Below are positions 1 through 40,874 of a stretch of 40,874 bases of DNA, in pieces. Source of the DNA: a virus (Duplodnaviria; Caudoviricetes). The position numbers were made by a program, and so were the translations under genes. The notes under the pieces are model-generated. The model worked only from the letters and a program-made list of their open reading frames with translations. It had not been told where the DNA came from and made no database searches. The stretch spans positions 1 through 40,874 of the IMG/VR virus record IMGVR_UViG_3300037408_000112; one strand, 5' to 3'. Every line of letters starts with the position of its first letter. Positions within the stretch are counted from its first letter, which is position 1.

Positions 1-127
1 TGTTGCCGAACGGGAAGTTCGATGCCGCGTAATTCTGCACATAGCCGTGCTGGTGTACGCCCGCCGAGCCCGTCAGGCCACCGTGCGTGTGGTTCACCGA
101 GCCGTCACCGGACACGATGTTGATCGC
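1..127. repeat. Terminal direct repeat copy 1 (127 bp), circular-assembly overlap
   Basis: 1-127 is identical to 40748-40874, and a tail-fibre ORF reads through the junction in frame. Confidence 0.95.
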
Positions 128-490
128 GTGGACGTGGCTGGGGACCTTGTCGTTCAGCACCGGATCATCAGAGCCGCCAGCGCCGCCGCCAGCAGTCGCC
201 GTCGCCACCACGCGCAGGGCGCGGGTCGCGTCGATCGTGGTGCGCTTCCAGCCGGTCGGCGGGGCCGACTGGTAGAAGATCATCACCGAGCCGATCGGCA
301 CTCCGCCCACATTCAGCTGCGCCGCCGTCGCCGTGACCGGGGTGCGACCAAGGTTCGGGAACTGCCGCTTCAGGACGTTCTTGACGCCGCGAATGTGGTC
401 GTCGCCAGCGTCCGGGTAGTCGGTGCCGGCGGGCCAGTTCTCGTTGAGGTCCGCGATGAAGCGATTACCAGTCAAATCTTCGAGGGGCAT
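1..490 (-). CDS. Tail fibre / tail-collar protein, N-terminal part (continues across the junction to 40560)
   Basis: Not in the ORF track. Manual translation from ATG at 490 gives MPLEDLTGNRFIADLNENWPAGTDYPDAGDDHIRGVKNVLKRQFPN...VPIGSVMIFYQSAPPTGW (collar-like motif), which joins ORF 40560..40862 in frame. Confidence 0.8.
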   Translation of the reverse strand, partial: MPLEDLTGNRFIADLNENWPAGTDYPDAGDDHIRGVKNVLKRQFPNLGRTPVTATAAQLNVGGVPIGSVMIFYQSAPPTGWKRTTIDATRALRVVATATAGGGAGGSDDPVLNDKVPSHVHAINIVSGDGSVNHTHGGLTGSAGVHQHGYVQNYAASNFPFGN

Positions 491-1074
491 TAGGGATACC
501 TCGTCGTGACCAGCTCGCCGATGAGCTGGATACCGCTGATCTTGAGCGTATCGGTGGCCGCGCCCGTGTACCACTTGCCGAGCAGCTGAATCTGTGAGTT
601 CTGCGGCGGATCAGTGTAAATGCGCTGCGTGAACTGCTGCAGCACGTTGTTCCCCAGACACTCGACGGCGCCCACCAGTCCGACCGGGACGCCGTTGACG
701 CCAATGGCCAGGTCGAGTAGGCGGCCGTTCGGTCCCTCGAACGACAGCACTGACGAAACGAAGTGGTTGTAGCCGGCGAGCTTGACGACCAGAGAGCCGT
801 TGGTGAGATTGAAGTCCAGCTCTTCCGGCGAGGAACCGGCGCCGCCAGTGAACAGCCCGCTGGTGAGAATCGGGGTCCAGGTCGCGTTGTTCAGGGTCAG
901 CAGCTTCGGCGCCGCCATGTGATCGCCAGCGATGCCGGCGAGCGCGGGCCGCAAGGACTGCACCACGTCGGTGATCATCTGCCGCAACGTCGCGGGAGTG
1001 ATCGCGCCGGTCGTATTGTCAGGCAGCTCGTTCGGCAGCTCCTGGATCAGCTGGTCGGTGTAGCGGCGCGTCAT
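490..1074 (-). CDS. Virion structural protein (tail-associated)
   Basis: N-terminal LPDNTTGAITPATLR motif seen in phage structural proteins, beta-rich C-terminus, translationally coupled in the late operon. Confidence 0.55.
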   Translation of the reverse strand: MTRRYTDQLIQELPNELPDNTTGAITPATLRQMITDVVQSLRPALAGIAGDHMAAPKLLTLNNATWTPILTSGLFTGGAGSSPEELDFNLTNGSLVVKLAGYNHFVSSVLSFEGPNGRLLDLAIGVNGVPVGLVGAVECLGNNVLQQFTQRIYTDPPQNSQIQLLGKWYTGAATDTLKISGIQLIGELVTTRYP

Positions 1075-1514
1075 GCAACCCCCTCGAACAGTGCGCGCTC
1101 GGCCTCACGGCGGCGCGTCAGCCCAGCGAGCACTCGGCCACCGCCCTTGTTCCAGCGAGCGAACTCGGCCGCCGCGCCAGCCTCGTTGCCATGGTTCAGC
1201 AGCCGCACCAGCGTGCTGCTTTTGAATGCCGCGCAGCCGACGTTGTAGGCGAAGGACACCAGGGCATCGAACTGGCCCTGCGTGAGGTCCACGTCGACGG
1301 CGTTGAGCACGCAGTTCTCGAACTTCTGCAGGTCCTTCGCGAACCAGGCATCGGCCTGCTCGCGCGTGGCCGTCATGCCCTGACGCACCGGCTTGCCGTT
1401 GACCCGGGTCGTTCCCCAGCCGATCGTCCAGACGCCGGCCGGGCAGAGGTACGCCGTCGGGCTGAACGACTCGAACTCGTGGATCAGGTCAATCCCTGCC
1501 TGGCTGGTGTTCAT
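1071..1514 (-). CDS. Endolysin, GH24 (T4/P21-like) lysozyme
   Basis: FESFSPTAYLCPAGVWTIGWG (E-x8-C-x5-T), QGQFDALVSFAYNVG and GLTRRREAERALF. Start re-called to MNTSQAG (ATGA overlap). Confidence 0.92.
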   Translation of the reverse strand: MNTSQAGIDLIHEFESFSPTAYLCPAGVWTIGWGTTRVNGKPVRQGMTATREQADAWFAKDLQKFENCVLNAVDVDLTQGQFDALVSFAYNVGCAAFKSSTLVRLLNHGNEAGAAAEFARWNKGGGRVLAGLTRRREAERALFEGVA

Positions 1515-1837
1515 CGCATCGCGCCGTTCTTCTGGGTCTGATCCCTCATCAGCTGCACGGCCTGCTCGGCGATCCGCGTGTTCTGCGCCATGTTCTCGCG
1601 CACCGACACGATGACGTCGAGCCACCTTGCGGCCGTCTCGCGGTGCTCGGTGTCACGGGCCACGATCGACTGCCGCATGCCGTCGATGACCATGCGCCAC
1701 CTGGCCGCCTCTTCGCGGCAGGTCGTGTTCGTCATCCAGACCTGCCACATGAGCGCGAACAGGGCCAGCACGATCAAGCCGTTCTCCCTGATTAGGTCAA
1801 GGATCAACTGCACGGTGTCCCTGGTGTCCTGCGTCAT
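1511..1837 (-). CDS. Putative holin (single TM helix plus coiled coil)
   Basis: Hydrophobic GLIVLALFALMWQVW segment, directly upstream of and overlapping the lysozyme gene. Confidence 0.55.
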   Translation of the reverse strand: MTQDTRDTVQLILDLIRENGLIVLALFALMWQVWMTNTTCREEAARWRMVIDGMRQSIVARDTEHRETAARWLDVIVSVRENMAQNTRIAEQAVQLMRDQTQKNGAMR

Positions 1838-2004
1838 GGAGTGTACGGCCTCTCCGGGATGCGCTCGATCGTCTGCGTCTGATCGGGATCCAGCGGATCC
1901 GGCTTGCGCCTTGGCCAGGATGCGTTCTTCAGCACGCGCCGATTGTTCGCATTCGGCGTGATCGCGTGGACCACGGGCTGGAAATGGCGGACCAGCGTTC
2001 TCAT
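1834..2004 (-). CDS. Hypothetical protein (56 aa)
   Basis: MRTLVRHFQPVV..., with ATGA overlaps at both ends. Confidence 0.55.
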   Translation of the reverse strand: MRTLVRHFQPVVHAITPNANNRRVLKNASWPRRKPDPLDPDQTQTIERIPERPYTP

Positions 2005-2444
2005 GGCCCGGCCGGCTCCGTCGGCGAGACGATGGTGTCGTCCAGCTTCACGCCACCGAGCCACGCGATGGCGGTGTAGTCGCCCGCCGCCGCGTAGGCG
2101 TGGACGGCGCCACCGGCCGGGGCGTCGATGCGGCCAGAGCCGTCGCCCGGGTCGATCTCGCACGGGATTGCCGGGCTGACGGTGAAGGTCACCGACAGGT
2201 CAGTCACCACGCCAGACAGGGTGCGCGCGGCGAGCTTCATCGGCTCGGCGCAGCAGTCCCGGATGACGATGGTCCCAGCGGCCTCGTAGGAGGCGTGGCC
2301 ACGCTCCCAGGCGTCCGCCTCTGGCGTGCCGTTGGCGTGCGGGTTGGTGCCGACACCGAGCACCGCAACGTGCCGGCCCTCGCAGTACGCCTTCGACAGC
2401 GCGATGTCGTTCGGCACGTCCTTCGATCCCATGCAGCGGCTCAT
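2001..2444 (-). CDS. Putative virion decoration protein with C-terminal PKD-like Ig domain
   Basis: IDPGDGS...HAYAAAGDYTA matches the PKD pattern WDFGDG...HTY...GxYTV. SD AGGAGG lies upstream of MSRCMG. Confidence 0.55.
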   Translation of the reverse strand: MSRCMGSKDVPNDIALSKAYCEGRHVAVLGVGTNPHANGTPEADAWERGHASYEAAGTIVIRDCCAEPMKLAARTLSGVVTDLSVTFTVSPAIPCEIDPGDGSGRIDAPAGGAVHAYAAAGDYTAIAWLGGVKLDDTIVSPTEPAGP

Positions 2445-2445
2445 C

Positions 2446-2637
2446 TCACCTACCTCCTTTCTTGGACGGCAGCCTGCCGCCACGCTTGTGGATGCCGGAC
2501 CCGAGTATCCCGGTGCCGGTGTCCGATCGGTTGAACTCCTTCGCGACCTTCACCGGCACGCCGACCTTCTTGGCGAACTTCGGGTCGTGCGCCGCTGCGG
2601 CCATCAGCCTTGCCTGTTTGCGCGTCTTGCTGGGCAT
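2446..2637 (-). CDS. Small basic phage protein (MPSK...QARLMAAAAH...FAKKVG type)
   Basis: Recognisable small basic protein type found near podovirus capsid genes. Confidence 0.7.
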   Translation of the reverse strand: MPSKTRKQARLMAAAAHDPKFAKKVGVPVKVAKEFNRSDTGTGILGSGIHKRGGRLPSKKGGR

Positions 2638-2638
2638 G

Positions 2639-2692
2639 TCAGCAGCCCTTCTTGCCGCCGCCGCCCTTGCCCTTGCCCTTCTTCTTCATCAT
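2639..2692 (-). CDS. 17-aa Lys/Gly micro-protein MMKKKGKGKGGGGKKGC
   Basis: SD AGGAGG immediately upstream, and it exactly fills the gap between its neighbours. Below the ORF-track size cutoff. Confidence 0.6.
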   Translation of the reverse strand: MMKKKGKGKGGGGKKGC

Positions 2693-2698
2693 CGCCTC

Positions 2699-3010
2699 CT
2701 ACAGCTTGACCTTCGGGACCACGCGGAACTCGGGATGCTCCAGGAGAATCTTGTGCAGGTTCTTGGACTTCTCGGTGCCGGTCCAGCGCCGCCAGCCGGG
2801 GTAGTTCTGGTCGAGCCACAACTCCTCGATGCGGCCCACCATGCGGCCCCAGTCCATCTTGCGCTGTTCGAGCTTCTGCAGCTCCAGGTTCTCGCGCCGG
2901 ATCTGGTCGGCGTTGACCTGCGTGCGCTCGACGTAGGTCAGCCCCTCGTGCGGCTGCTCGACGACGCGCGTGCGGATGCCGTCGACGACCCACTCAGTCG
3001 GCGTAGCCAT
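2699..3010 (-). CDS. Conserved hypothetical protein downstream of the capsid gene
   Basis: 103-aa ORF in the late operon with phage-like composition, ending HPEFRVVPKVKL. Confidence 0.7.
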   Translation of the reverse strand: MATPTEWVVDGIRTRVVEQPHEGLTYVERTQVNADQIRRENLELQKLEQRKMDWGRMVGRIEELWLDQNYPGWRRWTGTEKSKNLHKILLEHPEFRVVPKVKL

Positions 3011-3215
3011 CAGCCTGCCCTCGCTCGATCAGCCGCCGCCCCAGCTCGGGATCGACGGTCACGACCTCGCCGCGCTGCGCCTTGTGAGTGTGCAGCCAGA
3101 CGGGGACCTTGATCTTGACGACCATCACCGACTGGACCTGCTCTGCCTGGGCCAGCTCGGCCGAAGCGACAGCCTCGACGGCGTGCGACACCTTCCGGTT
3201 GCGGATTCTCGCCAT
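2994..3215 (-). CDS. Hypothetical protein (73 aa)
   Basis: ORF directly after the MCP, containing RGEVVTVDPELGRRLIERG. Confidence 0.65.
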   Translation of the reverse strand: MARIRNRKVSHAVEAVASAELAQAEQVQSVMVVKIKVPVWLHTHKAQRGEVVTVDPELGRRLIERGQADGYAD

Positions 3216-3222
3216 GTGGACT

Positions 3223-3244
3223 GCGGGGGGCTTTCGCCCCCCGC
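3223..3244 (-). promoter_or_regulatory. GNRA hairpin after the major capsid stop (attenuator, mRNA stabiliser or split-RBS element)
   Basis: GCGGGGGGC-GAAA-GCCCCCCGC on the - strand, with no U-tract. Confidence 0.6.
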
Positions 3245-3251
3245 GCCTCCA

Positions 3252-4289
3252 TCACGCAGTCACGGCCAGAGTCGGGTCGATGTCAGCGATGACACCGTGC
3301 GCCTTCTCGGTATGCACGATCAGCGTCCAGTCCACCGCCATCTGCCGGTTGTCGGCCAGGCCGGTCTTCGCCAGGGGCTCAGTCCGGTAGCCGTGCAGGT
3401 AGCCGATCGACAGGTACTGCGGGTCGATGATGTACACGTCCGCCGTGTCGGTCGCCAGGTCGTTCAGCTGCTGCAGCCGGTTCGGGACGAAGTCCAGGGT
3501 CCCGAAGTCGGTGACGAACACGTTGACCGTGCCGAGCGCCGTCGCCGGGGTCCCAGCCTTGCCCTGGTCCGCCATCAGGGTCGCGATGCGCGCCGAGCTG
3601 GTGAACAGGTACTCGGAGAACTTGCGGATGACGCCGGGGACCGAGACCATCTTGGTCGGGTCACCGCCCTGCTGGTACACCGACTGCACGCAGTCGCGGA
3701 CCAGCGTCTCGGTGAGCGCCCGAGCCGTGCCGGCCACGGGGGCCGCCACGATGCCGTTGGCGAAGCCGGCAGCACTGCCGCCAGCGCCACGGAAGTCGTT
3801 GGTCACCAGCCAGGAACACAGGCCGGCAGACTGGCCGGGGACCGTGTCGCCGTCGTCAGCGATCGACGCCTGACGGGTAAGCATGATCGCCTCGACGTCA
3901 CGCTTCAGCTCCTGCTGCCGGCGCATGACCTGGTAGATCAGCTCGTTCGAGCGCCCGATCGTGTCGGACTCCTGGGCGCGGGTCGAGACGCGGACCACCT
4001 TGCGGGAAATCTGGCAGTGGTTGCCCACGCGAGCGCCGACAGCGGCGTCGTTGCCAGTCGCGTCAGAGCCGTCGACCACCTTGTTGGCGATGTTCGGCGC
4101 AGCCAGCTCGTCGGTCGTCCACTCCTTGTAGGGGTTCTTGACCGACTCGGTGCCGATGAGATCGGTGAACGGCAGCGGGATCCGGGAGATGTCCCAGATT
4201 TGCTGCATCACGTCTTCGTTGATGAGGCCGCCATAAGCGACGCCGGAGAGATCAGCTGCATTGAGGTTCGGAGTGAAAGGCATGGTCAT
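3252..4289 (-). CDS. Major capsid protein (DUF5309/SU10-like HK97 fold)
   Basis: EWTTDEL, NHCQISRKVVRVS, ELKRDVEAI, TDFG and LAKTG motifs, 345 aa, directly after the scaffold gene. Confidence 0.9.
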   Translation of the reverse strand: MTMPFTPNLNAADLSGVAYGGLINEDVMQQIWDISRIPLPFTDLIGTESVKNPYKEWTTDELAAPNIANKVVDGSDATGNDAAVGARVGNHCQISRKVVRVSTRAQESDTIGRSNELIYQVMRRQQELKRDVEAIMLTRQASIADDGDTVPGQSAGLCSWLVTNDFRGAGGSAAGFANGIVAAPVAGTARALTETLVRDCVQSVYQQGGDPTKMVSVPGVIRKFSEYLFTSSARIATLMADQGKAGTPATALGTVNVFVTDFGTLDFVPNRLQQLNDLATDTADVYIIDPQYLSIGYLHGYRTEPLAKTGLADNRQMAVDWTLIVHTEKAHGVIADIDPTLAVTA

Positions 4290-5338
4290 GTCCTCTGGTT
4301 AGCGAATGCCTTGTCAAGAATGGCGCGGGCGGCGGCGAGCTGGTCGCTCTTCTTGCCGGTGCGCTGCGCCTGCTCTTTCAGCGCGTTCAGCTTCTGCGTC
4401 TGCAGCTGGCTGCGGGGGATGCCCGCGCCAGGCTTCAGGACCCGGGGCGCCTGCTGCACATGCTGCCGCGTCTCTGCCGCCTTCGCCTGAAGCGAGTCGT
4501 ACAGGTACGCCTTGCGCAGGATGTCCCGGTGCTCCCAGTTGACCGCGTGCCGCAGATCGTCGGGGGTGTAGCCGTACTGCCTGGCCGCCCACTCTCCGAT
4601 CGCGTTCGCTTCCCGCAGCGCGGTCTCTCGATCGCGCCACTCGGGGATGCGCTGTAGCAGCTCCTGATCCTGGGCAGCGCGGTAGTTGGCTTCAACCACC
4701 GCCGACTGCTGCGCCAGCGCCTGCTGCGTCCGCTGGTAGTTGGCTCCAGCGTTCTGCAGCGCCTCCGCGTATCGCTGTCGCTCAAGGGCCGCCCGGCCTG
4801 GGTCGAGTCTCTCGAACTCTTTCCAGTCGATGCTGTCCCGCTGCGTCACGATCGCCTGAATGCTGGCGCGTGCGTCGATCAGTTCCTGCTGCAGGCGCTG
4901 TCCACCCTGGAACACCTCCTGCGCTTGCCGCATGAGCAGCTGACGGTCGGCCGCCAGCTTCTCGCGCTGCTGCTCGATCTCGCTGCGGCTGCGCTCGTAG
5001 CCCTGTAGCCTGTCCTTCAGCTCGCCGAGCTTGATGCCGACGGGCTTGCCGTCGGGACCCATCTCACCGAGATTGAACTCCAGGCCGTAAAGGAACTCCG
5101 GCTCAACCTCCAGCACCTTCGCCAGTTCCGCAATGGTCCGAATCTCTTCGGCGGCAGGGCTCTCACCCGCTGGCTGCTCGGCGCCTTCCGCGCTGATCGC
5201 GCTGTCGCCTTCAGGCGACTGGGCTTCACCTTCCAGAGCATCATCCTCTCGGCGATCCTCAGGGGGCGTTGCTTCACCCGCCAGCAGCTGTTCGCTGATG
5301 GCGGTGATCTGTGACTGCAAGTCTCCTTGCTGTGCCAT
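4286..5338 (-). CDS. Capsid scaffolding protein
   Basis: Acidic N-terminus, long Q/E/A coiled coil, IDW...DP and IPEW motifs, KPG near the C-terminus, upstream of the MCP. Confidence 0.8.
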   Translation of the reverse strand: MAQQGDLQSQITAISEQLLAGEATPPEDRREDDALEGEAQSPEGDSAISAEGAEQPAGESPAAEEIRTIAELAKVLEVEPEFLYGLEFNLGEMGPDGKPVGIKLGELKDRLQGYERSRSEIEQQREKLAADRQLLMRQAQEVFQGGQRLQQELIDARASIQAIVTQRDSIDWKEFERLDPGRAALERQRYAEALQNAGANYQRTQQALAQQSAVVEANYRAAQDQELLQRIPEWRDRETALREANAIGEWAARQYGYTPDDLRHAVNWEHRDILRKAYLYDSLQAKAAETRQHVQQAPRVLKPGAGIPRSQLQTQKLNALKEQAQRTGKKSDQLAAARAILDKAFANQRT

Positions 5339-5360
5339 AACTGCCTCGTAGTGTAGCGGA

Positions 5361-5597
5361 TTATTCCGCGTTCAGTTTGTCAAGCAGGGGCCGCGCCATG
5401 ACCCGTTCCAGCTCGGCGCGGATGGTGACCAACGCCCACCGCCGCAGGGCGATCCCCTTCAGTCCCTCGACGTGTTCCGGCGGCATGTCCTGGAACAGCC
5501 CCCACAGCTCTCGCTCCAGGGTGTCCCAGGCCTGCTGCCAGACCGGGTTGGCGAGGATCGCCTCAGCCTGTGTCGCCTGTCGTTCTGCGTCGCTCAT
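5361..5597 (-). CDS. Small conserved head-morphogenesis protein
   Basis: AEAILANPVWQQAW motif, in the usual position just before the scaffold gene. Confidence 0.65.
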   Translation of the reverse strand: MSDAERQATQAEAILANPVWQQAWDTLERELWGLFQDMPPEHVEGLKGIALRRWALVTIRAELERVMARPLLDKLNAE

Positions 5598-7792
5598 ACC
5601 ATCGCCTCGTCGCTGCTCCAGGGCAGCAGTGCCGCACCAGCGCCCAGCCCGGCGATGAAGTCGCCGCGCTTGAGCGCCTCACGCAGCCCTTCCAGCCCCT
5701 GCGTGCGCAGGATCTGCAGGGCGTTCATCAGGTCCTCGCGCACCGGCAGCCCCTTGTTCTTCTGCGCCCGCCGGTAGTTCTCGTAGAGGTCGCCGGCCGG
5801 CTGCATCAGCGCCTCCGACAGCGCCGACTGCTGGCTCCCGGGCAGCTGGTCGACCTGCTCGAACAGCTTGGTCGCCACGGCGCCGGATCCTGGCTCGGCC
5901 TTCCAGGCGTCCTCGAAGTCGACATAACCGGAGCGCGGCGACGCCCGCACCATGGTCGGCAGCGCCGTGTAGGGGGCTTCGCCCTCCACCTCTGTCGCGA
6001 AGGTGCGCCGCAGGGCATTGAAGCCCTCCGGGCTGATCTGGCCGTTGGCTGGCATGGCGTTGATCCCGGCGCCCGTGTCGGCCAGGTAGAAGTCACCGCT
6101 GGCGGGCGTGCCGAGCTGCTTCATCAGCTCCGGCGGGACCTTGCCCTCGCGCGGGATGTACAGGCCGCCACCCTCCGGGTCCGGGACCATGCCGGACCAG
6201 GCCGAGCCGCCCTGCGCCGTCATGTAGCCGCGCGCCGCCTCCGCCGCGTTCAGCTTGGCAGCGTCCGCCTTGCGCACCTCGCCGCCCTTGGTCAGCGGAA
6301 CCTGCACGCCGGAGGCGAACGCCGGGTTGGTCTCGAAGTTGCCCTCTCTCGGCTCCCACAGCCCGGTGGCCTTGCGCTGCTCGATGCCGGGCATCCCCAG
6401 CGCCTCGTGCAGCATGTCGCGCTGCGCCGGGTTGGTGAAGGTCTGGGCAAGCCGCGAGGACATCACGCTGCGCTGCTTCTCCGGCAGGTCCTGGAAGCCC
6501 GTGAGGTGGCCGCTCGCCCCGTAGGGCGCCATCTCGGCCGTGCTGAACAGCGGCAGGTTCTCCGGCGTCCCCTCCTGCTGCCAGAACGCCCGCGCGTAGC
6601 TCTCGCGCCGGCGCTGGTCGGCCAGGGCATCGAGCCGCTTCGCCGACTGCATGACCAGCTTGCGCTCTTCTGGGTCGAGCCGGTCCATGATGTTGCCGCG
6701 CAGGTCCGGCCAGGCGTGCGGCTGCAGGCCGGCGACCTGGGGGCCGTAGCCGGCCTCTTCGAGGATCGAGCGATACTGCGGCTGGCCGAACAGCGAGCTG
6801 AAGTCCGGGGCGCCCCTGATCAGCTCGTCGGTCGCCTCGCCGCTCTCCAGCAGGTCGACCACGCTCTTGCCGGTCTGCCGCGCCTTCTCGTACAGCTGCA
6901 TCGCGAACGACCAGGCCGTCTCCTGGCCCTCAGCCGGCGACATGCCCGCGAGGTCGGCCGCGCCGCGCATGCGGGCGTTGGTGGCCAGGTAGCCTGGCGT
7001 CAGCCCGGGATCGAGCGGGTTCCCCTTGGGCATGCTGCCGCTGAACATGCTCTGCGACACGCCCAGCAGGTTCGCGTTCCAGGCGTCGTTGGTGACGCGA
7101 AAGACGTCGTCCGCGAGGTTGCCCATGAAGCTGTCCACCTTCGGGCCGGACAGCACGACCTTGCTCGGGTCGTCGGCGCGCAGGGCGCGCATGGAGTTGT
7201 TCACCCAGGCGTCGAGCACCGACTCCTCGCCCTTGGTCCCCATCACCGAGCGGCCCATGATCGCCTTGATCGCGGCCTCGTCGGTGGGGCGCCCGGCGGC
7301 CGTCCAGTTCTTCCAGGTGTTCAGGGCGTTGGTGAGGTTGTTCTCGACGCTGGTCTGCGGGCTCATCGCCGCGAGCAGGGCCGCGAAGCGGGGGGCGTCG
7401 TCGCCGAAGGTATCGATCAGCGCCTGGGCGCTGGCCCGATACCAGCCGCGCTTGGCGCCGCCGGCCTTCATCACCGCCGCCAGCTCCTTGGCCTTCGGCA
7501 GGAAGTCCAGCATGCGCTGCATCGACTGCACGCTGCTCTTGCTGTAGCCGGCCTTCTCGGCCTCGTTCGGCAGCAGGTAGGCCGCCTCCGGCCCAACCCC
7601 CTGGAGCCGCGCCTCCACCGCCGGAGCGAGCGGGCTCTCGGCCCGCATGCCGCCGATCTCGGCCCGGACCTGGCCAGGGCCAGGCATCGCCTCAGCGCGT
7701 GCCATGGCCCCCGGCGTGGCCTCGCGCCGCAGCTCCTGCGCCCGCGCGGCTGCCCGCCGCAGTGCCGCCGCCTTCTGCTTCCAGCTCGCCAT
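5594..7792 (-). CDS. Large putative capsid-cargo protein with an HhH-GPD glycosylase-like domain
   Basis: GWY...FAALLAAMSPQTSVENN...LSGPKVDSF..NL...VTNDAW, and a C-terminal AGLGAGAALL segment typical of internal virion proteins. Confidence 0.55.
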   Translation of the reverse strand: MASWKQKAAALRRAAARAQELRREATPGAMARAEAMPGPGQVRAEIGGMRAESPLAPAVEARLQGVGPEAAYLLPNEAEKAGYSKSSVQSMQRMLDFLPKAKELAAVMKAGGAKRGWYRASAQALIDTFGDDAPRFAALLAAMSPQTSVENNLTNALNTWKNWTAAGRPTDEAAIKAIMGRSVMGTKGEESVLDAWVNNSMRALRADDPSKVVLSGPKVDSFMGNLADDVFRVTNDAWNANLLGVSQSMFSGSMPKGNPLDPGLTPGYLATNARMRGAADLAGMSPAEGQETAWSFAMQLYEKARQTGKSVVDLLESGEATDELIRGAPDFSSLFGQPQYRSILEEAGYGPQVAGLQPHAWPDLRGNIMDRLDPEERKLVMQSAKRLDALADQRRRESYARAFWQQEGTPENLPLFSTAEMAPYGASGHLTGFQDLPEKQRSVMSSRLAQTFTNPAQRDMLHEALGMPGIEQRKATGLWEPREGNFETNPAFASGVQVPLTKGGEVRKADAAKLNAAEAARGYMTAQGGSAWSGMVPDPEGGGLYIPREGKVPPELMKQLGTPASGDFYLADTGAGINAMPANGQISPEGFNALRRTFATEVEGEAPYTALPTMVRASPRSGYVDFEDAWKAEPGSGAVATKLFEQVDQLPGSQQSALSEALMQPAGDLYENYRRAQKNKGLPVREDLMNALQILRTQGLEGLREALKRGDFIAGLGAGAALLPWSSDEAMV

Positions 7793-7795
7793 CAG

Positions 7796-8725
7796 TCACC
7801 TCGCCACGGGGTAGGGGGACACGGGCGTGCGCCCGAACATCACGGCCGCCGGCAGCTGCCCACCGGGCGTCATGTAGCCCTGGTAGCCCAGCTCGCGAAT
7901 GCGCCGCTCGGTCTCGTTCTGCACGGCCTCCCAGTCGATCATGCCGGGATTGATGCGCGCGTCCGGCGGGTTGGTGTACCGCTGCCGCAGCTCCTGGCGG
8001 ATGCCCAGCGGGTCGGCCGTGAGGTCGTAGACGTCCTGCAGCTCGGCCTGGTAGCGGTACGGCCCGGTGCCACGCTCACCCTTGGCGCGGTCGTCGAGGT
8101 AGAAGTGCGAGCGCGGGCGCAGGTCCGGGGCCGCCGCGAGCCGGGCCGCCTCTGCCCCCTTCAGGCCGGTGCCGTACTTCTCGGGGTCCAGCTCGGTCAG
8201 GTCGGGGGCGCGGCCGAAGTGGACGCCGCGCACCGTCTGCGCGTGCGGCAGCCTGGGGATGTCCGCCGCCACCTCTGGCAGCCCCTGAGAGGCCGCCTGA
8301 GCGCCTCTGCGCGCTGCCCTGGCCGCCTGCCCTGCCTTGAAGCCCAACGCGCTCGCCACGGCCTCTGGGGCCGTGAAGACGGCCGCCGCCGCCTCCGGCC
8401 CGTAGCGGGCGTTCACCCAGCTGGCCAGGTCCTCGACCGGGTTCTTGCTGCCGGTCACCGCCTCAGCCGCCCGCTCGCCATACCCGGCCAGCGCCTCGAT
8501 GCCTTCGGCCACCTTGGTGAGGTTCTCGGTCCCGCCCTCACTGCGCGGCAGGTAGGTCAGCCGGTCGCGGATCTCCTCGATGCGCCGCGCGGCCCGCTCC
8601 GGGTCGTCGCCCTCGAACAGCAGGCCGACCAGCCCGGCCAGCCCGGCGGGGATCTCGGCGGCCACGGCCGTGCCGAGCGTCATGGCGGGCTCGGCGTAGG
8701 GGGCGATACGCGACCAGGCGCTCAC
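7796..8725 (-). CDS. Putative capsid-cargo protein with a possible ADP-ribosyltransferase-like C-terminal domain
   Basis: Start re-called to GTG 8725 (GTGA overlap with the portal stop). Ala/Gly-rich N-terminus, then GVHFG...LDPEKYGTG...RSHFY...GYQGY. Confidence 0.5.
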   Translation of the reverse strand: MSAWSRIAPYAEPAMTLGTAVAAEIPAGLAGLVGLLFEGDDPERAARRIEEIRDRLTYLPRSEGGTENLTKVAEGIEALAGYGERAAEAVTGSKNPVEDLASWVNARYGPEAAAAVFTAPEAVASALGFKAGQAARAARRGAQAASQGLPEVAADIPRLPHAQTVRGVHFGRAPDLTELDPEKYGTGLKGAEAARLAAAPDLRPRSHFYLDDRAKGERGTGPYRYQAELQDVYDLTADPLGIRQELRQRYTNPPDARINPGMIDWEAVQNETERRIRELGYQGYMTPGGQLPAAVMFGRTPVSPYPVAR

Positions 8726-10959
8726 GTCATGTCCTCCGTGTCCGGCCCTTCGGCCATCTCTTCGACCGCCTCCTCGCCCGCCTCGCGGCCACGCATGGCG
8801 CTCTCGACGGCCGCCCTGTCGTTGGTCTCCTCGATCTGCGCCATGGTGTCCGGCACGGGCTCGGCGTCGTACTTGGCGTTCAGCTCGACCAGCTTCAGGC
8901 GCATGTCGGCGAACTTGGCCTCTACGTCGGCGTCCTGCTTCTCCATCTGCACCCGGGCGTTGATCTGCGTCTGCGCGATCGCCCGCTGCGCCTCGATGGT
9001 GGCGCGCTGCACGCCGCCCTGGGCGCGGATCTGCTCGACCTCCTTCATCAGGTTCGCCTGCGCTTCCATCGCCTGCTGCTGCGCTGCGGCCTGCTGCTGC
9101 GCCTGCTGCGCCTTCTGCTGCGCGGCCTGCTGCGACTGCGGCGACGCCGGGTCGATCCAGTATTGCTCGGGCGCCTGCAGCCCGCCGGCGCGGGCGAAGT
9201 CGATGAGGGTGTTGTAGAGCTGCGGCAGGCTGACCAGCACGCCGTCCTGGCCCATCTGCAGCGCCTGCAGCTGCTGCTGGATGATCTGCCCGAGCAGCTG
9301 CATGTTGCGCATGCGCTCGCCGGTGGTCATGCCGACCTGCACGGCCACCTCGTCGCGCTCCGGCCAGGTCTGCGGGACCTGCTGCAGCCACTGCCCGCCG
9401 GTGCGTGTCTGGATGACGCCGGGCCAGTGCTTCTTCAGCAGCCGGTGCATCTTCGAGTACACGCCCTTGATCAGCGTCTCGGCGAGGTTGCGCGCGACCA
9501 TGGCGTTGACCTGCTCGATCGCGGTCATGGTGCGCTCCAGGCCGTGCGCCGTGTCGTGCGCGACCTGCTGCGCCTGGCCAGCCGTGTCGATCGCGGCGCC
9601 GCCCTTCTCGCGCCGCATCTTGTCCATCATCTCCAGCAGCGCGAACGCGCTCTGCGGCAGCTGCACGTCGGGCAGCGGGAACACCGCGCCAGCGGCCTGC
9701 ATGCGGACCATGCCGCCCATCACGCTGGTGGCCATGTCGTTGTAGTTCACCTGGCGCTCGATGACGCCCAGGCGCTGGTTGAGGTTGCGCGTGCCGGCGT
9801 CCAGCGTCTGCCGCACCAGGTCGGTCTTGACGTCCTGGACGAAGCGCAGCCGGTCGTACAGCGACAGGCCTTCCCAGCTGAACGGCACGATGTAGGGCGA
9901 GCCGACGGCGAACGGCTGCACGTCCCAGGGCTCGTCTTCCAGCAGGCGCAGCGTGGAGCTGTCGTCGCCGGCGCAGAGGATCCGCCGCAGCTCGGCGATG
10001 CCGTCGCCGTCACGGTCGATGCGGTAGTAGGCCTCAGTCAGCAGGATCGGCTTGGTGCTCTTGTGGCCGGTCTCGTACTCGCGCTCCGCGCCGCTGCGCT
10101 GCCGCGCGGCCTGCGCGCTCTTGGTGGACATCGAGAACTCGGGCAGGTCGTCGACGATCTCGCGGTCGATGCCCATCGCCACCAGCTCGGAGGCGGACAC
10201 CACGCGCTGGTGCGCGATGAAGCGCGCCTCGTCGTAGTTCAGCCCGGGGTGGTCGACGTTGACCAGCACCTCGTCGACCGGCACGGCCTGCAGGCGCGGG
10301 CGCCTGACCTTGCGCGTGCGCTTGATCGTGATGCTGCCGCTGCTGATCGCGGCCTGCGGCCCGAACTCACTCTGGTAGACCTCCTCCTCGTAGTCGGCCG
10401 CCGCCAGCTCGACCCGCTCGTCCTGGCTGCGCGGCGTCAGCAGCTGCGGGACCTGCTGCAGCTGCACGTCCTTGTGGGTCTCGTAGATGACGTCGGTGTG
10501 CTCGTCCCAGAAGACCTTGATCAGGGCGTTGCGCCGCAGCAGCCCGTCCTTGATCGCCTGCGTAAAGGCCGTGAAGCCGCCGCCCACGCCCATGACGACG
10601 TGGTTGACGACACGCGACTCCTGGTCGGCCTGCTGCTCGTCCTCCGGCCCCATCGGCGGGAACTGCGCGAGCTGCTGCGAGCCGATCGCCGGCATGATCT
10701 CGGCCATCGTCGCCTCGACGGCGTCCATGACGTCGGTGCTGACGACCTTCGAGCGGCCCCTGATGCCTGGCTTTGGGGCTGGCAGCCGGCCCCAGTAGTA
10801 GTCGAGCGCCTCGACGCGATCGGCGTCGCTGTCTTCGGTCTCGGCGTTGTCCAGCTCGTCGCGTAGCGCGGCCAGCAGCTCGTCGTCGGTCATGCCGCTG
10901 CTCTCGGGCGCGTCGTCGAAGGGGAGCGGCTGGGTGTCGGTGTCGAGTGCGTCGATCAT
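8722..10959 (-). CDS. Portal protein (P22/SU10-like, with C-terminal Q-rich barrel helix)
   Basis: DYYWG...GRSKVVSTDVMDAVE, IKVFWD and DRDGDGIAELRR motifs, 745 aa, downstream of terL. Confidence 0.92.
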   Translation of the reverse strand: MIDALDTDTQPLPFDDAPESSGMTDDELLAALRDELDNAETEDSDADRVEALDYYWGRLPAPKPGIRGRSKVVSTDVMDAVEATMAEIMPAIGSQQLAQFPPMGPEDEQQADQESRVVNHVVMGVGGGFTAFTQAIKDGLLRRNALIKVFWDEHTDVIYETHKDVQLQQVPQLLTPRSQDERVELAAADYEEEVYQSEFGPQAAISSGSITIKRTRKVRRPRLQAVPVDEVLVNVDHPGLNYDEARFIAHQRVVSASELVAMGIDREIVDDLPEFSMSTKSAQAARQRSGAEREYETGHKSTKPILLTEAYYRIDRDGDGIAELRRILCAGDDSSTLRLLEDEPWDVQPFAVGSPYIVPFSWEGLSLYDRLRFVQDVKTDLVRQTLDAGTRNLNQRLGVIERQVNYNDMATSVMGGMVRMQAAGAVFPLPDVQLPQSAFALLEMMDKMRREKGGAAIDTAGQAQQVAHDTAHGLERTMTAIEQVNAMVARNLAETLIKGVYSKMHRLLKKHWPGVIQTRTGGQWLQQVPQTWPERDEVAVQVGMTTGERMRNMQLLGQIIQQQLQALQMGQDGVLVSLPQLYNTLIDFARAGGLQAPEQYWIDPASPQSQQAAQQKAQQAQQQAAAQQQAMEAQANLMKEVEQIRAQGGVQRATIEAQRAIAQTQINARVQMEKQDADVEAKFADMRLKLVELNAKYDAEPVPDTMAQIEETNDRAAVESAMRGREAGEEAVEEMAEGPDTEDMT

Positions 10960-12221
10960 GCGTGGAATGCCTCGTTGATGTCCTCGTCCCAGTCCTGCTC
11001 GTTCGGCGCGTTGCGCAGGTCGCTCATCGCGAAGTGGCGCAGGGCGTCAGCTCCGTGCGAGGTCCAGTCGTGCAGCGGCGTCGGCTTGAAGGCCTGCAGC
11101 TTCGGGTCCCATTCCTGGCGGTACAGCCCGAGCGCCTCGATGCCACGCTGGCACTTGTCGCGGTCGAAGTACATGCGCGGGATCAGCGTGCGCACGGCCT
11201 CGATGCCGTCCATGACCTTGTGCGCGCGGCTGGTGGCGAACTGGATGCCAAGGTTCGCGGCCACCTCGCGGCGGCTGAGGCCGGAGCCGAACTCGGTCAC
11301 GGCGATGTCCGGCGGGGCGACGTGGCCGGTGAAGGTGTAGCCCTTCGAGCGCAGCTCGTTGGCGTACCAGGGCAGGCCGACGCCGGCTGACTCGACGAAG
11401 TCGATCGCGTTGATCGCGCCGCCCGGGGCCGGCTGCAGGACCCAGATCGCCGTGGCGTCGCGCACGCCCAGGTCCCAGCTGGTGACGCAGGGCAGCGCCG
11501 GGTCGAAGGGGACGCGCGTGATGCGGCCCTGCTTCTCGGCCTGCTCCATCAGCTCACCGTAGAACGCGCCCTTCGAGGCGCTGGTGAAGCTGCACTCGAA
11601 CTCCTGCTCGTAGGCCTCGCGGCTCATCGAGCGGCGCAGCGCGGCCAGCTCTAGCTCGGGGATGATGCCGGTCTGGCTGGCCCGGAACTCGAAGCGGCCC
11701 CAGTCCGGGTCGTCGGCAGCCTGCTGGAACAGCCGGTAAAACGCATTCTTGCCCTGGGGAGTGCCGATGAACTGCGCCCAGCCCTGGCGGTCGACCAGCA
11801 TGGGGCGGACGACCTCGTCCCAGGTCCGTGGGTCCATCTGGGCGTACTCGTCCATGACGACGCCGTCGAAGTACCCGCCACGGATGGCGTCCGGCTGGTC
11901 GGCACCGTAGAGCCGGATGCGGGCGCCGTTGGGCAGCTCGACCCACAGCTCGGACTCGGAGGTCTTGATGCCGGGGATCGGCTGCGTGAAGGCCTTCAGC
12001 GGGTCCCAGGCCAGCGCCTTGGCCTGGACGCGGAGTGGCGCCACGAGGCCGTAGCGGGCCACAGGGAGCGCGTTGCGGATGGCCGCTGTCAGGAGCCGCT
12101 GCAGGGCGGAGATCGTCTTCCCGGCCCGCCTGTGGGCCACCACGACGGTCTGCCGGGCGACCTGGCCGTCCACCAGGGGGAGAAAGATCGGCCGGACCTG
12201 CAGGGTGGCCTCGACCTCCAC
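10956..12221 (-). CDS. terL: Terminase large subunit
   Basis: Walker A HRRAGKT, Walker B VVMDEY, GTPQG, nuclease motifs WDLG and HGADALR. Confidence 0.95.
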   Translation of the reverse strand: MEVEATLQVRPIFLPLVDGQVARQTVVVAHRRAGKTISALQRLLTAAIRNALPVARYGLVAPLRVQAKALAWDPLKAFTQPIPGIKTSESELWVELPNGARIRLYGADQPDAIRGGYFDGVVMDEYAQMDPRTWDEVVRPMLVDRQGWAQFIGTPQGKNAFYRLFQQAADDPDWGRFEFRASQTGIIPELELAALRRSMSREAYEQEFECSFTSASKGAFYGELMEQAEKQGRITRVPFDPALPCVTSWDLGVRDATAIWVLQPAPGGAINAIDFVESAGVGLPWYANELRSKGYTFTGHVAPPDIAVTEFGSGLSRREVAANLGIQFATSRAHKVMDGIEAVRTLIPRMYFDRDKCQRGIEALGLYRQEWDPKLQAFKPTPLHDWTSHGADALRHFAMSDLRNAPNEQDWDEDINEAFHA

Positions 12222-12222
12222 G

Positions 12223-12474
12223 TCAGCCCTTCCCGGTCGGGGTGAGGGTGACCGAGACCTTGACCTGGTGCTCGACCTCGCCAGAGTGGGTCACGGCGGA
12301 CAGGTCCGGAACCAGCTTGCGCAGCAGGATCTCAGCAGCCCTGACCTGGGAGGGCGTCATTTTTTCCCGGTCAGGACCGCTAAGTGCATGTTCCTGAAGG
12401 CGATTCATCAGCTTTGTCGCTGATATCGCCGCCTTGCACGCATCCGTCTGCCGCTTGTTCAGTCGCTCTGCCAT
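12223..12474 (-). CDS. terS: Terminase small subunit
   Basis: MTPSQVRAAEILLRKLVPDL motif, immediately upstream of terL. Confidence 0.8.
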   Translation of the reverse strand: MAERLNKRQTDACKAAISATKLMNRLQEHALSGPDREKMTPSQVRAAEILLRKLVPDLSAVTHSGEVEHQVKVSVTLTPTGKG

Positions 12475-12480
12475 GCCGGA

Positions 12481-12489
12481 ATGGTAGCA
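12481..12489 (-). promoter_or_regulatory. Candidate extended -10 late promoter (leaderless terS)
   Basis: TGcTACCAT followed by 6 nt and the terS ATG, with no SD. Confidence 0.35.
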
Positions 12490-12511
12490 GGATCAGCGGG
12501 ATAGGCCACTG

Positions 12512-12901
12512 TCACATGGACCGCCAGTCGTCCGCCAGGATGTCCAGCGTGACCTCGATGCGGCCGGTCGGTGGCTGTGGGCTGCCGCGCTCGATGAACA
12601 GCCGGTCGATCTGGCTGTCGCTCTCGAACACGCCGGCCTTCTGCAGGGCGTCCAGGCTGGCCTTGAGCAGGTTGTCGAGGTCCCTGGCGCGCTTGTCGGG
12701 GGCGTGGACGGTCATATGCAGCCCCAGGCGCTCGAAGTGGGTGAACCGCAGCCCTGGGGCTTGGTCCTGCACCCAGCGGGCCACAGTGGCCGCGTAAGCC
12801 CTGCCACGGGCGCTGATCAGCATGCGCGGCTTGCCGTTGACCTGGACCATGCGCCAGTAGGTGTTCACGCTGGGCGGGAAGGGCAGGGTGACGTGGATCA
12901 T
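12512..12901 (-). CDS. rusA: RusA Holliday junction resolvase
   Basis: LPFPPSVNTYWR, RDLDNLLKASLDAL and SDSQI motifs. Start re-called to MIHVTL. Confidence 0.9.
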   Translation of the reverse strand: MIHVTLPFPPSVNTYWRMVQVNGKPRMLISARGRAYAATVARWVQDQAPGLRFTHFERLGLHMTVHAPDKRARDLDNLLKASLDALQKAGVFESDSQIDRLFIERGSPQPPTGRIEVTLDILADDWRSM

Positions 12902-13176
12902 GCCGCCCTCCTGGCCGCCCGGCGGCGCAGTGCCAGCGGGCTCGGACTGCCGCGCTCGACCCATCGCTCGAAGCGCGAGCAGGTCGAGATGCAGATACGC
13001 CGTGACTCGCAGGCGTCGCAGGGACAGCCCCTGGTCGTGTTCAGGTTGAACTTCGACATCTCGTCGGTCGGTCGCTGGCGCGTGGTCGGGCTCGGCCCGA
13101 ACAGGCGCTGCAGCTTCTCGACGGCCGAGTTGGTGAAGTACATGCCGCCCCAGTCCTTGTCGGCCGGCTTCTTCAT
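12898..13176 (-). CDS. Cys-rich hypothetical protein
   Basis: CPCDAC...C...C cluster, ATGA overlaps. Confidence 0.55.
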   Translation of the reverse strand: MKKPADKDWGGMYFTNSAVEKLQRLFGPSPTTRQRPTDEMSKFNLNTTRGCPCDACESRRICISTCSRFERWVERGSPSPLALRRRAARRAA

Positions 13177-13334
13177 CGCTTGGCCACCTCGCGCTCCAGC
13201 GCCTCGATGCGCTCGATGAGCTTCTCGATCAGCGGCAGCGGCCAGAAGTACAGGCTGAGGTCGCTCGGCACGTAGGTATTCAGCTTGCGGCACGCCTCGT
13301 TCACGCGCTCGCGGTCTTCTGTGGTTCCAGGCAT
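13173..13334 (-). CDS. Hypothetical protein (53 aa)
   Basis: Manual translation MPGTTEDRERVNEACRKL...EALEREVAKR, with SD GGAGG upstream. Fills the gap between neighbours. Confidence 0.6.
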   Translation of the reverse strand: MPGTTEDRERVNEACRKLNTYVPSDLSLYFWPLPLIEKLIERIEALEREVAKR

Positions 13335-13335
13335 G

Positions 13336-14292
13336 TCACTCGCCTCCTTGGGCCGGGATGATTCGGTAGTCGCGCTTCTTCAGGTCCGGTCCAGAGCAGA
13401 ATTGCCGGCTAGGCTTGTCGAGCCACAGCGCGATCTTGCCGGCGAACGTCAGCATCCGCTGCTTCTCGACGATCAGCAGCGTATCCGGCCCGGCGAGGAT
13501 CTCGTCGTGCTTGGTCCGCTCGCGATCGGTCATCGCATCGACCTGCTCCGGCGACATCTGCGCGTGCTCCTGCTTCAGCTTGTTGCGCCAGCAGACGAAG
13601 GCATTGTGCGCGAGCCCCGCGTAGTGTCGTGAGCCGGCGATGTCCATCATCCCTGGCCGCGCCTCGTTCATGCCCTTGCGCATGTGCATCAGCAGATGAA
13701 TGTGGGCACTGTAGTTCTCGGCAATGCGCTTGCACTCGCGCATGAACGACCGCACCGCCGTCTCTTCGTCGCGTCCCGTCGGCATGTCCAGGAAGGACAG
13801 GTTGTCCACGATGACGTGGCGCCGCGTGTCGCCCATCACCCAGCCCTCGATCTCGTCGAGCAACTGGCCGGGCTTGAGCAGGTCGTCGCTGTGAATGAAC
13901 GACATGGGCTCCAGCCACTTGTCGGCCGCCTCCATCCATCTCGCCGTCGGCCGCTCACTCCCGGAGAGCTGGTAGTACATGACCTGCCGCAGCAGCGGTG
14001 TCGGCATCTCCAGGCTGAAGAAGCGCACCTCGTACCCCTGGAACAGCAGGCCGAGCGCGACCTGGGAGATCAGCGTCGTCTTGCCGTGTCCAGGGTAGCC
14101 GGCCCAGAGGGACACCTCGCCGTCACGTAGCCGGACGTCGTCGTAGGTCTTGCGCCATGGCAGGGTTGGGCCGTTGAGGTGCTCGCTGGTCAGTACCCTG
14201 CGCTGCGCCTCTGTCGCGCCGTTGCTGCTGTCGAGCCCGGGTCGGCTGGCGCCCACCGGACTGCGGCCGTGGAACTCCAGGATCTCAGCCAT
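13336..14292 (-). CDS. Replicative helicase (SF4, DnaB/T7 gp4-like)
   Basis: Walker A GYPGHGKTT, FSLEM, Walker B IVDNL, HLLMHMRK, DIAGS and VEKQR motifs. Confidence 0.88.
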   Translation of the reverse strand: MAEILEFHGRSPVGASRPGLDSSNGATEAQRRVLTSEHLNGPTLPWRKTYDDVRLRDGEVSLWAGYPGHGKTTLISQVALGLLFQGYEVRFFSLEMPTPLLRQVMYYQLSGSERPTARWMEAADKWLEPMSFIHSDDLLKPGQLLDEIEGWVMGDTRRHVIVDNLSFLDMPTGRDEETAVRSFMRECKRIAENYSAHIHLLMHMRKGMNEARPGMMDIAGSRHYAGLAHNAFVCWRNKLKQEHAQMSPEQVDAMTDRERTKHDEILAGPDTLLIVEKQRMLTFAGKIALWLDKPSRQFCSGPDLKKRDYRIIPAQGGE

Positions 14293-15014
14293 CAGATTGC
14301 CCCCTCCCAGGGATACGGCTCTCTCGGCTTCGGCTCATCCTCCCAACGCCGGCCGTTCAGGTACGTGGCCGGATTCGGGTCGTACTGGCTGTCTGCCGCC
14401 CAGACGCGCGAGATGCAGTCCTCGTAGGCCGACTCGCGCTGCTTGTCAGTCAGCCGGTTCCACGCCTTGACCGCCGCCTGCTTGGCCACCTTCTTCGGGT
14501 ACATCGCCCACCACTGCTCGAAGGTCCTGACCTCGCCGCGCCAGACGGTGGTCTTGTCAGGCGACGGCTTGTTCTCTTTGTTGTTCTTCTTGTTGTTCTT
14601 ATTAGTTCGGACGAGGGTGTCCTCACCAGTCAGGACGAGGGTGTCCTCACCAGTCAGGACGACGGTGTCCGAACTTGTCTGGACAGATCCGGCCTCTTCG
14701 AGGGCTTCTGCGACCCGTGACCAGGCCACCGTCCAGTGGTTTTTGCCGGGTATCCCGATCCGCTTGACGGTGATGAATCCGTCGGCCAGAAGTCGCGCCC
14801 TTGCCACCCGGTATTCGCGCTCCGTCAGCCCGGTGTCGGCGAGCAGCTGGGTCATCGTCCGGTAGAACGTGTCGCCGTGCAGGGCGGCAAGGTTGAGCAT
14901 CTGCCCCAGCAGAACGCCGCAGGCGACGCCGCCGGCCGCCTTCGCCAGCGCCGGGTTGTAGGCGATGTAGGGAAGGTGGGCGCCACGCAGCATGGCGATG
15001 TAGTCTCGCTTCAT
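14292..15014 (-). CDS. Replication initiator (lambda O-like)
   Basis: N-terminal wHTH-like region, central repeats, C-terminal FEQWWAMYPKKVAK...PATYLNGRRWEDE. Start re-called to MKRDY. Confidence 0.8.
   Translation of the reverse strand: MKRDYIAMLRGAHLPYIAYNPALAKAAGGVACGVLLGQMLNLAALHGDTFYRTMTQLLADTGLTEREYRVARARLLADGFITVKRIGIPGKNHWTVAWSRVAEALEEAGSVQTSSDTVVLTGEDTLVLTGEDTLVRTNKNNKKNNKENKPSPDKTTVWRGEVRTFEQWWAMYPKKVAKQAAVKAWNRLTDKQRESAYEDCISRVWAADSQYDPNPATYLNGRRWEDEPKPREPYPWEGAI
14568..14684. repeat. Probable replication origin: three 24-bp iterons plus a purine/pyrimidine-biased AT-rich tract
   Basis: GGACGAGGGTGTCCTCACCAGTCA at 14609 and 14633, a degenerate copy at 14657, and a T/C-rich tract at 14568-14607, all inside the initiator gene. 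Confidence 0.7.
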
Positions 15015-15919
15015 TTCCAGTACCTCTCGATCAGGTAGCTCTTCGCGGCGAAGCCGTAAGCCCGCCACAGGTCGTTGAAGTCGGTGGAGTCGGTGCTACC
15101 GTCCTCCGGGACCAGCAGAACGCCACCAACGGCCCCTGCGGCCTCCTGAGCGGCCCTCACGCCTGGGTTGCCAGGCGTTGCCTTGTCGTTGTCGGCGACG
15201 ATGTAGATGGATGCCAGCGGGTACGCGGCCTGCACGCTCTTGGCGACAGGCGCCAGCTGCCCCGCGCTGAACGCGACGACGACGTGAGCTGCCACCTCGC
15301 ACAGCTCCAGCGAGCGCCCGGTGGCGTAGCCCTCGCAGACGTGGATGCGGCGATCGCCGTCGCCCAGGTGCAGCATCAGGCCAGCCGCGCGCCCCAGCCC
15401 GTACCGCTTCGAGCCGTCCGGGTAGATGCGCTGCAGGTTCCAGAGGTCGCCGGCGGCGTCGTACATGGGGACCAGCAGCGAGTCGCCGAACTGACGCAGC
15501 CGGTGGTCAGCAGGAAGGTTCTTTTCCACCAGGTAGGGGTGGTTCGCTTCGGCTGGCCCGGCGGCGTGCCACCGCTCGATCGCGGACACGCGGCCACGCT
15601 GGTCCCGGTCGTGCTTCTCGGCCCACCGCTTGCGCGCCTGCTCGGCGACCATCGCGCGCAGCGACTCGCGCTCGGCGAACGACAGGTCGGACCCGGCCGA
15701 CGTCCAGGTGGCGGTCAAGCCGGAGCGCCAGCAGCCGAAGGCGCCGAAGTACCGGACGCGGCGCCCGGTGTAGGCCTGGTGAACAACGTACCAGCCGGCG
15801 TCATCGCCGCGCCGGCCGTTGCTGCTGAAGCGGTGGAGATCGCCATCCGCGTTGATTGTGTCTGGTGGCTCTAGACCGGCCTGTACGATACAGGCGCGGA
15901 GATCATCATAGTCTTGCAT
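15011..15919 (-). CDS. Toprim DNA primase (P4 alpha/TraC-like)
   Basis: GWY...GAFGCWR, HPYL, LQRI, CEGYATG, VADND and DFND motifs. Confidence 0.88.
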   Translation of the reverse strand: MQDYDDLRACIVQAGLEPPDTINADGDLHRFSSNGRRGDDAGWYVVHQAYTGRRVRYFGAFGCWRSGLTATWTSAGSDLSFAERESLRAMVAEQARKRWAEKHDRDQRGRVSAIERWHAAGPAEANHPYLVEKNLPADHRLRQFGDSLLVPMYDAAGDLWNLQRIYPDGSKRYGLGRAAGLMLHLGDGDRRIHVCEGYATGRSLELCEVAAHVVVAFSAGQLAPVAKSVQAAYPLASIYIVADNDKATPGNPGVRAAQEAAGAVGGVLLVPEDGSTDSTDFNDLWRAYGFAAKSYLIERYWK

Positions 15920-15949
15920 GTCTGCTCCAGGGGTGGGGGTTGGCTCGTG

Positions 15950-16483
15950 CTACTCTGGGTGGTTCTCGATCCATCGCAGCAGGTACTCGTGGGTCATGGA
16001 CAGCAGCTTGCCATCAGCCACGACATACACCGGCGAGTTGCGGCGGCCGAAGTCCTCGACGCGACCGTGCTTCTTGATCTTATCGCCCCAGTACCAGCCG
16101 ACCACGGCGTAATCGAGTCCGGCGCCGCGCACCAGCACGTAAGGCCTGTCGCCCGGCTCGTCGGGTCTGATGTAAAGCTCGAACTCAGGGCGCGAGCGGC
16201 AACGGATCTCCATCCCGAAGACGTCGCCGCCGCTCTTGAAATTGTCGACCTTCGGCACCCACGGCAGGTCGAGCGCCTTGGCGGCGACAAGCTCACCTAT
16301 CGCTCCCTCGATATGCGCCTGCCAGCACTTGTCCTGCTCGATGCCGTACCCAGGAACACGCCCTCTCGCGAGCGAGCGGACCTGCCGCGTGACGCCGATA
16401 GAGGCCGCAGCCTCAACGTCCTCCGGCGCAAGCCTGACCGAGATGCCGGCCTCACTGCGTGGGTCTTCTGGGATGCTTACCAT
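15950..16483 (-). CDS. Putative PD-(D/E)xK nuclease-fold protein
   Basis: EGAIGELVAAKAL...GGDV...EIR pattern. Start uncertain (16483 or 16534). Confidence 0.5.
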   Translation of the reverse strand: MVSIPEDPRSEAGISVRLAPEDVEAAASIGVTRQVRSLARGRVPGYGIEQDKCWQAHIEGAIGELVAAKALDLPWVPKVDNFKSGGDVFGMEIRCRSRPEFELYIRPDEPGDRPYVLVRGAGLDYAVVGWYWGDKIKKHGRVEDFGRRNSPVYVVADGKLLSMTHEYLLRWIENHPE

Positions 16484-16612
16484 TCGCGGGCCCAATGGGG
16501 ACGGGTTGACACGATGGCCCCGAGCGTGTCCCATTGGCGCACGGGGTTGGGTTGACTCCTGAAGGGCGCAGTGACCAGGGGTGGGAGCTGCGCCCTTCGC
16601 ATTTCTGCAGTT

Positions 16613-16819
16613 CTACTCCTGCGCCGCGTCTTCGACAACCGGCTCGCGCAACTCTCGCGCGACCTCCTTCAGCCGCTTGATCAGCTGCGGGATGTCCTTC
16701 AGCGGGACGTTCACGTAGCGGTCATCGTCGAAGCCGCTGCCGACTTCGCCGATGTTGATGCCGCGACCATCCTCGTCGCCGTTCGCGTAGATCAGTCTCG
16801 TACCAGGCTTGACTAGCAT
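16613..16819 (-). CDS. Hypothetical protein (68 aa)
   Basis: ORF in the leftward operon, overlapping its neighbour. Confidence 0.6.
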   Translation of the reverse strand: MLVKPGTRLIYANGDEDGRGINIGEVGSGFDDDRYVNVPLKDIPQLIKRLKEVARELREPVVEDAAQE

Positions 16820-17004
16820 TTCCAGTTCTCCTCGATCAGTTTGCGGATGCGTTCCTCTGCTCCCCGGCCACGGCGCATCCTCACCGCCACCAGGACCTGA
16901 CGGCGCCGCGCACGGTCAGGCATCTCTCGAATCTTGCGCACGCAGCAGGCGTCGCACATGAGGTCGTAGCGCGGCCCTGGGGACGCGCAGAACTCGCAGC
17001 TCAC
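16813..17004 (-). CDS. Small Cys-rich (Zn-finger-like) protein
   Basis: CEFC...CDACC, GTGA overlap. Confidence 0.6.
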   Translation of the reverse strand: MSCEFCASPGPRYDLMCDACCVRKIREMPDRARRRQVLVAVRMRRGRGAEERIRKLIEENWKC

Positions 17005-17198
17005 TCAGCCAGCCCCCACCGCTCGCGCTCGGCCTCCCGGGCCAGCAGGTCCGCCTCGTGCTCGCGGAAGTAGCCCGGCAGGAGAATCTCGTTCATCAGC
17101 TGCGTCCGGCTCATCCCGTAGCTCGCGGCGTGCCGGTCCAGCATGTCGATCAGCGGCTGGGCCGCGAATATCACGATCTGTTTTCCTCGATCTTTCAT
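17001..17198 (-). CDS. Ribbon-helix-helix (CopG/Arc-like) regulator
   Basis: QIVIF strand, then LIDMLDRHAASYGMSRTQLMNEIL. First gene of the leftward operon. Confidence 0.65.
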   Translation of the reverse strand: MKDRGKQIVIFAAQPLIDMLDRHAASYGMSRTQLMNEILLPGYFREHEADLLAREAERERWGLAE

Positions 17199-17226
17199 GG
17201 GCTTGGCCTCTTGGATACTGGCGCGC

Positions 17227-17255
17227 AGCCTACTCCCATGCCCGGCGCATGTCCA
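17227..17255 (-). promoter_or_regulatory. Leftward sigma70-type promoter with a palindromic operator candidate
   Basis: TGGACA-N17-TAGGCT on the - strand, with the CATGC-N5-GCATG inverted repeat (17237-17251) overlapping the -35 and spacer. Confidence 0.6.
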
Positions 17256-17293
17256 GAATACTTAACTTCGAGAACGAGATTCGCAAATAGTTG

Positions 17294-17325
17294 TTGACCC
17301 GGAGTTTGGAACGTGATGGAATACT
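17294..17325 (+). promoter_or_regulatory. Rightward early promoter P1
   Basis: AT-rich upstream tract, TTGACC, then TGGAAT at 17-nt spacing. Aligns with P2 (TTGAC-N21-AATAC in both). Confidence 0.6.
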
Positions 17326-17341
17326 CCCCACAGCAGCAGTA

Positions 17342-17406
17342 CGTCGCCCCACGGAGAACGGGGACCTGGCCTCCGAATCGCGCGAGACCGACCAGGTAAA
17401 GGAGCC
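17342..17406 (+). ncRNA. Conserved two-hairpin leader RNA, copy 1
   Basis: CCCC-ACGGAGAAC-GGGG hairpin, then ACCUGG/CCAGGU stem with an inner CUC/GAG stem. Near-identical copy at 20335. Confidence 0.7.
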
Positions 17407-17408
17407 AC

Positions 17409-17462
17409 CCAAGTACAGCGGTATGCGACCGCTGCTGATGAGGCCAGCAAGCCGAAACTTGG
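17409..17462 (+). ncRNA. Type III hammerhead ribozyme, copy 1
   Basis: CCAAG-UA^-CAGCGGU-AUGCG-ACCGCUG-CUGAUGA-GGC-CAGCAA-GCC-GAAA-CUUGG. Full catalytic core, GUA triplet, predicted cut after 17415. Confidence 0.92.
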
Positions 17463-17471
17463 AGACCGACC

Positions 17472-17705
17472 ATGGCACTGAAGATCAGCAAGCACGCCGG
17501 CCAGCGGATGCGCGAGCGAAAGATCAGCCTGCGCCTGATCGCCCTGGCCATCGAGAAGGGCGAGAAGCAGGTCGAGAGCAGCGACGGCGAGGTGATTCGC
17601 TACCGGCTGCCGATGTCGATCGACGGCCTCGAAGTCGTCGCCCATCTGAACGTCATCATCGACTGCGACGTCGTCGTCACGGTCTACGTGAGGGGATGCC
17701 TGTGA
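17472..17705 (+). CDS. DUF4258-like (RelE/BrnT-type fold) protein
   Basis: ISKHAGQRMRERKIS...I..G...VVVTVY pattern. Confidence 0.7.
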   Translation: MALKISKHAGQRMRERKISLRLIALAIEKGEKQVESSDGEVIRYRLPMSIDGLEVVAHLNVIIDCDVVVTVYVRGCL

Positions 17706-17905
17706 ACGACCTGAACAAGCTCTACTGGATCAACAACGACAACTGGGTGCCGGCCTGTGGCGGCACCGAGCTGCCGTTCGAGACGCGCAACGGCCGGCGG
17801 GTCCAGTACATGTGGAACCGCAACAGCCGCGAGCACGCCTACTACGACCTCGACCGGGACATCTTCCTGGACGACGCCGAACTGAAAGAAGCCTTCGGAT
17901 TCTGA
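17696..17905 (+). CDS. Small early protein (WVPACGGTE type)
   Basis: WVPACGGTELPFETRNGRR...HAYYDL. The real start lies inside ORF 17291..17905. Confidence 0.7.
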   Translation: MPVNDLNKLYWINNDNWVPACGGTELPFETRNGRRVQYMWNRNSREHAYYDLDRDIFLDDAELKEAFGF

Positions 17906-17915
17906 GGAGACCGCC

Positions 17916-18101
17916 ATGAACCGCGAGCCGATCGAGCAGAACGTGAGCAACAAGCCGAAGTCAACGGAAGGCGTCGTTGGCGACGTCGTCCACGTCGTCG
18001 CTGACGACGGCAACTACTACGGCAGCTACCGCAAGACGCTGGTCGGCCTCGACCGGCAGGAGCTGTGGATGCCGTGCGACCAGTTCGGGAACATCTTCTA
18101 G
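17916..18101 (+). CDS. Small early protein
   Basis: Preceded by GGAGACCGCC-ATG. Confidence 0.7.
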   Translation: MNREPIEQNVSNKPKSTEGVVGDVVHVVADDGNYYGSYRKTLVGLDRQELWMPCDQFGNIF

Positions 18102-18110
18102 GAGACCGCC

Positions 18111-18350
18111 ATGATCGAGCGCCCCGCACCTGACTTTTCGGTTGACGACTACGGCCCGATGGCCGGCATCTCGCCGCTCAACGCCGACGCCCTCCGCTGG
18201 CTGAACCGCTTCCAGGCCAAGGCCTGGGGGCGGCGCACTCACGAGCTGGGCCCGCAGCTGATCTTCCACGTCAACGACAGCGAACAGTCTGACGTGTTCC
18301 ACGACATCCTGGCCGCCGCCAAGGCGCGCGGCTTCAACATCGCCTTCTGA
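18111..18350 (+). CDS. Small early protein
   Basis: Preceded by GGAGACCGCC-ATG. Confidence 0.75.
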   Translation: MIERPAPDFSVDDYGPMAGISPLNADALRWLNRFQAKAWGRRTHELGPQLIFHVNDSEQSDVFHDILAAAKARGFNIAF

Positions 18351-18360
18351 GGAGACCGCC

Positions 18361-18738
18361 ATGTCACTGCCTGACCTGAACGCCATGTCCCACGCCGAGC
18401 TGCAGCAGTACGCGATCGACGCGATCGAGCAGGGCATCAACGCCTGGCGCGTCATGCGCGCCGGCTTCGAGCCCGACGCCGTCGTCTTCATCGACGACTA
18501 CAACCGCGCGCTGCACCGCCGCAATTTCGGCAAGGCCGTCGAGCTGCTCACGCCCAACTCGGGCGAGCGCGTCTGCATCTACGGTCCCGACGCGCTGCGC
18601 GACGTCGTCCAGTTCGACGGCGACAAGGGCCGCTGCGTGCTGCACCCGAAGCGCCTCATCGACTTCATCGACGAGGAGATAGCCGGCGCCCAGGCGTCGC
18701 TGCGCTACCTGCGCAACCATGTGGAGGCCGCAGCATGA
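18361..18738 (+). CDS. Early protein
   Basis: Preceded by GGAGACCGCC-ATG. Confidence 0.75.
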   Translation: MSLPDLNAMSHAELQQYAIDAIEQGINAWRVMRAGFEPDAVVFIDDYNRALHRRNFGKAVELLTPNSGERVCIYGPDALRDVVQFDGDKGRCVLHPKRLIDFIDEEIAGAQASLRYLRNHVEAAA

Positions 18739-18947
18739 AGACCGCGAGTGCTGTGAAGGCCTGGCGGCGCCGCGAGGCGATGCGGCCCGAGCCGGTGACC
18801 AAGCGCGCCGTCGTCGGTGGCCCCTGGGAGGGGCTCACCGTCGTCGTGCGCACCAACATGGAGAGGTCCCTGGACCTCGTCATCAACGGCCGTCGCGGGC
18901 GCTTCGAGCGCCTGGGCGGCAGCCTGAAGTGGGTGGAGGCAGCATGA
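18735..18947 (+). CDS. Small early protein
   Basis: GGAGG SD and ATGA overlap. Confidence 0.7.
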   Translation: MKTASAVKAWRRREAMRPEPVTKRAVVGGPWEGLTVVVRTNMERSLDLVINGRRGRFERLGGSLKWVEAA

Positions 18948-19132
18948 CTGACCAAGAGTACGCAGAGATGCTGGCCGAAGAGCGCCGCATGTGGGGCGTT
19001 GAGAGCCGCTGGCAGGCGCAAGGCGAGGCGCTGCAGGTCCTCGCCGGTCTGGCCTACCTGGAAGACGATGAAGACGTTGGAGACGCCCTGCGCGAGCGCG
19101 CAGAGGACCTTCTTTCCCTTGTTCGAGACTGA
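18944..19132 (+). CDS. Small acidic early protein (62 aa)
   Basis: MTDQEYAEMLAEE..., GGAGG SD and ATGA overlap. Confidence 0.7.
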   Translation: MTDQEYAEMLAEERRMWGVESRWQAQGEALQVLAGLAYLEDDEDVGDALRERAEDLLSLVRD

Positions 19133-19144
19133 GGAGACCATGCC

Positions 19145-19444
19145 ATGGCAAAGCTGACCATCATCGCCATCGCGGCCCTCGCCGCCTCCGGCTGCGTCAC
19201 GCAGCATGAGGTGCGCGAGTCGGCCTACGCCGACTGCCTGAGTAAGGGCGGAAGCCGGGATACCTGCATCGCCGTGAGCTATCAGCACGGCGCCAGCTGG
19301 CAGGCGCAACAAGACGCCGCGATGGCGAGCTTCAACGCCTCGCTGCAGGCGGCGTCGTTCGCCATGCAGCCCAACTACTACCAGCCAGCCGTGCGCCTGC
19401 AGACCAGCTGCATGCGCGTCGGCACCATGCTCACTTGCAACTGA
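19145..19444 (+). CDS. Lipoprotein
   Basis: Signal peptide MAKLTIIAIAALAASG-C with lipobox, C-terminal TSCMRVGTMLTCN. Confidence 0.75.
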   Translation: MAKLTIIAIAALAASGCVTQHEVRESAYADCLSKGGSRDTCIAVSYQHGASWQAQQDAAMASFNASLQAASFAMQPNYYQPAVRLQTSCMRVGTMLTCN

Positions 19445-19455
19445 GGAGAACTGAC

Positions 19456-20214
19456 ATGCCTGGACTGATGCTTCACTGTGGTGCCAACTCGATCGACCGC
19501 AACGCGCTCGCCGCGCTGCCGCTGCCGCCCGCGATGGGGCCGCGTCACGTCGTTCGCCCCTACATCGACGACCTGGAGATCGTCGAGCACGCCCTCGCCG
19601 ACTACGGCCTGGCCGTCAACGACGAGGCCTTCGGCATCACCAAGGACGGTGGCCGCTTCTTCGGCGTGCTGGAGTGCGCGCCGATCGAGGGCGAGTACAT
19701 CGGCAAGGACTACGGCCTGATGGTCGGCCTGCGCGGGTCCTACGACCAGTCGATCGCGCGTGGCCTGGCGATCGGGTCGAGGGTGTTCGTGTGCGATAAC
19801 TTGGCCTTCAGCGGCGAGGTGAACATCCTCACGCGGCAGACGACCAACATCGCCAGCCGCATCCCGCAGCTGCTGCGCAGCGCCGTGGCCCAGCTGCCGC
19901 AGCTCGCCGAGCACCAGCAGGCGCGCTTCGAGGCGTACCGGAACACGGCGCTCACGCCGCGCCAGGGCGACGCCATGCTGGTCGAGCTGATGCGGAAAGA
20001 GGTGCTGACCTCGAACAGCATCAAGCGCGCTGTGGCCGAGTGGGACGAGCCGTCGCACCCGGAGCACGCCGAGCAGGGCCGCTCGATCTGGCGCATGCAC
20101 AACGCCGTGACTGAGGCGCTGAAACCGGCGGACGCCGCCCGCTTCGCTATCCCGGCGCTGTGGGAGCGCACGACGAAGATGACCAAGTTCTTCGACGAGG
20201 TCGTCGGGCTCTGA
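19456..20214 (+). CDS. DUF932 family protein
   Basis: LMLHCG, GLRGSYDQS, GSRVFVCDNLAF and SIWRMHNAVTE motifs. Start re-called to ATG 19456 after GAGGAG. Confidence 0.8.
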   Translation: MPGLMLHCGANSIDRNALAALPLPPAMGPRHVVRPYIDDLEIVEHALADYGLAVNDEAFGITKDGGRFFGVLECAPIEGEYIGKDYGLMVGLRGSYDQSIARGLAIGSRVFVCDNLAFSGEVNILTRQTTNIASRIPQLLRSAVAQLPQLAEHQQARFEAYRNTALTPRQGDAMLVELMRKEVLTSNSIKRAVAEWDEPSHPEHAEQGRSIWRMHNAVTEALKPADAARFAIPALWERTTKMTKFFDEVVGL

Positions 20215-20223
20215 CGGGCCGAC

Positions 20224-20243
20224 CGGGGGCTTCGGCCCCCGGC
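20224..20243 (+). terminator. GC hairpin ending early unit 1
   Basis: CCGGGGGC-TTCG-GCCCCCGG with no clear U-tract. The same core recurs at ~26897. Confidence 0.5.
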
Positions 20244-20283
20244 CAGCTCGGGAAGATAATTCGTGAATTGTGTTTGAAAGGTG

Positions 20284-20315
20284 TTGACGGCCGGAACGGA
20301 TTCAGGCCTAATACA
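20284..20315 (+). promoter_or_regulatory. Rightward early promoter P2
   Basis: AT-rich upstream tract, TTGACG, then CCTAAT at 17-nt spacing. Aligned with P1. Confidence 0.6.
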
Positions 20316-20334
20316 CCCAACAGCCAAGCAGCAC

Positions 20335-20396
20335 CGTCGCCCCACGGAGAACGGGGACCCGGCCTCCTGAGATGAGACCGACCGGGTAACGGAACC
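20335..20396 (+). ncRNA. Conserved two-hairpin leader RNA, copy 2
   Basis: Same first hairpin as copy 1. The ACCCGG/CCGGGU stem covaries with copy 1 (U-A to C-G), and the distal loop differs. Confidence 0.7.
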
Positions 20397-20400
20397 ACCC

Positions 20401-20455
20401 CCAGTCAGGGCGTATGCGACGCCCTCTGACGATGGCCCAGCAAGGCCGAAACTGG
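20401..20455 (+). ncRNA. Type III hammerhead ribozyme, copy 2
   Basis: CCAG-UC^-AGGGCGU-AUGCG-ACGCCCU-CUGACGA-U-GGCC-CAGCAA-GGCC-GAAA-CUGG. GUC triplet, predicted cut after 20406. Confidence 0.92.
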
Positions 20456-20463
20456 AGACCGCG

Positions 20464-20751
20464 ATGTTCAGCCCCTACTACGGTTGCGACGAGTACGAAG
20501 GCGACTACCTGGCCCGCGAGATGCAGGAGGAGTTCTTCGCCCAGGCCGACTACCTGAGCGAGGCCTACGGCGCCACGGCCCGCGACGCCGCCGACTTCGC
20601 CGACGAGGACTACGACGCGATGGTCGAGGAGGCCTGCGAGCTGGCCGCCTCCCTTGGCGTCCTCGACGGCCACGTCCAGGCCAAGCGGATCCACGACTCG
20701 GCGGTGCGCATCGCCGCCGGCAACGCTGCCTTCGATGACATCCCCTTCTGA
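20464..20751 (+). CDS. Highly acidic early protein with an SSB-type C-terminal DDIPF
   Basis: 22 D/E versus 5 K/R in 95 aa, ending AFDDIPF. Confidence 0.8.
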   Translation: MFSPYYGCDEYEGDYLAREMQEEFFAQADYLSEAYGATARDAADFADEDYDAMVEEACELAASLGVLDGHVQAKRIHDSAVRIAAGNAAFDDIPF

Positions 20752-20761
20752 GGAGACCGAC

Positions 20762-20956
20762 ATGAACATCAACTACTCGACGGCGGGCGGCAACTGGAAG
20801 AGCTACGCGATCCGCTCGGTGCTGGCCCAGGGGCCGGACTTCGCGGTCCTGGTCGACGAGCTGGATCGCCGCCTGCGCCTCGAGGGGCGCGAGCTGTACA
20901 GCATCAGCCGCAACGGCCACTTCCGCCGCATCAGCTACAACGCCTCGATCAACTAG
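20762..20956 (+). CDS. Small early protein (64 aa)
   Basis: GGAGACCGAC-ATG, MNINYSTAGG... Confidence 0.7.
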   Translation: MNINYSTAGGNWKSYAIRSVLAQGPDFAVLVDELDRRLRLEGRELYSISRNGHFRRISYNASIN

Positions 20957-20965
20957 GAGACCGCC

Positions 20966-21133
20966 ATGCTCGCCGCCCTCGCCATCCTCTTCGTCATCTT
21001 CCTGTTCGCCGGGCACCGCGACGCGAGCTGCGAGCGCGTCGCCAACGCCATCGAGCACCAGAACTACATCGCCTGGCGCCAGGCCAGGGGCGACAAGCCC
21101 TGGCACCCCGAAGACAACCCGAACGGCTACTGA
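20966..21133 (+). CDS. Small membrane or exported protein (55 aa)
   Basis: GGAGACCGCC-ATG, MLAALAILFVIFLFAG...NPNGY. Not in the ORF track. Confidence 0.7.
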   Translation: MLAALAILFVIFLFAGHRDASCERVANAIEHQNYIAWRQARGDKPWHPEDNPNGY

Positions 21134-21145
21134 CCGGAGACCGCC

Positions 21146-21508
21146 ATGAACAGCATCGCCTCCCTGCAGAACCTGCCGCGCAGCCTGAACGGGCTGCGCC
21201 GGCGCATCGAGCAGATCATCGCCGCCGAGAACGAGCTGATGGCGCTGCACCAGAAAGCGTGCGAGCGCGTCGCCCAGCTCACGCTGGTCGAATGCGAGCT
21301 GCAGAACAACTTCCTCTTCCCGGCCGTCGTCCACTGGGGCGACGACTTCGACGGCTGGTGGCGCGAGCTGCCGGACGAGCGCCGGGTCGAGGTGTTCGAG
21401 TACCTGAACACGCTGGCCGGCTGCGCGCTGTCCCGCTCCGAGCTGGAGCACGCCGCCTGGTCCGCCTACATGGACGCCTTTCATATCCAGGTGGAGAGCG
21501 AGCGATGA
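21146..21508 (+). CDS. Early protein
   Basis: Preceded by GGAGACCGCC-ATG. Confidence 0.75.
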   Translation: MNSIASLQNLPRSLNGLRRRIEQIIAAENELMALHQKACERVAQLTLVECELQNNFLFPAVVHWGDDFDGWWRELPDERRVEVFEYLNTLAGCALSRSELEHAAWSAYMDAFHIQVESER

Positions 21509-21822
21509 GCATCGAGGTCGTCAGCATGGCGTGGATCAAGTCGCGGGCCGCTGGCCCGTTCTTCTCGAAGGAGACCATGCGGTTCTTCCGGTCGCGCCTC
21601 CCCGACAGGGGGCTGCGCAACGGCGACCGCGTCTACTTCTGGACCAGCGAGCAGTGCGGCTGGGCCGGCGACACCGAGCGCGCGTTCACGCTGCGCGAGC
21701 TGGACCTGGTCACCGGCCGCGTGCAGACGGTCGGCGACTTCCAGGCGTATCCGACGGCCGCGAAGGCGCAGGCGGCCGTGCGCGACGCCGCCCGCAACTG
21801 CCTGCCCAAGGAGGCCGCATGA
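21505..21822 (+). CDS. Conserved phage early protein (FFSKETMRFFRSR type)
   Basis: FFS..TMRFF.SR...YF.TSE...FQAY motif, ATGA overlap. Confidence 0.75.
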   Translation: MSIEVVSMAWIKSRAAGPFFSKETMRFFRSRLPDRGLRNGDRVYFWTSEQCGWAGDTERAFTLRELDLVTGRVQTVGDFQAYPTAAKAQAAVRDAARNCLPKEAA

Positions 21823-22022
21823 ACATCGTCCCGGTGTACCCCTCGTTCCCGGTGTTTCACGTCCACTGCTCGCAGTGCGGCAGGCCGGAGTCGAACGAGA
21901 GGGAGGGCCGGCTGTACGCCGACCTCGATGGCCCGGCGTTCCGGTCCTACTACTGCGCCGCGTGCGCACGCAAGGCGCAGCCCGACGCCTGGGCGGCGCG
22001 CATCGTCAACGGAGAGGAGTGA
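21819..22022 (+). CDS. Small Zn-finger protein
   Basis: CSQC...YADL...YYCAAC, GGAGG SD. Confidence 0.7.
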   Translation: MNIVPVYPSFPVFHVHCSQCGRPESNEREGRLYADLDGPAFRSYYCAACARKAQPDAWAARIVNGEE

Positions 22023-22023
22023 C

Positions 22024-22143
22024 ATGAAGCACCGCAACCCGGTCGCCCGCCACGCGCGGGCATTCAACAAGTCGGCCGTGATGGTCGACCGCAAGGCCGC
22101 TGCGAAGCGCGGCTACTCGAAGCACCGGAGGCCGCACGCATGA
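22024..22143 (+). CDS. 39-aa basic peptide (NPVA...FNK...DRK...KH type)
   Basis: MKHRNPVARHARAFNKSAVMVDRKAAAKRGYSKHRRPHA, GAGGAG SD. Confidence 0.7.
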   Translation: MKHRNPVARHARAFNKSAVMVDRKAAAKRGYSKHRRPHA

Positions 22144-22439
22144 ACCTGACCGGCTTCATCAAGCTGAAGCTGCTGTCGATCGACGCCTGGCGCGAGCCGG
22201 AGGGCGGCTGGACGTGGAACGACCTGCGCATCGTCGAGCGGGACTGGTACTGGTCCCCCGAGTCGCTGAAGCCGCGCCAGCTGCTGCGGCGCCTGCGCAA
22301 GTCGGGCTACCTGACCGACGCCAGCAAGGGCCGCGTTCGCGTCGAGGTCGTCGCCGACGACTGGCACGACGGCACGCTGATCGAGATCCAGGACAAGAAC
22401 ACCCGCGAGCCGCTGCTCGCCCTTTCCAACCTGCACTGA
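22140..22439 (+). CDS. Early protein
   Basis: IDAWREPEGGWTWND motif, ATGA overlap. Confidence 0.75.
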   Translation: MNLTGFIKLKLLSIDAWREPEGGWTWNDLRIVERDWYWSPESLKPRQLLRRLRKSGYLTDASKGRVRVEVVADDWHDGTLIEIQDKNTREPLLALSNLH

Positions 22440-22447
22440 GGAGCACC

Positions 22448-23008
22448 ATGAAGACCAGCGAGAACATCGACAAGATCGCCCCCGCCTTCGTCGCGGCGCT
22501 CGGCAAGATGAGCGACGTCGTCAAGGACACCGCCAACGACTTCGGCGGCTACAAGTACGCCACCCTCGACGCCGTGACCGCGATGGCCCGGCCGATCCTG
22601 GCGGACCACGGCCTGGCCGTCGTCCAGGAGGTGGCCGAAGGCGAGCACGCGATCAAGATCCTGACGCGCGTGCTGCACGTCAGCGGCCAGTGGTTCGAGT
22701 CCGAGCCGTTCCCGCTCGCGATCGAGGACCGCAAGGGCATGACGCACGCCCAGGCGATCGGCTCGACCATCACCTACGGCCGCCGCTACGCGCTGCAGGC
22801 GATGCTCGGCATCACGGCGGAGGCTGACGACGACGCCAGCGACGCCGGCAAGGACACCGGCAAGACGCCGGTCGGCATCGCCCGTCGGGCGCAGCTCGAC
22901 GCCATGAAGGCCGGCAAGCGCCCGAGCTACCCGCGCCGGGGCGACCCGGAGCACGGCATCAGCGAGCGCGAGGAAGACGCTGCCGTCACCCCTGACTTCG
23001 ACCTCTAG
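22448..23008 (+). CDS. erf: ERF family single-strand annealing protein
   Basis: YKYATLD...AQAIGSTITYGRRYAL...GI.AE.DDDA motif. Start re-called to MKTSEN. Confidence 0.9.
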   Translation: MKTSENIDKIAPAFVAALGKMSDVVKDTANDFGGYKYATLDAVTAMARPILADHGLAVVQEVAEGEHAIKILTRVLHVSGQWFESEPFPLAIEDRKGMTHAQAIGSTITYGRRYALQAMLGITAEADDDASDAGKDTGKTPVGIARRAQLDAMKAGKRPSYPRRGDPEHGISEREEDAAVTPDFDL

Positions 23009-23017
23009 GAGAGCACC

Positions 23018-23200
23018 ATGAACACCCTCTACATGCACAACGTCACCCGCATCACCCTGAAGCCCATCCACGCCCTGGGCCAGGTCCCGAGCATGGCGCG
23101 CGACATCGTCATCGAGGACGAAGACGGTGGCCGCTTCGAGATCACGCTGTTCGGCACCGAGTCTGGCCTGGGCATCATCGAGGAGCACGCCGATGCGTAA
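23018..23200 (+). CDS. Small early protein
   Basis: GGAGAG SD, MHNVTRI...EITLFG. Confidence 0.7.
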   Translation: MNTLYMHNVTRITLKPIHALGQVPSMARDIVIEDEDGGRFEITLFGTESGLGIIEEHADA

Positions 23201-23456
23201 CGCCATCATCCTGGCGCTGGCCCTCGCGGCCGGCGCGGCCCACGCGCAGTACCAGCCGTGGGACACCGTCGGCATCGCGACCGGCGCCGACCTGAACATC
23301 CCGGTGCCGGCCGACGGCCGCACGCGCGACTTCCGCAGCTGGGACAACGAGCGCGGCCTCCGCTGGGGGCGCGTCGAGGTGGAGCCGTCGGGCGACTGGC
23401 GGACCTGGGACAACGAACGCGGCCTCAGGTGGGGCCGCATCGAGGTGGAGCAATGA
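23193..23456 (+). CDS. Exported protein with a 22-aa tandem repeat
   Basis: Signal peptide MRNAIILALALAAGAAHA, then WDNERGLRWGR(V/I)EVE twice. Confidence 0.75.
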   Translation: MRNAIILALALAAGAAHAQYQPWDTVGIATGADLNIPVPADGRTRDFRSWDNERGLRWGRVEVEPSGDWRTWDNERGLRWGRIEVEQ

Positions 23457-23659
23457 GCAGGACCTGTGAGTGCGGTTGCGGCACCGAGATCGGTGACGAT
23501 TCGCGCTTCGCGCCCGGACACGACAGCACGCTGTTCTGGCGCGAGGTGAGGGAGCTGCAGGAGATGCGGGGCGACACGCGCCCCATCACCCTGTTCGCTC
23601 TGGACATCATTCGGGGCGCGCGGTTCTTCGCGGTCCTGGCAGGAGGGAACGAGCGATGA
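23453..23659 (+). CDS. Small protein with a CxCGCG...FxPGHD metal-binding motif
   Basis: CECGCG...RFAPGHD, ATGA overlap. Confidence 0.7.
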   Translation: MSRTCECGCGTEIGDDSRFAPGHDSTLFWREVRELQEMRGDTRPITLFALDIIRGARFFAVLAGGNER

Positions 23660-24540
23660 CGACCTACTACAGCGTCGAGCAGCGCAGCGAGGACTGGCAC
23701 GCGCTGCGCCGCTACCGCATCACCGGGTCGGAGATCCCGGTCATCATGCGCAGCCCTGAGCGGGCGCTGCGCGAGCACGTCCGCAAGGTCCTGGGGCTGC
23801 CCGGCTTCCAGGGCAACGACGCCACCCGCTACGGTGCGGAGGCCGAGCCGGTGGCCCGCGACTGGTACGAGCTGACCCGGAACGTGACCGTGCGCCAGGT
23901 GGGCTTCGCCGCCAGCGACGACGACCCGCGCCTGGGCTGCTCGCCGGACGGGATCACCAACTTCCAGGGCGGCGAGGCCGTCGTCGAGTTCAAGTGCCCG
24001 TACACCGGCGACCTGCCGGAGGAGCCGAAGCCGGACCACGTCAAGCAGGTCCAATGGAACACCGGCATCTGCAAGCTGGACACCGGCCTGCTGGTCTACT
24101 GGACGCCGGAGGGCAGTGCGGTCTTCCCGGTGCCGGCCGACCCGGCCTGGTTCGAGAAGGCCGTGGCCGCCGCGCAGGACCTGCTGGCCGAAGCCGAGCC
24201 GATCCTGAAGGACCAGGCGACCGCCCTGGCCTGGCTGACTGCCCAGGAAGCCCAGATCGGGCTCAGGAGCGATCGGGAGTGGGCAGAGGCAGCCCAGGCC
24301 TACCTGGACGCGAAAGCGGCTCAGGCAGCCGCTGAGGCCGCCACAGAGGCCGCCAAGGCCGCCCTGCTCGCGCTGGCCGGCGACAAGCCGGCCGCCGGCG
24401 CCGGCGTCAAGCTGGCCTGGGTCGAGCGGCAGGGCCAGGTGGACTGGCCGAAGATCGCCAGGAAGCACGGCATCTCGGTCGACGAGATCGAGGCCGCCAG
24501 GAAGAAGTCGACGACCTACGCCAGGATCACGGAGGACTGA
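23656..24540 (+). CDS. YqaJ / lambda-exonuclease family recombination nuclease
   Basis: EQRSEDWHALR, ITGSE, GCSPDG, EFKCP and QVQ motifs. Confidence 0.9.
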   Translation: MTTYYSVEQRSEDWHALRRYRITGSEIPVIMRSPERALREHVRKVLGLPGFQGNDATRYGAEAEPVARDWYELTRNVTVRQVGFAASDDDPRLGCSPDGITNFQGGEAVVEFKCPYTGDLPEEPKPDHVKQVQWNTGICKLDTGLLVYWTPEGSAVFPVPADPAWFEKAVAAAQDLLAEAEPILKDQATALAWLTAQEAQIGLRSDREWAEAAQAYLDAKAAQAAAEAATEAAKAALLALAGDKPAAGAGVKLAWVERQGQVDWPKIARKHGISVDEIEAARKKSTTYARITED

Positions 24541-24815
24541 TGCACGACAGCAGGCGCACGGCGACGCAGATCATCGCCGAGCAGCTGCGGCGCCCTGGCT
24601 ACAAGGCCAGGGTGGCCGCCAAGTGCATCGACTGCACCTACGACGAGGCGGCCCCGGGAAGCTGGCGTGCGCAGGTCGACGCCTGCACGGTGACCGCCTG
24701 CCCCTTGTGGCCGGTGCGCCCGCGCAGGAGTGGCCTTCCCGGTAGCGTGACGGAGGACAGCGATGACGAACGAGGCGACGGAGAGACTGGAGAGGTTCCT
24801 GGTCAGGCTGCGTGA
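24540..24815 (+). CDS. Small Cys-rich phage protein
   Basis: KCIDCTYD...W..QV..C....CPLWPVRP motif. Confidence 0.7.
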   Translation: MHDSRRTATQIIAEQLRRPGYKARVAAKCIDCTYDEAAPGSWRAQVDACTVTACPLWPVRPRRSGLPGSVTEDSDDERGDGETGEVPGQAA

Positions 24816-25116
24816 GGCCGGCGAGCGGTACGCCCACGCGGCGGCGACCTATGAGCAATTCGACCACCAGCGGAAGGTGGTCCTGGCCGAGCAGATGAAG
24901 GAGGCGGAGGAGAAGGGGGCCACCTCAGCAGCGGCCCAGGAGCGGGAGGCGCGGGCATCGCTCACGTACTCCAACTTCCTGGACCAGCTGTTCGAGGCCA
25001 GGCTGGAACTGGAGCTGGCGCGCTCCGACCTGGACGCGCTGAAGCTGTCTGCGTCACTGGCGCAGACGATCAAAGCCAACGAACGCGCGGAGGTCCGCGC
25101 GTATGGCGCAACGTGA
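24763..25116 (+). CDS. Coiled-coil, UvsY-like recombination mediator candidate
   Basis: SAAAQEREARAS..Y...ANER, helical, located between the exonuclease and SSB genes. Confidence 0.5.
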   Translation: MTNEATERLERFLVRLREAGERYAHAAATYEQFDHQRKVVLAEQMKEAEEKGATSAAAQEREARASLTYSNFLDQLFEARLELELARSDLDALKLSASLAQTIKANERAEVRAYGAT

Positions 25117-25131
25117 GAGGAGCATCGAGCA

Positions 25132-25383
25132 ATGCCGTACAGCAACGTGGGCAAGGGCTTTCTGATGAAGGTCAGCGAGAAGAAGAGCGAGCGCGGCCCG
25201 GACTTCACCGGGAAGCTCGAACTGGACGACGGCCAGGAGATTCAGGTCTCGGCGTGGGTCGAGGAGAGCAAGAGCGGCAAGAAGTACCTGTCGCTGTCGC
25301 TGCAGGTCCACGAGGAGGAGCGGGCCAAGCCGGCGCCGCGTGGCCGCACGCGCGACGACCTCGACGACGACATCCCGTTCTGA
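25132..25383 (+). CDS. ssb: Small single-stranded DNA-binding protein (DUF736-like)
   Basis: PDFTG...VSAW...GKKYLSLS core with an acidic DDDIPF tail. Confidence 0.8.
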   Translation: MPYSNVGKGFLMKVSEKKSERGPDFTGKLELDDGQEIQVSAWVEESKSGKKYLSLSLQVHEEERAKPAPRGRTRDDLDDDIPF

Positions 25384-25384
25384 T

Positions 25385-25563
25385 GGTTGACCCGTGCCGC
25401 GAGGGTCCCCGCGAGGGGAGTGCGCGGCTCAGGCGTAAGCCGGGAGTGGCCTGACGTTCACAACCAACTCCGGCAGCCGGTACGGGGCTTTCCCTCGCGC
25501 AGACAACCTCAGCGCGGCGGTCTCCACCCCGGGACCCGGCCGACTGGCCCACGTCACGGGCCA
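25385..25563 (+). ncRNA. Candidate structured RNA or DNA element
   Basis: Multiple long complementarities and two GNRA hairpins in an intergenic gap of ~200 nt. Confidence 0.4.
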
Positions 25564-25586
25564 CTTCACCAACCAGGAGAGGACCA

Positions 25587-25940
25587 ATGGCAGAGACCGA
25601 GCAGTGCATCCGCATCGAGATCATTCTCGACCCGGGCGACGGCGACTACGTGGTGACGCTGGAGACCGGCTTCGACAACGAAACGAAGCCGCGCTGGCGC
25701 GCGATGTTCAAGGGGCCGATCGAGGCGTGCATCAGCGCGTCCATCAACGCCTGGACCGACATGCAGGTCGCTGGCGCCATCCTGGCGCTGCCGATCAGGA
25801 CCAACCTGCGCGGACACGAGGACATCTGCGAGGGCGCGGACGCGCAGCACTTCTTCCACTCCGTTGCGCTCGGCATCCGCGACATGGACCCGGAGGGCAT
25901 CGTCGTCGCTGGCAGCGAGATGTTCGGGAGGCCGCAATGA
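25587..25940 (+). CDS. Hypothetical protein
   Basis: AGGAGAGG SD, 117 aa. Confidence 0.7.
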   Translation: MAETEQCIRIEIILDPGDGDYVVTLETGFDNETKPRWRAMFKGPIEACISASINAWTDMQVAGAILALPIRTNLRGHEDICEGADAQHFFHSVALGIRDMDPEGIVVAGSEMFGRPQ

Positions 25941-26122
25941 CCATCTTCTGCGACGTCATCCCGAAGACCAACGCCGAGCGCCTCGAAGAGTGGCTCGACA
26001 AGGATGGGCCGCTGCGTCACTTCGAGGAGCGATGGCCGGGCGTGCCGTTCGATGTTGCGCACGCGATCGAGCACTGCGAGTACGTGGCGATCCACAACTC
26101 ACTGAGGAGACAGGCCGAATGA
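25937..26122 (+). CDS. Hypothetical protein (61 aa)
   Basis: GGAGG SD and ATGA overlap, MTIFCDV... Confidence 0.65.
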   Translation: MTIFCDVIPKTNAERLEEWLDKDGPLRHFEERWPGVPFDVAHAIEHCEYVAIHNSLRRQAE

Positions 26123-26280
26123 CTGACACCCTGAGATTCCTGCAAGAAGAGGTCGAGCGGTTGCGCGAAGCTATCGCCGAGCGAGACGAAGAGCTGCGCT
26201 CTCTGCGGCTCATAATCGCCAACAAGGACGCGCGATTTCAGCGCATCCGCGAGGCGCTGGGAGATGGCAATGTGGTCTGA
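26119..26280 (+). CDS. Small coiled-coil protein (53 aa)
   Basis: MTDTLRFLQEEVERLRE..., ATGA overlap. Confidence 0.6.
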   Translation: MTDTLRFLQEEVERLREAIAERDEELRSLRLIIANKDARFQRIREALGDGNVV

Positions 26281-26413
26281 TGACGACAACGACCTGAAGT
26301 ACGCGATGACCGGCGAGCGTAGGACAGATGAGCCGCCGTTCTGGCTCGCGTTGTTGCTGCTGACGATGCTCGGGCTGCTGCTGGGCTATGTTGTAGCCTG
26401 CATGATCAACTAA
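26264..26413 (+). CDS. Small single-TM protein (49 aa)
   Basis: Manual translation ...EPPFWLALLLLTMLGLLLGYVVACMIN. Confidence 0.55.
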   Translation: MAMWSDDDNDLKYAMTGERRTDEPPFWLALLLLTMLGLLLGYVVACMIN

Positions 26414-26417
26414 ACTC

Positions 26418-26490
26418 ACGGCACGGTGGAAGGTCGCCCGACCGGGCCACCGTCGCCGCTCCTCCCCCGGTCGGGCAACTTGAAGGAGTT
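26418..26490 (+). promoter_or_regulatory. H-type pseudoknot in the leader of the Gly-rich secreted gene
   Basis: ACGGUGG/CCACCGU stem crossed by an 11-bp GCCCGACCGGG/CCCGGUCGGGC stem. Confidence 0.55.
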
Positions 26491-26496
26491 ATCCTC

Positions 26497-26889
26497 ATGC
26501 GTAAGACGCTTCTCGCAGTTGCACTCCTGGCCGCTGGTGCGGTCCAGGCCGCCGGCTTCACCGCCGGCACCGGCTCGCTGGCCGGTTCCACGTCCGCGAT
26601 CAATTCGTTCGCGGGTTCCGCCATCGCTGGCGCCACCCTCACTGGCGGCTCCACCGCTGGGCAGGCGGCGACCGCTGGCACCGCTGGCGCCTATGGCGTC
26701 GGTGGCATCGGCATCGTCGGCCAGGGCATCGTGGCCGGCGGCGTGCTGGGCACCTACAGCGGCGCCATCGGTGGCTCCGCAGTGCAGTCCCAGATGGGCA
26801 GCGCGTCGCTCGGCCTGGCGGGCTCCGCCACGGCTGGCGGCTCGCAGGCCACTGGCGGTTCGGGCAGCTTCGCTGGCCTGGACTTCTAA
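26497..26889 (+). CDS. Secreted Gly/Ala/Ser-rich low-complexity protein
   Basis: Signal peptide MRKTLLAVALLAAGAVQA. The mature chain is almost uncharged. Confidence 0.8.
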   Translation: MRKTLLAVALLAAGAVQAAGFTAGTGSLAGSTSAINSFAGSAIAGATLTGGSTAGQAATAGTAGAYGVGGIGIVGQGIVAGGVLGTYSGAIGGSAVQSQMGSASLGLAGSATAGGSQATGGSGSFAGLDF

Positions 26890-26896
26890 GCCCTTC

Positions 26897-26916
26897 GCGG
26901 GGGCTTCGGCCCCCGC
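26897..26916 (+). terminator. Intercistronic hairpin (partial terminator or stabiliser)
   Basis: GCGGGGGC-TTCG-GCCCCCGC with no U-tract. Confidence 0.5.
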
Positions 26917-26934
26917 ATCACTCAGGAGAGAGAC

Positions 26935-27489
26935 ATGTTCCGCAAATCCATTCTGCTGGTCGCGCTGTTGAGCACTGGCGCCGTTGCCGGTAACAGCATC
27001 GACGTCAGCTCCGGGTCGAGCGCCAATTCTGGCTCGGTGTCCAGTTCGCAGTCGGGCAGCTACAGCAACACGGGCGCGGCGACCGCTGGCAACGCCCAGA
27101 ACATCAGCTTCACCAACCCGGGCACGGTCAACTACAGCGGCTCGCATTCCGTGCGCAACGTACCCGACGTCACCACCATCATTCCCGGCATGACCGCGCC
27201 CTGCTACGTTTCGGCCGGCGTGTCCGGCTCGGGCGTCGGCTTCGGCTTCGGTGTCGCCTCCGGCATCGAGGACAAGGACTGCACCGCGCGGGAGGATGCC
27301 CGCACCCTGCTGGCGATGGGGCTGAAGGATGAGGCGGTTGCCAGGCTGTGTCAGCGTGACACCATGGCGAAGGCGCTCGGCGTGAAGTGCGGCGTTCCGA
27401 CGCAGCTTCCGGCCAGCTCCCCGCAGGTGTCCTACAACCCGTCGACCCGCACGACCACCGTGCGCGAGATGAACGGCTTCAACCACTGA
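26935..27489 (+). CDS. Secreted Ser-rich protein with a Cys-containing C-terminal domain
   Basis: Signal peptide, SSGSSANSGS segment, then PC..S.G.SG.G.GFG...D.DC...AR.L..MG....A.A.LCQ. Confidence 0.8.
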   Translation: MFRKSILLVALLSTGAVAGNSIDVSSGSSANSGSVSSSQSGSYSNTGAATAGNAQNISFTNPGTVNYSGSHSVRNVPDVTTIIPGMTAPCYVSAGVSGSGVGFGFGVASGIEDKDCTAREDARTLLAMGLKDEAVARLCQRDTMAKALGVKCGVPTQLPASSPQVSYNPSTRTTTVREMNGFNH

Positions 27490-27500
27490 AGGAGCAACCG

Positions 27501-27944
27501 ATGAGTGCAATCTTTCGCGTTCTTTCCGGCACCGCCCGCATGCGCGTCGCCGGCCTGGAGGCCGACGTCACCGCGCCCTGGGAAGAGGCCGGCATCGAGT
27601 ACGCGCCCGCCGTCGCCAGGCCGAAGGACCTCAGCGGCATCGAGCGGTTCAAGGCTGCGGTGGCAGAGGGGATGCTGACCGACCTGCAGGCGCCCGCGAT
27701 GGGGGCCGCTGACGTCATCCCCGGGCAAGGGCGGCGCGGGCAGCAGGTCCAAGCCCGCGTCCAGGTCGAGGCCGTCGACGACCCGGTCTATCTGCGCATC
27801 TGGCAGGACCGCACGTCGGCGCATCCTGACGAGACGTTCGGCCGGGGGGCTGAGGCGTCAGAGACGCTGCTGCAGCCTGGCGAGGTCTGGGAGGGCAACG
27901 TCGCCCACCAGAACGCCTGGACGGTGATTGCCGTCACCGGCTAA
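27501..27944 (+). CDS. Hypothetical protein (147 aa)
   Basis: AAGGAG SD, MSAIFRV... Confidence 0.7.
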   Translation: MSAIFRVLSGTARMRVAGLEADVTAPWEEAGIEYAPAVARPKDLSGIERFKAAVAEGMLTDLQAPAMGAADVIPGQGRRGQQVQARVQVEAVDDPVYLRIWQDRTSAHPDETFGRGAEASETLLQPGEVWEGNVAHQNAWTVIAVTG

Positions 27945-27967
27945 CGCTCTCCCCACGCGAAGTCTTC

Positions 27968-27994
27968 GGGCGCCTTCGGGCGCCCTTCTTTTTT
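27968..27994 (+). terminator. Rho-independent terminator
   Basis: GGGCGCC-TTCG-GGCGCCC followed by TTCTTTTTT. Confidence 0.8.
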
Positions 27995-28004
27995 GGAGGT
28001 GACG

Positions 28005-28334
28005 ATGAAGACGAACCCCTACTGGGGCGACGGCGGCTGGCTGCTCAGGACCTACACCTGGAAGGGCGAGCCCTATATCGCCGTGTACCGTGGCCGGCGC
28101 CGGCTCGGCGTCATCCGTGGCGAGCCCGAGATCGCTCACGAGCTGGCCAAGCTGGCTGGCGGGAAGGTCATCGAGCTGGGCGAGGTGCGCGAGACGCCGA
28201 CCATCCAGGTCAAGCAGTGGACCTGCTACGAGCCGTTCGAGGCTATCGGCAACGGCTGGGGCAGCTACGACGGCCCGAGCACCAAGGCCGAGATCGAGGA
28301 GGCCGACGCCAACCGTCCCGGCTGGGACGATTAG
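28005..28334 (+). CDS. Hypothetical protein, last rightward gene
   Basis: GGAGGT SD. Its stop overlaps the stop of the convergent late gene. Confidence 0.7.
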   Translation: MKTNPYWGDGGWLLRTYTWKGEPYIAVYRGRRRLGVIRGEPEIAHELAKLAGGKVIELGEVRETPTIQVKQWTCYEPFEAIGNGWGSYDGPSTKAEIEEADANRPGWDD

Positions 28335-30028
28335 CGCCCGGTGAGATCGGGGTACAGGGACGTGCCGCCGATCGCTCCACCCAACCCCTGCGGGATGCTG
28401 CCAGCGCCCTGCAGCGCCCTCACCAGCAGCCGCTGCGCCATGGGCGACCACAGCGCCTGCCCACCGAGATAGAGCCCACCACCCAGCATCGCCGTCGTCA
28501 GCGGATCGACCAGCGCCCCGCCGCCGGCCAGCCCGGCCGTCATGGCCCGCTCGGTCGTCCCGGACGTCGGCACGCGATCACCAAGGACCCGCTGGCCCAG
28601 GTTCGCGATGTCCTGCATCGGCGCTTCGCCGGCCGCCGCCTGGCGGTGCCGCACCGAGCGGTCGCTGTACTTCGCCGCGAGCTGCAGCTGGCCTGGCGTG
28701 AACACGCCCTCCTTCGCCGCCGTGCGGTTCGCTGCGGCCTCAAGGCGGACCAGGTTCGCGTATGCCCGGTCGGCCACGTTCAGCGCCTGCGCATAGGCCG
28801 GGTTCTGATCGGCCGCCGCGCTTCGCAGGATGTTGCGCAGCTCGCGGAACGCATCCTGCGCCTGGCCCTCGCTCTTGGCGATCGCCGTGGACAATTCGCT
28901 GTCCAGTTCCTTGAAGTTAACCGGGTCGAAGCCCTGCGCCCTTCCCAGGCGCGGGCCGAACTTGTCGCGCATGAACTGACTGAAGGCGCGACGCGCATCG
29001 CCAGTGGCGTAGCGCATGTTCTGGGTCAGCTGCATGATCTCCTGCCCGGCCGTGATCGGCTGCGTGCCGGGCCCGGCGAGCGTTGCCGTGCCCTGCGGAC
29101 GGTTGAGCAGGATGCCGCCAGGGGCCAGCTGCTCCGCCTCGCGGTAGGCGCGGTTCGCCATGTTCTGCATCTGCTGAATGCCGCGCTGGCCGATCTCGGT
29201 CACGTCCCCAGGCAGCCCCTCCATCGCCCGCCGCTCGGCCGCGAGGATCCACTGGTCCTGCGCCCGCTGCCTGGCCGCGCCGATCGCGTCCCCGAGCAGG
29301 GGGATGCTGCCGAGCTTCTCCTCAGTCCTCGACGCCATCCCACCCATCGCCTGGCCGATCGTCGGCTCGACGCCTTCGGCCTGCAGCGCCCGCACGTCAG
29401 CCCGCCCGGCATTCCTGCCAAGCGCACCCAACCCGCCGATCACCGCCTCACCGGCCGCGCCAGCCCCGGCGCCGATGCCGGTCTGAATCGCCTTCTGGGT
29501 CCAGAAGTCGTCGCCCCCTGTCACCGGCGTGGTCAGCGCGCCCGTCGCCGCGCCGATGCCGGCGCCCTGCGCCAGCCGGCCGCCGAGCGACGCCGCCTGC
29601 GGCAGCAGCCGCGAGATGCCGGACGCCCAGCCACCGGCCAGCGTGCCGCCGACGTTGCCGCCGATCCGGCCCCAGTCAACACCCTCTTCGCCGGCCGCCT
29701 GCCTGGCCTGCTGGTAGGCCTGCTCCTGCTCCGCGATCTGCTGGCTGACGCCGCCCTCGCCGAGCCGCTCCAGCGGCAGCCCCTGGTCTGCCAGCCAGTT
29801 GTTCAGGGCGTTGACGCGCTCGGTGACGCCAGCCGGCAGCGCCTCTGACAGCAGCTGCGCCGGGGCATTGACGAGGTCGCGTAGCCCCTGCATGACGCCT
29901 GACGGCGCCTCAGGGCGCCCCAGGCCGCCGAGCTTGCGCTGCAGCTGCGCGAGCGCCTCTTCCTCCGTGTCGACGCCGCCGACCTCGAACGTGCCCTGGC
30001 CAGGAATCCTGATCTCGAAGGTCGCCAT
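28331..30028 (-). CDS. Internal virion / DNA ejection protein
   Basis: Gly/Ala-rich glycine-zipper segments, GVEPTIGQA and VPTSGT.ER motifs, last gene of the late operon. Confidence 0.75.
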   Translation of the reverse strand: MATFEIRIPGQGTFEVGGVDTEEEALAQLQRKLGGLGRPEAPSGVMQGLRDLVNAPAQLLSEALPAGVTERVNALNNWLADQGLPLERLGEGGVSQQIAEQEQAYQQARQAAGEEGVDWGRIGGNVGGTLAGGWASGISRLLPQAASLGGRLAQGAGIGAATGALTTPVTGGDDFWTQKAIQTGIGAGAGAAGEAVIGGLGALGRNAGRADVRALQAEGVEPTIGQAMGGMASRTEEKLGSIPLLGDAIGAARQRAQDQWILAAERRAMEGLPGDVTEIGQRGIQQMQNMANRAYREAEQLAPGGILLNRPQGTATLAGPGTQPITAGQEIMQLTQNMRYATGDARRAFSQFMRDKFGPRLGRAQGFDPVNFKELDSELSTAIAKSEGQAQDAFRELRNILRSAAADQNPAYAQALNVADRAYANLVRLEAAANRTAAKEGVFTPGQLQLAAKYSDRSVRHRQAAAGEAPMQDIANLGQRVLGDRVPTSGTTERAMTAGLAGGGALVDPLTTAMLGGGLYLGGQALWSPMAQRLLVRALQGAGSIPQGLGGAIGGTSLYPDLTGR

Positions 30029-30029
30029 C

Positions 30030-31640
30030 TCAGTCTCCGATGCGCCTGATCGTTACCCCGCCTTCCATCGTCCCGCCGGTCTGCGCGCCGCGCTGCTCGG
30101 CCTGTACGCGCCGCGCGTGCTCGCCGGCGATCGGCTGGCCGAACAGCTGCATGTGCGCTGCCTCGATGTCGGCCTGGTTAGCGGGACCGACCTTTCCGCG
30201 CTCATCCGGCGACAGCATCATCTTGTCCTCGACGCGCCTCCTGGCCCGCGCGAGGTTGGCGTAGACGATCGCCAGCGATCGCATGTGCTCCTCGTCGCTC
30301 TGCTGCAGGTTGATGTCGGAGGCCGCCGCACGCAGGGCGTCGCCTTCGGCATTGGACAGGGCGCCCATGCCGCGCATCTGCGGGATCATCGACAAGAACT
30401 GCTGGCCCTTCAGCTGGTCGAGCGCGACCTCGTAGTCCCTGGTCCTGGGCATGAAGGTCGGGAGCCGCGCCTCCCAGCCGGTCGCCTGCGTGCGCGCTGG
30501 CAGCTTCGCCAACCGCTCGACCGTGGCCATGGTGTCCTCCAGCTTGGCGATGTCGCCGGGGGCGTTCTGCCTGAACTGCACGTCGGCCTCTGCCTGCTCG
30601 CGCGCGGTGACCTTGGCCCGCTCCTGCTCGCCCAGGTAGCCGGGCTGGGTCTTCTCGACCGCGAACGGCGTCCCCTCGATCTGCGTGCGCCGCACGGTCC
30701 CGTCGGAGCCATACTGCACCGCGTACAGCTTGCCGTCCGGGCCGCGCTCATAGTGCGGCGTCACCCCGTAGTTCGGCAGCTGCGACGCAGCCCCGGCCCT
30801 GATCATCGCGGCCTTCACCGGGTCGATCTTGTCGAACTGCTTCGCGTACAGCTCGGTCGCCTCCATCTTCGCCCGCTTGATCCGCCGCTCTTCAGCGGCT
30901 GCCGCCAGCTCCTCCTCGAACTTCTGCCGCTGCTGGTGCGCGAGCATGCCCTGCTGGGCGCCGGTCGCGGCCCCGCGCAGCCAGTTCCCGCCATAGCCAG
31001 GGGCGGCCAGGATGCCCAGGCCGATGTTCCACAGCGGGTCACCCATCAGGTTGTTCCAGAACCCCCCGCCATGAGCCGCTGACGCGGCCTCTGGCGCGAG
31101 CTGAGGGGGCTGGGCAGGGGTAGGTGCCATCCCGAGCGGCTGCGGCCCCAGAGGCGGCTCCTGGCCCCCAGCGAAGGGGCTCTGCAGCATGATGTCGGGC
31201 AGCTGTTCGTAATCCATGGTCGTCCCCGTGCGAGCGCCGGGCTCGCCTTTGATCCCGAAGTAGTTGCCGCCACCAGCCAGGGACCTACCCCAGCCGGTCT
31301 CGATCGCGCTCTGCCTGGCGCCCAGCTCGGCCAGGTGCGGCGGCGCCCCGACAGCGATCAGCTCGCGCTTGCGCTGGTCCAGGAAGGCCTGCTGGTCCTC
31401 GTTGCGCGGAGCCAGGCCAAGGACCTTCTGCGAGTACGCCGGATCTGTCGCGTAGCCGGACGAGCCGATCGCCCTGGCAGCGTCCTCGAAGGACTGCGAG
31501 CCGATGACCTGCCCGTAGCGCGGCTTCTGCATCAGCCGCCACCAGTCGGCCGCGCTCTCCTGCGGGCTGCCGTACTGGCGGAACGAGGCGTTGACCGTGT
31601 GCCAGCCCCGCTGCGGGTCGTATTCCTGCGTCGGCAGCAT
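30030..31640 (-). CDS. Ejection protein with an N-terminal circularly permuted GH73 (FlgJ-like) peptidoglycan hydrolase
   Basis: FRQYGS..ES and GYATDPAY come before QSAIETGWG and NYFGIKG. C-terminal GMGALSNAEG motif. Confidence 0.8.
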   Translation of the reverse strand: MLPTQEYDPQRGWHTVNASFRQYGSPQESAADWWRLMQKPRYGQVIGSQSFEDAARAIGSSGYATDPAYSQKVLGLAPRNEDQQAFLDQRKRELIAVGAPPHLAELGARQSAIETGWGRSLAGGGNYFGIKGEPGARTGTTMDYEQLPDIMLQSPFAGGQEPPLGPQPLGMAPTPAQPPQLAPEAASAAHGGGFWNNLMGDPLWNIGLGILAAPGYGGNWLRGAATGAQQGMLAHQQRQKFEEELAAAAEERRIKRAKMEATELYAKQFDKIDPVKAAMIRAGAASQLPNYGVTPHYERGPDGKLYAVQYGSDGTVRRTQIEGTPFAVEKTQPGYLGEQERAKVTAREQAEADVQFRQNAPGDIAKLEDTMATVERLAKLPARTQATGWEARLPTFMPRTRDYEVALDQLKGQQFLSMIPQMRGMGALSNAEGDALRAAASDINLQQSDEEHMRSLAIVYANLARARRRVEDKMMLSPDERGKVGPANQADIEAAHMQLFGQPIAGEHARRVQAEQRGAQTGGTMEGGVTIRRIGD

Positions 31641-31644
31641 CGAC

Positions 31645-32226
31645 CTACCTCATCCCCCGCATCGCCAGCAGCTGCCGAATGTCCATCGGCCCCTGCCCGC
31701 CCTGCGGCCCCTGGTACGCCGGGCCGTAGTAGGGCTGCATGCCGGAATACTGGTCCTGCTGCGAAGGCGCAGCCAGCGACCAGCCGAGCCGGCCCTCGTT
31801 GTCGGCAACCATGCCGCCACCGATCCCGGAGCCCTTACCGAACCTCCGCCGCTGCATGAACTCCTGCAGGCGCGGGTCGCCCTGCTGCTGCTGCCCGCCG
31901 CCCTGGGCCGGCGCCGCAGACGGCGGCTGTGGCGCAGCCTGCTTGGCCTGCTGCATCATCGCCGCGCCCACGTTAGGCGCCTGCTGACCCCACCAGGGCA
32001 TGGCCCAATCGCCGGTTGCCCAGCCCGGTGCCGTCACGCCCTGGCCTGTCACGGCCGTGCCCATGCCCATCGCGTTCGCCGGTATGTTCGGCCCCATGCC
32101 GCCCCAGCCAGTCGTCTGTAGCTGGACATCCTTCGGCCGAGCCATCTCGATCGCCTGCTGCTGCGCCGCCATCTGCTCCTGCAGGCTTGGCCCCTTGCTC
32201 TTGCCGCTCTTTCCGCCGCCGCTCAT
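31645..32226 (-). CDS. Q/G/M-rich internal virion protein
   Basis: Start re-called to MSGGGKSGK, low-complexity sequence, within the ejection cluster. Confidence 0.6.
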   Translation of the reverse strand: MSGGGKSGKSKGPSLQEQMAAQQQAIEMARPKDVQLQTTGWGGMGPNIPANAMGMGTAVTGQGVTAPGWATGDWAMPWWGQQAPNVGAAMMQQAKQAAPQPPSAAPAQGGGQQQQGDPRLQEFMQRRRFGKGSGIGGGMVADNEGRLGWSLAAPSQQDQYSGMQPYYGPAYQGPQGGQGPMDIRQLLAMRGMR

Positions 32227-32239
32227 CGTTGCGCGCCTC

Positions 32240-33118
32240 TTAGGAAGTGAATGCCTTGAACAGGTTGCCGGCCAGGCCGGCACCAGCGGTCGCGCCGCCA
32301 ATGACGCCCTGCATGGGCGACATGTAGTTCGGGTTCTGCTGCGACGTCACGCCGGCGCCGCCGCCCTGCTGCGTGCCGATCGGCGCCATGGTCCCGAGAA
32401 TGCTCTGAATCATCTGCATCCGCTGCATGGGCTCCTGGTACATCCAGTTGAAGCGGTTCATCTGATCCTGCAGCGCCCGCGCCTGGTAGTCCTCGACGGT
32501 CTGCCCGGGGGCCAGCATGCTGCCCATCATCGCGCCGGTCTGCCCGAGCGCGCCCTGCTGCGCACCGAGCCCGGCCTGGTAAGCGCCCATCTGCGTCTGC
32601 GCGTTCTGCGCCAGCAGGTTCTTCTGCGCCTGCGCCGCCAGCGTGCCCTGCATCAGCCCCTGGCGCGAGGACCCGAGATTGTTGACGCCGATCGACTGTT
32701 GCTGCTGACCCGCCAGCGCCTGGCCTAGCATGTCCTGCGCGCCCTGCGCGTTCTGGGCCATCATGTTCTGGACATACGGGTTGTTGGCGACGTCGGCCGC
32801 AGAGGACAGGAAGCCGTAGTTCTGCCCGGCCTGCCCCATCATCGCCTTCTGCTGCTCGACTGCCTGCTTGGTAAGGTCGCTTGGGCCGACATAGGTCTGC
32901 CCTGGGAAGAAGGGCGTGGGCTGCTGCATCATGTTCTGCCCGAGCCCGGCCAGCCAGCCGTACATAGGCAACGCTGCGGAGTTCGGCGTCAGCTGCGAGA
33001 AGCTGACGTTGCTCGACGGCGCCTGGATCGTCTGCTGCTGGTTCTTCGATCCTTTGCCTCCCATCAGGCCGCCAAGAACAGCGCCGCCTGCCTGAATTGC
33101 TGGTGCTACCCATGCCAT
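32240..33118 (-). CDS. Ejection (pilot) protein
   Basis: N-terminal GGAVLGGLMGG, NPY motif, Q/A-rich, C-terminal GVIGGATAGAG. Confidence 0.7.
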   Translation of the reverse strand: MAWVAPAIQAGGAVLGGLMGGKGSKNQQQTIQAPSSNVSFSQLTPNSAALPMYGWLAGLGQNMMQQPTPFFPGQTYVGPSDLTKQAVEQQKAMMGQAGQNYGFLSSAADVANNPYVQNMMAQNAQGAQDMLGQALAGQQQQSIGVNNLGSSRQGLMQGTLAAQAQKNLLAQNAQTQMGAYQAGLGAQQGALGQTGAMMGSMLAPGQTVEDYQARALQDQMNRFNWMYQEPMQRMQMIQSILGTMAPIGTQQGGGAGVTSQQNPNYMSPMQGVIGGATAGAGLAGNLFKAFTS

Positions 33119-33119
33119 G

Positions 33120-33596
33120 TCATTTCTCCTGGTCGGGATAGAGCCCGACTTCCCAGAGGTAACGATGCTTGGCGTGCAGCTTGCGCACCCAGCCGTCGCG
33201 TCCTGTTCCCATGATAGAAGAGCAGCCGCTGTTGCGCGCCAACTCCTGCAGCTGCGGCCAGATGAAGGACATCCACAGCTCCTCGCTGTGGTCTTCGGCG
33301 CCGAACAGGTGGACCTGCAACACCCGCTTCTTCGGGTAGTCGCAGATTTCGACGCAGAGCGCCCCGAACGGTGAGCGGTGCCGGTCCAGGCAGAGGATGA
33401 TGCCGATCTTCCCGCTGCAGTATTGCGTGGCGACGTCGCGCAGGTCCCACTCGTCCGTGTGCTCCAGGGCGCGCTTCAGATACTTCTCGGCCAGCAGCCA
33501 GCCGCGCAGCTCGTTCGACGGCAGCGGATGGATCACCGGGTCCGGCAGCTCCGGCAGCGGCTCTGACTTGTCGACGGCCTTCAGTTCAGCATTCAC
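33120..33596 (-). CDS. GNAT-like virion assembly protein
   Basis: YPKKRVL...A...GC..I...GR.GW.R motif, located just before the ejection genes. Start 33596 or 33608. Confidence 0.6.
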   Translation of the reverse strand: MNAELKAVDKSEPLPELPDPVIHPLPSNELRGWLLAEKYLKRALEHTDEWDLRDVATQYCSGKIGIILCLDRHRSPFGALCVEICDYPKKRVLQVHLFGAEDHSEELWMSFIWPQLQELARNSGCSSIMGTGRDGWVRKLHAKHRYLWEVGLYPDQEK

Positions 33597-33850
33597 AGCT
33601 TCACCCATGTCGTTCCGTTGTACACGTAGACGCCTTTGCCGCCGCCAGGATTCCACAGCGTCCCGTCGGCGTACACCAGCATCCCCTCTTCCACGCGCTC
33701 CGGTGGCTTCGCCCGCACCGGCAGCCGCCACTGGCCCTCGAAGCCCTCGAACACCGCCGTGAACTCGCGCCGCAGCCAGTCAAGCAGGCCGAGCGAGACT
33801 TCGCTGGGCGGCGTGCTCGGGTAGTAGCGCCTGACCTGCGTCCCCCTCAT
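33593..33850 (-). CDS. Small tail protein (needle-like)
   Basis: GMLVYADG..WNPGGGKGVYVY...WVKL, directly after the nozzle gene. Confidence 0.65.
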   Translation of the reverse strand: MRGTQVRRYYPSTPPSEVSLGLLDWLRREFTAVFEGFEGQWRLPVRAKPPERVEEGMLVYADGTLWNPGGGKGVYVYNGTTWVKL

Positions 33851-35460
33851 CGTTCCCCCGCTCGCTGCCAATCCAGCGTCAGACCAGACAGCCGCCACTT
33901 GCCCCGGTCCTTGGACTCCACCCGCACCGCGAGCCACCGGCCAGTGACGCGCGGCGTGACGCTGAAGTCGCGCCCGGGCATGAACTCGATCGGCGCATCC
34001 CACAGCAGATCGCCGTCGACCGTCATCTGCCCGCCGAAGGTGAAGGTCACCGGGATGTCGCCGGTCATTTCGGGCCATACCTCTGTGACCATGGCCAGGC
34101 CGTCGGCACCCTCGATCGGGATCCCCACCCGCTGCGCCTGGCAGAACACCGACTCGCCCGCGCTGTTCGTATTGTCGATCGCGAGCAGCGACACCCACCA
34201 GACCGGGTTGTTGGGGTCGGTGACTTCATCGCTCTCGTACAGGATGACGTCGGGCACGGACGGCTGGTACACGCCCTTGTTCCAGGAGCCGTCGCGCTGC
34301 TCGTCCCAGGTCTTGCCCTGGGTCATGCGCGGGTAGGCAATCAGCGGCGCCGCAGGACCGAGATCGTCCCACGTCTCGGTGGCGGTCCCGAGCGAGATCA
34401 GTGCGCTGTCGTAGCCGTAGCTGTTGTTCAGCGTCTTCGCGCCCCAGGTCCTGTCGATCCAGTGGTAGACCAGCGAGGCGGTCAGCTGACCGTTCTCGGT
34501 GCCGGCCACGGCGACGAACAGCTGCGTGGTCTGCGGATGGACGAACACGGCGGACAGGTCGAAGTATTCCTCCGACACGTAGCCGTACAGTGTCTTGCGC
34601 ACGGTGTTATCGACCAGGGACATCGACTGCTGCCCGTCGAACCACAGCAGGTCGGACGTGGTGAACACCACCAGGCCGCCGTTCATCTCGGCGAAGCCGC
34701 GCTGCAACCGCGTGCCGACGCCACCCTGCAGCCGGTCGACGCGCATGATCGCCTCGCCGCCGATCCACGCCATCTGATAGATCGCGTCCTCCTTGACGAT
34801 CCACAGGTAGTCGCGCACCAGCCGGCCGCCGACGATCTTGCCCTGCGTCTCGCCGAGCAGATCATCGCCTGCATCGTTGTCGAGCGCCGCGATCCACAAC
34901 GTCGGCAGCGAGCCCTCCTGCGCGGAGTTGCTCCACCGGACCTTGTGCGGATACTCCTCGTTGTCTTCGGTCATGCCGAGCGCGACGAGGTAGTAGCGGA
35001 ACGCGATCATCTCGCGGCAGCGCCAGTTCGCGTCCCAGCCGGGCAGCGGCTTCAGCACGTCATCCGGCGGGGCGGCGCTGTAGTCCCAGTAGAACGGGCC
35101 GTCGCTCGCGCTGTTCACCACCAGCACGCCGTTGAGGTTGGCGACCGTGACGAAGCCGCCGGACCAGTCGGTGGCGCCGCTGATCTTCGACCCGGTCTTG
35201 TTGCGCACGTCGTAGGCGTAGCACTGCGCCCCGTCGGAGATGATCAGCCACCAGCGCCCGTCCGGCCCCTGGTAGGTGCCGTGGTACAGCGGCCGGATCA
35301 GCAGGTTGAACAGCTTGCGCTCGCCCTTCACCGAGCGGATCGCGCCGTCCTCGCACATGATGTTGACGATGGACGTCCACGCCTCAGGCGGCGCCTGCGT
35401 CGGAATCAGGTCGCTGATCAGGCCGTACTTGCCGAGATGCTGTAGTCGCTGACGTGGCAT
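33847..35460 (-). CDS. Tail nozzle / tubular protein (beta-propeller)
   Basis: LPGW, YLVAL, VRWS and YQM.WIGG motifs, C-terminal GRWLAVR, 537 aa. Confidence 0.8.
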   Translation of the reverse strand: MPRQRLQHLGKYGLISDLIPTQAPPEAWTSIVNIMCEDGAIRSVKGERKLFNLLIRPLYHGTYQGPDGRWWLIISDGAQCYAYDVRNKTGSKISGATDWSGGFVTVANLNGVLVVNSASDGPFYWDYSAAPPDDVLKPLPGWDANWRCREMIAFRYYLVALGMTEDNEEYPHKVRWSNSAQEGSLPTLWIAALDNDAGDDLLGETQGKIVGGRLVRDYLWIVKEDAIYQMAWIGGEAIMRVDRLQGGVGTRLQRGFAEMNGGLVVFTTSDLLWFDGQQSMSLVDNTVRKTLYGYVSEEYFDLSAVFVHPQTTQLFVAVAGTENGQLTASLVYHWIDRTWGAKTLNNSYGYDSALISLGTATETWDDLGPAAPLIAYPRMTQGKTWDEQRDGSWNKGVYQPSVPDVILYESDEVTDPNNPVWWVSLLAIDNTNSAGESVFCQAQRVGIPIEGADGLAMVTEVWPEMTGDIPVTFTFGGQMTVDGDLLWDAPIEFMPGRDFSVTPRVTGRWLAVRVESKDRGKWRLSGLTLDWQRAGER

Positions 35461-35466
35461 CTGTCC

Positions 35467-35514
35467 TCACTCCCTCTCAGAGTTCAGCGGGCGGTTGCCG
35501 ATGTAGCTGTCCAT
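35467..35514 (-). pseudogene. 15-codon stub duplicating the N-terminus of gene 36464..37187
   Basis: MDSYIGNRPLNSERE* versus MDSYIGNRPLNQAAG, with synonymous codon differences. Confidence 0.7.
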
Positions 35515-36410
35515 TAAAGCTCCGCGTCAGCCTGATACGAGCCAATGATGATCTGCGATAACCCAACCGCCAGAGCACTGGCTGCAAGCTGACAGCCGGA
35601 TGGCGTGGAGGATTGGAGTAGTGACGCCTGAGAGTTGGTCAGCGTACCGTCGATGCGCGTCACGGTGGCGAGCTTGCGCTTGGTCTGCTTGTAGTAGATG
35701 TAGCCCTGACTCTGGCCGGAGGCGTCCACGCCTGCGGAGCCGAACCGATACTCGCCTACCTCGAAATACCGCTGGCATAGCGCAAGCTCTTCAGCTTGGC
35801 TGCGCCACTCGAAGTCAGTGGCTTCCTCACCGATCTCCAGCTGCACGTCGGTGAAGCCGATCTGCGCGCCGGCCCCCACCCCCGGCATAAAGCGCCGCAT
35901 CAGCTGCATCCCCCGAGCAACGGTTGCTGGCATCGTGTCCGGGAACGTGAATGAGAACCTACTCCACCCGGTGGCCGGGACGTTTATGGTGCCGGACGAG
36001 ACGGGGGCAGCCGCTGGCCAGACATCAGCAACATCCGGTGCCGCAATCGACAGCGTGAGCACCCGCGCTGCTGCCGAAAACACCCACCCACTGACAGTGA
36101 CCTTCTTGCCTACCGCACGATAGGCGTTCAGGGCTTCAACGCGCTGTGCCACGCCGACCTGCGTATTACCGGCGGCACCAGTTATCACCAGCGCAGCATT
36201 GATGCCAGTTGCTACCGGATGCGGAGCGATTAGCCACGTCACCGCCGCCCCGGCTGCGTCGCATACCCAGCGATCCGCCGTGTAAGTGAAAGTTGCGACC
36301 GGAATGGAGCCGCTGGTGCCGCGCTGCCAGACCTGCATCCCGCCGTTGATCAGGATGTTCCGGCGCGCTGCCTGCCACCCGCGATTCGCCACGTTGCGTG
36401 CCCTGGTCAT
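35514..36410 (-). CDS. Tail fibre / receptor-binding protein with a carbohydrate-binding-like domain
   Basis: RNILINGGMQVWQRG...YTADRW...VQLEIG..AT.FE...ELALCQRYFE. Confidence 0.8.
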   Translation of the reverse strand: MTRARNVANRGWQAARRNILINGGMQVWQRGTSGSIPVATFTYTADRWVCDAAGAAVTWLIAPHPVATGINAALVITGAAGNTQVGVAQRVEALNAYRAVGKKVTVSGWVFSAAARVLTLSIAAPDVADVWPAAAPVSSGTINVPATGWSRFSFTFPDTMPATVARGMQLMRRFMPGVGAGAQIGFTDVQLEIGEEATDFEWRSQAEELALCQRYFEVGEYRFGSAGVDASGQSQGYIYYKQTKRKLATVTRIDGTLTNSQASLLQSSTPSGCQLAASALAVGLSQIIIGSYQADAEL

Positions 36411-36463
36411 GCTGCCGTCCTCATTCCGATGCTTACGATCAACGTCCTGGCCGGGGTTCGCTG

Positions 36464-37187
36464 TTACGCCTCAAAGACCAATGTCATCTCGCCGCCCGTG
36501 TAAGTGCCGGGAGAACTGACAACAAACCCAATCTTGTCCACCGCGCCAGAAATAGCCGCGCGCCCACTAGATATGTACGTAACCGCATCCTCGCGGGCGA
36601 GAACGCTGGAATACACCCACCCATCTGTGTTCTGGCGGCTGATTTTCATGTGCCCGCTCATCTTGCTGGCTGCATTGCTATACGGAAGAAAGCCGGACGC
36701 TGGCATTATTTCAGTTGCCATCGACGAGGCGCCAAAACGGGAATGTGCCCCGGCGTAACCGGTTGTCACCAAAGCCCCGCCAACCCCAAGCTGAATCACC
36801 GTGTTGAACAGACCACTCAAGGCGACCTCTCGCCACAGGATAGTGATGCTTGTCGCCCAGGTTGGCACATCGAACGTGACCACTGCTCCACTAGCCGCCT
36901 TGGTGACAGTCTCTCGCTTGCGAAGCGCATCTACCGGCACCATCGCGCCCTTCGCCCAGGCGATGAAGGCAACGACGTCGCCAGCGGTCGCGCCGACAGC
37001 GAGCGTGACCGTGGCCCCGTCGGTCGCCGTGAAGTCTGCAGCCGCGAGCTTCACGCCGTTCAGGAACACGTCCACGTAGCCGACCGCGTAGGTGACGTTG
37101 AATACCGTCTGCCCGGCGGTGGCGATGAACTCGCTGCGGTAGCCGGCGGCCTGGTTCAGTGGACGATTGCCGATGTAGCTGTCCATG
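36464..37187 (-). CDS. Tail fibre / RBP paralogue (modules A+B)
   Basis: ATAGQTVF...DVFLNGVKL...ATDG adapter module plus a DVPTWA...QLGVGG domain. Start re-called to MDSYIG. Confidence 0.75.
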
Positions 37188-37679
37188 TCACGCCTCGAAG
37201 ATGGCGACCATCTCGCCGGCGGCAAACGATGCTGCGGCGGACAGAGTGAAGCTAAGAGTGTCTACCACTCCATCGAAAGAGTTTTGGCCACCCGCCAGAT
37301 AGGTGGTCGTGGAGTCTTCTCTCGCGAGGTTGGAGATACAGACCCACCTATTGTTGCCGACGTGCTCTATGTCGATGAACCCGGATACGCGCAGCGGGGC
37401 TCCCGGATTCGTGTATGGCACCCAGCCGACACCAGTAAGCTGGTCAGTGGCCATCGTGTTGGTGCCAAGCCGCGTTGATGAGCCAAGGTATCCAGAGTTC
37501 TTCAGAACGCCGCCAACGCCTAGCTGGATTATGGTATTCGCCGTCCCGCTCTGCCCAACGCCTCGCCATGCAACACGCATCCTGGTCGCCCAGCTGGGGA
37601 CATCGAACAGGACTTGCGCGCCTGTCGCCGCCTTCGCGACGACGAGCTTCTGTCTGGACTTCCGCGCATTGATGCTCAT
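37188..37679 (-). CDS. Tail fibre / RBP paralogue (module B only)
   Basis: FDVPSWATR...IIQLGVGG...GY, similar to both neighbours. Confidence 0.7.
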   Translation of the reverse strand: MSINARKSRQKLVVAKAATGAQVLFDVPSWATRMRVAWRGVGQSGTANTIIQLGVGGVLKNSGYLGSSTRLGTNTMATDQLTGVGWVPYTNPGAPLRVSGFIDIEHVGNNRWVCISNLAREDSTTTYLAGGQNSFDGVVDTLSFTLSAAASFAAGEMVAIFEA

Positions 37680-37682
37680 GGC

Positions 37683-38459
37683 TTACTCATACATGATGCT
37701 GGCGATGCCAGCGTCCCAGACATTAGTGCCGTTATGCGTCGTCAATCGGATGATGTCCAAAGGACCACTTAGCGCAACGGAGCCGGCACACTGATACCCA
37801 GCCGCCACATTCAACGTCCCGAGCTGGCCACTCAGCGCCCAAGTATTGCCTGACACGCGCGTTAGCTCGAAGAGCCCGCCTTCGACATTGGTGCCGGGGC
37901 CGGTATGGAGCAGAAAGCCGATGACACCAAACTCCGTCGCGATCGTCGTCGCACCAAGCCGACTGTGCGCGTTCTGATAGCCGCTCGTCGCTGGCACACC
38001 GCCAGTCCCGATTTGCGCGTACCAGTAGTCTGGCCCGTTGGTGCTAGCACCGTGGAACGCAATCGTGATGCGATTCGCCCAGGCCGGAATGTCGGTGAAG
38101 TCCACCGCCGTTCCGGTAAGCGTCTTTGCCGGGCCAAGGGTTGGGCCCACCGGCATCGCCGCGAGCAGGGCGTCGATCTCGTCCTTGGTATAGAAGCCAC
38201 TGGTCGGCAACACGGTGGCGCCGCGCTCCCAGCCGATGAACTGGACGACATCGCCGACATCACGCGGCTCGTTGAGCGTGACCGTGGTGCCGTCGGTGGC
38301 GACGAAGTCAGTCGAGGCCAGCCGCACGCCGTTGACGAACACGTCCAGGAAGCCCGGCGTGTAGCCGACCTGGAACACCGTCTGCCCCTGCGTGGCGACC
38401 GTCTCCAGCCTGGCCCCGGTGACCGCCTCTACATCAAGCCCGCGCCCTACGTAGCTCAT
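37683..38459 (-). CDS. Tail fibre / RBP paralogue (modules A+B)
   Basis: MSYVG, QGQTVF...DVFVNGVRL, YTKDEID linker, DFTDIPAWANRITI domain. Confidence 0.75.
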   Translation of the reverse strand: MSYVGRGLDVEAVTGARLETVATQGQTVFQVGYTPGFLDVFVNGVRLASTDFVATDGTTVTLNEPRDVGDVVQFIGWERGATVLPTSGFYTKDEIDALLAAMPVGPTLGPAKTLTGTAVDFTDIPAWANRITIAFHGASTNGPDYWYAQIGTGGVPATSGYQNAHSRLGATTIATEFGVIGFLLHTGPGTNVEGGLFELTRVSGNTWALSGQLGTLNVAAGYQCAGSVALSGPLDIIRLTTHNGTNVWDAGIASIMYE

Positions 38460-38782
38460 CAGGTCATCTCCAGAACCGACAGGGTCAGCTCGGCGCAGTT
38501 GGCGGCGCTGCCCTTGATCGAGAACGTGTCCCCGGCCTGCATGACCACCTTGGAGCCCATCACGCCCTCCAAGGCGCTGCCGGACGGGATGGGCGTGCCC
38601 TCGCCCACCAGGTTCGTCTTCGTCGCGCCACGCCCAAGGTAGGCCGCCACAGCGATGTCGGTCGCGAGGTTATTGCCGATGCGCATGCCGATGATGACGA
38701 CCTGCGCGCCGGCCGGGGCGGTGTACGCCGTGGCCTCAGTGGCGCCGACGACTGCCTGGATGCTCTTGAAGCTGTTCGCCAT
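38459..38782 (-). CDS. Small tail-associated structural protein
   Basis: MANSFK...YTAP...KVVMQAGD...SVLEMT pattern. Confidence 0.7.
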   Translation of the reverse strand: MANSFKSIQAVVGATEATAYTAPAGAQVVIIGMRIGNNLATDIAVAAYLGRGATKTNLVGEGTPIPSGSALEGVMGSKVVMQAGDTFSIKGSAANCAELTLSVLEMT

Positions 38783-38785
38783 CGC

Positions 38786-39418
38786 TTACCCCAAGGCCAC
38801 GATGAGGGCCAGTGTGTTTGCGTCCTGGATCGCGTTCTGCTGATCCACGTAGGTGATGCTCGCCTTGGTGGCGATGACCGCGTCCTGCGCGGCGTTCGCG
38901 TTGTCCACGTAGGTCTTGTCGGCCTTCAGGGCGATCAGGGCGTCCTGGGCATCGTCCCTGGCATCCTGCTGCGAGATGAAGGCATCGAGGCTGGCCTGGC
39001 TCGCCTTACCGGCGATCAGCGTGTCCTGACCATCGTCCCGGACGTCCTGCTGGGCAATGAAGGCGTCGAGGCTGGCCTGGCTCGCCTTGCCGGCGATGTT
39101 GGCATCCTGGACCGAGTTAACGGCCTCGATCGACGTCAGTCGTGCGTCCAGGCCGGTGATCGACCCCTGCGGGTGAGCGTCGGCCGCGCCGCGCCCGGCC
39201 AGGTCGTTGTGGGCGATCGACGCCGACGCCGACTGCCAGGAGGCGTTGACGCGAACGTAGGGCGACGAATCCTGCGGCGCCTCCTCGACGGCGCCTATGT
39301 TGACGCGCGCCTGCTCCGGCGTCTGCGGCGTCCCGAGCGCGTCGACTACCGCGTCATCGACCGTGTTCAGCCAGTCGGCGCAGATCTTGGTTTCAAAGTC
39401 GACGAACCGGGTCGCCAT
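38786..39418 (-). CDS. Fibre / coiled-coil tail protein with internal repeats
   Basis: EAPQD..YVR, HNDL.GR...AHP, IAGKASQASLDAFI twice, KA...YVD twice, ending ALIVALG. Confidence 0.7.
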   Translation of the reverse strand: MATRFVDFETKICADWLNTVDDAVVDALGTPQTPEQARVNIGAVEEAPQDSSPYVRVNASWQSASASIAHNDLAGRGAADAHPQGSITGLDARLTSIEAVNSVQDANIAGKASQASLDAFIAQQDVRDDGQDTLIAGKASQASLDAFISQQDARDDAQDALIALKADKTYVDNANAAQDAVIATKASITYVDQQNAIQDANTLALIVALG

Positions 39419-39723
39419 CAGCTGAAGCCTCCGCTATACCCGTTGCTGAACGCCCGCAAGGCTGGAACCTCGCCATCGCCACCGGGGCCACCTTCGGGCG
39501 GTGGGACCACGGGCGCCTCGCCACACACGTACACCGGGCCACCCGTCAGGTCGGTCCAGTCCGGCGCCGGCTGCGGGGCGCAGGCCACAGCCAAGCAGGC
39601 GACCGCAATGCAGGCGCGCGAGTCGCTGAACGCGCCCGGGGTCCAGCGATTGGTGCTGGCGCAGTCGTCTGCGGCCCAGCTGGCCGGGTCGGGCGTCTGC
39701 GGTTTCCAGCAGCCGTTACTCAT
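39418..39723 (-). CDS. Small Cys/Pro-rich structural-region protein
   Basis: Start re-called to MSNGCW, C-terminal AFSNGYSGGFS. Confidence 0.55.
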   Translation of the reverse strand: MSNGCWKPQTPDPASWAADDCASTNRWTPGAFSDSRACIAVACLAVACAPQPAPDWTDLTGGPVYVCGEAPVVPPPEGGPGGDGEVPALRAFSNGYSGGFS

Positions 39724-40306
39724 CGACGAGGGCCACCCGTGGCGCCGTGGCGATGTTCTGATTCCAGCCCTGCGCCTGCACGCCATCCAGGCGGCGCAGG
39801 AACTCGGCCTGCCAGGCCTGCAGCCGCTGGTCGTCCTTAAGGAACACGGCCGCCTCCTTCAGGGCGCCATAGAGGTACAGGTCGGCGTAGTAGGTGCTGA
39901 CCCAGTTGAAGTCAGCGTCGCCCTGCAGGGGCCGCAGGAAGGCCACGTAGTCGAGCGCGAACTCGGTGTCGCTGGCCGGGGCCGGGAACAGCTCGGCGCA
40001 GTCGCCACGGGCGATGTAGGAGTTCTGCCAGGCTTCGGCCTGCGCCCGGGCGTCGTCCGGGAACTGCCGCAGCGTCACTCGCCCGGTGCGCAGCGTGATC
40101 AGCTGGGCTAGGTCGGTTGGCAGCGGCAGGATCGCGTTGCCGGCCGGCTGCGTGTAGGTCGTGCGCCGCCGGTTGCGCGGATGCTCGCGCAGCGCCCGGT
40201 TCAGCTCGCCCTCGACGGCCGCGATCATGGACGACACCGACGTCGTGCTCAGGTTCGGCCGGTTCAAGTATTCCTTGACCAGTGCGACGATCTCGCCACG
40301 GTTCAT
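39716..40306 (-). CDS. Head-tail adaptor
   Basis: YLNR..L, AVEGELNR.LR, LPTD, NW......DLYLYGAL.EA..FLKDD.R...W motifs. Confidence 0.85.
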   Translation of the reverse strand: MNRGEIVALVKEYLNRPNLSTTSVSSMIAAVEGELNRALREHPRNRRRTTYTQPAGNAILPLPTDLAQLITLRTGRVTLRQFPDDARAQAEAWQNSYIARGDCAELFPAPASDTEFALDYVAFLRPLQGDADFNWVSTYYADLYLYGALKEAAVFLKDDQRLQAWQAEFLRRLDGVQAQGWNQNIATAPRVALVDE

Positions 40307-40563
40307 TGCGTCAGCCTCTTCTGCGCGGCGTCGTGCATCAGCTGCAGCATGGCGCCGTTGCCCTGGACCATCTCGTTGCGGAAGCTGTCAACGCTCGCCG
40401 CCGTCTGCCGCTGCTGCTGCGAGTTCTCGACGAGCAGCACCGGCAGGAAGGCGACCGCGCACCCGACCTGGTCAATCTCTTGGCCGGTCTGCGGGTTGAG
40501 CCCGCGCAGATGCGTCTGCCAGAGGCAGGCGTCACAGGTATGACCAAGCGGGCAGGTCTTCAC
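40303..40563 (-). CDS. Conserved Cys-rich protein following the tail fibre gene
   Basis: CPL...C.W...RG.NPQTG...CA...LP.LL.ENSQQQRQTAA.V.SFRNEMV. Confidence 0.8.
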   Translation of the reverse strand: MKTCPLGHTCDACLWQTHLRGLNPQTGQEIDQVGCAVAFLPVLLVENSQQQRQTAASVDSFRNEMVQGNGAMLQLMHDAAQKRLTQ

Positions 40564-40874
40564 GATTCCCTCTCGCAGACGATGACGTCGATGTAGCGCG
40601 GCGCCCAGTTGGCAGCCGACGCATTGGCCTGGGAGTCACCCGCCACCGTGTGCTTGTGTGCGGCGCCGTCGGCCGGAATCGAGTGCTGGTGCGCCCCAGC
40701 CGCGTCAGTCAGCGCGCTGCGCTGCGCAATCGGCGGGATGGTGGCGTTGTTGCCGAACGGGAAGTTCGATGCCGCGTAATTCTGCACATAGCCGTGCTGG
40801 TGTACGCCCGCCGAGCCCGTCAGGCCACCGTGCGTGTGGTTCACCGAGCCGTCACCGGACACGATGTTGATCGC
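40560..40874 (-). CDS. Tail fibre C-terminal part with repeated HxH motifs
   Basis: HTH, HQH, HQH and HKH motifs typical of metal-binding trimeric fibre tips, ending PRYIDVIVC. Confidence 0.8.
   Translation of the reverse strand, partial: AINIVSGDGSVNHTHGGLTGSAGVHQHGYVQNYAASNFPFGNNATIPPIAQRSALTDAAGAHQHSIPADGAAHKHTVAGDSQANASAANWAPRYIDVIVCERES
40748..40874. repeat. Terminal direct repeat copy 2 (127 bp)
   Basis: Identical to 1-127. Confidence 0.95.

What the first reader, a model, noticed from the sequence alone, without database searches (positions are those of the whole stretch)
17342..20396. Unrecognised ~65-nt structured RNA between promoter and hammerhead, likely released as an immediate-early small RNA
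Seen: both cassettes share CGUCGCCCCACGGAGAACGGGG, then ACCYGG-C-CUC-(variable loop)-GAG-ACCGA-CCRGGU, then AAMGGARCCACC. The outer stem shows a compensatory U-A/C-G change, and the only length variation within the motif is in the distal loop. The loop GGAG could also pair with the conserved CUCC as a pseudoknot. Each copy has two ANGGA motifs (one in a hairpin loop, one unpaired) and contains GAGACCGACC, the same word that precedes early-gene start codons. The predicted transcription start to ribozyme cut gives an RNA of ~85-90 nt. I could not match it to a family I know. Inference, competing models: (a) a CsrA/RsmA-type sponge or a decoy for a factor binding the early RBS motif; (b) an HK022 put-like RNA antiterminator, since it has two adjacent stems just after a phage promoter and I see no N-like gene; (c) an anti-defence RNA such as an antitoxin mimic. 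The promoter-RNA-ribozyme-RBS cassette is the best candidate here for an undescribed system.
Basis: partly seen in the sequence, partly recalled or inferred. Interest (0 to 1): 0.9.

Follow-up and report, generated by a model that had tools for sequence, protein, structure and literature searches.

The report
Ribozyme-released phage leader RNA motif
An uncultured phage carries two copies of a short non-coding motif, matching no Rfam family, between a promoter-like site and a complete hammerhead ribozyme motif, so it likely makes a free, folded RNA of about 87 bases early in infection that would bind a host protein, which is untested.

Summary
The motif is real: two copies (cores 17347-17397 and 20340-20387), each between a weak sigma70-like site and a complete type III hammerhead. 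No Rfam match.

I found one diverged homologue, in the same slot of a related phage (L158). A model built from the window copies alone scores it 31 bits, E about 1e-5. Its outer stem stays fully paired through changes at 4 of 6 pairs, and the loop words CGGWGAAC, GCCUC and GAGACCGAC are kept.

That homologue has no GGA at all. This argues strongly against the CsrA sponge and the GGAG/CUCC pseudoknot, and weakens the RBS-decoy idea.

Best reading (0.42): a hammerhead-released RNA of about 87 nt that binds a host protein through its invariant loops. Main rival (0.25): a put-like antiterminator, which cleavage does not exclude.

The promoter-RNA-hammerhead-RBS layout is not unique. Other phages fill the slot with unrelated RNAs, clustered phage hammerheads are known since 2011, and this scan noted the layout before on other DNA. 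Only three distinct sequences support the fold, and there are no expression data.

The parts
17294..17322 (+). Promoter-like site 1 (-35 TTGACC, 17 nt, -10 TGGAAT with TG upstream); start inferred near 17330
   Evidence: Read from sequence; not found by the strict scan; TTGAC and AAT kept in copy 2 and L158
17330..17415 (+). Predicted released RNA 1, 86 nt (inferred start to hammerhead cut)
   Evidence: inference, no expression data
17347..17363 (+). Motif copy 1, hairpin 1: CCC/GGG stem with loop word CGGWGAAC
17364..17397 (+). Motif copy 1, hairpin 2: 6-bp covarying outer stem, 1x5 internal loop (C / ACCGA), CUC/GAG stem, variable distal loop
17410..17462 (+). Type III hammerhead 1, cut after 17415; the 3' strand of stem III covers the first GG of the Shine-Dalgarno GGAG
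   Evidence: (RF00008, 32.8 bits, E 2e-4)
17472..17705 (+). First gene behind cassette 1: DUF4258 protein with a predicted BrnT/RelE-like RNase fold; a homologue also follows the motif in L158
   Evidence: Pfam 29.6 bits, over cut-off 25; 36% to the L158 protein; pLDDT 88; BrnT Z 7.1, rmsd 3.0, 69 aligned
20222..20243 (+). GC hairpin without U tail after the DUF932-like gene, ahead of promoter 2; the same 18-mer recurs at 26898
20284..20312 (+). Promoter-like site 2 (-35 TTGACG, 17 nt, -10 CCTAAT; CAAGAT in a relative); start inferred near 20319
   Evidence: not found by the strict scan
20319..20406 (+). Predicted released RNA 2, 88 nt
   Evidence: inference
20340..20387 (+). Motif copy 2 core (hairpin 1 at 20340-20356, hairpin 2 at 20357-20387)
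20401..20455 (+). Type III hammerhead 2, cut after 20406; stem III also covers the first GG of the RBS of the gene at 20464
   Evidence: (RF00008, 40.7 bits, E 1.1e-6)
27968..27994 (+). The only clear intrinsic terminator on the + strand, at the end of the early region

Best explanation
The motif is likely the folded core of a small RNA of about 87 bases that host RNA polymerase would make first from each of two early promoters, that the hammerhead would cut free from the message, and that likely acts on its own by binding a host protein through its invariant loops, as a decoy or inhibitor during host takeover. Shown: the two cassettes, intact hammerhead cores, a third copy in the same slot of a diverged phage, covariation of the outer stem, and invariant loop words. 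Inferred: transcription from these promoters; cleavage (by analogy to tested phage hammerheads); a 2',3'-cyclic-phosphate end on the small RNA and a 5'-OH, structured leader on the mRNA (established hammerhead chemistry); freeing of the first RBS from stem III after the cut; and protein binding in trans. The target is not identified, and it is probably not CsrA/RsmA.
For: (1) L158 was found by terminase synteny, not by the motif. It has the same order: promoter-like site, motif, type III hammerhead (39 bits), RBS, DUF4258-like gene. A model built from the two window copies alone scores it 31.2 bits, E 1.1e-5, next best 11.7 in 95.5 kb. (2) Outer stem: 6 of 6 pairs kept in 3 of 3 sequences, 3 pairs with double changes and one G-C to G-U (14 of 500 shuffles reach 3 double changes; random letters would pair all 5 variable positions 1.1% of the time). 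(3) Stem letters change while loop and bulge letters do not (31 of 55 columns invariant), as expected of a protein-recognition surface. (4) One relative's contig differs at 8 of 87 positions upstream of copy 2 and at 0 of 65 in the motif (p 0.011, a single contig). (5) A type III hammerhead leaves only its stem-III 5' strand and cleavage triplet on the upstream RNA. (6) The slot takes interchangeable cargo: among 59 distinct type III hammerheads from 110 viral loci, 51 have an RBS and start within 41 nt, 13 have a promoter-like site within 170 nt upstream, 17 abut a GC hairpin instead, and 0 have both. The upstream RNAs belong to other families, and model R1 matches none of them. (7) Phage hammerheads cleave in vitro and in E. 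coli (PMC3088659 section 6). In LUZ24-infected cells a mapped RNA 3' end (T004, position 2480; PMC10914365 supplement) falls on the cut site of a type I hammerhead that I read from the genome.
Against: Only 3 distinct sequences, two of them paralogues, so the covariation is thin; permuting the 5 variable 3' letters keeps full pairing in 24 of 120 orders. Hairpin 1, the inner stem and any pseudoknot show no covariation. The RNAs fold no better than shuffles (z -1.0 to +1.0), and the L158 copy does not take this fold in its predicted minimum-energy structure. No expression evidence: the one metatranscriptome laid gave no contig. No target is known. One copy at the head of each promoter fits a cis-acting element equally well.
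Confidence: 0.42

Rival explanations
1. A put-like antiterminator: the nascent two-stem RNA would bind the host polymerase that made it, stay bound after the hammerhead cuts the tether, and carry it through pauses and terminators in the early region.
For: One copy just behind each early promoter, two abutting stems, about 70 nt from the start, as described for putL. PMC9378689 states that put activity does not depend on the tether (it cites Sloan 2007, which I did not read). No antiterminator family among 84 ORF translations in PHROGs, 28 in Pfam or 27 in NCBIfam. Two U-less GC hairpins lie inside the early region.
Against: No sequence likeness to HK022 putL (shuffle p 0.78, 0.86, 0.11), and model R1 finds nothing in the HK022 region. 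The only clear + strand terminator ends the early region. Both copies sit in one operon, and the long leftward unit has none. The early genes show no C>G skew. Most early ORFs match no family, so the absence of an N-like gene is not shown. I recall an in vitro study (Sen et al. 2001, not seen here) in which cutting the tether released putL.
Confidence: 0.25
2. A cis leader that serves the ribozyme and the first RBS: it insulates or times hammerhead folding, possibly as a ligand-controlled switch, and the released piece is a by-product.
For: Stem III covers the first GG of the RBS in all three cassettes. The 5' leader can pair with the hammerhead in copy 1 (-19.6 kcal/mol) and copy 2 (-13.5). 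Invariant loop letters also fit a small-molecule pocket.
Against: Leader-hammerhead pairing is weak in L158 (-6.1), and a relative has C>A at 17345 inside it. The 12-13-nt linker is variable (5 of 12 identical to L158). RBS overlap is seen in only 10 of 59 other type III hammerheads.
Confidence: 0.15
3. An RNA antitoxin or partner for the phage's own DUF4258 RNase-fold protein, in a type III toxin-antitoxin-like layout matured by a ribozyme.
For: The motif is followed by a DUF4258-type gene in both the window and L158. The model matches BrnT/RelE-type ribonucleases in most of the top 25 rows (best Z 7.1).
Against: Copy 2 precedes an unrelated acidic protein. There is no repeat array or internal terminator as in type III loci (recalled). 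Z under 8 shows a fold, not an activity, and Foldseek has no hit at E<=0.001. The linkage rests on two lineages and may be plain synteny.
Confidence: 0.08
4. A CsrA/RsmA sponge, or a decoy for a factor that reads the GAGACCG RBS word.
For: Two ANGGA per window copy, one in a hairpin loop; seven early RBSs share GGAGACCG[A/C]C.
Against: The L158 RNA has 0 GGA yet keeps the fold. Its 4 visible RBSs do not use GAGACCG, although its motif does. One relative-level change falls just behind the second ANGGA. No antisense target of 11 nt or more is shared by the two copies.
Confidence: 0.04
5. A DNA-level element (operator or hairpin) or a left-over of a promoter-cassette duplication with no RNA function.
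For: Copies 1 and 2 share 41 of 48 core positions, as a duplication or conversion would give; folding energies are unremarkable.
Against: The promoter spacer between the same copies is only 5 of 20 identical. The L158 copy keeps the stem with a G-U pair and sits on the transcribed strand ahead of a ribozyme.
Confidence: 0.06

Closest known systems
Clustered hammerhead ribozymes of phages and prophages (Rfam RF00008; Perreault et al. 2011, PMC3088659, passages and section 6 read)
   Same: Complete hammerhead cores directly ahead of early genes, proposed to cut long phage transcripts into pieces; activity shown for other examples.
   Different: The parts I read treat the cut products as mRNAs; here the 5' product is a conserved non-coding RNA of its own.
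HK022 put RNAs (putL, putR; PMC9378689, Introduction and passages read)
   Same: About 70 nt, two adjacent stem-loops, one copy behind each early promoter, no dedicated protein factor recognised.
   Different: No sequence similarity; both copies lie in one operon; each is followed by a ribozyme; no terminator read-through or polymerase binding shown.
RNA anti-CRISPRs (Racrs; PMC10651486, passages read)
   Same: Small phage RNAs, often just behind a promoter, acting as protein decoys.
   Different: Racrs are solitary CRISPR repeat mimics. No Rfam CRISPR repeat matches this motif, and a faint repeat-like look of the window's hairpin 1 (recalled consensus) is not kept in L158.
CsrB/RsmY/RsmZ sponges (recalled)
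   Same: ANGGA in a hairpin loop and in a single-stranded stretch of the window copies.
   Different: GGA is absent from the homologue; only two sites per copy.
PeSL promoter-early stem-loop cassettes of T4-type phages (PMC2839356, abstract and section 14 read)
   Same: Repeated cassette of host-type promoter, stem-loop and RBS among orphan early genes.
   Different: PeSL hairpins overlap or flank the promoter and act as terminators; here a two-stem RNA lies in the transcript and is followed by a ribozyme.

Membership tests
Type III hammerhead (RF00008), downstream element | CUGANGA and GAAA core, NUH triplet, stems I-III with stem III open | tested here: met
   both copies complete; scores 32.8 and 40.7 bits, under the gathering score 48.5
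Type III hammerhead (RF00008), downstream element | Self-cleavage | not testable with these tools
   Needs in vitro transcription; analogy only
Any Rfam 15 family, for the motif | Match at gathering score or E<=10 | tested here: not met
   none on the motif. (L178): only chance-level hits nearby (E 6.6 and 9.1)
CsrA/RsmA sponge RNAs | Conserved multiple ANGGA motifs in loops | tested here: not met
   2 per window copy, 0 in the L158 homologue
HK022 put RNAs | Two adjacent stem-loops, about 70 nt, behind an early promoter | tested here: met
   promoter inferred
HK022 put RNAs | Sequence similarity to putL | tested here: not met
HK022 put RNAs | No phage antiterminator protein | tested here: inconclusive
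   No such family, but most early ORFs match nothing
HK022 put RNAs | Terminators ahead of early genes that must be read through | tested here: inconclusive
   One canonical terminator at the end of the region, two U-less hairpins inside; Rho sites not testable
HK022 put RNAs | Binds the beta-prime zinc-binding domain and suppresses termination | not testable with these tools
   Needs a transcription assay
Racr RNA anti-CRISPRs | Similarity to a CRISPR repeat | tested here: not met
   No CRISPR repeat family hit in Rfam at E<=10; no host array was available to compare
Type III toxin-antitoxin RNA antitoxins | Tandem pseudoknot repeats and a terminator ahead of a ToxN/CptN/TenpN toxin (recalled) | tested here: not met
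   Single unit, no terminator; the downstream gene is DUF4258, with no PADLOC hit
   Both sides change in L158 without compensation
Pseudoknot within the motif | Loop CGG pairs with bulge CCG | tested here: inconclusive
   3 invariant pairs, a fourth in L158 only, no covariation

The most novel reading that the evidence does not exclude
A new class of phage anti-host RNA matured by its own ribozyme: the hammerhead releases a compact RNA with a nuclease-resistant end in the first seconds of infection, and this RNA either neutralises a ribonuclease (a host abortive-infection toxin or the phage's own BrnT-like DUF4258 protein) or rides on host RNA polymerase as an untethered antiterminator. The promoter-hammerhead slot would then be a general phage expression cassette for interchangeable RNA effectors.
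Probability: 0.2. Interest if true: 0.85.

Novelty: new variant of a known kind. Interest (0 to 1): 0.5.

Why it matters
The purpose of the many self-cleaving ribozymes near phage genes is an open question (PMC6765202, passage read). This cassette gives a small, cloneable test case with a natural variant that separates stem from loop requirements. If the 5' product acts on its own, the ribozymes are maturation devices for RNA effectors and not only mRNA punctuation, and other RNAs in the same slot become candidates for RNA-based host takeover or anti-defence. As it stands the family is tiny (three distinct sequences), its function is untested, and the layout has been noted on other genomes in this scan.

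Tried and rejected
Homologue searches that gave nothing new:
- Exact 21-mer in viral contigs: 0.
- 3' word pattern: 4 hits, none with the upstream stem or a hammerhead.
- Metagenome pattern: 120 loci, from 20 of 64 parts of the collection. None of the printed rows had the flanking stem, and a few rows were cut from the output. The pattern was too strict to find an L158-like copy.
- Three-way consensus pattern: 1 of 24 viral loci (L158 itself) and 0 of 94 genome loci with a hammerhead.
- AGACCGA plus hammerhead pattern: 1 of 67, again L158.
- BLAST against phages and plasmids: chance pieces or nothing.
- Model R1 over 100, 21 and 92 sources and 5 whole records: only the training copies. The 19-24-bit hits were nearly all pre-selected by the pattern, and the three shown break hairpin 1.
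- Primase bait: one distant locus without the motif. L157, a close relative, does not cover the region.

Reads: metatranscriptome X23 laid no contig, which proves nothing. Run X4 holds further partial matches (a 38-nt piece with 4 differences, and hammerheads with other upstream sequence) that I could not read in full.

Ideas dropped: CsrA sponge, GGAG/CUCC pseudoknot, CRISPR-repeat mimic, antisense action on the phage's own mRNAs, small ORF (no start codon in RNA 1). Resemblances to the hairpin ribozyme, T-box loops, sarcin-ricin loop and group II intron domain V were recalled, checked by eye against the three sequences, and not conserved.

DUF4258: no PDB sequence match, no Foldseek hit at E<=0.001.

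Literature: ten searches showed no description of this motif. Seven supplementary files of the viral structured-RNA catalogue PMC10690425 lack the motif words, but its two largest files could not be searched and may hold it.
Full report
Setting. The window is a 40.9-kb phage record with direct terminal repeats. Its capsid protein is 30-40% identical to those of Manatee Spring caudoviruses, phiM5 and LUZ24-like phages, and its terminase 42-44% to pelagiphage HTVC010P-like and P26218 terminases. No RNA polymerase or integrase family appeared among 84 ORF translations scanned against PHROGs. Replication, packaging and structural genes run leftwards from 17198. A block of mostly orphan small genes runs rightwards from 17472 to a canonical terminator at 27968-27994. 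The two cassettes head this block and its second half.

Observation. Each copy lies behind a TTGAC-17-xxxAAT site that the strict promoter scan does not call, and ahead of a complete type III hammerhead whose stem III overlaps the first two G of the next RBS. Inferred start to cut gives 86 and 88 nt. Rfam 15 has no match to the motif at gathering score or at E<=10. The exact 10-letter word precedes one start codon, the looser word seven.

A third copy. A terminase search gave 9 viral loci. One of them, L158 (88% terminase identity; 65-76% DNA identity in the early and replication genes that align), covers the first cassette. It shows the same order: promoter-like site, motif, type III hammerhead (39 bits), RBS, DUF4258-like gene (36% identical). 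A covariance model built from the window copies only scores this copy 31.2 bits, E 1.1e-5, against 11.7 for the next hit in 95.5 kb (E-values are rough).

Fold. The three align without gaps outside the distal loop. The consensus is two abutting hairpins: CCC/GGG around CGGWGAAC, then a 6-bp stem, a 1x5 internal loop (C opposite ACCGA), CUC/GAG and a free loop. The 6-bp stem is fully paired in all three, with three double changes and one G-U; 14 of 500 shuffles reach three double changes, and slid controls give at most one. The rest is invariant and says nothing about pairing. Against the fold: z-scores are -1 to +1, and the L158 copy prefers another fold when folded alone. The structure may need tertiary contacts or a protein, or may be partly wrong.

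What the homologue removes. Its RNA has no GGA, so a CsrA/RsmA sponge cannot be the conserved function. The GGAG/CUCC pseudoknot is lost; a CGG/CCG pairing between loop 1 and the bulge is possible but has no covariation. L158 keeps GAGACCGAC in the motif while its four visible RBSs do not use that word, which weakens the RBS-decoy idea.

Near relatives. Public assemblies hold close relatives. Over copy 1, runs X4, X7 and X9 show 1, 0 and 1 listed changes in 17342-17409, while 17200-17260 diverges strongly; the first ORF is about as conserved as the motif, so this is not specific. Over copy 2, one X4 contig has 8 of 87 changes upstream and 0 of 65 in the motif; X5, X12 and X16 show no substitution in it. 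The one RNA run laid gave nothing.

The slot is common, the cargo varies. A scan for hammerheads with a stem II like the window's gave 110 viral loci and 59 distinct type III ribozymes: 51 lead into an RBS, 13 have a promoter-like site within 170 nt, 17 abut a GC hairpin, none both. The pattern is biased to this subfamily and the promoter test is loose, with no null computed. The short upstream RNAs fall into other families, such as the L362 group and L006/L030, and none matches model R1. Pseudomonas phage NV1 has about 430 non-coding bases in the slot. Earlier notes of this scan report the same layout on other genomes; their sequences were not shown, and look-ups by sequence found no look-alike.

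Mechanism. Hammerhead chemistry (established knowledge) gives the upstream RNA a cyclic-phosphate end and the mRNA a 5'-OH; both would resist common decay routes (inference), and loss of the 5' piece would open the RBS. Clustered phage hammerheads were shown to cleave (PMC3088659), and in LUZ24 a mapped 3' end at 2480 coincides with a type I hammerhead cut site. Variable stems with invariant loops point to recognition by a protein. I favour a released decoy or inhibitor acting in trans (0.42), because the slot accepts unrelated RNAs and the ribozyme defines a clean end.

Rivals. The put-like reading (0.25) fits one copy per promoter and is not excluded by cleavage (PMC9378689), but it lacks sequence support and obvious terminators. 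A cis role in ribozyme timing (0.15) rests on leader-hammerhead pairing that is strong only in the window copies. The gene behind cassette 1 has a predicted BrnT/RelE-like fold, which leaves a small chance (0.08) that the RNA is its antidote.

Known versus new. The ribozymes are ordinary members of a known class, and their place ahead of phage genes is known. The RNA family is not in Rfam 15 and was not found in ten literature searches or in seven readable supplement files of PMC10690425; two large files there were not readable. Papers seen: PMC3088659 (passages, section 6), PMC9378689 (passages, Introduction), PMC6765202, PMC5737381 and PMC10651486 (passages), PMC10914365 and its preprint (passages, supplement rows), PMC2839356 (abstract, section 14), PMC10690425 (listing, supplement search).

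Verdict. A real new small RNA motif in a recurring ribozyme cassette; function unproven; support thin in number. Interest 0.5.

Noticed in passing
window 25391-25478 (+): Rfam Proteo-phage-1 RNA (RF03044, 49.3 bits, over gathering) in the intergenic stretch after the SSB-like gene.
   Followed up: no
window 17472-17705 (+); L178 1618-1872: The first early gene is DUF4258 with a predicted BrnT/RelE-like RNase fold; possibly a host shut-off nuclease.
   Followed up: partly
window 20464-20751 (+): The first gene behind cassette 2 is a very acidic 95-aa orphan, a possible DNA mimic by analogy with T7 Ocr (recalled).
   Followed up: no
window 20222-20243 and 26897-26916: The same 18-nt GC hairpin without a U tail follows two early genes.
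   Followed up: partly
L362, L370, L375, L388, L408, L422, L454, about 75 nt upstream of the hammerhead cut: Another uncatalogued RNA family in the promoter-hammerhead slot; a hairpin loop ACYGG matches a downstream CCRG with a compensatory change, suggesting an H-type pseudoknot. No Rfam hit at gathering for L362.
   Followed up: partly
L006 and L030, upstream of position 488: Promoter, a 60-80-nt two-hairpin RNA ending in GAGACCCC, type III hammerhead, RBS: a further family in the slot.
   Followed up: partly
L466 (LUZ24) 2411-2485: A type I hammerhead whose cut site equals the transcript end T004 listed, without a predicted type, in the supplement of PMC10914365.
   Followed up: yes
L373/L377, upstream of the hammerhead: A leader with a GGCGGUGCAA loop and a hammerhead much like that of L158; models R1 and R2 do not match it, so any kinship is unproven.
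   Followed up: partly
window 17906, 18101, 18351, 20752, 20956, 21136: Early genes share a near-identical stop-RBS-start junction (GGAGACCGCC-ATG), not used by the L158 genes seen.
   Followed up: partly
window 18735-18947 (+): A 70-aa orphan with an N-terminal WRRRE stretch reminiscent of N-type arginine-rich motifs (recalled); not at this position in L158.
   Followed up: no
window 14594-14665: Three 24-nt tandem repeats inside the replication initiation gene, iteron-like.
   Followed up: no

Follow-up and report, generated by a model that had tools for sequence, protein, structure and literature searches.

Predicted type III hammerhead ribozymes follow a candidate leader RNA at the heads of two operons in a wetland podovirus

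Two operons with the same 5' cassette

The window analysed here is a 40,874-nucleotide stretch of DNA from a wetland podovirus whose 40.7-kb genome is complete. Two rightward operons in it share one cassette at the 5' end, in which a promoter-like site is followed by a 56-nt folded leader, a type III hammerhead and a ribosome-binding site; the operons headed by these cassettes are likely to be early operons. The features, all on the + strand, are as follows.

17294..17324, +, promoter-like site P1 (TTGAC hexamer and -10-like region), from sequence; putative start near 17330
17342..17363, +, first copy of leader domain 1, predicted to form an H-type pseudoknot (S1 17342-44/17351-53, S2 17347-50/17360-63)
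17364..17397, +, first copy of leader domain 2, a bulged stem that has the invariant core GGCCUC / GAGACCGAC
17409..17462, +, type III hammerhead 1; cleavage predicted after 17415
17461..17705, +, Shine-Dalgarno (SD) sequence (17461-64) and first gene of unit 1 (17472-17705; 77 aa, Pfam DUF4258)
20223..20242, +, G+C-rich hairpin without a U tract, past the last gene of unit 1; the scan did not list it as a terminator
20284..20314, +, promoter-like site P2, from sequence; putative start near 20320
20334..20356, +, second copy of leader domain 1, predicted to form an H-type pseudoknot
20357..20387, +, second copy of leader domain 2, a bulged stem
20401..20455, +, type III hammerhead 2, which has a U inserted behind A9; cleavage predicted after 20406
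20454..20751, +, SD (20454-57) and first gene of unit 2 (20464-20751; 95 aa, no family)

P1 and P2 are visual matches to the consensus, from which we infer promoter activity; a promoter scan of positions 16500-28500 gave no promoter-like sites at its thresholds. The arrangement at P1 is repeated at the orthologous site of a related phage, L464. Neither the first gene nor a divergent 65-aa gene had a match in sequence searches of the PDB. When a strain variant was compared, 28 of the 31 listed differences (of 35 in total) fell in the 234-nt first gene and the cassette (142 nt) had one of the 31, at a linker position that the pseudoknot model leaves unpaired.

The hammerheads and their relatives

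A sequence-only reading of this DNA had placed two type III hammerheads here, and a descriptor search of the window recovered these two and no others, with none in dinucleotide shuffles (n = 200, both strands). The cuts are predicted where that reading put them, after A17415 (triplet GUA) and after C20406 (GUC). Rfam model Hammerhead_3 (RF00008), which it had proposed as a check, matched both copies, with 40.7 and 32.8 bits (E 4e-06 and 7e-04). Both scores are below the gathering score of 48.5 bits, so that a default Rfam scan misses both ribozymes. Since the ribozyme of phage NV1 (29.4 bits) likewise falls short of this threshold, the low scores reflect the reach of the Rfam model.

The architecture of RF00008 is otherwise shared: stems I and II are closed by loops, stem III is open, the A15.1-U16.1 pair is present, and the core (CUGANGA, GAAA and the NUH cleavage triplet), the three stems and the contact between loops I and II can all be recognised. 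Besides its sub-threshold scores the pair differs from RF00008 in the U after A9 of copy 2, and here the earlier claim of a complete core in both copies needs amending: both cores were found, but copy 2 has one extra U between A9 and stem II, an insertion also present in 22 of 73 distinct relatives. Stem I had been drawn with 7 bp and a loop of 5 nt; 6 bp and a 7-nt loop starting with U are probably correct, and this is the commonest form among the relatives (38/73). The loops had been called invariant; they are identical between the two copies but differ at the orthologous site of L464. The proposed contact between loops I and II is borne out by complementary triplets in both copies and by covariation across relatives. 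Of 49 distinct loop pairs, 24 can form at least three Watson-Crick pairs; with partners shuffled the figure is 11.9, and none of 5000 shuffles reached the observed level (a comparison uncorrected for kinship of the sequences). NV1 (UGC/GCA) and UFV-P2 (UAC/GUA) show a compensating change.

Nested folding models, which ignore pseudoknots and tertiary contacts, gave the hammerhead fold a probability of 0.000-0.086 in the full transcript, and of 0.11-0.47 (copy 1) and 0.01-0.07 (copy 2) with the leader held folded. Such low values in context, together with scores below the Rfam cut-off, could indicate that the ribozymes are remnants that cleave slowly or not at all, in a cassette that was recently and neutrally duplicated. 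We regard this as very improbable, given that stems I and III have been rewritten between the copies with pairing kept in full, that the cassette is more conserved than the adjoining gene and that the hammerhead in the corresponding place in L464 has other loops. On the structural model, both ribozymes very probably self-cleave.

Hammerheads ahead of phage genes are already known (Perreault et al., 2011) and common. The available text of that paper (PMC3088659) describes several ribozymes per phage or prophage genome, ahead of genes, among them one in HF1/HF2, 13 nt ahead of the gene that comes first on an early transcript whose 5' end maps near the cut, and one in PaP3 that was active when tested. 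The present phage is similar in having multiple ribozymes ahead of genes, whereas an upstream pseudoknot leader or an overlap with the SD is not described in that text. Most of the relatives that we collected sit between genes. An SD and start codon follow 39 of 55 type III hammerheads (controls, 4/73) and 67 of 89 of type I (controls, 201/1460), so the family data show the generality of the layout; the SD lies outside the last stem in 36 of the 39 type III cases, which were collected without regard to the SD, and in 64 of the 67 type I cases. Because the SD is mostly outside this stem, processing fits better than gating. An upstream gene end (26/51 vs 122/530) and a hairpin just before stem III (26/51 vs 129/530) were enriched among family hammerheads; an upstream TTGAC was not (10/51 vs 88/530).

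The sequence-only reading had favoured gating, with stem III hiding the SD until the cut. Engineered SD-sequestering ribozyme switches follow this design, which functions in E. coli according to the available part of PMC5052635. The pairing that it described is present: the GG of GGAG lies in the 3' strand of stem III, and does so in all three orthologous cassettes, as a gate predicts. Moreover, the closest subfamily (CAGCA-type loop II) has the entire SD inside stem III in 8 of 15 cases, a natural match to the engineered switches, and the median predicted gain in SD accessibility on cleavage is 1.6 kcal/mol for cases with the whole SD in stem III (n = 10). However, just two of the four SD bases are paired at the present locus, and the gains predicted disagree in both magnitude and direction, at 0.0-0.2 and 1.1-1.5 kcal/mol in one calculation and +1.4 and -1.9 kcal/mol in a second; their sign depends on the folding window. 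The SD is also outside stem III in NV1, UFV-P2, Rembedalsseter and HHBS51_1, as it is in most of the type III relatives. There is no evident ligand or switch element, and a gate would therefore amount to a brief delay only. We conclude that translation gated by cleavage is unlikely here, and that the claim that cutting frees the SD fares poorly.

The leader RNA

The new part of this locus is the upstream leader RNA, not the placement of the ribozyme. What the earlier reading missed is that the leader, judged by sequence comparison, is itself a conserved structured RNA family. It lies between promoter-like site and ribozyme in both window copies and at the orthologous site of L464, and it recurs in two unrelated phages, behind promoter-like sites heading small-gene operons; no hammerhead was found in the near-complete genomes of these two phages, which thus offer natural controls. 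Promoter-like sites precede all five examples by eye, the scan tool having called none in the window. In the open-access texts searched, we found neither the leader nor natural phage hammerheads with the SD in stem III described, although the supplements of PMC3088659 and PMC5737381 may list related sequences.

The leader is predicted to fold as an H-type pseudoknot and then a bulged stem. In the alignment on this fold 96.8% of cells are paired and four pairs are changed on both sides, counts that lean upward because the family comprises five examples, two of them picked by eye. Compensatory changes support S1 in 5/5 examples and a 4-bp S2 in 4/5, S2 being only 2 bp in L483; S1 pairs as A-U, A-U, G-C, C-G and C-G (noticed only after the five had been chosen). 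Of 43 other pattern matches, 5 also have a pseudoknot of at least six pairs. The bulged bases of domain 2 are invariant, and the distance from leader end to cut is 18, 19 and 19 nt. A GGAG/CUCC pseudoknot inside the leader was considered and dropped, since the loop GGAG varies.

Rfam 15 gave no match over the leader at E of 10 or below (window) or of 1 or below (L538, L504, L531). A model built from the three leader copies placed the unrelated-phage leaders among the top three of 47 loci; this hold-out model ranked L549 second, a match in a coding region that we rejected as a family member. The exact leader pattern had no matches in viral contigs, and a loop-based pattern gave 118 loci, none holding the leader family (one loose chance match). 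In metagenome contigs the leader pattern hit 44 loci, none of which was followed by a hammerhead, and these were taken as chance. A BLAST search of cultured phages and plasmids with the leader gave weak matches only, of which those inspected (L489) or annotated lay in coding DNA. Model R1 found nothing new in 95 sources, 99 hammerhead loci and 5 further records.

The sequence GGCCUCC in the leader is complementary to GGAG(A/G)CC, which occurs 19 times in 17000-28400, many of them before starts, and the leader might therefore pair in trans with early-gene ribosome-binding sites. This seems to us highly unlikely, as GGCCUC is paired within the conserved domain 2 stem in 5/5 examples, the match is just 6-7 nt, and matches of this kind are likely in G+C-rich DNA.

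Another explanation would be that the released leader is a trans-acting decoy binding a host protein (CsrA/RsmA, a defence protein or a toxin), which the hammerhead matures. The leader is compact, with two domains and invariant bulged bases, and a copy lies behind each of the two promoter-like sites; its 3' end would be precisely defined if cut, and each window copy has two ANGGA motifs. Decoy sRNAs of the Csr/Rsm type carry several conserved GGA motifs in hairpin loops. The leader family lacks such conservation, however, as GGA is in a loop in just two of five examples and is lost in L464, L483 and L504. Furthermore, two of the five examples are without a hammerhead in near-complete genomes, which argues that release is not required, and the constant position of the leader beside the promoter suggests action in cis. 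We therefore think a decoy rather unlikely.

Possible roles of cleavage and leader

The best explanation overall, to which we would give about an even chance, is that constitutive self-cleavage separates leader from message and that the leader acts on the elongating polymerase. The hammerhead would cut constitutively during transcription, 18-19 nt past the leader module, detaching an 86-87-nt leader RNA and leaving a uniform mRNA with a hairpin-capped 5'-OH end. Release of the leader as a separate RNA, as the sequence-only reading had proposed, follows if cleavage occurs. In engineered systems, as the available text on RiboJ (PMC8942793) and on SD-sequestering switches (PMC5052635) describes them, a hammerhead between promoter and ribosome-binding site likewise removes a 5' leader to give uniform mRNA; here, in contrast, the arrangement is natural, the removed piece is a conserved RNA and the SD is only partly paired. 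By analogy with RiboJ, we lean towards the view that the cut serves to separate and insulate the leader from the message.

For the leader, the single likeliest role is that of a put-like anti-pausing or antitermination RNA, a suggestion by analogy that we make tentatively. Antitermination by put RNA needs no protein and acts through the zinc-binding domain of beta'. In HK022, putL and putR are two copies behind early promoters, and put works without a tether to the transcript (PMC9378689, available text). The leaders are two copies of a similar size class, each behind a site that is promoter-like by eye and presumed early. The topology agrees with that of putL, whose pairs were checked on the HK022 record: immediately after an H-type pseudoknot, here a predicted one, comes a stem that is irregular in its middle and has one bulge, on the 3' side. 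They differ from put in that S1, S2 and loop 3 are shorter, that no counterpart was seen for the critical residues U28, A9-G35 and A64, that put has no downstream ribozyme in the description available, and that the phages belong to different groups. No sequence link was found, model R1 scoring at best 3.2 bits over the HK022 stretch holding putL and putL giving no significant match to either leader. No clear terminator to read through was found: there is a strong site where unit 2 ends and there are two weak ones inside genes, and no C-over-G bias was seen. A more specific and more doubtful proposal is that the leader is a new protein-free antiterminator with a put-like fold and unrelated sequence, where the hammerhead would cut the tether so that the RNA rides the polymerase and the message is freed.

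What self-cleaving ribozymes do in bacteria and phages is, according to the available texts of PMC6765202 and PMC6155905, still largely open. At the present locus a hammerhead goes together with an upstream RNA that is defined, covaries and lies a constant distance away, and the combination occurs twice. If the leader is put-like, RNA-only antitermination would reach beyond lambdoid phages, and an antiterminator joined to a release device would be a two-RNA machine that gives phage hammerheads a concrete job. The ribozyme half of the layout is also present in cultured phages (NV1, UFV-P2 and HHBS51_1), where it is accessible during infection.

Stabilisation of the mRNA by its 5'-OH end is plausible, but entry independent of the 5' end is a major route for RNase E (PMC4191395). 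Coverage in RNA run X23 consists of two 151-nt pieces only, both downstream of the ribozymes.

Two hammerheads of a common phage kind

Type III hammerheads were detected by a descriptor search at two places of the window, 17409-17462 (copy 1) and 20401-20455 (copy 2), exactly where a sequence-only reading had placed them; 200 dinucleotide shuffles yielded none. Each is predicted to adopt the three-stem form when folded by itself. The Rfam Hammerhead_3 model matched both copies, although the scores of 40.7 and 32.8 bits were under its cut-off of 48.5. Copy 2 has an extra U after A9, an insertion also present in 22 of 73 distinct relatives. That reading had counted seven base pairs in stem I; the seventh is probably open, because in 38 of the 73 relatives stem I has 6 bp and its loop is 7 nt long, beginning with U. 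The proposed contact between loops I and II is supported: at least three Watson-Crick pairs could form in 24 of 49 distinct loop pairs, against 11.9 expected with shuffled partners (0 of 5000 shuffles reached the observed count, the relatedness of the sequences being uncorrected), and the contact differs between phages NV1 and UFV-P2 by a compensatory change.

A survey pattern specifying nothing beyond the hammerhead core and a stem II of GGCC was estimated to hit 700 stored viral-contig stretches; 129 loci were among the matches listed, 121 of them with a type I or III fold. Under stricter rules and with duplicates removed, a Shine-Dalgarno (SD) sequence and start codon lay within 60 nt in 39 of 55 type III and 67 of 89 type I cases among the matches listed, compared with 4/73 on the opposite strand and 201/1460 at random places. 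The same kind of hammerhead is found directly ahead of a gene in the cultured Pseudomonas phages NV1, UFV-P2, Rembedalsseter and HHBS51_1. From these comparisons we consider the window hammerheads to be real and of a known and common phage kind, with self-cleavage predicted.

Perreault et al. (2011; PMC3088659) had previously described prophage genes flanked by hammerhead clusters and an early halovirus transcript with a hammerhead 13 nt ahead of its first gene. Two reviews (PMC6765202; PMC6155905) describe the bacterial role as largely unresolved and suggest processing into transcripts differing in stability or translation. Type III hammerheads ahead of genes are absent from the annotation of NV1 (L490:975-1033), L491, L492 and L493; the annotated first CDS of NV1 begins at 980, within the ribozyme, and an SD and ATG come after the ribozyme, downstream of 980. 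Type I arrays of 3-5 hammerheads, every one just ahead of a small gene, were seen in L313, L333, L384 and L316/L317.

Ribosome-binding sites and the last stem

It had been proposed that cleavage frees the SD sequence GGAG. As claimed, both copies have its GG within stem III, and this pairing of two of the four bases recurs at the orthologous site of the related phage L464. One folding set-up predicted that cleavage lowers the cost of opening the SD by 0.0-0.2 kcal/mol for copy 1 and by 1.1-1.5 kcal/mol for copy 2; a second predicted drops of 1.4, -1.9 and 1.3 kcal/mol for copy 1, copy 2 and L464. No robust predicted effect of cleavage on this cost emerges from the two. In an unbiased search the SD was entirely outside the last stem in 36/39 type III and 64/67 type I relatives, and we conclude that the gate is weakly supported.

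A true SD-masking subfamily does exist: when loop II was required to be of the CAGCA type, 8 of the 15 relatives retrieved held the SD entirely inside stem III; the window hammerheads are at best partial members. The subfamily is like engineered switches described in PMC5052635. Type III loci with the whole SD on the 3' strand of stem III were L125, L132, L135, L141, L166, L167, L181, L190 and L414 (two sites), several with a gene end and G+C-rich hairpin upstream. These loci are natural candidates for cleavage-dependent translation.

An uncatalogued leader with a predicted pseudoknot

The new element here is an uncatalogued leader with a predicted pseudoknot, which the ribozyme would release. 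Both window copies share a stretch of about 70 nt preceding the ribozyme, and the leader has no match in Rfam. The corresponding position in L464, a phage whose terminase is 88% identical to that of the window, is likewise occupied by a promoter-like site, this leader, a hammerhead (with other loops) and a similar first gene. Two pattern scans yielded 17 and 57 loci, from which L483 and L504 were picked by eye as further examples in unrelated phages, each after a promoter-like site heading small genes. Their records are 96% and 90% complete; each contains a single leader copy, and none of the three loose core matches listed has a hammerhead fold. A leader model built without these two ranked them first and third among 47 loci, the second rank being a match in a coding region. 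Leader and ribozyme are separable modules, because the leader model has no hit in 99 further hammerhead loci. Downstream of the leader in L483 and L504, short hairpins repeat ahead of the SDs of successive small genes; several have an ACGGA loop, and they resemble CsrA/RsmA sites.

Across the five leader sequences 96.8% of cells are paired, with both-side changes in 4 of 13 pairs. In all five, three bases on the 5' side of the loop can additionally form a helix with a triplet located 6-8 nt upstream, one position showing three different pairs, which gives a predicted H-type pseudoknot; this helix was spotted after the five examples had been selected. The loop motif occurs in none of 43 other distinct pattern hits, and some pseudoknot of at least six pairs is possible in 5 of those 43. 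A strain variant has 35 differences from the window; among the 31 listed, the first gene accounts for 28, the promoter spacer for 2 and the cassette for a single one, at a linker base unpaired in the pseudoknot model. The leader's invariant GAGACCGAC resembles GGAGACC, a motif present ten times in window 17461-21570 (+), in the majority as ribosome-binding sites.

The HK022 putL sequence, taken from its record with the published numbering as a check, forms a pseudoknot and, immediately after it, a stem that has an irregular middle and a single bulge on the 3' side. The predicted leader fold shares this topology, and the leader also has put's position. According to PMC9378689, put is found behind both early promoters and is active without a tether to the transcript. 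The predicted cut lies 18, 19 and 19 nt beyond the leader end, which would be near RNA exit from the polymerase. However, we conclude that the leader is not a member of put, because it has no sequence match and no counterpart of put's critical residues, helix S2 of the L483 leader is only 2 bp, and neither internal terminators nor a C-rich bias for it to overcome is evident. By analogy, action like that of put would be the likeliest single role, tentative as this is.

The phage and its plus-strand gene block

The window spans an entire virus record and has a terminal repeat of 127 nt. Its minus strand encodes capsid, portal and adaptor proteins of the SU10 type, along with terminase, primase, helicase and RusA; the plus strand, from 17472 to about 27960, has a small-gene block including ERF and YqaJ recombination proteins, which gene content and layout suggest is early. 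The capsid protein shares 30-40% identity with Pseudomonas, Rhizobium and uncultured podovirus capsids, and the sequencing runs containing the phage are wetland, soil and sediment metagenomes.

Features around the cassettes and in the block
17001-17198, minus strand, 65-aa gene divergent from the promoter-like site at 17294-17324; counterpart present in L464
17472-17705, plus strand, DUF4258 (Pfam match), first gene behind hammerhead 1
25391-25478, plus strand, Rfam Proteo-phage-1 RNA (49.3 bits, exceeding the cut-off)

DUF4258 is presumably tied to RelE/BrnT-like nucleases, and by eye the L464 first gene resembles the window one. The 65-aa product gave no match in Pfam, PHROG or PDB; by eye it has the look of a small ribbon-helix-helix regulator. 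The Proteo-phage-1 RNA sits within a larger structured gap, 25380-25610, in the same plus-strand block as the cassettes.
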